NCBI GenBank assembly: GCA_951406725.2
Contig: OX597819.1
Location: 93,392,001 to 93,516,000 of the forward strand
DNA length: 124,000 nt
From: Octopus vulgaris
Lineage: Eukaryota
Reading direction: 5' to 3'
In this document: one piece after another, positions 1 to 124,000 of the stretch
Layout: every line of letters begins with the position of its first letter
How positions within the stretch are numbered: the first letter of the stretch is position 1
The notes under the pieces: generated by a model
The model's input: the letters and a program-made list of their open reading frames with translations, nothing else
Databases searched by the model: none
Told to the model about the DNA's origin: nothing
Position numbers and translations under genes: made by a program

Positions 1-466
1 ATAAGAAGGCAACGTTTTCTCCAGTGCATCTTTGCACAAAAGTACATTTGAAAAAAAAAGATTTTATCCCAACTAAAAATAAAATGACTGACATACAGAA
101 TGAATGGTTTAGAGATAAAGTATGATGTATATAAGGAATGGGAGGGGATGAAGATGAGAATGAAAGAGAAGAGAGAGAGAGAAAAAAAGAAGAAACAGAA
201 AACGAAATGAAAATGGTTTTGACGTTTTAAATGTGCCTGTGTATGCCGTTGTTGGTTGTCATTTAGCCCCAAGAAGGCGTCCATCATCGTGTAGACATGC
301 GCTCAAAGCCATAACCATACCATGATATTTTCAGTAATAGGTCTATATTATTCACTGAGTTGTGTTCCTGCTGTTTTGTTGTTGTTTCAAAGTGTAGTAG
401 AGAGTGGTTTTAAAAAAAGATTTGTTTACTAAATCAAGGTTTTCCTTTTGAGCAGTTATTTCGAAT

Positions 467-887
467 CTTTTCGGTTTGAACGGCAGTTTTTTTTCTAGCG
501 GTGTCATATGAAATTTTCACCCATAACTATGACCCTAATATCGATCTATTGCATTTCATTCTGTTTTAGGGTTAGGGTTAGTTAGGGTTAGGTGTGGGGA
601 GAAGGGTACCTTTTTTTTCTTCACAAATGTAAATAAACCCAATCTGTTTCGTAAACGAGGACATATTCATACGGCACAGAATGTTTTTTTTACCTCGATA
701 GACGTCAGTGATTGGTTAAAATTGCAGAAATTGAAGAAAAAAACAACAAATATCTTACAAACTATAGAATTTTCTCAATAAAGCCAAGGAAAAAAATGTT
801 TTATAAACACATTCTACTAGTATACGAAGTTAAAAACTTTTTTGTTACCTAGAAATTATGTTAAAAACTGCCGTTCAAATCGAAAAG
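467..887. mobile_element. Non-autonomous element bounded by 25-bp inverted repeats, with an internal TTAGGG-like tract (MITE- or Helentron-like)
   Basis: cttttcggtttgaacggcagttttt (467-491) matches the reverse complement of 863-887 with 1 mismatch; ttagggttagggttagttagggttagg at 566-592. Confidence 0.55.
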
Positions 888-1011
888 AGCCGTTATTTCT
901 AGTAGTTTTGCTACTTCTGGCTTTGGAACTGTGGACATATGTTGACGCAAGTGTATGTGTATATAAAGAAACTTTGTGTCCGTGCGCGAGTATTTGCGTA
1001 GTTATATATGT

Positions 1012-1242
1012 ATTTCTTTATTGCCCACAAGGAGCTAAACACAGAGGGGACAAACAAGGACAGACAAAGGGATTAAGTCGATTACATCGACCCCAGTGCG
1101 TAACTGGTACTTAATTTATCGACCCCGAAAGGATGAAAGGCAAAGTCGACCTCGGCGGAATTTGAACTCGGAACATAACGGCAGACGAAATACGGCTACG
1201 CATTTCGCCCGGCGTGCTAACGTTTCTGGCAGCTCGCCGCCT
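1012..1242 (-). mobile_element. SINE family B (head GGCGGCGAGCTGGCAGAAACGTTAGCACGCC)
   Basis: Many dispersed copies in the window; B-box-like GTTCAAATTCC; tail ending AAAGAAATA. Confidence 0.75.
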
Positions 1243-1505
1243 TTTTGCGTAGTTATATATGCGCGCCCTTTGTATATTTTAACTTAGAAATGTTTGCTTA
1301 GAAAACAGACTTACACGGTCTGCTATTATACATTTACAGATATTTTCATGTCTACTATTTACAGTACTCTAAAAAAAATATACTCTATGGTCGTCTGCAT
1401 AGAGCTGTCAATAGACTGTAGTCATACTGTTTAATTTTATCTACTATATATATGTATGTTTGTGTGTGTTTGTATACAATACCATGTCCTTGCTAATAAT
1501 CAATA

Positions 1506-1830
1506 CTAGTAGTATAGCCCGGCGTTGCTCGGGTTTGTTTTTTAGTTGCGCTTAAAACGGCAGACTTTCATATCGCGTTAACAAAGTTTTGACATAGTTT
1601 CAGTCTTTTTTGAAAAGAAAAAAAATTGCATTATGTAGCTTGTTATTCTCTTTAAGTGAATATTTTTCTGGTTGAAATACACCGAAAGATGACGACACAG
1701 CAGTAAAAAAATCGTAAAAAATAGGGATTTTCATAGAAAAAAAAACACCTTTCTGATGTAAATAATTTTTGGTCTTAACATGGTCCGATTTGAATTTTTT
1801 CTTCTACGGAATGTCTATCCAATAGTGTTA
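1506..1830 (-). mobile_element. Non-autonomous Helitron-like element, 3' end (5' limit uncertain)
   Basis: Minus strand reads CCCGAGCAACGCCGGG hairpin, then 8 nt, then CTAG|T, the canonical Helitron 3' terminus; a degenerate version of the same motif is at 51237-51263. Confidence 0.5.
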
Positions 1831-2293
1831 CACCGTCCAACATAGTGGGGATTTAAGCAATGCTTCCGTAGATAGTTGATAGGTTGGATGTGGCACTCAT
1901 GAAGAGCAGTATCCCTTGAAATAAGCACATACGCTTATTGCCTGTTTTTTTTTTTTTGTTCTTTTTCTATCTTCCTTCACATTGTTTACATAGACGTATT
2001 CGTTTACAAAATGACTCTGAATTCTATTGGAAATCTATAGTTTACCACTTAAAAATAAGAATATCGCACTGCTAACACAAAACGTAGGGCACAATATTGA
2101 CTTGTATGCCTTCAATATATTTGGTAGTATATTAGGGTTGCAAAAGTAAGTATTGTTTGTGTCCTTGCTAATAATCAATTAATCAGTTCAATTTCCTTGC
2201 AGTTCGGATGGAAAAGAAGTGCTGGATTATTACTTTCCATCACACTAGTGTGCTGTTTTTGCTAATGTGGTTGATAGAATATTCTCAAACATA

Positions 2294-2675
2294 GGCGCAG
2301 GATAACAAGCTTACTTCCCAACCACATGGTTCCGGGTTCAGTTCCACTGCGTGGCACCTTGGACAAGAGTCTTCTACTATAGCCTCGGGCGGACCAAAGC
2401 CTCGTGAGTGGATTTGGTAGACGGAAACTGAAAGAAACTTGTCGTATATATGCATATATATCTATGTACATGTTTGTGTGTCTGTGTTTGTCCCCAACAA
2501 TCGCATACCAACCGATGTTGGTGTGTTTATGTCCTCGTAACTTAACGGTTCGGCAAAAATAACCGATAGAATAAGTACTAGGCTTACAAAGAATAAGTCC
2601 TGGGATCGATTCGTTGGAGTAAAGGCGGTGCTCCAGCATGGCCGCAGTCAAATGACTGAAACAAGTAAAAGAGTA
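2294..2675 (+). mobile_element. SINE family A (tRNA-like head, central (TA)/(TG) microsatellite, GAGTAAAA-type tail)
   Basis: ggttccgggttcagttccactgcgtggcaccttgg B-box-like head; conserved 3' body; more than 20 related copies in the window. Confidence 0.8.
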
Positions 2676-2759
2676 TACAAATTTCATCCAATACTTCCAT
2701 AGATACAAAAGGAAAACCGTTTAATAGTTGCTATGACATGTTTAATGTTTAATTGGTTT

Positions 2760-3215
2760 CAAATTTTGGCACAAGGTCAGCTATTTCGGGTGTGGGGGCA
2801 AGTCGAATACATCGACCACAGTGCTCCACTTGTACTTATTTTATCGACTCCAAAATGATGAAAGGTAAGGCCGGCCACGGTGGAATTTGAACTCAGAGCG
2901 TAACAGCGGATGAAATGTCGCTAAGCATTTTGCCTGGCGTGCTAATGATTCTACCAGCTCGCCGCCATATCATGTGCCAGTAATATGCTGTGATGATATG
3001 GCGGCGAACTAGCAAAATCGTAAGCATGCCGGGTGAAATACTTAGCAGCATTTTGTCATCTTTACGTTCTGAGTTCAAATTCCACCGAGGTCGACTTTGC
3101 CTTACATCTTTTGGAAGTCGATAAAATATGTACCAGGTGAATACTGGTGTCGGTGTAATCTACTTCACCCCTTCCTCGAAATTGCTGGCCTTGAGTCAAA
3201 ATTTGAAACCAGTAT
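2760..3215. mobile_element. Two head-to-head SINE family B copies (- then +)
   Basis: agctcgccgcc at about 2958-2968 and ggcggcgaactagc at about 3000; both followed by family B body. Confidence 0.65.
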
Positions 3216-3339
3216 ACGCTGATGATGTTTAATCCTTTAGCATAAAGACTACTCTGTCAAATGCAATGTTTATTTATTCACATTGTTTTCAATTAATCAT
3301 GCTTTATTCTTGAAGTTTCGAGATTTCAAAGATGTGATT

Positions 3340-3567
3340 ACTCTCTTTACTCTTTTACTTGTTTCAGTCATTTGACTGCGGCCATGCTGGAGCACCGCCT
3401 TGAGTCGAGCAAATCGACCCCGGGACTTATTCTTTGTAAGCCCAGTACTTATTCTATCGGTCTCTTTTGCCGAACCGCTAAGTGACGGGGACGTAAACAC
3501 ACCAGCATCGGTTGTCAAGCAATGCTAGGGGGACAAACACAGACACACAAACATATACACACACACT

Positions 3568-3614
<47 letters not shown>

Positions 3615-3777
3615 GACAGGCTTCTTTCAGTTTCCGTCTACCAAATCCACTCACAAGGCATTGGTCGGCCCGGGGCTATAGCAGAAGACACTTGCCCAAG
3701 ATGCCATGCAGTGGGACTGAACCCGGAACCATGTGGTTGGTTAGCAAGCTACTTACCACACAGCCACTCCTGCGCCT
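3340..3777 (-). mobile_element. SINE family A, full length, CpGs intact
   Basis: Runs from the ttactcttttacttg tail to the ctcctgcgcc head; central (TA)n. Confidence 0.85.
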
Positions 3778-3944
3778 GTTTATTTTTAGAATAACATTGC
3801 AGGGTAGTCGTGAGAAGCTGGATCAGGTTTGTTTGAACAAAAAAGCGGTAGAATATTTGGGCCAAATATGGGTGATTTAAATGCTAAAGGCTAAGATATT
3901 GTTGTTTAATGAGTCATTACTGTTTGGCTCTGTGGTAAGTTATA

Positions 3945-4106
3945 GGTGTCGGAGTAGCTGTATAGTAAGTAGCTTGCTTGCCAACCACATGGTTCCGGGT
4001 TCAGTTCCACTGCGTGGCACCTTGGACAAGAGTCTTCTACTATAGTCTCGGGCCGACCAAAGCCTTGTGAGTGGATTTGGTAGACGGAAACTGAAAGAAG
4101 CCCGTC

Positions 4107-4146
<40 letters not shown>

Positions 4147-4368
4147 TCTATGTACATGTTTGTGTGTCTGTGTTTGCACCCGCACCAACGTTGTTTGACA
4201 ACCGATGCTGGTGTGTTTACGTCCCGGTAACTTAGCGGTTTGACAAAAGAGACCGACAGAATAAGTACTAGGCTTACAAAGAATAAGTCCTGGGGTCGAT
4301 TTGTTCGACTAAAGGCGGTGCTCCAGCATGGCCACAGTCAAATGACTGAAACGAGCAAAGAAAAAAGA
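3945..4368 (+). mobile_element. SINE family A
   Basis: Head, central (TA)n and 3' body as in other copies. Confidence 0.85.
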
Positions 4369-4624
4369 GCTCTGATTACGTAGACCGATGGTCAAAGTGA
4401 TGCGGCTGAGAACATCCCTTTTCTTAATTTCAGAAGTAACCAAGATTACATCACTTTATTTGTCATTCTTTTTATGATAATATGGTGTGATTGGCTCCTA
4501 TTTCTAACAAGTCAAGCGACCACCTAGAGAAATTTACGGCGACTCGTGTTTTAAATATTGGTTTCTAACATAAGCATAACTGAACTGTTGCTGGTTTCTG
4601 GAACAGGTGTATTTTTTACGTGTA

Positions 4625-4800
4625 TAGGGTGTTAGCCTATAGCACAACCCCCGAATTTGGAGGGTCGATGTGTATATTTTAGTCTGACTCCTACTCGTCA
4701 ACCAAACCAGCAAGGTTAAACCTGCCAGGGAAACACGTCCCCCACTGGCACATGCTCTAGGGATCATAAAAGTACTCAAGCCTCCCCGCCACGTCAAGGC
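4625..4800 (-). mobile_element. RTE-type LINE 5'UTR-like fragment
   Basis: ggtgttagcctatagcacaacccc...gctctagggatc...aagcctccccgccacgtcaagg; similar to 92590-92775 and 111520-111690. Confidence 0.45.
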
Positions 4801-5246
4801 CACACACAGAAGCAGACATGGAAACGGAGCATTTTGGACAAGCTCAGGACCACCGACTTTACACGGGAAGCAGCCAAGAAACACACCAATGACCGCAAAA
4901 AGTGGAAAACAACTGTTTGGAGCATTTTAAATCATCATTAAATCATAGATCGCTCAAAATATTCTTAGTGTCCTAATTTATAATTAGTTAAGTTGCTTGT
5001 TATTACTGTCGCCTTTGCCGTCGCGGCTACTGTTTATTTTTTTTTAGCCCAGGGTAACCCTAAACGAGCAGAACTATTTAAAGGCATTCCAAACGCCACT
5101 ATCTGATAATTTTTTGATACGTAATATATCATGAATCTACATACACACATGCATACATACACACATACATATACACACACAAACATACATATATGTTTAT
5201 ATACATATATGTATACATATATATATACAAAAAAAATATTCGAGCG

Positions 5247-5466
5247 AGGTCAAAGCCAGTGCCGCTGGACTGGCTCCTATGTAGGTGGCACGTAAAAGCA
5301 TCCACTACACTCTCGGAGTGGTTGGCGTTAGGAAGTGCATCCAGCTGTAGAAACTCTGCCAGATCAGATTGGAGCCTGGTGCAGCCATCTGGCTCGTCAG
5401 TCCTCAGTCAAATCGTCCAACCCATGCCAGCATGGAAAGCAGACGTTAAATGATGATGATGATGAT
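5247..5466 (+). mobile_element. Retroposon family D ((GAT)n tail; GGAAGGGCATCCAGCTGTAGAAAC core)
   Basis: Related copies at about 57.5, 77.3, 89.6, 91.9, 108.7, 115.5 and 122.3 kb, ending ...gttaaacgatgatgatg or close variants. Confidence 0.75.
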
Positions 5467-5491
5467 ACACATGTATATACATATATGTGTG

Positions 5492-5530
<39 letters not shown>

Positions 5531-5541
5531 GTGTGTGTGTG

Positions 5542-5573
<32 letters not shown>

Positions 5574-8169
5574 CATATAGATATGTGTTTGTGTGTGTGC
5601 GTATGTGTGTGTATTCAACGTATCCCTCTCATTTTTAATCAGTAGGGCATGTTTAGAGGTAGAGATTTGGCTGTTATTTTGTTATTTCTACCAGTTCTAC
5701 CATCACATACAGATTCTTTCGTTGGCCCATATCTAAAACAGGTGTTTTAGTTTCTTATTTTCTCTTCTTATACAACGTCTCTTCTTAAAAGTAGTTAAAA
5801 GTAGACACAAAAGAAAATTGCAGAAATAAATATGGCTTATGAAAATCCAAAATCTCATTGTTGGGCGATTTGAGCTTAAGCAATAAAGAATAATGTCTTC
5901 TGTGAAGTGTTATGCATCTTTTACAAGATCGTGCGATGTTTTGTCTCAATGCGAATAGCACCTCACTAAAATGTCTGCTTTTCTCATTTAGTTTCTCCTA
6001 TACACTATTTAAAATATAATTCCCTCTTTTGCGATGTTGCCTTCGTTTCTCATTTATGTTGTCCTTCCAAATTAAAATATATTTCACTTTCTTGTGAAAC
6101 GTATCTTAATTTGTCATTAACATTGTCTTTCCATACTTTCCATATTTAAGATATGCTGCTTTTTCTTTAGATATGACATTTATGATGTTTAGTACATATT
6201 TTGATTAGATTGTCTATATACTGGTGTTGCATTTCTTGTTGCTGCTGCTTTTTGTACTTTAATCTGAAGTAAGTCCTGATTAAATAGGACTCTTATCAAA
6301 GGCATTACCCACCCGTCTATGCAATAGTGTAGCGTGGGTTCTGACCGCCCTGTGTGGTAAACAAATTGTATCCACCTTGTGCGGTCTGCACATCCCGCTT
6401 ACTTTATGCTACACCACTCTGTCTATGTAATCTCTACCAAAGCAGAGACTACGAGCAGTAATGTGTGTTTCTTCATTGAAGATGAAAGCATGGAGTTTGA
6501 TAAAGATCCTGTTACAACTTTTCTCAGGTTGTTGATTCCAGTATCTTTTTGAATACTGTCATTATTGGCACGTATGAGAAAGACAGTCACCTTAGTAAAA
6601 CAATTCGGAACATCCAATCAGCATTGACTAGAAATGCAAGCTTCAAAATATGAGACGTGTTAAACGAAGGGACTAATTCTAAAGTTGGTGCAAAACAATC
6701 AGCATAAATAATTATGGCTTTAGAGAATTCAAAGGCTCCGTGTTTGGTTATTTGATCTCACAAAACAAGAAACAATGATACATTCTTTAGAGTGTCATTG
6801 TTATGTGTATTTTGTAATATACTGTGAAACATCTTGCTCTATTCAGGCAAAAAGTATCTCGCAAAAGATGTCTGAATTTCTTATTTACGTAATAAGAAAA
6901 ACGAGCTTTTAACAAACAGTTTGCTTGGAAAAGATTCCCTGAGTACTTCTTAAAATCATTTATAGCTTAGCTTCAGGCAAATTATGTCACTGCTTTAAGG
7001 GTTTCTGAATCTTAAAGTAAAGGAAATATTTCTACTGCGAAATTCACGTTCGTTTCTGTTTGAAGTTCGTCTTCTTGGAATTTTTACGTAGACAGAAATG
7101 ACAGTAGAAAGTGCCTCGAAGCTTCTTTTATTTCTTAATCGTTTTAAAACATTACAAATGATTTAAACGTTGACGTTGTCGTCGATAGTGATGATGAAGA
7201 CACACTCGGGATTAAGAATTCTGACAATGATGATGATGAGGGTCATTATCATAGTAACGATAATAACGGCAATAATAACGATATTTACTACTATCATTAT
7301 TGTGATGAATAGAAGCCGTTGATTAGATATAGTTTCTTTATTTGCCACAAGGACATATCACACCGAAAACACCTGTTCTTGTCCGATGACTAAATATCGA
7401 AAGAAATCATTACCGTCATAATCATTATCGCTAATATTATTTTTATTATTAGATTTACTTGTGCAAATAAGATAGCGAATGATGGTGGACATTTTGCGAA
7501 TGATAGAACTGGCTTAGGTGGTGATAGAGTTGCTGTTGCTTGTGACTACAATAGCTGAGATAATGGTGGTAGTGGTGGTGGTGATGATGGTGGTGGTGGT
7601 GGTGGTGCTGCTGCTGCTGCTGCTACTGCTAGCGTGATGTTGTTGGCGGCAATGGTACTGGTGCTTGTGCTGGCGACACAACATACACGTACACATACAC
7701 TACACATACACGCTATACAAATTGATTCTTCCAATAATCAGAAACTCTTTATAAGGCTCTGATTAGAAGGAAAAAGGAAACACAAACTGGTTGGAAGACA
7801 GCTTGAAACATCTCGAGTGGTGTCTCTTGAAATTGCTACGAGATAATGGAATATAAATCGAAACGAAGTTGTATCGTTTATTTACTATCAACTACCACCG
7901 GTCACTACTATCTCCTACCATAACTCTCACCGTACCCAACACCATCATTATCACTATCAACGATAGTCCTCTCGCCACCACTTTATCTCCATCTCTCTCC
8001 TCTATTACTACGACTACCATTAATACTATTATTACCAACATTCAACAACCAACAAATACCATTCTGATTCTTACCATCAGAATCAACAGCAAAAGTGGGG
8101 AGAGACCCCCGCTGGCCCTATCAAATATAGCCAGATATAGTAACCCTCAATAACTATTATCAACTGTGA

Positions 8170-8490
8170 AGATGCGTGGCTTAGTGGTTAGAGTATCCGG
8201 CTCCCAATCGTAAGGACGTGGGTTCGACTCCCGACGTCACGTTGTGTCCTTGGGCAAGACATTTTATTTCACATCCCTTCAGTTTATTCATTTGGCAAAG
8301 ATTAGTTGTACCTGTAATTCAAAGGGCCGACCTCGTTACATCCTGTGTCACGCTGAATCTCCCTGAAAACTACACTAAGGGTACGCGTGTATGTGGAGCG
8401 CTCAGCCATTTGCATGTTAATTTCACGCGTAGGCTGTTCCGTTGATCCGATCAACTGGAACCCTCGTCGTCGTAATCGATGGAGTACCAG
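8170..8490 (+). mobile_element. tRNA-derived SINE (further family)
   Basis: tggcttagtggttagag A-box and gggttcgactccc B-box; its tail recurs at about 55090-55170. Confidence 0.7.
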
Positions 8491-8869
8491 AACTATCAAC
8501 CATGACAATCAACTACCTTGATTGACATCAGCTTTGTTAAATATCCCCACAAAACAGCCACCACCAGATGAGCCAACGAAAGAGTCTTTATATGGACGGT
8601 CGGTCAGCTAAAAATATTTACCAAATCTCCCTTAATAATACCCAACTAAATTAAAGTAAAAGATCATTGTGAATAATGTAATACCATTCATCGCAGATTT
8701 GTTGGCTCAAGACTGACCTACAACTAAACACTAAACACATTCAGCCATTTAAGCGATGGTCTCTGGCGTTAATTTTAACGTATGGGCGTCCAGGTATTCG
8801 ATCAATGAATTGAAGTGTGAAGTGGCTGAGTATTCAAAAGAGAAGTGTATTATTCTTTTCTACTCTATG

Positions 8870-9285
8870 CACAAGGCCCGAAATTTTAGGGGAGGCGGCC
8901 AGTCGATTAGATCGACCCCAGTATGCAACTGGTAATTAATTTCTCGACGCTGAAAGGATCAAAATCAAAGTCGACCTCGGCGAAATTTGAACTCAGAGCG
9001 TAAAAACAGACGAAATACCTTTAAGCATTTCGCCCGGCGTGCTAACGTTTCTCATTTCTTTATTACCCACAAGGGGCTAAACATAGAGGGGACAAACAAG
9101 GACAGACAAAGGGATTAAGTCGATTACATCGACTCCAGTGTGTAACTGGTACTTAATTTATCGACCCCGAAAGGATGAAAGGCAATGTCGACCTCGGCGG
9201 AATTTGAACTCACAACGTAACGGCAGACGAAATACGGCTACGCATTTCGCCCGGCGTGCTAACGTTTCTGCCAGCTCGCCGCCTT
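8870..9285 (-). mobile_element. SINE family B, tandem dimer
   Basis: Two head-to-tail body units. Confidence 0.75.
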
Positions 9286-10819
9286 AAGGCACGTATATTA
9301 TTAACACAGATGTCACTTAAAATGAATGTGACACTGTATGTAACACGATTGGATCTTTGAATTGCAGATATAGTCCATATAATAAATGCACTTGCTTAAA
9401 GTGCCATGCACTGGGATTGAACCTAGGCCTTCATGAGTGATTCATAAAAAAAACGCGCTTCTTAGCCATATCTACATTCACTGTTGTAAATACACACAAG
9501 CTCATACCATATTAATTTCAAATTTTGGCAAAAGGCCAGTAATTTCAGGGCGGGAGTTAAGTCGATTCCATTGACCCCAGTACTCAGCTGGTACTTACTT
9601 TATCGACCCCGAAGGGATGAAAGGCAAAATCGACCTCGGTGTATTTAAACTCAGAACATGAAGACGGACGAAATGTTGTTAAGCATGTCGTCTGGCAAGC
9701 TAACGATTCTGTCAGCTCGCCGCCTCACGAGTTCATATCATATTAACATAAACACAGACCAATATAAATGCAATCACAATCCGCAACTTGTTTCGTTTGT
9801 TTGTTTAATCCTTTACAAGTCCAAATCATTTTCATAAGTTTGTCCTAAACGTTCTTGCTTGTTTTCAGATTTTTAGTTAACCTTTGGATCATATGTCGTG
9901 ATATAAAGTTTTCCTTCCACAAGTACCAAGATACTCTGGTAGATGAAAAAAATATTGGGATGTGTATCATGTATGATGCAAGGTCACCCGGGAAATATGA
10001 TAAAGAGGACAAGCAAAGGGTTATCCTAATGCAAGGCGGTGGGTTTGTCAGAACCGTTAACACACCAGATAAAATGTTTAACGGCATTTCGTCCGTCTTT
10101 ATGTTCTGAGTTCAAATGCCGCCGAGCTCGAGTTTGCCCTTCATCCTTTCGCCGTTGACAAAAAATGTACCACACTCCTGCGAAATATCTGGCCTTGTAA
10201 CAAAAGCATCGGGAAAAACATGCTTCGTACCATTTGTTCCAACTTCCTATGTTCTGAGTTCAAGTCAGTTTTGCTTATCGTCTTATCGGAGTTAAGTATT
10301 CGAGAAGATGCAATCAATTTATTCCTCTCCTAAAGACGGCTGGCATTGTGCCTAAAACACAAATCCATATTTCAATCAAAATCAGTCGTTTAAAGATGTA
10401 ATCAACCAAAATTGATAGTTTGTTGAACCTGCCTTCTAAGATGATACTTGTACCTGAAAATTAGCGACCATCTTCCTATGGGCAGTGCAAATATTCATAC
10501 ATTCATAAGCGTGCATGAGCAAATATCAGTTCTTTTGTATGCATATGCACACTTAAACTTATGCTCGTGCACATGAATTTTTATATGTTCACATTAATAT
10601 ATCATTGACACTCGTTTGCAGTCATACGATCAAACGTTTGCTAAAGAAAGCCCTTGTGCACATACATGAATGCACAAGCGTCGATATTTGCATACATTTC
10701 CATGTGCAGATCTAAATATACTCACCCATTCTACGTACAAATATGTATATGTATTTGAACGTATACATATATACATGAGTTTGTAACTGTTTGTATAAGA
10801 ATAACCTTGTCGACGTATC

Positions 10820-10851
<32 letters not shown>

Positions 10852-12540
10852 TGTGTGTGTATGTTTGTATGTGCGTGCGTGTGTGAAGTATACAATACAT
10901 GCACACATACATATGCCAATACAAACACGGTGACACGCTTTCGTATACTAGTCGTTGACTTTCATGTTTTCTCTCACATGTCCATGCATAGACACACATT
11001 GACAGACAAGCTTACACACGTATGGACATGCTTACACACATGCGTTCGTAGGGAGCTATATTTTATAAATATATCTTTATAAATATATTTTCATTCATTC
11101 ATATAAACAAATCCATTTACGTACATACGTTCTGACATACACATTCACCAGCAGAATCACATACACACACACATACACACACACGCACACATACACACTC
11201 AGACATACACACACACACAATAACAAATACACCCACACAAATACATAAAGACGCATACAACTTGTCGTCTGCTTAGCCATTAAAACTGTTGCTACATGAC
11301 AAGCAGACGTCAGTCTCACGCTGAAGTGTGACACAAAATACTCGATAGAAAGACAGCGTATATTATTTATTGATCCAGTACAGTACAAACGCTTGAGAGA
11401 AGTTTCATTTCTCAACTGGAGTAAAACTATATTACATGTTGCATGTATGCAAAAATGTCTTCCGTATGCCTCAGTCTCCCCTCTCTCCGTCTTTTTCCTC
11501 CTTCCATTCTCCCTTCTCTCCTACACTTCCTCATACCACCACCCTAATTAACCTCCATCTCCTTCACTACCATTTTTCTTCGTTATTTCTTTCTCTCCTG
11601 AGTCGTCTCTACTTAGCATAATCCCCCCTCCTCCTCCTCGTCGTCGTCGTCGTCTCCTTCCTCTTTCTTCTCCTTCTCTACCTCACCATCATCATCATCA
11701 TCGTCATCGTCATCATAATCATCGTCGCCACCACCACGAAGCGCCACTAGCACTACAACCATCACTAATAATATCTTCGCTTCAGTAGTTGCAATCACTT
11801 TGGCTGACAATGTCGCCAACGTCGCCATTGTTATCACCTGCCAACATCATTGCTACCTTTGTCAACCAATGTTGCTGCTGCTGCTGCTGTTACCACTGCT
11901 GCTGTCGCTGCTGGTGTTACCACTGCTGCTGTCGCTGCTGTGGTTGATATCACCGCCTGTTGCCATTGTCGTTGTTATTACGACAGCTGTTGTACTTGTT
12001 TCTCTATATAATTCATGTAGCTTAATGTACTTGTTAATATTACTGTTGTTGTAGCTGTTGTTGTTGTTGTTGTTTCTGATATTGTAACTAACTGTTTATA
12101 ATTATTATAACTTAAGTACTTTTTAATACTACTGTCGTTGTTATTATTATTATTATTGTCGTCGCTGTTTCGGATCTTTTACGAAGGGGGGGGGGGATGA
12201 CGAGCTTACCTTTTCGAACTGTCCCAATTATTTCCTAAAAAAAAGAGATATAAAAAAATTAAAAAAAACAAAAGCAACGGTGTAGAAATTTTCCAAAATA
12301 TTCCCAGAACCAGTTCGAACAGTAAATATCAGTTTCTGTTAACATTAGATGTGTTGTTACGCTAACTGCTGTTCCTGCTACTCTCATTCTTTATTGGTAT
12401 TAACGTTGTTGTTGTTGTTGTCGTTGTTGTTGTTCTTTAGTCCCAGGTCAACCCTGATCGAGTAACACCTATGATCAAAGACAGCCATTTCAATCCGATC
12501 TGGCTGAATCGTTAGCGCGTCGGACAAAACAGCTGCATTT

Positions 12541-13325
12541 CTTCTGACCCCTTTACGTTCCGAGTTCAAATTCCGCCCTGGTCGACGGTGCCTCTCGTCC
12601 TTTTAGAGGGCCAATAAAATAAAGTACTATTCAAGTACTGAGGTCGATATAATCGACTCACCCTTTCCCTCAAAAGTACTGGCCTTTCACCAAAATTTCT
12701 TCTGACCCCTTTACGTTCCGAGTTCATATTCCACCTAGGTCGACGTAGCCTCTCATCCTTTTAGAGGGTCAATAAAACAAAGTACTATTCAAGTACTGAG
12801 GTCGATATAATCAACTCACCCCTTCCCTCAAAAGTACTGGCCTTTCACCAAAATTTCTTCTGACCCCTTTACGTTCCGAGTTCAAATTCCGCTCTGGTCG
12901 ACGGTGCCTCCCATCCTTTTAGAGGGTCAATAAAACAAAGTACTATTCAAGTACTGAGGTCGATATAATCAACTCATCCCTTCCCTCAAAAGTACTGGCC
13001 TTTCACCAAAATTTCTTCTGATCCCTTTACGTTCGAGTTCAAATTCCGCCCTGGTCGACGTAGCCTCTCGTCCTTTTAGAGGGTCAATAAAACAAAGTAC
13101 TATTCAAGTATTGAGGTCGATATAATCAACTCACCCCTTCCCTCAAAAGTACTGGCCTTTCACCAAAATTTCTTCTGACCCCTTTACGTTCCGAGTTCAA
13201 ATTCCGCCCTGGTCGACAGTGCCTCTCACCCTTTTAGAGGGTCAATAAAACAAAGTACTATTCAAGTACTGAGGTCGATATAATCAACTCACCCCTTCCC
13301 TCAAAAGTACTGGCCTTTTACCAAA
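12541..13325 (+). repeat. Tandem array, about 158-bp unit x5, derived from the SINE family B body
   Basis: Unit starts at 12541, 12699, 12857, 13015 and 13172; each contains gttccgagttcaaattcc or a close variant. Confidence 0.9.
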
Positions 13326-28030: not shown

Positions 28031-28139
28031 CATGGCGATCTGATTTCGGCCAGAGGTCAAAGATCAAACATGAGACGCGAGAGCGAAATAAGGGGAGATA
28101 ATAGGGTTGATAAAAGGGTTGAGGGACCAGCTAAAAGTG

Positions 28140-28440
28140 CGTGGGAGGGGTCTGGATGTGTGTATGTATAGGGTTGGTGTATGTATTAGTATGTATAAGG
28201 GTGTGTGTGTGTATGAGAGAGTATTAGTGCGTAGGATTGGTCTGGACGTGCGTATGTATGGGGTTGATGTATGTATTAGTATGTATTAGTATATATTAGT
28301 ACGTATTGGTATGTATAGGTGTGTGTGTGTGTGTGTGAGAGAGTATAAGTGCGTATGCGGGGTCTGGACGTGTGTATGTATAGGGTTGGTGTAAGTATTA
28401 GTATGTACTAGTATGTATTAGTACGTATTAGTATGTATTA
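28140..28440. repeat. Minisatellite, about 3 units of 95-120 bp with gtattagtat subrepeats
   Basis: ggtctggacgtgtgtatgtatagggttggtgta and variants recur three times. Confidence 0.75.
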
Positions 28441-29406
28441 GTTGGTGCGTGTATTAGTATGGCACATCATATGTGATGTGATGTGTAAAGTCATGTGGTG
28501 TAGTGAGGAGAAGAGGGGGAGGGGGAGAAGAGGGGGAGAAGGGGAGGGGAAGAAGAGGGGGAGGAGAAGGGGGAAGAGGAGAGGATGGGGAGAAGGAAGG
28601 GAAGGAGGGGGATGAAGGAGGAAAGAGGGAGAGGGGGAGAGAGAAGGGGAGAGAGAAGGGGAGAGAGGGAGTGAGGGAGAAGAGGGAAGGGGAAGAGGGA
28701 GGGAGAAAGAGGGAAGAAGGGAAGGGGAGTAGGGGTGAAAGGATGAAGGACTGAAGAAGTAGGGGTTGGGGGGAGAAAGGATAGGTGAGGAGGGGGAGAG
28801 GGGGGTTAGATGAGGAGGGGGGAGAGTTGAGACCAAATGGCGTATAAGAGCGAAGATATATATATATATATATATACATACATACATGTGTGTAAATGTA
28901 TGTATATATATATATATGTGTGTATATGCAGACACCAGGGAGACTTGTGTTGTGCTGTCTCTCTAAGACTTGTATTTGTTAGTAAAATCGATAAAAAGAG
29001 TGCAATGAACTTGCTATGGAGTGTGGGAAATCCAACGTTTCGGAAAGAGTCTTTCTTCAGTGTAAAGTTGAAAGGAGAGAAATTACTGAAAGACACTATC
29101 CTCTAAGTTAGAGAAACTGGCTGCGACTGTATGTGTGCGTGTATTTTTGTGTGTGTGTGTTTGTACGCATTGGTGTACGTACACGTCTGTGTGTTTGAGT
29201 GTAGGTGTGCGCGCACGTGAGTCTGTGTGTTAAGATGCCAGGGGTACCTCAGTTCTGAATAATCATTGAAAGACAGTTTAAGAATAGCAATAAAACCTGC
29301 TTAGTAAGGATTTCCGATCATAGATTCAAAATGAACGGCATTTATAAATACACGCACGCCCGTGCACACACATGCATGCTGACGTTGTTACATGCATACA
29401 CATAGT

Positions 29407-29438
<32 letters not shown>

Positions 29439-29515
29439 TGTGTGTATACATAGATATATATAGGTATATATATAGACATATATATATATACGTATATCTA
29501 TATATATATCTATAG

Positions 29516-29554
<39 letters not shown>

Positions 29555-29761
29555 GTGAAATAGAAAGATGAATAATCTTGTAGTAGATTAATCATTAGTT
29601 TAACCGATACCTTAGTAGCAAAAATCACAGCAGTAAAACAGCACGGTTGGAGGTACAACCATTTGGTGTTGCAACCGTGCGTTGGTGCGGATAATTGAAA
29701 TTAGAACATTATTGGTGAATTGAAGAAATGGAGCTGAACGCAGATTGAACAGAAATCGTTT

Positions 29762-29855
29762 TATTTCATTCTACACGTGTTTCGAAAGGCACAAATTACC
29801 AAAATCCGATGGAATAATGGGACCATATTGTGTCTTTCTCTTCAGGAAGAAAATA
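29762..29855 (-). ncRNA. Type I hammerhead ribozyme fold (left arm of the palindrome)
   Basis: Exact reverse complement of 30022-30115. Confidence 0.78.
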
Positions 29856-30021
29856 GGAAATCCGTTGGAAAAACAAAAACAGAACAGAGGCGGAGCAAAA
29901 ACAAATCGAACTATGCTCCTAAGAGCCCATGGCGAAAGTTTCGCCATGGGCTCTTAGGAGCATAGTTCGATTTGTTTTTGCTCCGCCTCTGTTCTGTTTT
30001 TGTTTTTCCAACGAGATTTCC

Positions 30022-30115
30022 TATTTTCTTCCTGAAGAGAAAGACACAATATGGTCCCATTATTCCATCGGATTTTGGTAATTTGTGCCTTTCGAAACAC
30101 GTGTAGAATGAAATA
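30022..30115 (+). ncRNA. Type I hammerhead ribozyme fold (right arm of the palindrome)
   Basis: Stem I UAUUUUCUUC/GAAUGAAAUA (1 mismatch); CUGAAGA 30032-30038; stem II GAAAG/CUUUC plus CACAA/UUGUG; GAAAC; palindromic stem III ACACGUGU; GUA site, cleavage after 30105. Confidence 0.8.
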
Positions 30116-30161
30116 AAACGATTTCTGTTCAATCTGCGTTCAGCTCCATTTCTTCAATTCA

Positions 30162-30205
<44 letters not shown>

Positions 30206-30719
30206 CATACATAGATACATATACACATTTATGCTCAGGAGCACACTGCTCATATTATCAATGAATGTAGGAATCCATATAAGGACTGAATCTCAGTTGA
30301 ATATCTATATATAAACGTCAGCGAAGAAACGTGACTACGTAATTTGAATTTACGTAGTAACTCCGTAAAAAAATACAATTCTTCAAGATAGATCACAAGA
30401 AGACCGACCTATATCCTATATAAATACAATCTAATCAATCAAACAAAATTGAACAGTAAAAGATACGTGTAACACTTTTGTACATCAGTATAGTTTTCTT
30501 TATAATTCAAATTACGTGATGTCGAATATTATCAAACACACACACACACACATGTATGTATGTACGTATGTATGTACGTACACACGTATATGGAGACTTT
30601 GAAAAAATACACATCTCACGTTCCTATCCTATCACTCGCACACTCACACACACACCAAGGATTTAGAGAAACACGTAACACACACATAAAGGTATATATA
30701 TACACACATATATATATAC

Positions 30720-30760
<41 letters not shown>

Positions 30761-30895
30761 CATATATATGTGTATATTTAAATATACACATGCATTAGAA
30801 TTTTCTCTGATTTTTCAGATTTTTGTATGCTAGGCTACTGGTTTTAAATTGATATTAATTAAATTAATATTCAATTTATCTCCCTCATGATTTAA

Positions 30896-30976
<81 letters not shown>

Positions 30977-31016
30977 TATATGTGTGTGTGTGTGTGTGTC
31001 TATATGTGTGTGTGTC

Positions 31017-31065
<49 letters not shown>

Positions 31066-32540
31066 ATACATACAGATATATTTATATAGTCAGGAACGGG
31101 AGAGGGGGCGATTTCTATGCGTGCGGATGTGTGTATAAAGACACATCTATGAATGTGTTTGTATATGCATGTGGATTTGAAGGGGGTGTCAACAGAAACG
31201 TGTGACCATTATCGATGCATTTCTCTAGGCCCTCATCTGCTGTTTTCTGGTTGTCTTTTTCTTCTCCAACATGCGATCCCCACCCTTATACCAAGCTCTT
31301 CGACTTGGGCCAATAGTCTTAGTGTCTACGTGTCTTATCTGGCAGGTAGGGCAACCACGAAAATCTCTTTTTGCTGCTACAGTTATACTATGGTTGCGAG
31401 TGAAACTACCGAGTAGGTGGAGATTTGTAGCAAGCTGAGTCAGTAACGCAGTTTCGATTTCCAATAGATGCTAATTCACTTTATGTTAAAAATGTCCTTG
31501 GAATAGTTATGAACGTCACGTATCCTTGTTTTTGCTTGTTAGCTTAGTTTTTTTTTCTTTGTTTGTTTAGTTTTTTTGTTTGTTGTTTTTGTTTTGTTTG
31601 TTTGTTTGTTTGTTTTTTCACCTTAAAAAATTCAGAGTTTAGGCATTATGGCATATACACAGTGCTTGTTAGAACTTCCTTTGTTAAAGAAAGAGTCTAA
31701 AGTTAAAGCCCAACCCAACCATCAAGACGAACACCAACCACTTCATATTCTCCATGGTCTTTCAAGGTCATAGACACAACCACCTCTTCCGGGTCAAACT
31801 ACTGAAAGGAAAAAAAATACTCTCTTCTGTGAGAGATTTGAAAAACAACACACATGTCCGTATACAAATATTTCCGTTACTTAATACAAAGCTTTCTTCT
31901 TCTTCCTTGAAACCAGCTTTTTTCACTCATCCCCAATATCTTAAAGTAAATTGTTTTAAAGACACGGCATGTTTTCTTAACATACCCTATGCTTATAAAG
32001 AATTTAGAAAATTTATTTTCATATCTCTACTCTTCATCAAGCATAATCACATAACACCCACAAGCTTTCATTGAAGAAATAACGTTTGTTTGTTTTTTTC
32101 TCTGGTGTTTTTTTTTTGTTGTTGTTGCAGAGTGAGGCTGTTCTTTTTTATTTATTTATTTTTTTTTTTTGGTGGAGTTTAGTATTAGGAAGTGGAGGAA
32201 AGGACTGAGCCTATGATCTTTGCAGGTAGAGTCGCCTTAAGGCACCACCTATACTGGGTAATTGCCTGGAAGCCTCATGGGTCCAGCGGCCCCAATTTTA
32301 ATCTAGGCATGCTGTGATATGCTGTCAATGAATAAATAAATACTAAATGACCCACTGCAGTGACGTGCGTAGGGACTTATAATGCTACTAAGGAATCTCT
32401 GTTTGTAGGTCATGATGTGTTTCGTACCTATGATGTTTTAACCGATAGATGCAATGTATAATAAAGCTATCAATTAAAAATCTATTTCGTTTTTGGATTT
32501 GGTTTGCAAGATTCTTTATGAGTTCGTGTGTTGAAACAAA

Positions 32541-32805
32541 TTCTGTTGTCTGGAGAGAGTCATTTTCTTTTTGTGCCTTATTATTTAACACACTCACCGG
32601 TAAAATTTCCACTTATTTCTTATTTTTATTTTCCTAAAATTTTCGTTGCGTCTTGCAACCTTTTCGATAAAACTATTGAAAAGGCTGCAAGACGCAACGA
32701 AAATTTTAGGAAAATAAAAATAAGAAATAAGTGGAAATTTTACCGGTGAGTGTGTTAAATAATAAGGCACAAAAAGAAAATGACTCTTCTCAGACACAAC
32801 AGAAT
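32541..32805. repeat. Fold-back inverted repeat (about 130-bp arms, 4-nt loop) in the same family as 22486-22670
   Basis: ...tgcaaccttttcgata-aaac-tattgaaaaggctgca...; arms nearly identical. Confidence 0.9.
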
Positions 32806-33825
32806 AAAAATCTATTGGATCCTCGAAATACATGCGGAAAGAATGTGAGAAAGCAAACATGAATTGTATGTAGGATAGAGATTTAATCCATTGACTGGGT
32901 TAACACCTTCACTAGATCTTAAATACGATCAGCAGAATCTATTCTGTTGCAAGCATACGAGCCAAATCTATCTTGATGATAAAATTTTCCATTTCTGTTT
33001 GCAATGCATGGTAACCGCAAACAGGGTAAACGGTGCAAACATTTATACCGTGGAGTAAATGGATTTTTGCCCGTTTCGACGATGAATGTTTAGTTGTTCG
33101 AGCAACTAAACAGATATGTAAGTAGCTGAGTTTCCCACAGGCAGAATCAGGCGCGATTAGCATGACAAATCGTGTGTCAAGGTTGGCCATTTGAATTTGC
33201 ATCTGATTGATGGGCATTCACACAGTTCCCATCTACCTGGTTTCACTCATAAACAAGGCGATCCGAGGCTATTAAATGAAATTTAAAAACACACTTCCCA
33301 GGAAACCGAACCCGGAACCGCATGATTGAGAAACAAACTTCTTAACCATTCAGCTATTTTGCGTCCTTCGCTGACTAAACCAGACAAAGAATACAATCAA
33401 TGTATTTATACTCTCCCTTGAATAAAGCCACGTTATTAGAGCATGAAACCAAACATAAGACAATTAATATTTGCTTTATTAATATTTATTGAGCAATTTT
33501 GATGGCGGTTAGTATAAATAATTGAATCGGTAATTTATCAACTTAATTTATAGTTTGATCCTCAGTGTGACAAGTGCTGATTTGGTTCATGAATATTAAT
33601 TAATAGCGATGTATACTACAATAACAAGGGTATATTCCAAGAAATGTCATATCTTTAATATGGTTAAATTTTATGACCAGGCTTTATATATATTTAAAAG
33701 AGAAGCTGTACATCGTCGTAAGGTTCGACAGCAGGTGTCTTTCATATGATCATTAAATTTATATTAATATCAACACTTTAAAAGTAGACATGTTAAACCT
33801 TCTGGATATGTATGCAAGTACAAAG

Positions 33826-34420
33826 ACTGCGAGCTCGCACAGACGTTAGCACACCGGGAGAAATGCTTAGCGGTATTTCGTCTGCCGTTACGTTCTGAGT
33901 TCAAATTCCGCCGAGGTCGACTTTGCCTTTCATCCTTTCGGGGTCGATTAAATAAGTACAGTTATGCACTGGGGTCGATATGATCGGCTTAATCCGTTTG
34001 TCTGTCCTTGTTCGTCCTCTCTGTGTTTAGCCCCTTGTGGGTAGTAAAGAAATAGGTATTTCGTCTGCCGTTACGTTCTGAGTTCAAATTCCGCCGAGGT
34101 CGACTTTGCCTTTCATCATTTCGGGGTCGATTAAATAAGTACCAGTTGCACACTGGGTTGATGTAATCGACTTAATCCGTTTGTCTGTCCTTGTTTGTCC
34201 CCTCTATATTTAGCCCCTTGTGAGCAATAAAGAAATAAGAAACGTTAGCACGCCGGGTGCTAACGTCTGTCTTTACATTCTGAGTTCAAATCCCGCCGTG
34301 GTCGACTTTGCCTTTCATCCTTTCATGGTCAATAAATTAAGTACCAGTACCGTACTGGAATTGAACTAATTGACTAGCAGCCTCCCCCAAAAATTCGTGC
34401 CTTGTGCCAAGAGTAGAAAA
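33826..34420 (+). mobile_element. SINE family B head-to-tail trimer
   Basis: ggtatttcgtctgcc at 33872 and 34055; junctions follow the AAAGAAATA tail. Confidence 0.8.
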
Positions 34421-35539
34421 GTATACATGCAAGAACACACACACACAGAGGCGGAGGCTTGGCTGTGTTATAACGACATAGTTCAGGGCTCAATTCCACC
34501 AGGCAGTACCAGGATCAGTACCAGGCTTTCAAAGAATAAATCCTGGGTCGATTTCTTCGATTAAAGGCGGTGCTCCAGCGTGGCCGCTGTCAAATGACTG
34601 AAACAAATAAAATAAGATATATATATATATATATATAAACACGCATTGAGTCGAAACAGGGGCAGCTGAAGAAGGGGAATATTCCTTGTATTGTTGGTCT
34701 TGTACTCTGTTTTTTCGTTTTAACAAAAGTCCGTTTCCTTGTTTGATTTTCTGTTTTCGTTTCTCATTGTGTTCTACGTTTATTTGTGGTGTCCTGTACT
34801 CATATATGCATGTATATATACATATATATGTATGTATGTATATGTTTTATTTATTAAATTATTATATATATATATATGTATATATGAATTTATAAATTAA
34901 TATATAAAATATATATATCAGCGGCAAACACGTACGTATACGAGTCGCCTAACTCTCAGCATTCTAGGTTCAAATCACACCAAGATCAAATTTGCCTGTA
35001 TATATGTGTATACACACACACACACACACACATGATTAAACTCTAGTTCCAGTTCGAATAACGAACACTCGCTGATAGTTTTGGTTTTCGTTGTTTTCTT
35101 CCTGCTTTTATTTTACCAGGTGAATGCCACGATAAGTTATTTAGTTATCTTTGTGTTTAACAGTTTGTAATTTAACTTAAAGCTAAAAGACTAAAAAGAA
35201 AACATCTAGAAGGAAGAATGCCAAAGGAAAAGCAAGTAACAGAAAAGATCTCGAAGGCTGTACGTTCAGAGGTTGACTTTTACGTCATTCGGATAGTAAC
35301 GGAACGTGACCACATCTAACTGCTTGAAACCAGTATTATAATGTTTATGTTTATAAGTACATACGTATGAATATATAATTATACATACACACACCGACGT
35401 CACGCGCGTGCGTACACCGATGAAGCTTTTGATTAGGTATTACGATATTAATAACCTGCTTTTAGAATTCAACGCACGTAAATAAAACGGTAAAGTTTCT
35501 TTCTCCAGTCGTTCCGATTCAAAAGGGCAGATTTTCCGG

Positions 35540-35760
35540 TTCCCGGTTTTCAGGTTTCCATGGCGTGTATATTCCCCTCCTGGGCAGGCCGCCGGTCCGT
35601 CGCAGGATTACTCATTTTTGCCAGCTGAGTGGACTGGAGCAATGTGAAATGAAGTGTTTTGCTCAAGAACACAAACGCTTCCCCTGGTCCAGGAATCGAA
35701 ACCACGATCTTACAGTAATGAGACCAACAACCTAACCACTAAGCCAGGCGCCTTCACAAC
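35540..35760 (-). mobile_element. tRNA-derived SINE (same family as 54740-54990)
   Basis: Reverse-complemented tRNA-like head ggaatcgaaacc...ctaaccactaagcc; ctcaagaacaca core. Confidence 0.7.
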
Positions 35761-36104
35761 ATATGCGTCAGAATAATGCGTGGGGCATATACAGAGCATT
35801 AAACGGAATGAAATTAACGCAACAGGGATTAAGAAGAAGCTACGAGTTTATCCTCAAGCACATAGCTCTGGTATTGGGACTGCTTCATTACCTAACAGCT
35901 GTTTCTGCTATAATACCAGGGACTATAAAAATTTACAAGACCTACTTAAGATTTAAAAGATGAAGGTTTAAACAAGACATTTTCTTTCACAAGTAGATGG
36001 CAGGTCAAAATTTAGTAGATGGCAGGTCAAAATTTAGTAGATGGCAGGTCAAAATTTACTCTAAATTGAAAAGAGGAAGTCAAGAATGTGTGTGTGCGCG
36101 CGCA

Positions 36105-36276
36105 TGTGTGTTGCGTAGCTGTGTGGTAAGAAGCTTGCTTCCAAACAACATGTTTCCGAGTTCAGTCCTACAGCGTTGATTCCATGTGCAAATGTCGTCT
36201 ACTCTATCCTCGCGCCGACCAAAGCCTTGGGAGTGAATTTGGGAGACAGAAACTGAAAGAAGCCCGTCGTATATAT

Positions 36277-36315
<39 letters not shown>

Positions 36316-36480
36316 TGTGTGTGTATGTATGTATGTGAATGTGTGTCATTGTGTCAGCGTTTGTCCCCCTCCCTCGCCACCATCATCGCTTGACAACCGA
36401 TATTTGCTTCCCTGTAACTTAGCGGTTCAGCAAAAGGGACCGACAGAATAAGTACTAGGCTTAAGAAATAAATACCAGGG
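36105..36480 (+). mobile_element. SINE family A
   Basis: Head, central (TA)n and body. Confidence 0.75.
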
Positions 36481-36493
36481 TCTCGATTGTTCC

Positions 36494-36524
<31 letters not shown>

Positions 36525-36688
36525 TATTTCACGTTCATGTCGAAATTTCTTAATTCCTATGACGTCAACGATGTATATTTTTGTTTTCTATTTGTGTCTT
36601 TCGTTGTTCGAAAGAATAGTTCATGTTCCAGGTACTCGTGTTTCGTATTTTTTTGTTGTACATGTTTCGTGGCGTCCTGTGCCCACAA

Positions 36689-36722
<34 letters not shown>

Positions 36723-36780
36723 GCATAGATGTACATATACGTATCTATATATGCATATATATATTATTTATATATATGTA

Positions 36781-36824
<44 letters not shown>

Positions 36825-37512
36825 CATATAAATATATATATATATATATATATAAGTATATATATGTATATATATATTATTTTATAGAAGGAACTTCTAC
36901 AGGACTAGAACTGTTTCATTCAGATGAAATCTTCATTTAGTATATATGTATATATATATGTGTGTGTGTGTACATATATATACATACATACATATTCTTG
37001 ACGTCATAAGAATATATATTTATATACATCGTGCGTATATGTAGATCAAGAAGAAGGTCGCACGAAGCCGAGTCCTCGACGCGGTTTTGATTTCCGATAG
37101 AATATTTAAGTCGTTAATAGTTGTCAAAGAAACATTGATGTTAGACGACCGTATTCAGATCTATAATAAATTTGTGAAATATGTGTTTCGACGTCGTAGA
37201 AGACAAAATCAATATCTAACACAGTTTTGATTTTCATATTTAAAGGACTAACAGAGGTGTAGACTTGAAGTATTTTATTTCAAGCGAACGCGGGGTGATT
37301 ATCATTTCAAAGTTTCGCTCGCGGCAGCTTATCAGTTCTATTTTACCATTGAGGCAAATAAGTTTTTGTTTCTTGTTAGAAAAGTTCACAGCCGGCTTAT
37401 GTGAGCTTTAACGTGAAATTTGGGATTATAAGAAGCTTTAAAATACAGGAGTAATCCCACAAAGAACTCAATACGCATGCAGAATCTAAATATATCATTC
37501 ACTGAAATGCAA

Positions 37513-37569
37513 GGTGACAGTACATTTCTGTCTGACGAGCTACTACTGGCGAAACTCAGAAGAGTCATG
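37513..37569 (+). ncRNA. Hammerhead-like core with weak or ambiguous stem I
   Basis: CUGACGA 37532-37538; stem II GCUA/UGGC; GAAAC; stem III ACUC/GAGU; GUC site; stem I only 3 weak pairs. Confidence 0.45.
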
Positions 37570-37710
37570 CTTGTGTGTATGGGTGAATGTATATATACAT
37601 GCAATACATAGTTATAAAAATGTATTCATATATACTTACGCTTATATATATATATGTGTGTGAGTGCGTGCGTGTGTGTGTGTGTGTTTGAGTCTGTGTG
37701 CACATGCATA

Positions 37711-38274
37711 TGTAGATTTTACTCCACTCTAAACACTTTGCAACGTTTGTTTTGAAAGTAGTGGTTTTCTGATTGCAGTCCTCCCGTGAAATCCAGCTTT
37801 GTGCAGCTCCCGGCGAAGAGTTTTTGTGGAAACTGGGTTCTGGAGGTGGTCATTAAGCTCTGTAGTAATTTTGGAAGCTGTACTTTTGTGATACATTCTA
37901 ACAATCTGTGTAAGAATCTGACGGTCCCTATCTGAAAGATTTGGTTTTCTTCCGGAGTTTTGTTTCGACGAGAAGGTTTTTCCCTCTTTCTCTGTCATTA
38001 CTTTCGAGGCAGTACTTCGTTACGCTAGCGCATGCCAAACGAGTACCAACAATTTGACCTCTTTGAAAGTCCGATAGATCTGTCATTTTAATGAATTTTA
38101 ATTACCTTTTCCTGATGATATCTGAAAAGAAACAGCAATTTTAGCAAAACATATTAAGCAACACTAATAATAAATCAAAAAACATAAAAATAACAAGCTT
38201 TTGACGGTTTTATAGAGATTTCAAAATTATGATGCTATGGTGTTAGGTGTTTCCATTGTTTTGTCCAAACCCTG
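37711..38274 (-). mobile_element. Tc1-family transposon 5' remnant (TIR plus N-terminal HTH of the transposase, frameshifted)
   Basis: TA|CAGGGTTTGGACAAAACAATGGAAACACC TIR ending at 38274; ATG at 38086 gives MTDLSDFQRGQIVG...SGRKPNLSDRDRQIL...VSTKTLRRELHKAGFHGRTAIRKPLLS. Confidence 0.88.
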
Positions 38275-38574
38275 TATATATGTGCGTGTGCATGTATGTA
38301 TGTTTATATATATATATATATATATATTTATACACATATATGTGCGTGTCTATATATGCGTATGTGTGTGTATATATGTGTGTGTGTATATATATGTATT
38401 TATGTATGTATATATGTGTGTATATATATATGTATATATATATGTGTGTATATATATATATGTGTGTGTATATATATATGTGTGTGTGTATATATATATA
38501 CTCTTTTACTCTTTTATTCTTTTACTTGTTTCAGTCATTTGACTGCGGCCATGCTGGAGCACCGCCTTTAGTCG

Positions 38575-38628
<54 letters not shown>

Positions 38629-39168
38629 TGCATGTATTTATGAATGCATGCTTGCATATATATTCCGAATTTAACGGTGAATCAACTCCGCACACATTGT
38701 TTTCCAGTTCATTTCCTTTCATATCCCTACACGTTGTTAATACCTCAGGGATTAACAAAAAACAACACATGAATGTTCCAATCCTCATTCTTTTCGCACC
38801 GCTACATCTTTAAGGGTTTACGCCCAAAACATACGAGATAAGGCCCGAGAAACCACTGCAATGCAACAGCATTTTTCTCGCTTATATATTATTGTGAATC
38901 AATATTAAACGCTACGTCGAAATGCGAGTATAATGTTCTACATGAAGACAACAACAAAAACGACAGCCGCAACGACAACAACACAAATATATATTATATA
39001 TATAATATATGTGCAACAAATGTGTGTGTGTGTGTGTGTGTTTATTCGCAAAGATTTAACTATTTGCTTGCATGAGTTCATACAGCGATAAAATAGATAT
39101 AAGCCTTCATCTAAGCGTTACACCATCATTCATGAACGAACTAATATGATCACGATATATTTAAATAG

Positions 39169-39261
<93 letters not shown>

Positions 39262-39822
39262 CCCATACATATTACATACACATATATAAATTTATATATG
39301 TATGTATATATGCATATATATATACACACACGCACATATATATATATATATACATATATATATTTATTCATATATATACATTTATATATATATATAGATA
39401 TATATATATATGGGTGTGTGTGATTGTGTATAGAAGAATATATTAATAAAAAGAATTCCAACCTTGTCTGATTTTCACGTTTTATTTACGATCTTATAAT
39501 GATATATTATAAGATAATATATTATAATTGAATAAAATAAAATAAAATGAAATAGTAGAATGTTAAATATTCATTCTGATTGAACTAGTACTTTCATGCA
39601 TTGAATTCTGCAATCTTCGGGTTCATGTAGTAGTGTTGACAGTCATGCTTCACAATTTTTGACTGTATATATATATATACACATACAAATATATGTAAGC
39701 CCGTATCTAAGGATGTCTTTACGTATACACGATTATGCAGATACATATAAATACGTGCATTGCATACATATACATGCGTATTTGTATGTATGCATGTATG
39801 TGGAGCGTATGCCATACCGTTA

Positions 39823-39863
<41 letters not shown>

Positions 39864-39990
39864 GTATGTGTCTATCTATCTATATCTCTCTCTATATATA
39901 TATACACACACATATACATACATACAAGTGTTTGCACACATATATACATACACGCACACATAAGCCCAAATATAAATATACGTCTGTCTG

Positions 39991-40023
<33 letters not shown>

Positions 40024-40811
40024 GTATATGTATGTATGTATATGTATATATTCATACATATTCGTACTTATGTGTATACGTGGATATTTGTATGCATGCA
40101 TTTAATTTTAAATATTTAAGATAGGTCAATACAGCATGCATTTTAAATATGCTTCAAACAAACACAACGTTAGGATGTCATCCCTTTCATAGCTCACGTA
40201 TTTGCAACTGTAAGTGTACTTCCAAATTCAAACACGCATATACTCTGATACCCTTTCATGTACCCGTATGTATGTTTGACCACTTTTAAACAAATTCATA
40301 TGGATCAAGCGATTAAGTATGCATACATATTTGTGTGTGTGTGTGTGTGCGTGGGTGCATGAGTCGGAGGAGAGGCTGAATGGAGAAGGGAAGAAATGGA
40401 AGGAAACGTAAGCGATGTTTAATTCCACTCGAAGTGAACGTTTCCAATCGGAAAATCCGAATTTCGCGTGTTCCTAGAAGTGGCCGTGTGTGTGTGTGTG
40501 TGTGTGTGCTGTACAGACGGTATTAACCTCTGTACATAGGTGATGACCAATTTAGAATCGAAAAAGAAAAGGGCACCTGCTTGAGAAAGAAACGAACCAC
40601 AAACCTTATTGCTCGCTGGGCAACGGTGTTACCTATTCACAAACGAGTACTTACATTATTAAAATGCCTGAGTGGATACAGTTCACGAATATGTTTGAGA
40701 GGCAACAGCTTTTCACTTTTTGCAACATTAAATTTTATACCTCTTTATTTCTCGAATCAGAAATATATAAATATTTATCTATGTGACAACATACACAAGT
40801 TTCTTTAATTA

Positions 40812-41118
40812 AATATGTTTGTTCCTTCTCGAGCCATGCCTGGCTCATAAGAGCCGGTTTCCCGGTTACCTTGGCGTATAGGTTCCCCACTTGAACGGGT
40901 CGCCGGTCCGTCGCAGGTGAGCTGCAAGATGCAGGAGGAAAGAGTGAGAGAAAATTGTGGCGAAAGAGTCAGCAGAATTTCGCCATTACCTTCTGCCGGA
41001 GCCACGTGGAACTTAGGTTTTTCGCTCATAAACACACACATCGCCCTGTCTCAGATTCGAACCCGCGATCCCTCGACCGCGAGTCCGCTGCTCTAACCAC
41101 AAGGCTACGTACCTCCAC
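40812..41118 (-). mobile_element. tRNA-derived SINE family C
   Basis: Head ggttagagcagcggactcgcggtcgagggatcgcgggttcgaatc on the minus strand. Confidence 0.8.
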
Positions 41119-41439
41119 TTAATTAAATATACCAGCCACTTAATCTCGAACAATACTTTTTCACAAACCTGCAATATAACACATTAGTGCATTGTTTTTT
41201 TATTAAGTAATGGCAACGATTTTTAATGTAAAACGATCTTTGTTGTTAATTTGTTACGTAACAACGAATGAGTAGATGATATTTTACCATGCAGGACGTT
41301 TTTACAAGTAGCTCGATCCCTTAGTGCTGAGTGGCAGAACTTACCAGTAAAATAAGTGAGAAACATACGGATATTATTACAGAGCAGACAGATATTTAGA
41401 AAGAGCAGATCTGCGAAATAAGAGAATACAAATTTGATG

Positions 41440-41860
41440 TTTTCTAATTTCCTTATTGCCCACAAAGGGCTACACTTAGATGGGACAAACAAGGACAGAC
41501 AAACGGGTTAAGTCAATTATATCGACTCCAGTGCGTAACTGGTACTTATTTAATCGACCCCGAAATGATGAAAGGCAAAGTTGACCTCGGCGGATTTTGA
41601 ACTCAAAACGTAGCGGAAGACGAAATACCTATTTCTTTACTACCCACAAGTGGCTAAACACAGAGCGGACAAACAAGGACAGACATACGGATTAAGTTGA
41701 TTATATCGACCCCAGTGCGTAATTGGTCCTTAGTTTATCAACCCCGAAAGGATGAAAGGCAAAGTTGACCTCAGCGGAATTTGAACTCAGAACGTAACGG
41801 CCGACGAAATACGGCTACGCATTTCGCCCGGCGTGTTAACGTTTCTGCCAGCTCGCCGTC
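41440..41860 (-). mobile_element. SINE family B dimer
   Basis: Two units joined at gaaatacc|tatttcttt. Confidence 0.78.
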
Positions 41861-42645
41861 ATAAGAGAATACAAATTTGATGTTTTCATCCTCGCAAGAG
41901 ACAGATCTGTGAACCGAATCTCCTCAATGAGTTTGATCGTTTTGCAACTTAAAATTAGTATTTTATTGATGGGATGAGAAACGCGGCAGTAAGAGAGGAG
42001 GCGGATGATGTCATATTTTTATTGCAATCGTTGAGTGCGATAATTTTCATATTTGTAAATCCAAGCGCACATACGCACATTGATATTCTCAAGCCTTCAT
42101 TTCCACCATTTTAGGTCACTTTGACACATCCAACGAAATATTTCTAGGATTTGCAATTAATTCTTTATAGTTCGCATTTCTGATCGAGATATGGGTATGT
42201 ATAATTATTAGCTACCATGTTTGTTCAATACAACAAAAAAAAACAAAAAAAAATAATGAACAATATACAACATATACACATGCATATATCAGGACATATT
42301 CAGACATATGTACACACACACACACACACACACACATATATGTACAGTTACCTAAATGTATATAGATATATAGATATATATAGATATGTATGTGCAAACG
42401 CACATTCACACACTTTTACGCTTACGCCTACATACATACAGGTTTTATGATTTTGTGCCACGTGAGTGTTATTTTTTTATATATATATAAGTGTAAAACG
42501 CTGTTTGTACAAATCTGGTGTGAGTGGTTTGTTTTGTTTAATTTTATTGTGAGTATGTAGCTCTGTAAAAATCACAATGCAGCGACTGGTTTAACTCGTA
42601 GCTACAAATACAAATATTTACCTCAAACAATATAGATAGACAGAC

Positions 42646-42715
<70 letters not shown>

Positions 42716-43699
42716 GTGTGTGGGGGTGGATGAAGGGCAACAAGATGGAGAAGTTTAAATGTACTTTACGGTTGATACTCAGCATGAAATCCTATCGGTT
42801 GATGCCCGAGGAATCATGGGCGAGTAGGCAATTTTTGTAAGATTTTTATTCACAATAGAACAATTGGCTGTATTTGGAAAGTAACCAGCACGCATTTTGC
42901 AAAAAAATATGCAAGCCATTTCTTGCTATTGTTAGTATTATCTAAATTCCAGCAAGAATTTTCGCCTCTTGCTAGAAACCAGCTGCTTCTTCATATAAAG
43001 AATCCAAATATTGTTAAAATAAACATAGTCTTTACAAAAAGCAAAAGACAACGGACATTAAATTTGAGTTCAGCTGTAATATTTTTCGCCTGAATTCAGA
43101 GCTGGATTTAGCAGACTGATATCTATGGCCTCAGACTTTAGAAGGCCTCGGGCCAAGATATGTACTTATACGATTATTTCTGTCTATCAGCCCTTTCACG
43201 CTTATTCGTTCATTCCACTCTTCGTTCTTTTGCTCCCCCTCTCTCACATTTCTTTGCCTTCTCTTCTTGCCTACTTTCCCTCCACTTTTCACTTCACTAT
43301 GTCCCTGTCATTTTTTCTCGCCCCTCCTTAATTCTTCTGTCCCTCTGCTTCTACTTCTCTCTCTTTTCTTCCCACGTGACCGGCGTTCGGCCAAGCCTGT
43401 TCTTTCTTTCTTGGTCTGGTCGTTGTCCGTGCAACATCGATATTCTTCCCAATGTTTGTGAAAGTTTTGTATCTCTGCCGTAAGGCTTCATTTCCATACA
43501 CGCCAGCTTAATTCAATTCGTCCTTAGTCGAAAGACACCTGTTGTTATGTTCTGTTATTATTTTTATTGCATTTGTATTTGTGTAACATTGTCCGTTTAT
43601 TCCGTCTTTGTCTTTGTATACACTCGCTGCTTTCTTCCAAGGAATCTAATGCTCTTAGCTTAGTTTTTCCTTGGGGCTGGCCAGATTAGAGCATCTCAA

Positions 43700-43870
43700 G
43701 TATAATCAGCCGAAATTGCGAGGATAATTTGGTGCTTGACTGAGGAAAGAAAACTTCGAATGACTCGTCCTTGTTTACTTTGTATCGTCTATCTGGATGT
43801 TTTGTAGTCCCATTTATATATCACCTAGCTGCCTGGATGTTTTGCGTTCTTGTCCCATTTTGTATTTTAG
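43700..43870 (+). mobile_element. Short repeat family ending at microsatellites (also 45575-45740 and 55506-55695)
   Basis: Shared ttgactga.ga...cttcgaatgac...ggatgttttgcgttcttgtcccattttgtatttta. Confidence 0.65.
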
Positions 43871-43879
43871 AGTAAAAGA

Positions 43880-43918
<39 letters not shown>

Positions 43919-43942
43919 TATGTATGTATGTCTGTATGTGTG

Positions 43943-43995
<53 letters not shown>

Positions 43996-44284
43996 GTGTG
44001 TGTGTGTATATATATATATGTGTGTGTATATATATATATATATGTGTGTGTGTGTATATATATATATGTGTGTGTATATATATATATGTGTGTATATATA
44101 TATGTGTATATATATATATATATATGTGTGTGTATATATATATATATATGTGTGTGTATATATATATATATATGTGTGTGTATATATATATATATGTGTG
44201 TGTATATATATATATATATGTGTGTGTATATATATATATATATGTGTGTGTATATATATATGTGTGTGTATATATATATATATA

Positions 44285-44326
<42 letters not shown>

Positions 44327-45053
44327 CATGTGTGTGTGTGTGTGTGTGTGTTGATACCGGTGTGAATGGTTTTGTTAAGTGGTGTCGAGTTTTACAATTC
44401 TGTAAATAATAATAATGGTATTTTATAAGCTTAAAGCTTATAGCAATCACCGCGCAAATGACTAAAGAAAATAGTCTAATAATGGGGCATATAAGCCTTC
44501 GACAGAAAAATGTAGGCTTTCCCGTACGGAAGCCTATAAACAGTAACACAGATGGGTTATTGTTTATTCTTCATCTAACTCGAAACCTTTAATGCGTTTG
44601 GATCTGGAGCCTATATACACGACGGTGGATTATGTGCAGTAGCGTACCGATGTGTGGTTTTCAATACACGTCGTGTTATCAATCAGTATTTGTGAATGTG
44701 TGCGTAATTAGAATGACAAATCTGTATTTACATTAGTAAGTAAATATATGTCAGTACACGTTGTTAGTGCACAGGTGCGCTATCCCCGACTGTACCTTGT
44801 TGTTTTTACTATTTAAATGCCTGATTCTATTGGATCTTGAAAACTTATGATACCTATGTATGTGTGTATGTATGTATGTATGTATGTATGTATGCATGTA
44901 TACATATATATATATATATATATATGTAATGTGTGTGTGTATGTTTGTATATGTATATATGTAATGTGTGTGTGTGTATGTTTGTATATGTATATATGTA
45001 ATGTGTGTGTGTATGTTTGTATATGTATATATGTATGTGTGTGTATATGTATG

Positions 45054-45086
<33 letters not shown>

Positions 45087-45101
45087 CCATGTATATATAT
45101 G

Positions 45102-45132
<31 letters not shown>

Positions 45133-46393
45133 ATATATGTGTATATATATATAACAATTAAGTAACACGGATGTGATGTCAAGGTATTAGTGCATTACGG
45201 CCGTTTCAAGCGGCTCCATTTAATCGAACAATACAAGCATTATATCAATTTGAAATGCACCGCCATCTTCGGATGCATAAGGCCATATAGGTTTTCGACA
45301 TACTGGATACTCCATTATAATTTTTAGTAAACATTTCATCAGAACTAGAGAATGAAAGAATTACATGTTGCTATTATTATGGCAGAATCAACTTTGGGAG
45401 AAAAATACCCCAACTATAATTTGGAGTGGCGGAAGAGAATAACAATGGGGGTCATTAAATGGTAATATAGCTACAATTTTCATCTGTCTCCTTATCACCA
45501 TCCAAAGATCTAATGCAGCCAGTATTCTCCGTCTACTAAGTATATATATATGAGAGAGAACAAAGTGTACGTGCGCCGCTAGCCGAAATTGTGAGGATGA
45601 TCCGGTTCTTGACTGAAGATAGAGGGCTTCGAATGACCCGTCCTTTTTGTATCGTCTATCTGGATGTTTTGTTGTTCTTTTTTGTATCACCTAGTTGTCC
45701 AGATGTTTTGCGTTCTTGTCCCATTTTGTATTTTATTTTATGTGTGTGTGTATATATATATATATACGACTGGTTTAAATTGGGAGAGTTCAGTCAAGCG
45801 TGACTCAGCTAAACACCAGTAATACTAAGGAAACAATATAGCTCCGTTTAGTGGTTGCCCAACTTCACTATGTTTACTTTGGGACTGAGACATCAAAATT
45901 GTTGCCATCGATTACTATTTGCAAGTTCCTTTTGTGTATAAAGCAGTTTCACATTTTTATTGTCCCCGAGACAACTGAAATGTTATTGGTTCTGCTGAGA
46001 TTTTGCACAGGAGATTTTTCGAAACTTCAAAGTTTCTATACTTTATTCCATATAATTTTTGAATACTCACATTTTACCTGTAAGAAAATATCAAAAAGTT
46101 CAGATTCTTTTAACACCAGGTGATTGAAGAACCCAGTGCATGCCCATTTGAGATAAGGTGGTGTGGTTTTATTGCCGTTGTTGTTCAACAGATCTGTCAT
46201 CAGAACCATTCTAGATTGCGACTATTCCGTTTTTACGTATATTGTGGTCTTCGGGGTATATGTACATATTAGTTCCAGGATTCGCTAAAATCTAAGTGCA
46301 TCAACAGGTACGATACCATAACACTGAATTCACAATGAGGTAAAACACAACAGATGTAGTAAATTTTAAACCCCATTTGTGTTCTTCTTCATG

Positions 46394-46430
<37 letters not shown>

Positions 46431-46470
46431 GATCTCAGATCAAATTACTTCCTATGCGAGTACATCTCCG

Positions 46471-46506
<36 letters not shown>

Positions 46507-46651
46507 GCATGCGCGCACATACATGCATACACACACATAAATTATCATGTAAGCATAGTAGATGTACATCATGGACACTCTGCGTCCTTTAATCAAGACT
46601 ATAGAGAGGACATTTTACACCAATTTCTAGTAAGTGTGGAGGCTCTATTGT

Positions 46652-46774
46652 TGGTTATACAGAGTTATACAACGGGTTATACAACGGGTTATACAAAGGG
46701 TTATACAAAGGGTTATACAAAGGGTTATACAAAGGGTTATACAAAGAGTTGTACAAAGAGTTATACAAAGGTTA
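46652..46774. repeat. 12-bp minisatellite (GGGTTATACAAA-like), about 9-10 copies
   Basis: Direct reading; VIQR repeat in the ORF track. Confidence 0.9.
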
Positions 46775-48569
46775 CTGTTAGTTTCTAAGTTAAAATTCCA
46801 TACAAGTCCTTCCTTCAAAGATATTTCAGATGTAAACTAATACCTATATAATTCTGAGGGTTGTATCTATAAAAGTTCTAACGTTTTAAAGAGGTTGAGT
46901 TGATCAATAAGCACGCGTGTTCCCGTGAATGTTTTCTGGGTGCTTTTAATTCATTTGTGATTTTAGTATAGGAAAGAAACCCAAATTTTCTACCGGTTGA
47001 GAATAGATATGTTCCATAAAATTAACAATACTCCCTGTGATCTCGTATTTTATGCGTTCATAAATCAATTACATCAGACGCCTACAGTTGCTAAGAGTTG
47101 AGCAATACGGGGAGGAGATGATCTATTCAAGTACCAGATCCTACAAATGAAATCCCATACTGAGCTTATGACTACATCGAACTGCATGACATTGTTAATA
47201 ACAATAAGACATAAACATTTGCGTATTAGTATGTTCATACATTTAGTAAAGGATGCGTAGTTCACATCGAAACGCATCGCCTGCTAAGCGAATAAACCTA
47301 CCACAATTATATAACGGGAACATTATATTTAGCAAAAGATGAAAGGCTACTTGTTAAATCAAAGAATGGATATATTTCTCCTTGTTGACTAAATACTTCT
47401 AAAACTGTAGATGTTGTTGTATCTTACATAACAAAGTAAATTAGCACTACACAGAATTTAATTTCTGTGCATTATAAACGAATCTTTTTCAAGTACAAAG
47501 CTGCTTTTGAAAAGGGGAGAGTAATGAAACCAATCACCTCGATAGCTACATGTGACTACATTGAACGTATAAAATATTTATTTCCTTTCTTATACCGCCA
47601 TCACCAACGGCAACACCCTCACCACGTACAAATATATAATAATGATTTCTTAATTAGAAATTATGCCCTCGAGGTCATAATGGAAGCGATATGGAAAATT
47701 GAAACATTCATAGCTAATCTAAGAAGGTTACTGGAATAATTGAAGTGGCTCGAATTGGGAATTAAAGAAGAAGAGGAAGGAGAGGAAGGAGAGGAAGAAA
47801 ACTACAAATTTTTAGATTCGATTCGTCGAGAACTTACTGTTGCACTGCGGGATATAAAGTTAGATTGTTGTAGAGTATAATCAATTCACATCCGTCAGTA
47901 CCATGGCGACCCCACTAAATCCAACAGACCGTAGGGCCATAAACGACGAGTTTATTTTCAAGTGATGGTGTATCTAAGACAAATCAGATTGATAGAGAGA
48001 CACTAGTTATCAGTAAGAAGAGTTGAATTTAAGACAGGCGGTGATAGCAGTCTTCAAGACAAGTTGGCAGGTCACAGTCACTGAAAAGATTGCAAATGGC
48101 GACGAAAGAACTTTGACGAACGAAAATATATGAACGAATGAATTAATTAATTAATAAACCATTGACTGTCTAACAATCGAGTAGTTAGTCGAATAGATAT
48201 TTAACCAATTGACTGGTAATAAAGAAGTGAAGTTGAACCAGCGCGTGTGTTAATATTGGCGTAATGACTCTCCCAAAACCAAACAAAATTTGTTTTAACA
48301 TACGAATTCACATAAGGAATCTTACAAATCAAATACAAAAACGAAGTTGAATTTAAATTATACAAAATAGCAAACTCTCAAGATTTTGATGAAACTAACA
48401 AAACACTCGTGAATTTTATAGTGCTGCTGCTGCCTGCAGCATTGTCTACATTTTATTGATTTCTGCACTATTGTTGTTGACGATACTGCGATCAGATGGG
48501 CCTATGATTAAAAATGCTCTTTACATGATATGAGCGTGGATGGCCTAGTCGGGTCCCTTGGTAACATCT

Positions 48570-48935
48570 TTTAACTTGCTTGTTGTAGTCATTGGACTGC
48601 GACCATGCTGGGGCACCTTTTTGATGGACTTTGTGGAACAAATCGATATCAATACTTATTTTTATATCAGGTATTTATTCTACCGGTTTCTCTTTCTTGT
48701 CGAACAGCTATGGTCTGTAGACGCAAACAAACCAACACCAGTTGTCGAGCGGTTAGAAGGGACCAACACATGCACACATACATAAACACATACATGCACA
48801 TATATACGAGGGCTTCTGCACAGTTTGCATCTACCAAATTCACTCACAAGGCACTGGTCAGCCCAGGGCAATAGTAAAAGGCAGTTGCGCAAGGTGATGT
48901 GTAGTGGGGCTGAACATATCAGTAATATTCAATAG
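48570..48935 (-). mobile_element. SINE family A, diverged
   Basis: Body homology. Confidence 0.65.
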
Positions 48936-50676
48936 AAGCGGTATTAAATTAAAATAGTCATCTACGTATCATGCATAATGTAAATACATTGTTGAAAGGC
49001 AAATTTACTGTGGTGTTCGTCCAGAGACAATATCCCTTATGGATGTGCTGTGTTAAAAAAACACTATATGTATTAGATGGAGACGAAAATGCATCGGTCG
49101 ACCAGGGTCTACTGTAGAAGATATTCGCCCGAGGTGCCACGCAGTAGGACTGTACCTGAAACCACATAGCTACAAAGCGAATATCTCACCACACAACCAA
49201 CCAGTAATATGCTCAGATCACAGCAGTAGAATCAATTAAAAATTGTGTATTAAATAAGTGTTTATTAAACCATTGACTTTTAGTTGTTGTTGTTTAGTTA
49301 ATAGTCATTCTGAGCAAGGTGATATAAGATCGAGGATATTCCAACCATAGCCACCCTTCATTAAAAGGAATAAAAATAATGGCATATACCCAATATACCA
49401 TTCCTTTTATTTATACGAGACGGCAAGCTGTGATTTGAAAGGTATTTGGCTGTAACTTGAGTCATTACGTTGAAGTTCCCTCGTTTTATTGTCTGCATAT
49501 TCATTGAAAACATTTGTAAACCAATCGGAAATTAAAGAAACCAAAATAATAAGGGAGATTCGAAACCCTGTTTAATAATACCCAAGTGCAAGAACTGGTC
49601 ATGACCACATCTTGATATGTTTCATTTATAACCTAACTTTCATTGGAGAAATGTCTATAAACTTTCCCTCCGTGTTTTACACGATTTTATTGCTTTGAAT
49701 CTCTACCAGGAGATAGTAATATATCTTAGATTTGGCCCTTATCGCGAGAGAAACTGGCAACTTTATTACAAGCCTTCGCCAAGGGAACCACAGAACTTAA
49801 ACAAATTTATCGAGAGAATTAAGAAGTCGTTATTCAAAACCATTACCAAGAAGTCGACTAAGTATTTTTTATAATCTCCTCTTATAGATCCCGTAAAGTT
49901 ACACTTTATTGGAAAGAACAATTTTAATTCGTACCTTTTGTTAGGAGAGGCAAAGGCTGATGGTGGGTACTATCGATAATTTCAAGAGTAAGTTTGCCGA
50001 CTTACTGTATGTATTCGTGCATACTGCGCAAAATTTAATACCCAAGATAAAATTAAAAGAAAAAAAGACGCCAAAGTTAAAATTGGAGGATAGCATTATA
50101 CTCGAGTATAAAACAGAAGATAAGTGGATTAAACTATATATTACAAACAGAGCTGGCACAAGAACTAGTGGGAATCACATTATATTCGAGATTACATTGC
50201 GCCAGAATAAATAAGGTAAATATTTAACTGAAATAAATGATCTTGGTTGATTTAGGTGCAGGCATAGATAAATGGTAAGAAGTTAGCTTCCCAACCACAT
50301 GGTTCTGGGTTCAGTCCCACTACGTAGCACCTAAGACTAGTGCCTTCTGCTATAATCTCGAAGCTACCTACACACACATGCACACAAATACTTCTGAGTT
50401 CAATTATCACTGAGATCGATAAAATAAGTACCAGTTGAGCAACTGGGGTCGATGTAATCGACTTACTTACTTCCCTGAATTTACTGGACTTATGCTAAAT
50501 TTTGAACCGAATATACAAATGTAATATACACATTGTGTGTGTGTGTGTTTTATAATATATTATCAATATCAGGAAATCAATATTAGAAAATTATAATATT
50601 TATATATGTAAATATGTATAAGTATAAATATATAATGTATATGACAGTTTAAAAGTTTTGAATTAAGTTTTTAAAG

Positions 50677-50768
50677 CATCTTACGATTGTTTCGCAGAAG
50701 TGCTGTCCCTATAATGGAATCCTATATTGATAAGCATTTATAGACAACTCTTCTGCTCTTCAGAGATA
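50677..50768 (-). ncRNA. Type I hammerhead ribozyme fold with long stem II
   Basis: Stem I UAUCU/AGAUG; CUGAAGA; stem II GCAGAAG/CUUCUGC extended by GUUGUC/GACAGC and UAUAA/UUAUA; GAAAC-AAUC-GUA. Confidence 0.72.
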
Positions 50769-51210
50769 TAATTTGAATTTTGTATAATATATCGAATGGT
50801 AGTTGTTGTTTTTTTTAAATATGAAGTTATACTATAAAATGGTATTTGTTTGAAATATAAATTAAAAATTGCTGCTTTTGATTTTGGTAAGTACACTTTA
50901 GTATGAGAGTCTTTAAATCCATATATACTTCCTTGGTTAGTCTTCTGTAATAATCCATAATAGTTATGCGTAAAATCCATTATATTGTCTTGTATTCCAA
51001 ATATAGTTCATAGACTTAGATAATATAGAATAATGGAATCCTACATTGATAAGCATTTATAGATAACTCTTCTGCTCTTCAGTAATATCAAATGTGAAAT
51101 TTGTATAATTTAATGAATGGTAGTTTTTGTTTTTTTTAATTATGAAGTAATATGGGAAAATGAGGTTTGATTTAAATTTTAAATTACTGCTTTTGATTTT
51201 GGTAAGTAAA
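50711..51210 (-). repeat. Diverged partial tandem duplication (period about 319 bp) carrying the HHR 5' half twice
   Basis: ataatggaatccta.attgataagcatttataga.aactcttctgctcttcag at 50711 and 51030. Confidence 0.75.
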
Positions 51211-51236
51211 CTAGTATGTATGTATATACATACATA

Positions 51237-52090
51237 CTAGCAGAGATACCCGGCGTTACTTGGATTAAAATGGCATAGTTTGTATATAATATATTACAGT
51301 TATGTTGAAATAGGTGATATAGGAAAGTGCAGCATTGACAGCAAAACATTTGTGGAGTAAATGATGGGCTAATTCGACTAAGCAACATGCTATGCCTTTG
51401 TCTGGAGTACCTCAGACAGGCCCTAACCTGTCATGGAAAATGGGTGTGGGCTGTTATGTGATTTTTGAACGCACCGAAAAGCTGTCAGTGGATATATTCT
51501 CTTTTGCAGCAGTCGGCGCTGTGTCTAACACGACTCATCATCTGAAATTTTAACACCTCCTTGGAGGAACTGTGGTTGTTTCTTTTTCAGTAATAAGGAA
51601 CCAATGAGGTGATAGACTTGCCCTTGAACTTTGACGTCGGCACAAATTCATGTTTACCTATCTTCTCATATGAACCAAACGATGTCATTTCATATGTAGA
51701 GTTGTATTGTCTGATAGAGTTCAGAAAATCCTTTGACTGGATGGAAGTGCCTTCTAGAAGATCCATAAGAGGTTGAGAAGGAGCCGGTAGTGCTGGCAAT
51801 GTTACCTGACCGCCTGAGCAACACATACCATTTGTTTCATTTGAAAATTTTAAAGCTCTACAGAAAAGACAATTTGTGTTTAGCACACCAATTTGTACGG
51901 AGTTAATATTTTTATAAGAATGGGAAGGATCATATCTGAAAACAGCTTCAGGAGTTGTGAAGAACGAATTTGTACGTAATCTGTTTCTGAGAGCTATTCT
52001 ATTAGGCCTCTGTCTAATCATTAAAACATTGATTAATGATCCAGCATTAAATGCTGCAACATGCATTTGCTGATGTTTAGAAAATCTCAT
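51237..52090 (-). mobile_element. Internally deleted Helitron: RepHel N-terminal fragment plus 3' terminus
   Basis: IGVLNTNCLFCRALKFSNETNGMCCSGGQVTLP...FLNSIRQYNSTYEMTSFG, then after a frameshift VQGQVYHLIGSLL...PQFLQ; degenerate hairpin and CTAG|T at 51263-51237 in the same orientation. Confidence 0.85.
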
Positions 52091-52599
52091 CTAGCTTCTC
52101 TCTTCAGGCTCTCGCCTTCGGTTTTATACTTGTTTCTGGAAAGATTACGTCTTTTCTTTGGTGACATTTTTTTTTTTCAATATTGTAAACAAATAATTAT
52201 GAACATAGAAAGAAATTATACATTTATCCCTATTTTTGTAAGTAACTGTATCCATAAAAATTTATTTGAAGAGAAGAGAAATTGAAAGAAGAGAAAGCGA
52301 AAAGGAGAAAGAAAATTAAAGATGTATGTACGTCTATAGGAAATGGACGCGTGTGTGTGTGTATACCTGCGTGCGTGCGCGTATGTGAGAGAGAAAGAGT
52401 GAGTGAGGGTGTGTGTCATGATGACTGATGTCTTTTAAGGTAAACACACATGTAGAAAATGGACGTCGTTGTATAAAATGTTTACGATAGTTGATTTGCG
52501 GAAAAGATTACAATGTTAAATTTTTGAAATGCAACTACGTGAATGGAAATTAAGTTTAATTTGTAGCCGAAATAGTACTAACTCTTTTTATACCCCATA

Positions 52600-53339
52600 C
52601 CTCAAAATCTGTAACTCGGTCTGAGGCCGTATGGGAAAATGAATGGAGGTAATAATGTCGCCATTACTAGTGACTGGTTGTTTGATTTTTGTCGCTCACG
52701 GTACTTGTTTTGGGAACAAGGCAAGCCAACAGTTGTTGTGTGTGTTCACCATCTGATCCTGGCAGAAATTTTTCTTGTCTGAGAAAAACCAAAGCATGTT
52801 CGGTTGAAGGGGATGGTAGAGTTTGTTCAAAGGTTTTGTAGCGTGGTCTTTCCTCTTGTCCTTAATGGCTTGGGATAAAAATTGGCCTTTTCTGATCTTG
52901 TATGAGGAAGACCGAATGTCTTCATACACTGCCTGATAAGAAACTCAGACACCCCAGTGTCCCTTGCGATTGATCTGATTGATTTGGAGAGATCGTTGTC
53001 AATCATGACCTAGAGATCACCAACAAATTCAGGAGTTCTTTCCTTAAAGAACGAGTTTTCCGAGCTGCCGTACCTTCGTAATCACCATTAGACTCACCTA
53101 ACTCTTTCCGAATTCTCTGCACTGCCCCTAGATTCACACCCAAACACCCTGAAATATTCGTATTGGAGCTTCCGGCGCAAATGCCAAGCGGTTCAGCATG
53201 TCATTTCTGGCAGAGGGAATTGCATCATGGTCCTGTTTTTCTCACAGACGGTGCCCAACTGTGTAGTCAACAAAAGCAAAAACAAGCAATGCACGTGCGA
53301 GAAATTAAAAATATATGATTTCGACAATTTACTCATCGC

Positions 53340-53345
<6 letters not shown>
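52600..53345 (-). mobile_element. maT/DD37D-like mariner transposon, 5' half, disrupted
   Basis: TIR-like AGGGTGCGATGAGTAAATTGTCG at the (TA)n edge; ...SKSIRSIARDTGVSEFLIRQ...EDIR.SSYKIRKGQFLSQAIKDKRKD...LWFFSDKKNFCQDQMVN. Confidence 0.82.
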
Positions 53346-53381
<36 letters not shown>

Positions 53382-53476
53382 CATACATACATATACATAC
53401 ATACATACATATATATATACATATACATACATACATATATATATATACATATACATACATATACATACATACATAC

Positions 53477-53529
<53 letters not shown>

Positions 53530-53576
53530 CATACATACATATACATACATACATATATATACATATGCATACATAC

Positions 53577-53615
<39 letters not shown>

Positions 53616-53630
53616 CATATACATAAATAC

Positions 53631-53671
<41 letters not shown>

Positions 53672-53726
53672 CATATATACATATACATATATATATACAT
53701 ACATATACATAAATATATAAACATAC

Positions 53727-53760
<34 letters not shown>

Positions 53761-53917
53761 ACATACATATATATACATATACATATATATACATACATAT
53801 ATATACATATACATATATACATACATATATATACATATACATATATACATACATATATACATATACATATATATATATACATACACATACATATATATAT
53901 ATATACATACATATATA

Positions 53918-53971
<54 letters not shown>

Positions 53972-53990
53972 CACATACATACATACATAC
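53345..53990. repeat. Compound (TA)/(ATAC) microsatellite
   Basis: Direct reading. Confidence 0.95.
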
Positions 53991-54340
53991 ACCTACACAT
54001 TTGGAATGCATTTTCTTCAGTATATAAATAGGCAATTATCTTCTTTTGTATTATTTTCACAGACTGTATTTATCTGTATACCTTTTTTCTTCTGTTATCA
54101 TAAGTTTTTAGCAGGCTTGAGCATAGGTGTGTTGTGAGTATGTGTGAGTAGATGTGGCGTATTGGTGTATATGTGCTTTGTGGGCTTGACTGCATACGTG
54201 TGTGTGATTATATTTGACATTTTTCGACAACTCTCTGCTATCAATTTTAATTTCTTTCATTTTAATTTTAGACCTCCTAATCCATATCACAAACAGCTCA
54301 TTAAGTTTAAATTCAAATGCACATACATGGTATGTACATG

Positions 54341-54389
<49 letters not shown>

Positions 54390-54739
54390 TGTGTAATCAG
54401 ACACCAAAGAGATTGAAGTTGGTCTACGTCAGCAAGACAATTATTATGTAATAAAATCAACAAAAAAAAAGAGTACACTGAATTCCAACCAGTATCTTTC
54501 CCTCCTTTTTTTCTTACAATTTATCTCAGTTTAGAGGATGTAAAACTCTGCTGTCTCACATTAATTTCACTCTTGTTAACTTTTCTCTCAAAAAAAAAGG
54601 AATGTTTGAAACGTCGGATTTTTCCACTCCTCCATGGCAAATTCGCTGCACTCTTTTCATCGATTTAACTATACACACACATACACATATATATATATAC
54701 ATGTAAATATATATATGTGTATGTATGTATGTATGTGTG

Positions 54740-54990
54740 TGTGGAGGCGCGTGGCTTTGTGGTTAGGGTGTCAGCATCATGGTCGTAAGATTGTGGTTGG
54801 TTTCGATTGCTGGACAGGGCGACACATTGTGTTTTTGAGCAAAACAACTCATTTCACGTTGCTCCAGTCCACTCAGCTGACAAAATTGAGTAACGCTGCG
54901 ATGGACTAGTGTCCCGTTCAGCTGGGGAACACATACGCCATTGAAACGGGAAACCGGGCCCATGAGCCTAGCTAGACTTTAAAAGGCACA
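54740..54990 (+). mobile_element. tRNA-derived SINE
   Basis: ggaggcgcgtggctttgtggttaggg head; gtttcgattgct B-box-like. Confidence 0.72.
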
Positions 54991-55505
54991 TTTATTATTT
55001 TCATATATATAGGGGGAGAAAGAGAGAGAGATGTACATACATGTATGTGTGGATGGATGGAGTGAAGGAACTATAATACGGGTCAACATTTCGCTTTAAT
55101 TTCAATATGACAAGGCTGTTCTGTTGATTAGATCATCCGAAACCCTTATTGTCATAACCGACGGAGTGCTAGTAGTAGTAGTAGTAGTAGTAGTAGTGTG
55201 TGTGTGTGTTCTCTTTCTCTTTTTAATTTAGAATGAATTTTGACCAGTTGCCTGCTTGGCAGCAAGGTTGTGAAGGAAAGCATCTTGTTTTGTCCATCGT
55301 CTTTTAAATCTTAAGAAGCTCTTGCAAATTTTTATAATCCCACTATGTATGTATACATGCATGTATGTATGTATGTATGTATGTATGTATGTATGCATGC
55401 ATGTATGTATGCATATATGTATGTATGCATGCATGCATGTATGTATGCATGTATGTATGCATGCATGTATGAATGCATGTATGCATGTATGTATGTATGT
55501 ATGTA

Positions 55506-55695
55506 TAAAATACAAAATGGGACAAGAATGCACAGCTGAAATTGCAAGGATTATCCGGTTTTTGACTGAGGATAGAAAGCTTCGAATGACCCATCCTTAT
55601 TTTTTCTTGTATCGTCTATCTGGATGTTTTGTTGTCCCTTTTTGTATCATTTAGTTGTCCGGATGTTTTGCGTTCTTGTCCCATTTTGTATTTTA
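55506..55695. mobile_element. Copy of the 43.7/45.6-kb family bounded by a 27-bp inverted repeat
   Basis: 55506-55532 matches the reverse complement of 55669-55695 with 1 mismatch. Confidence 0.7.
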
Positions 55696-68766: not shown

Positions 68767-71675
68767 CAGCCTCAACAGCAATCACAATACCTTGAGATTT
68801 AATATCCATGATTTGTATTGCAGGTGAAGTTGGTAGCCCAGTGCAGGTTAGTAGTGATGCTGGGAGGTACATTTCCCAGTATCACTGTCTTTGCTATGAA
68901 AAAGATGGATCCAGGAACAAAGCTACCTCGAGACAACTGCAGGAGGCCAACATGCATTCAGTCTATTGGAAACTGCTCTAAAGCAGACAGACGCTTGTTT
69001 TGCATTCAGATTATAACTTCTTTGCCTTTGTCTTTCTGAATGCAGGCAGTTCATCTTCACCATCTTCCTAAACAGATGTTCTGACAGGTTTTGATCAACT
69101 CAAAGTACATCAGAAATCTAACCCAGAACCAAGCTAAATTTTTAAATAAATAGCCATTCCTAACTTTAACCAAACATAACTATATCAATAAATATATCCA
69201 CCAAATTTTGGGGCAGTAATTTGTTCCTGCCCCACTCATAAAACAATGAAATTCAAGCAGCAATTTATTATGTCATAAATACAAGCAGTAAATCACTGTC
69301 ATAAAAATAAAAATGTTTATTCACTAGAAAATCTTTAAAATCATAAATCTTCATTTAATATTCCTTCAGTTTTGTATAAGTCTATGATTTCTTTGTTTTT
69401 GGCTTACTTTTGTTCTAGTTTACAAACAAAAAAAAAAATTATAATTGGGGTTTGTTTCTCTTTTCTATATATTTGAAGTCATCAACTTAAATCAAATTTG
69501 AATATGAAAAATGTAATATATGTCAGAGATTTGAAAAATATATCTTTTATCATCATCATCAGCATCATCGTTATCAGCATCATCATCAGCAGCAGCAGCA
69601 GCATCAGCATCCTCATCATCATCACCACCATCATCATCACATTGACGTCTGTTATTCTAAGCTGGTATGAATTAGAATTTTTAGGTGAATTTTTTTTATA
69701 GCTAGATGCCCTTCCTTGATGGTGTTAACTTGTAATAACAGTATTTCAAACTGACATTAATTTATCATCTATTGTCACTGATATTACTAATGTTATGGTG
69801 GTGGCTTAGTTTAGACCAGAGGTTCTCAAACTTCTTAGGCCACAGCCCCCTTCATGGCCACATAATACCCACAGCCCCCTTCATGGCCACATAATACCCA
69901 CCCCTATTTTTATGTATAAATAAATATTTTATACTTTACTAATTTATATATATATACTATAAATCATTTGATATATAATATAATATTATATAATTTGTAT
70001 ACAATACTATGATAATATTATAAATTCATAGCATCCCCCAACTCACTGCCTCTTTGTTCTCTACCACCCCTGCAACCACTGCTCCCTTAGGCATCAGCGC
70101 CCACCAGGACTGTTTCAATGCCCACCGGCAATGATAATGACATTGACGATGATGACACTGCTGATGATGATGATGATAAAAGATATATTTTTCAAATCTC
70201 TGACATATATTACATTTTTCATATCCAAATTTGATTTAAGTTGATGACTTCAAATACATATAAAAGAGAAACAAACCCCAATCATAATATTTTTTTTTGT
70301 TTGTAAACTAGCACAAAAGTAAACCAATGTTTTAGACCAAGCTTTATTGAACAACATACCTATAATCAAAGGCATTCCGCCTATGACAATCACATCTGTT
70401 TTAAGTGTATTTGGTACTGTGTTATCAAATATATATCCTTTAAGGTGGTAGAATGTGATTTGAAGGCGATTTGACTGCTAATTTTAGCCAGTCAAGTGAT
70501 CGTGTAGTGGCTGTTTTTGTTGGGATTTAGTTTTAGATCAGTTCTGATAGAGCTGACACTTGACCAAAGGTGTTCCAGCTGTGACCAGATATTTGAGGAG
70601 GAGAGAGACAGTCAATTACATCAAACATAGTGCTTGAATTATACATTATTTCACTGATCTGGTAAAGATGAAAGGTAAAGTCAACACCATCTGGACTTGA
70701 AATTAGAACTTGAAGAAGCAGAAATTAAATTACTTCACTGTATTTAGTCATATACCTACATGCAATTACCTACATGTTATTACCAGTTCAAATGTGCCTG
70801 TGGTATGTTTGGACTAATAAACAAGCCATTCTCTGCTATTTATCAAAGAGGAAACTTCTTGGTGTTGACAATGGTGTAAATACTCCTAGACCAGTGTAAA
70901 TACTCCACAGTGCCCCTTTCCAGACTTATATCACTGCTTAGCACTCCTACTTCATAATATACCTACATGTTTCTGTAAATCATGAGATCTACATTAATAG
71001 GTGGGTGTGTTGGCAAAATTAATAGAATGTTGGATAAGATCTTGTGGTACGTAATAATGAGTCCTTAAATTTAAATCTCACTAAAACCAATTTGCAATTC
71101 ATACCATTCAACAGTAAATAAAATAAGCCTCAATTTAGTACTGGGGTTGATTTAACTGACTGCATTATCTATATTAGAGGAGCCTTGTATCTATATTAGA
71201 AATTAATAGGTGCAGGCATAGCTCTGTGATAAGAAGCTTGCTTTCCAACCACATGGTTCTGGGTTCAAGCCCACTACATGGCACCTTGGGCAAGTGTCTT
71301 CTACTTTAACCTCGAGCCAACCAAAGCCTTGTGAGTGGATTTGGTAGACAGAAACTGAAAGAAGCTGTCATGTCTACACACACGCACGCACACACGCACG
71401 CACACACGCACGCACGCACGCACGCACACACACACATCTGTGTATGTCTTTGTGTCTGTGTTTGCCCTCCTGTCATCGCTTGACAGCTGATGCTGGTGTG
71501 TGTACATTCCTGTAACTTAGCAGTTTGGCAAAATAGACTGATAGAATAAGTTCCAGGCTTATAAAAATTAAGTACTGGGGTTAATACATTCGACTTGGCA
71601 AGTGCCTTCTACCATAGCCTCAGGCTGGCAAATGTCTTTTGAGTGAATTTGGTAGATTGGAAACTGTGTGGAAGC

Positions 71676-71712
<37 letters not shown>

Positions 71713-72610
71713 TTGTGTGTGCCTTTGTGTTTGTCCTCCACCAGCTGACAACCGGTGTTGGTTTGTTTATACTCCCATGACTTAGTAGTTTAGCAAAAGA
71801 GACCAATAGAGTAAGTGCCAAACTTAACAGCAATAAGTGTTGGATTTGATTTGTTTTCTGACTAAGCCCTACAAAGTGATGTCCCAGCATGGCTGCAATT
71901 CAGTGACTGAAACAAGTAAAAGATAAAATATATTATAATTCACATTAAATTTGTCATCAAATTTTCTTGCTATTGTGGTTGCTTAGCTTCTCATTAGCCT
72001 CGACTAAAGAAATATTCCAATCAAAGCTGTATTTTAAATAAAACCTACAGGTCTTATTTGAATTAATGCATCCTGTAATTTTCTAAAATGGTGAGTTGTA
72101 ATTTTGCAAGAATATATTTCAACAGTTATTCAATGTAGGTTGACCATCCGAGCAGAAGCCTCATCAGTGGCTCATATTTTTATGGTCACATGAGATTTTA
72201 AACGAGATAGCTTATCATTTATTTCACTTGATTCTTGATTCCCTCTTTTGTCTGATGCTCTCTAAGGAGCAATAAACTATAGGAACAATTCGCATCACCA
72301 GCTTTGTGTATTTATTTTTGGTTGCAAAGATAAGATATACAGAGGATATGTGTGTGCATAAACTCGCGCTCATTCATACACAGACAATATATCTATCAGA
72401 CAATAAATTATGATGGTAATAATTCTAAGTGTTTGTATACAGATATATAAATATAGAGATGGTCCATTTAAGTGAATATTGCTATAAATGTGAATAGTTA
72501 TCCTTATACATATTTATAGTAGTAAGTAAACAAAGTAAATATTACTTTTGGCCATCATTTACACACAAAGTTGTACAAGCATATATAAAAATGTATGCTT
72601 CTTGTTCATA

Positions 72611-72731
<121 letters not shown>

Positions 72732-72753
72732 GCATATACATATATATACATAC

Positions 72754-72784
<31 letters not shown>

Positions 72785-72935
72785 CACACATATATTAATG
72801 CATGTTTGAATGTATGTATGTGTGTATATATATATGTGTATATATATATATCTATATGTGTGTGCATATACACATATATACATACATATATTAATGTATG
72901 TTTGAATGTATGTATGTATATATGTGTATATGTAA

Positions 72936-72971
<36 letters not shown>

Positions 72972-75900
72972 GAATGTGTATATACATACATATATATGTG
73001 TGTGTATATATATATATAGAGAGAGAGAAAGAGAAATCTATATATGTATATATATATATATGTCATTTAATCATCTTTGAAAAAACTCAATATAAAGATA
73101 CCATCATATTTTTAAATTATACACAATCAAACATACACCCACATATATAATGCATACTTAACATCATCTCCATCACTATTTTTATATCCAATTTGCCATG
73201 TTTTTTGCCATGTTTTTTTTTACCATGTTTGCATTGGTTAGAGGAATTTTCTCATGCACAGCATCTCATTATTTGTTTTGTTGCTATATTATATCCTTTG
73301 TGAGATTCAGAAGCCCTCCTGAAAATAGCTTTCAACATGTCTTGTCTTCCCTATTTTTTTCTCCAGTCTTAACACTTCTGCAAATTCCTTTCATATGGTG
73401 TGCTTAGCATTTGCTTACTCATCTATCATCTTCTGTATTGCATTGCATTGCATTGCAATACTACCTCAGTCCTCTCTTAAGTTCACAACATCTGATTCCA
73501 CCTTTATCTAATTTTCTCATTAGGTATGATCTGATCACCAGTGCAAATAACAAGGGCATATCCTACTTCATCAGATATTTTCACTATCTTAGCAATGCTC
73601 ACTAATGACCTACTACTTTTCCTTACCTTCATCCCCTTAATTATGCTTTCAACATTGTAACTCTCAACATCAGTAGATGGTCCCTAAATTGGGTTTCCTT
73701 GAGGAAGTCTCTCTCTTCCTCTTCTTCATTATCTTTTCCCTCTCTCTCACCCTCTCACACTCTCTCATACCTTGTTCCATTTTCTTCATTTAGCAGCTTA
73801 GCAACCTCCTTGTAACATTACTATGCTTTTGATCATATCCAATAGAGCAAGTGGACCATTATTACTCTTCTCTACTTTCCCCAATGAAGTGATTCATAGT
73901 GATATGGTGGTTTACAATTTGAAACGCCTCTTATTTGACTCTAACCTTGCTACAACTGCAGATCTAGTCTGTACCTTGCAACAAGTTTCACAGAAACTCC
74001 CACTTATTTTTATCTTCTTCTTCTCATAGATGTCAATTAGTACTCCTTTGAACATACATCTGGCCAAAGAATCTTGCAGCTTCCACATTTTCTCTAGATT
74101 GTTTTGTGTCTCTGAGGTCATCTAGCTCTTACCTTGAGTTCACTGATCACAAGCTTATACTGAGTGGTATACGTTCCCCAGGGGTATCTTACTCACAATC
74201 AGTTGCTTTTCTCTTTCTCAGTGAATATGAAGTCTAACTGGTATGTTCATTTGATTTGTAGATGGTCACATTACTGGCCTGTTTCCTGATGTTAACATTG
74301 CAAATAACTGGTTTAAGTGCATCACAAAACTCAAAGAGCTTTGATACCAAGTACATAGCCTCCAGGTATATCAGTGTAGCAATCATGTCCATTTAAGTTA
74401 TCAGTCATGATAATGAGGCCACTGTCATACATTACTGAATTAATCTGCCAGAGAATCTAATAGCAATGGCCTTTCTGCTTGTTTGTCAGTTCAGACTGCA
74501 AAGCATGTGGAGATAGACTCTGTGTTGTAAATTACTTTTTTAAATTTAATTACTCAGTCACACATTCTGACAACCTCAGTTACTTTATTTATTAATTTTA
74601 TTTCCAGCAATATGCCAACTCTACTCACTCTATAGCTGTTGCACATCTAAAAGAATTTGTACTTATCTTCATTGCCTGTGCTGATTTTGCAGCAGCCATT
74701 CTCAATGCTATTTATTGTACACAATATGCTTTTACCTATCTCCACTTTACCACAACTACAATCTCACTACAGCTAAAAGTTTTACACCTGACAGGGAGAG
74801 AAGAGTTCCAGGTGGTAGGTGGGTCGTTTGATGTCTATTTCCTGAATCTGAAAGGAAGAGGGTTGGTGTGTTGTTTGATGACAGTTAATGAGTTCTCAAA
74901 TATGACCAAATGTTTTCACTTGACTCCCTTACTACTGTGTACAGTATTATGATGGTGTTAGTCCTGTGGATACAAAAAGTATTTTTTTCATTGTATTTGT
75001 AACTGTTGTGATTGAGGTATGTTTTTTGGTTTGATGCTCTTCCTATTGTCAACAGACTTTAAAACATGGACTGGCATTTAATCATGTCATAAACACCAGC
75101 AAGGTTATATGTTGGGGCTAAAGTGTCTTCTTAAAGTTGCAATACTTTTATTTTTTAACATTACTAGTCTCCTGGAAAGGTTACCTTTAATGTAGCTTAG
75201 AAAATCTGTGTCATTCATCCATAAAGAATTTTATTCAATTCAGAATTTCTACTCTCTGAAAACAAGTTGCTTTTACAGCAGCTTGTGAAACCTACTTCTT
75301 TCCAATACAGATTCCATTATGCTCTCCTTGTCAAGACATCACTATGACTGAGAAACCACATTTCTACATAAAGCTACTGGAGGAGAGCACAATGTAGTGG
75401 TAGAAAGGAGAAGCTTACAATAGATTGAAGAATTTGTTTAGAGTATATAAATTCCTTGAAATGATGGTGGAGTTGCAGTAGGCTGGTGGATTTGTTTTAA
75501 GTGTCAATATCCTTTAGATTGTATTGTGGTGACACATCTCTGTGTAATGTAGGCAGAGTGCAGTATTTAAATACCAGTCACTGGGTCTCTCCTGGAGTTG
75601 ATTCCATACTTCTGTCTGGAGAAGATGGGTAAGAATGTGTTTCCATGGTACAAAGCATTTAGGTGAGAGTCAGTGTGGCACTAGCTTAAAAAAGATATGT
75701 GGAGATTACCTTGCAAGTAATTGGGCATACATACATACATACATGCATATATATATATATATATATATATATACATGCATACATAAATACATACATACAG
75801 TCATACAGACAGGCAGACAAACATACATACATATTAAATCAGGGTTAGAAAATATCTTGATTTGATCTTGAGAATATATCTTTATATAAATACGTATACA

Positions 75901-76175
75901 TTTATATCAATACATGTACATATATATTTGTGTGTATGTATGTGTGTGTGTGTGGTGTGTGTGTGTGTGTGTGTGGTGCATTTGCAAATGATCATGTGTT
76001 TACCTTTCACATTATAACCAGATCATCTCTTCCTAATCACATTTACATTACTAACAGGAAAAGGATGAACTAATTTAACACTAGACTAGCTAGAATGTAA
76101 CAAATTATACAAACATCAAATAGCACTATATCTTCTCCTTTTCTCAATTTCTTTTCTTCCTTCTTTCTTGTTCTC

Positions 76176-76225
<50 letters not shown>

Positions 76226-76939
76226 TTAGCTTCACCTCACTTCTTCATATATTCAGATCTAATTATTAACAAATGAATCAAGAACCAACTAAACGAAGCA
76301 TATCAACATACAGATAGTTATTCCTTGCAGTTAATCTGTAAACTGAAATACAACTTACCATTCTACCAAGAGCAACTATTAGCGTTTTTACTCATAATTC
76401 CAGATTTGCCACCGTTCCCAGCTTATTACTTCAAAGTAAATAACTCTCACTCATTTCGTTTTTTTTCATTAAATTTAATTATTAAAAACATTTCAATTTA
76501 AAAATTCTTGTACAGGTGTAGCTGTGTAGTAAGAAGCTTCCCAACTACATGATTCCAGGTTCAGTCCCATTGTGTGGCATCTGGGGCAAAGTGTCTTCTA
76601 CTATAGCCACAGGCTGAACAAAGCTTTGTGAGTGGATTTGGTAGATGGAAACTCAAAGAAGCAGGACTTACATATATATATATATATATATATATAAATT
76701 GTATAAAATATTTTTATACATCGAGAGGAGACCATTGACAGGACTCCTTACATGCTAGAAAGGGTAGTTAAAATCCAAACCATGAAAAAGGAATTCATGA
76801 GGCACACTGTTACGACACTAGAATGAACAAAAAATAAATTAGTTAATCCCAAACTCAAGTTTCTCTAATATTTGTTGAATAAATACATTATGCGATACAT
76901 TATTTGCGCCATGTGGAAAATATTTCACCAATATTATCC

Positions 76940-77310
76940 AAATGATATTGGCATTATGTTTAATTCACCCAAGACTAGACCCCTGTGCAATGCGTCCCCT
77001 ACAAAGGTCATAAGAACATTGTAACACAATTTCTTCACTACAAATGGTCCTGCACTTTTCAATGTTATCCCAAAAGAAATTAAAGTAGGAAAAGACCCCA
77101 CAACTTTCAAACAGTACCTGGACAAATTCCTCCAGGAAATACTGGATAAACCACCTATACCTGGATGCATCTCAACCAACAACAATTCTCTGCTTGAGTG
77201 GTCCATAGTGTCCCAAAATAATTAACTAATAGACTTTTCCAGGTGGTGCTATTGAATTAGTAATGACCTGGGCTGATAATGGCTAAAACCAACCTAAGTT
77301 ATCTAAGTTA
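76940..77310 (+). mobile_element. CR1-group LINE 3' end
   Basis: HNFFTTNGPALFNVIPKEIK...FKQYLDKFLQEILDKPPIPG...NNSLLEW, then a UTR and a ctaagttat tandem tail. Confidence 0.7.
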
Positions 77311-77317
77311 TATATAT

Positions 77318-77555
77318 ATCATCATCATCATTTAACGTCCGTTGTCCATGCTGGCATGGATTCGATAGTTTGACTGGGCTGGCATGCTGGAAGGCTGCAC
77401 CAGACTCCCATCTGATTTGGCATGGTTTTCTGTGGCTGAATGCCCTTGGTAATGCCAACCACTCCGAGAGTGTAATGGGTGATTTTACATGTCACCAGCA
77501 TGTAAAATGGTATCTGCCACAACTGCAATTTTGCTCAGTTTGATGGGTCTTCTTC
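77318..77555 (-). mobile_element. Retroposon family D
   Basis: (CAT)n tail plus family body. Confidence 0.7.
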
Positions 77556-77556
77556 T

Positions 77557-77950
77557 CAAGGTGCAGTGAATATATTGTTGTCTAAATTACACAAAAATGA
77601 AAATAACACTGACATCTCCTTTTAACAAATATATTTGCCAAAATTACATAAAAATATTTTGAAATACTAAAGAGTAAATTTATTCAATAAACTCATTATT
77701 GGCTTCAACCAAAGCCTGCAGACAACTTTGGAATCTCCTGCAACTCTTCTGGACGTTTGCCTTGTTTAAGTTGGGGCCATAATCCTTGCCTTCAGTTCAC
77801 CGTTGGTATTACAAGGAGTTTTGTTGGTCTCTCACTCAACTGTGCCCCACACATAATAATCAAGGGGGTTAAATAGTCTGAGGAGTTAGGTTGCCAGATG
77901 TTAGGGGTGATGTGGGTGCAGAAATTGTCTGACCATCATAACAAGCAATA
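77557..77950 (-). mobile_element. maT/DD37D-like mariner transposon, 3' end
   Basis: DNFCTHITPNIWQPNS...PLDYYVWGTVE...NLNKANVQKSCRRFQSCLQALVEANNEFIE*; TIR-like caaggtgcagtgaatatattgttg at 77557-77580 resembles the 53.3-kb TIR. Confidence 0.75.
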
Positions 77951-78039
77951 TTAAATCTCTGAGCGAGAAGTAAACAGTAGCAGCACGGAATCACAAAATA
78001 TATTTGCCAACTAACTGTGGTAGTCCCATATATACACAT

Positions 78040-78073
<34 letters not shown>

Positions 78074-79743
78074 TATATATTTCATCTTATAAGAAAAAGG
78101 CCTGTTGTAAACTCAGAGTCTTAGCCCGCTGCCATCCTGTAGATGTTTAGAATTAATTTTGTGTCATAGTGTATACAACAGAAGTAATTTTCTAGTGCAA
78201 AGTATATAAATATGTCTGGTAAAAACTGCACAAATATTCATGGATAAACTAGTTTTTCGTTTTGCACAAGAAAGCCATATTTAGTGAAATGAATTACACT
78301 GGCTATTACAAATTGTTTGGCCTATCATGAGTTGTGATTCGATTTGGATGTTATTCATGGAAAGTATACGTACAGCAATATGGTTATTTATCTTCAGATG
78401 TTATGAAGCTCTCTATTCATCGAAGATGTGCTAATCTGGTCGGTAGCATTTGAAGGTTACATGTGAACCACAATAACTGTATGCATGAAGTGAGAAATGG
78501 CTGCTTAATGGTGTTATTAGTGTACAGGTAGTAACATAAGCATATGAGCTGCTTCACTATCAAAGGGATTCTATATTTAACGATGCCAAAACTTTCGTCC
78601 AGTTCAGGATTGTAGACCTTCTCGAAATATATCTTCTTTTTCTCTCACATAGCTGTTGATTCAGTATCATAATTATAGCTTTATATTGTACAAGTATTTA
78701 CTCCTTGGATTGAAATATTTAGCTGCATTTAGATTTGTAAGTATTTCAAGTTAGTTATATTAATGTCTAATATTACTGGTTCTGTTTAAGAGTTAACATC
78801 AATAAGTACATTTTTAGCATCTAAGGTTTATCTTTTTGTTTTACTTTTTGCTTGCTTCACTCATTACATTGCAGTCATGCTGGGACATCACCTTGAAGTG
78901 TTTAGTCGAACAAAATGACCTAATACTTATTTTATTGGTCTCGTTTTCTGAACCGCTAAGTTACACAGATATATAGACAAGCTAATACTGGTCGTCTAGT
79001 GGTGGTAGGTATAGACGCAAAGATACAAACACATACACACGCAATGAGCTTTTACTCTGTTTCTGTCTACAAAAATTAAATACGCAAAGCATTGGTAACT
79101 GCCATGCAGTGGGACTGAACCTATAGCAATATAGTTGCCGTGAGCTTTCTTAACAACACAGTCATGTCTATGCATATAAAAGTCAAAAGCCACTCTTGGG
79201 ACTTGAACCCACATCTTCTATGGTCATAACAAATGTGCTACCATACTATGCTAAAGAAAGCAATAATTATGTTACAGCCCCTGTAACAAACTGGGAGAAA
79301 AATCACCGAAAAGGTTGCAGATTGCAATGAAAGAACTTTGACAAATGAACCAAAAACAAAAACAATTTGCCGTTTAACCAACAATTGATTGATCAGTTGG
79401 TTAGATACATATTTACCCTTTAGCATTTAAACTGGCCATATCAGACCAAAATAATCTATCTGTTTTGTCTTCAAGCTGGCCAGATCTGGCCTCTCACAAT
79501 TATCTTACAATATTATTCTAAAAATAAACCATCATATCATTGAAATCTCAAAGCTACAGGTTCGTTTTCCATGGGTTCGCAAATGAGATTTGAGCCCAGC
79601 AAAAGAAAGGCATTGTCTGTCACAAACTGTGCACACTAAAAGGTCATTGTGATTCACCTTGATCATAACATTCTTCCTTAAATCTCTCTTACGTCTTGCA
79701 TGCATTATCCTGGCCTCTTCAAATGCTTTCACTCCACTCCACA

Positions 79744-79790
<47 letters not shown>

Positions 79791-80728
79791 AAAAATAAGG
79801 TATTCAGAGTTCTGGATGGTTGTACATATACAAATATTTATTAACATGTCATATGTTTTTACAAATCACATATTTTCATCTACTCTAGTAGATTCTTCAT
79901 ATATCTTCTTTTTCTCTCACATAGATTGTTGATTCAGTATCATAATTATAGCTTTATATTGTACAAGTATTTATTCCTTGGCTTGAAATATTTAGTAACT
80001 GGGAACGTTTTGTGTGCGACAAATCCTTTCTAGTTCAGGCTTCCACCATTGGAAGCCAATTGTTGCAACACTCAGGCATGAGTTTGCCGACTGGCATCAT
80101 CAGCTGAAGTCATACTAACACATGGTGCATTTTTGTTTTGCCATGCTTCTCCCCTGTTCATCGATTTTTGCAATGGCTGAAAAGTATAGACTTTCAGTAA
80201 GAAACTCTTATAAAATACTAGAAATTTCAAGTATGCACAGATATTTACTTGTACTTCATATGTGGTTTTCTCTGTGTATGTTTCAATTCATAATTTCTGG
80301 GAAGTGTTTACATTTTGATCAGCTTCTGATACAGACCTTCAAAATGTATATTGAGATTTTACATCAACTTGGTGTCTTCACAGAAGATTTCTGTTTTAGA
80401 CTGAACAGAGCTTCATTCTAAACTATTTTCTCTAACATATAATGGTGTGGCTGCTTTCTATTTATAAACTGTTTAAATTTAGAATATTTACATTAACCTT
80501 CAACACTTCACATACCCAAAAGTTGCCTGTTTCATATGCACCTTCTCACTAAAAGATATATTACCATAGTAATATAAATGAATTAAAAATACCAAGAACA
80601 ATTCACATTACCATTCCATAAGCAATGAATAAATTTCTACATATTTTATACATATATTTGTATTTACTTTTTATATTATCAAAGGAAAAAACATATTAAA
80701 TTATATATGTATAGACATACACACGCAC

Positions 80729-80759
<31 letters not shown>

Positions 80760-81547
80760 AATACATGTGTGTATGTGTATGATATTTTATACATGATTAA
80801 CTGGATGTCAAATCTTCATTTCTTTAACTATCAATCAAATTTTATTATCATAAACTCATTTGATATTCTAATTTAATCTTCAAAATATATGCATAAGCCT
80901 CGTATATACACACATATACATTGACAAATTAAATGATAGCTGTATTTCCATACATATGATTTCATGGATCTGTGAACATGTGCAACCAGATATGTCAAAT
81001 CATGTATGATAATGCTATATAGCCATTTTTTGTGTGTTTGTTTAAGTGCGGACACCTACACAAATACGCACACATATACATATACATATGGATGTTTGTG
81101 TATATATATAAATATATATATGTATATAGATAGAGAGAGAGAGAGAGAGAGAGCATGGAGGGGAAAGACACACACCTGTATGTGTATATGCATGTGTTAT
81201 GTATATGTATGTGTATATATAAATTGTTTATAATCTGCTAAATGCAATTTGAGATTAAATATAACTAGCAGAGCCATAAATTGCTGGATTAATATGCATC
81301 GATTTATGTTAAATACTTTATTTGCCAACATAACTTGTATTTTCATCATTACCATTAGTTTAAGATATATATATGATGTTGTTTGAAATATGTACATGAA
81401 TTGTGAGTGTGTTTGTGTGTGGTGGGGGTATTTGTGTGCGTAATATACACATATATTAATCTAAGCAGCTTCAGAAGGCCTTCAAAGCCATGGTTCACTG
81501 CCCCTTCCTCCAGCCAAACCAATAAAAAATATAAACACTTAAAATAT

Positions 81548-81965
81548 AGGCGTAGGAGTGGCTATGTGGTAAGTAGCTTGCTAACCAACCACATGGTTCC
81601 GGGTTCAGTCCCACTGCGTGGCATCTTGGGCAAGTGTCTTCTGCTATAGCCCCGGGCCGACCAATGCCTTGTGAGTGGATTTGGTAGACGGAAACTGAAA
81701 GAAGCCTGTCGTATATATGTATATATATATATAAGTGTGTGTGTATATGTTTGTGTGTCTGTGTTTATCCCCCTAACATTGCTTGACAACCGATGCTGGT
81801 GTGTTTACGTCCCCGTCACTTAGCGGTTCGGCAAAAGAGACCGATAGAATAAGTACTGGGCCTACAAAGAATAAGTCCTGGGGTCGATTTGCTCGACTAA
81901 AGGCGGTGCTCCAGCATAGCCACAGTCAAATGACTGAAACAAGTAAAAGAGAGTAAAAGAAAAGA
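81548..81965 (+). mobile_element. SINE family A, young-looking full-length copy
   Basis: Nearly identical to the reverse complement of 3340-3777. Confidence 0.88.
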
Positions 81966-82275
81966 GAGGTAAGCATGATCCAGGAATCTGAGTGTAGGAA
82001 GTTAGTAAGCTTCAAACATTTAGGCAGCTACTATATGACTAAAAATGTATAATTTACAAGAGAATATATTTATTAACATACACTTCTTCCCATATCAAAA
82101 TTAAAAGGAATTTCAATAGGCATGCATATATATATATATATAAGTTCAGTAAAAATTTAGATTCAGATGAATATGGTACTTAACTTGAAGGTACCAGAAT
82201 TTAGTATGGTATTATCTACACAATTTAAAATAAGGTGATTATAATCAAAATAAGCAACAAGGATATCCAGAGGTA

Positions 82276-82364
82276 ATGCAGTACGATCGTTTCATGCAAC
82301 TCTATTTAATTGAACAATGCAAACATTACATCAATTTAAAATGTAGAGCAATCTTCAACTGCAC
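82276..82364 (-). ncRNA. Type I hammerhead-like fold (C3U variant) in an element flanked by (TA)n
   Basis: Stem I GUGCAG/CUGCAU; UUGAAGA; long imperfect stem II; GAAAC; palindromic ACGAUCGU; GUA site. Confidence 0.6.
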
Positions 82365-82376
82365 AAAAATATAGAA

Positions 82377-82426
<50 letters not shown>

Positions 82427-83522
82427 TGTATCCATGTATTAAGCTATATTTAATATATATAGATGATTGTTGTCTCCTAGTGTCTCCTCATTGTCGATGG
82501 CATTTCTATCTTTCCTTCCATGATCTCTCAGATGACTATTCAGTCCCACTGCAGGGATCTTCATAGTTTGAAGCATAGGTGATAGACAACACATAATGCA
82601 AACCCACTAATTTTTTCATAATACAGTTTTAAATTAAAACCTTCCAAAATAATTTCATTTCTGAAGAATGTTCTAAACATTAGCTTAATAATGAGGAATA
82701 TTAGTTACTTTATTAAAACCTCACCTCATGTTTTGATTATTTTCAGAATTAATTGGGAATTATGTTTCAGGAGAAATATGATCATAAAAGAGTTAATGTT
82801 CAATTAGTCAAGTTTATTAGGTCAGTTGGGATGACATACTAAGAGAAAAACCTGTTTGAATGAGATTTTAGTTTCACCTAGCTATCATAAGTACTGAGAA
82901 AGATATTATTTCATTATCAAATTTATATTAAGTAGCGCCATTGTCAGTTCTACTTTTATATATCTGGAAGAAACAGAGAAGTTGTCAAGCAAACATGAAC
83001 AATTCATACGGCTTCAGACATATCATAATTCACTCTGTTCTGGGATTTTGTTGTTGTACATTTTATTGTTGACCAAATGGTGTACAGAACAGTAGTTAGG
83101 ACAACTTTAGTCTTTTTGTTTTTTTATCTCTATGAACCTGTAAAACTGGCAAATCTGCAGAGATGTTATTAAGGTAATGAATAAAGTGCCTGTTTTTTGT
83201 TCTGGTTCTCAGCACCCTGACTTCAAATCCTGATGGGTTTAGCTTTGCCTTTGCTCTTTCCAGGGTCAATAAATAAAATACAAGTCATGTGTTGAGTCCT
83301 TTTCTCCTATCACCATCTCCCCTCTTGCTTGCTTTCTCTTTCTTTGGACTAAACCATTAAATAAAATAATCAGGGCCAGTACCAGATTTAGACTTGGTGA
83401 AATTCTAACTTATATAAAATTTATAAAGGCCCCTTATAAAGAAATTACAAATATTAGAAGCAATTTTTTAATTATTTCATAACTCATTGGATTATGACCC
83501 CTAAGCAGGAGTTTGTTTAGCT

Positions 83523-84138
83523 CAGTGGCTCTCAACCACAGTTCATACAATCCCTTAGAGTCCCTGTAAGATTTCTGGAGGTCCACACAAGTAAAATAGT
83601 AAATTGGATCTACTGTAGTATTTTATGGGTCTATTGAAAAATGTTTGCTTTAAATCTATTTATTATAAGAAACACCTAGGTTTCTTTCTCTTTCAACCAA
83701 CAAAAGTGAATGTATGATAAACAAAATAGGAATTTCAAAACCAATATCTACAAAACTAGTGTTTAAAGCATTGAATGACTGTTGGGATCCACCAGAATAG
83801 AATAGTGTGGAGGCACATGGACTCGCGGGTTCGAATCTCAGACCGGACGATGTGTGTGTTTATGAGTGAAACACCTAAGTTACACGCGGCTCCAGCAGAA
83901 GGTAATGGCGAACTTCTGCTGACTCTTTTGCCACAACTTTCTCTCACTCTTTCCTCCTGCATCTTGCAGCTCACCTGCAACGGACCGGTGTCCAGTCCAG
84001 GTGGGGAACCTATACGCCAAGGAAACTGGGAAACTGGCCCTTATGAGCCAGGCATGGCTCGAGAAGGAACAAACAACAACAACAGAATAGAATAGTAATC
84101 AAAGAAATCCATTTGTTATAAATGGTTGAGAACTACAG
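83523..84138. mobile_element. hAT-like MITE interrupted by a SINE
   Basis: cagtggctctcaacc ... ggttgagaactacag imperfect TIRs (12/15). Confidence 0.5.
83807..84082 (+). mobile_element. SINE family C with a 14-bp TSD and an internally deleted head
   Basis: cagaatagaatagt at 83793-83806 and 84083-84096; (CAA)n tail. Confidence 0.85.

Positions 84139-124000: not shown

Follow-up and report, generated by a model that had tools for sequence, protein, structure and literature searches.

The palindrome described here, which lies in a 124-kb stretch of Octopus vulgaris DNA (124,000 nucleotides, hereafter the window), was probably left by one insertion of a Penelope-like element (PLE) into a (TA)n microsatellite, in which the element's pseudo-LTR part was laid down twice, head to head, through priming on both target strands. 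The element appears to be a young member of the Hydra clade, a placement drawn from its protein motifs, its (TA)n targeting and a candidate hammerhead ribozyme motif. A preliminary description of the window had attributed the palindrome to snap-back synthesis at the 5'-truncation point of a Penelope-type insertion. That reading named the class of element correctly, but its account of the mechanism was wrong or at any rate incomplete; two-strand priming at two reverse-transcription start sites fits the data from the whole family better than a simple snap-back. The palindrome itself is a by-product of integration, with no demonstrated function.

When the left half of the locus is aligned locally with the reverse-complemented right half, the palindrome is delimited to positions 29710-30167 of the window (458 bp). 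The sole difference between its arms, which pair 29710-29937 with 29939-30167, is A30014, an additional base on the right; a single unpaired base, G29938, lies at the centre. The left copy extends 157 nt past the palindrome (29553-29709) and its end, ...ATGTG, adjoins a (TA)n tract at 29407-29552 (TRF period 2, 72.5 copies), while the right copy ends in ...CACCAATA|TATATA at 30167 and adjoins an (AT)n tract found by TRF at 30165-30223 (period 2, 28.5 copies), so that 30168-30223 forms the right part of the target. The alignment and TRF thus agree with the preliminary description on the near-perfect palindrome with its 1-nt centre and one indel, on the longer left copy (by ~157 nt), on both ends lying at (TA)n and on the stop of the right copy at accaat|atat, which corresponds to position 3467 of the element unit. 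No further copies of the repeat were found within the 124-kb window outside this locus.

On the 3624-bp reference unit of the family, the left or direct arm (29553-29937, minus strand) runs from unit 3624 down to 3240 (blastn 99.2% over 385 nt) and is the 3' terminal, or pseudo-LTR, part of the element. Its outer 157 nt (29553-29709, minus strand, unit 3468-3624) are exclusive to this arm; this tail is the interval between two alternative reverse-transcription start sites. The tail-less or inverted arm (29938-30167, plus strand) covers unit 3239-3467 (blastn 99.6%) with the terminus ACCAATA|(TA)n, and the centre base G29938 can be read as its unit 3239, unit 3238-3240 being A-G-T. Compared with the family, the left arm has three private substitutions (unit 3514, 3581 and 3582) and the right arm one private variant, the 1-nt insertion A30014, apart from which the part shared by both arms is consensus. 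No private variant common to both arms, as a test for a common template, was found.

Of 1722 first-look candidates obtained when the genome (2.8 Gb, 227 contigs) was searched with the left copy (~386 nt), at least 40 scored loci match it at 99% identity. The 29 best-matching copies, selected by score, are identical to one another over 385 nt, hence the family must be very young; the copy in the window carries three substitutions and one indel. In most copies, the sense strand runs on upstream of the position of the palindrome's centre. A tandem array with a period of 3624 bp contains an intact ORF of 895 aa (P0001), which starts 48 nt past the 3' end of the unit. A metazoan retrozyme, made of short tandem non-coding units of about 170-400 nt, was considered and rejected, the sole tandem period being that of the 3624-bp coding unit and the two copies in the window being inverted, not tandem.

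A search of 5.8 billion proteins with the ORF returned ~100 relatives of roughly 700 aa, with E values down to 1e-133, one of which comes from the octopod Argonauta hians. Pfam gave no match for P0001, the RVT models remaining below threshold, and neither the protein nor the family profile had a meaningful sequence match in the PDB; the classification therefore rests on motifs, fold and literature. The alignment of the relatives (A1) contains RWK/RWR, in which R37 and W38 are nearly invariant, DKT, with D122-K123 invariant and followed by T, and K-DHK...P.RLI, FDIxxFYPSI, PMGS and YRDD. Its C-terminal part holds a VY...YIG/YVG..R..H block and CxxC-E...N-CxH, with C855/C858 followed by E861 and N874 by C883/H885. 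The homologues also carry a CxCx5C linker (CNCRxxxxCPL), which is absent from P0001, where, in the one ORF copy, the aligned residues are HNL..SSS.QGVP and fall inside a long low-complexity insert. An AF2 model of the homologue P0006 (pLDDT 91.7) has reverse transcriptases as its best PDB fold matches, with telomerase TERTs at ranks 2-6 (probability 1.00). GIY-YIG is the sole Pfam family matched by more than one member (4 of 53, best E 6.3e-5); for P0001 itself the assignment comes from the alignment.

These results place the element among the PLEs, as the preliminary description had held. The alignment and the fold of P0006 point to a telomerase-related reverse transcriptase, and the conserved C-terminal block, together with the Pfam matches in 4 of 53 members, to a GIY-YIG domain fused to it. 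The architecture is that of a pseudo-LTR with tandem copies (at locus L062, a partial copy followed by the element body), 5'-truncated partners in inverted orientation and a single-ended tail, and the pseudo-LTR bears a hammerhead motif. Among PLEs, Craig et al. 2021 (PMC8557442) mark out the Hydra clade by RWK, DKT instead of DKG, the lack of an internal CCHH, CxxC/CxH flanking E and N, insertion into (TA)n and hammerheads, and report it from Cnidaria, Mollusca and other aquatic phyla. All of these protein motifs, including the lack of an internal CCHH, were found in the octopus family, and the outer ends reached in the sampled stretches all abut (TA)n, except one (L002/L032).

The preliminary description had also noticed two divergent hammerheads, one per strand and facing outward, and as motifs these hold up under a descriptor search and a manual reading. 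A hand-written descriptor (CUGANGA, closed helix II, GAAA, minimal helix III, U-H and helix I) has two matches in the 124-kb window, which are the two arms, where 0.05 would be expected per shuffled window. The left candidate (29760-29857, minus strand) comprises the 5' strand of helix I (29857-29846), CUGAAGA (29845-29839), helix II (29838-29784), GAA (29783-29781), the helix III palindrome ACACGUGU (29780-29773) and A17 (29772), with predicted cleavage after 29772 (29772/29771). The right candidate (30020-30117, plus strand) has the same parts at 30020-30031, 30032-30038, 30039-30093, 30094-30096, 30097-30104 and 30105, with predicted cleavage after A30105 (30105/30106) and the 3' strand of helix I from 30106.

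In both arms, the 5' strand of helix I is CCUAUUUUCUUC, and the post-cleavage GAAUGAAAUA pairs back to it through nine pairs and one mismatch. Helix II is 55 nt long, opening with G10.1 and closing with C11.1, and ACACGUGU provides A15.1-U16.1 and C15.2-G16.2 around a palindromic ACGU loop. Both arms thus contain the type-I core, CUGAAGA ... GAA-A...U-A (C3-U4-G5-A6-N7-G8-A9, G12-A13-A14, A15.1-U16.1, H17). An antisense hammerhead at the centre of the palindrome was rejected, since its position 17 would be G.

Rfam covariance models found no hammerhead at the gathering score or at E <= 10 in the window, the region or the related loci, yielding generic miRNA-hairpin matches far below the gathering score from the palindrome and (TA)n. 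Their silence counts for little against the motif, since the relatives' motifs, including a compact, canonical-looking one in L058, escape them too. The element of Argonauta hians, whose protein is 34% identical, has CUGACGA, a 62-nt helix II and GAAA-CAAUUG-UU, ~263 nt before its ORF, as in octopus, and two copies spaced by 3217 bp each contain this motif once; two metagenomic relatives also have hammerhead motifs. Across these four families, helix II consists of unrelated sequences that each fold end to end as a hairpin, and in three of the four the helix III words (ACACGUGU, ACAAUUGU and AUAAAUUUAU) differ and are all self-complementary, the fourth, ACAAGUUUGU in L058, being an imperfect palindrome. 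This comparison, which covers four families and carries no formal covariation statistic, supports the reading of a hammerhead motif.

Within the unit, the motif occupies 3320-3420. From there it is ~215 nt to the 3' end of the unit and ~263 nt to the ATG; the motif lies ~170 nt from the proposed RNA start discussed below and ~60 nt upstream of the internal start site. Nine palindromic junctions occur at the predicted ribozyme site, some arms beginning exactly at G3410 and four junctions being centred on the ACACGTGT palindrome; the signal there is weaker than the one at the centre.

To place the locus within its family, 29 loci were mapped onto the reference unit, 20 of them with 7-kb flanks. 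In 26 of the 29, a sample possibly biased toward seed-rich loci, an inverted arm ending at unit 3461-3477 stands head to head with a direct arm ending at 3624, and both arms abut (TA)n. As the sample might be biased, we turned to exact words counted across the whole genome, which, like the coordinate-based counts, give lower bounds. There are at least 325 read-throughs of unit 3453-3487 into the tail, at least 256 termini of the form ...AATGTT|(TA)n at unit 3472, the main terminus, and at least 61 of the form ...ACCAATA|(TA)n at unit 3467, the type found in the window. The right arm does not stop at an arbitrary end; it stops at a recurrent terminus, with 61 copies at 3467, near the 256 at 3472. 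Ten 3467-type termini were taken in list order, and seven of the nine that could be resolved have a tail-bearing partner.

On six chromosome-scale contigs (C1-C6), 48 head-to-head pairs of a tail-bearing arm (3' end at unit 3624) and a tail-less arm (3' end at ~3467-3472) were counted, with no tail/tail pair, no tail-less/tail-less pair and no tail-to-tail or same-strand geometry (48:0:0). The head-to-head palindrome is hence the normal insertion form of this family. For PLEs it is typical to find a tail on one side and 5'-truncated partners in inverted orientation (Craig et al. 2021, PMC8557442); what stands out here is the strictness of the one-tail-per-pair rule and a tail of ~150 nt instead of 30-40.

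The positions at which the two arms meet vary widely among loci, and about 40% of the junctions are symmetric within 15 nt. Among the 16 asymmetric junctions the direct arm is the longer in 13, which two independent polymerases would not obviously predict, and short natural palindromes (ACACGTGT and GGCGCC) underlie some of the symmetric junctions, a placement compatible with self-priming or mutual annealing.

Palindromic junctions are concentrated within 12 nt of unit 3240, the centre in the window, where they were found at 15 loci compared with 0 and 4 at two control sites. The query began at this centre, and these control counts led us to reject a sampling artefact. Between seven and eight of the 48 pairs on C1-C6 have a spacing that matches the centre in the window. 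Moreover, 42 arms begin with a G followed by AGTTTCGCC, while the read-through copies have C at the same place in 478 exact cases and G in none, which means that the extra G is untemplated. It lies directly before A3238, inside ACAGTTT. An extra G copied from the cap is known from other retroelements, and the one seen here looks like a cap-like mark of this kind.

The preferred site (15 loci) and the untemplated G (42 arms) together make the centre a probable RNA 5' end; unit 3237-3240 would then probably be where the RNA begins and not a random truncation, with A3238 probably the capped first base of a transcript initiated within the pseudo-LTR. In the window the arms fall 1-2 nt short of A3238, at 3240 and 3239, lack the extra G, and would on this reading be near run-off copies of a short RNA. 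A small hairpin beside the centre, ACUGAUAAACAGU, had been considered as a pause site for the reverse transcriptase and was dropped after the untemplated G was found.

The sequence of events that we propose is reconstructed from the family statistics and from published in-vitro work, the end product being the part seen directly. The GIY-YIG endonuclease of the element's ribonucleoprotein would nick both (TA)n strands, and each 3'-OH would prime reverse transcription of the element RNA at a different start site. A start at unit 3624 would give the left arm with its 157-nt tail, and an internal start at unit 3467 (elsewhere mostly 3472) the right arm. Both cDNAs would run to the 5' end of the RNA, probably a capped start inside the pseudo-LTR, and the two cDNA ends would be joined, most likely by one polymerase switching from the end of the RNA onto the other cDNA. 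Such joining would produce a perfect palindrome with a 1-nt centre. An anole PLE protein cleaves and extends both target strands, starts reverse transcription from two internal sites, the tail being the stretch that separates them, and is a predicted dimer (Frangieh et al. 2024, PMC11167929).

From the rule of one tail per pair it would seem that neighbouring sites on a single RNA react in concert. We put forward tentatively, as somewhat short of probable, the stricter proposal that the several hundred near-identical insertions record an integration that is concerted on the two strands, always uses one outer and one inner start (48:0:0) and yields as its commonest single product a double copy, like the one in the window, of a short transcript starting within the pseudo-LTR. 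Such a pattern is what one would expect of a protein dimer that binds a single RNA at two neighbouring start sites, its polymerases both running to the same, often capped, 5' end; if so, the family could settle how PLEs make inverted repeats and tails.

The snap-back reading, which we consider unlikely, is that a single cDNA begun at unit 3624 folds back and copies itself outward, the hairpin then being joined to the other side of the target. It would fit the perfect symmetry of the locus with its 1-nt centre, the symmetric junctions that make up about 40% of those sampled, some of them centred on the natural palindromes ACACGTGT and GGCGCC, and the shorter inverted arm in 13 of the 16 asymmetric junctions, as fold-back onto an internal site would yield. 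A self-copy would, however, be expected to pass through the tail into the flank, and a tail on both arms occurs in 0 of 48 pairs; the inverted arms instead end in a tight cluster at 3461-3477. The remaining three of the 16 asymmetric loci have inverted arms that far exceed their direct arms in length (1670 vs 2867, 763 vs 2249 and 857 vs 3061), which excludes the shorter arm as template, since the fold-back of one cDNA cannot give longer inverted arms. The 3' end of the cDNA at the locus, ...GGCGAAA, also has no nearby complement for priming, and the related PLE extends both strands in vitro (PMC11167929). Of the mechanism in the preliminary description, the part that stands is that the palindrome arose at insertion; a snap-back at a 5' truncation does not agree with a centre at a family-wide preferred 5' end, with the 48:0:0 pairing or with the longer inverted arms.

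The locus is one of hundreds to which this mode of insertion has given rise, and selection need not be invoked to account for it. This bears on the idea that the palindrome has been co-opted as a hairpin-RNA gene, serving as a small-RNA source or an A-to-I editing substrate and regulating the family or a host gene, which we regard as very unlikely. As RNA the palindrome is predicted to fold into a single hairpin (-417 kcal/mol, z = -55 vs shuffles), and a read-through transcript would form a 228-bp perfect duplex; the predicted fold agrees with the earlier suggestion of a ~228-bp dsRNA hairpin in competition with ribozyme folding, and the hairpin would sequester the ribozyme. The generic, sub-threshold matches to Rfam miRNA-precursor models might also seem to favour a hairpin gene, but they lie far below the gathering scores and are typical of any long hairpin. 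Conservation cannot be judged in a copy this young (three substitutions and one indel).

An assembly or sequencing artefact, in which a fold-back long read or a mis-join made the second arm, is more improbable still. Perfect palindromes are a known artefact of certain long-read libraries, and the preliminary description had named this as a real alternative, which did not survive, the arms being different, the flanks unmirrored and the form recurrent. Indeed, the mirror symmetry ends at 229 nt, beyond which there are the 157-nt tail on the left and different flanks; one indel separates the arms; the terminus of the right arm occurs 61 times in the genome; and the head-to-head form is present at dozens of independent loci with constant geometry. 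PLE structures do trouble assemblies (Craig et al. 2021, PMC8557442), but the same form has been described for PLEs of other species (PMC8557442). Least credible of all is an origin at the DNA level, whether as a foldback or MITE-type transposon with a TA target duplication or by later inverted duplication of a 5'-truncated copy, which the inverted-repeat structure and TA-rich flanks would suit. Against it, both arms derive from the 3' end of an element that encodes an RT, the outer ends are two retro-element termini and not identical terminal repeats, the junctions vary along the 3.6-kb unit in keeping with independent cDNA 5' ends and not with a foldback unit that transposes, and a later duplication would not halt at the recurrent 3467 terminus.

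The palindrome and its two ribozyme motifs are a routine product of a known retrotransposon class and call for no new biology; the locus should be taken neither for an assembly error nor for a hairpin gene. For PLE specialists the family is useful, being very young and abundant and having exact 3' termini, and counts in the assembly show the one-tail-per-pair rule, two fixed reverse-transcription starts ~150 nt apart and the cap-like extra G. These genomic footprints agree with, and extend, the one published in-vitro study (PMC11167929). The long perfect palindromes, which number in the hundreds, are candidates for genome instability and, if transcribed, for dsRNA.

Several known systems resemble the octopus family in part. 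Twin priming of human LINE-1, reportedly described by Ostertag and Kazazian in 2001, is said to involve priming by both nicked strands and to leave the 5' part inverted. The octopus insertions would share with it priming on both target strands and an inverted part. In twin priming, however, each part is copied from a different one of two adjoining stretches of a single RNA and nothing is duplicated, whereas the octopus arms repeat the same segment in both orientations and start at two fixed sites, and LINE-type twin priming was rejected for these reasons.

The minimal type-I hammerheads of metazoan PLEs, which probably act as dimers (Cervera & de la Pena 2014, PMC4209133), share with the octopus motif the type-I topology and the location in the flanking repeats, G10.1-C11.1 and an enlarged helix II, and a helix III of 2 bp whose palindromic loop (C-ACGU-G) would favour dimer formation. 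They differ in having a helix II of 6-8 bp, where the octopus motif has a 55-nt helix II hairpin, and in an extra nucleotide between A9 and 10.1 that the octopus motif lacks; the octopus motif is, besides, undetected by the Rfam models (PMC4209133 for the metazoan motifs).

An experimental parallel comes from Poseidon PAc of Anolis carolinensis, an element of a different clade, Penelope/Poseidon (PMC11167929). Poseidon PAc also has two internal reverse-transcription starts, the interval between which is the tail at one end of genomic copies, and it has AT-rich targets, as does the octopus family. Both target strands are cleaved and extended in vitro for Poseidon PAc, which for the octopus element would follow from the genomic copies, and the hammerhead is dispensable for insertion in vitro. 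The 30-40-bp tail of Poseidon PAc falls inside the beginning of the ORF, whereas the octopus tail is about 150-157 nt long and lies upstream of the ORF. The 48:0:0 rule and the cap-like G come from octopus genomic copies and were not found stated for Poseidon PAc in the available portions of that paper (PMC11167929).

Closest in kind are the PLEs of the Hydra clade (PMC8557442). Their units are under 3 kb, while the octopus unit reaches 3.6 kb owing to the low-complexity insert, which precedes the endonuclease and spans roughly 190 residues, and the octopus hammerhead has its 55-nt helix II. The sampled octopus ORF also lacks the three cysteines of CxCx5C, unlike Hydra-clade PLEs, and the family still targets (TA)n. 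Otherwise the octopus element shares with the clade a single ORF with a reverse transcriptase plus, at its C terminus, GIY-YIG, the RWK-type and DKT motifs and the absence of an internal CCHH, as well as (TA)n as insertion target, a pseudo-LTR that bears a hammerhead and both tandem and inverted insertion structures (PMC8557442).

Across the genome in which the window lies, palindromic junctions, the centers where two head-to-head arms meet, were found at the predicted hammerhead cleavage site in nine loci, compared with zero and four at two control sites. These hammerhead-site junctions fall within positions 3396-3410 of the 3624-bp element unit, which correspond to 30092-30106 and 29771-29785 of the window. 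The helix III palindrome ACACGTGT forms the center of four junctions, and G3410, the base 3′ of the predicted cleavage site, is the exact first base of some arms of the family.

A second genome-wide feature of the arm starts, at element unit 3237-3240 (window 29937-29940), is an untemplated G immediately 5′ of A3238 (GAGTTTCGCC). It opens 42 family arms, and all 478 exact read-through copies lack it. By analogy, this additional G looks like a copy of the RNA cap, and it probably marks a transcription start inside the pseudo-LTR, at ACA+1GTTT.

A tandem array in this genome (L031, G000:C1:119512000-119521999, extending to about 119525400) comprises at least four units with a period of 3624 bp that are 99.9% identical among themselves. 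Because one of these units carries an intact 895-aa ORF, the array may be a source locus for the family. The ORF, P0001 (L031:6661-9348, minus strand), contains a long low-complexity insert at about residues 640-790, where its relatives have a CxCx5C zinc-finger linker, and all three linker cysteines are absent. This linker has been tied to target choice in the literature, and the octopus family still inserts strictly into (TA)n. In the window, a low-complexity purine-rich array of the GGA/GAG type (28505-28729) precedes the (TA)n target by about 0.7 kb.

Elsewhere in the window, a tRNA match on the plus strand (8175-8236; 31.2 bits against an Rfam gathering score of 29, model positions 6-65) may represent a tRNA gene, a pseudogene or a repeat derived from a tRNA. 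Long stop-free frames of up to 720 codons cluster on both strands at 116268-119749; they gave no match in Pfam and are not genes, since microsatellites of the (TATG)n, (TG)n and TA-rich kinds account for them.

The Rfam 15 hammerhead models recovered no hammerhead motif of this element group in the window or in loci L052, L055 and L058, and the compact L058 hammerhead with its 10-bp helix II was likewise missed. Rfam-based scans therefore undercount the hammerheads of this group of Penelope-like elements.

A head-to-head habit like that of the octopus family also occurs in distant relatives on metagenome contigs. One of them, L058, carries two identical hammerheads on opposite strands, facing apart, at 4794 (−) and 5610 (+). 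In another, L056, the gene table shows the queried ORF with pieces of related ORFs on either side, encoded on the other strand.
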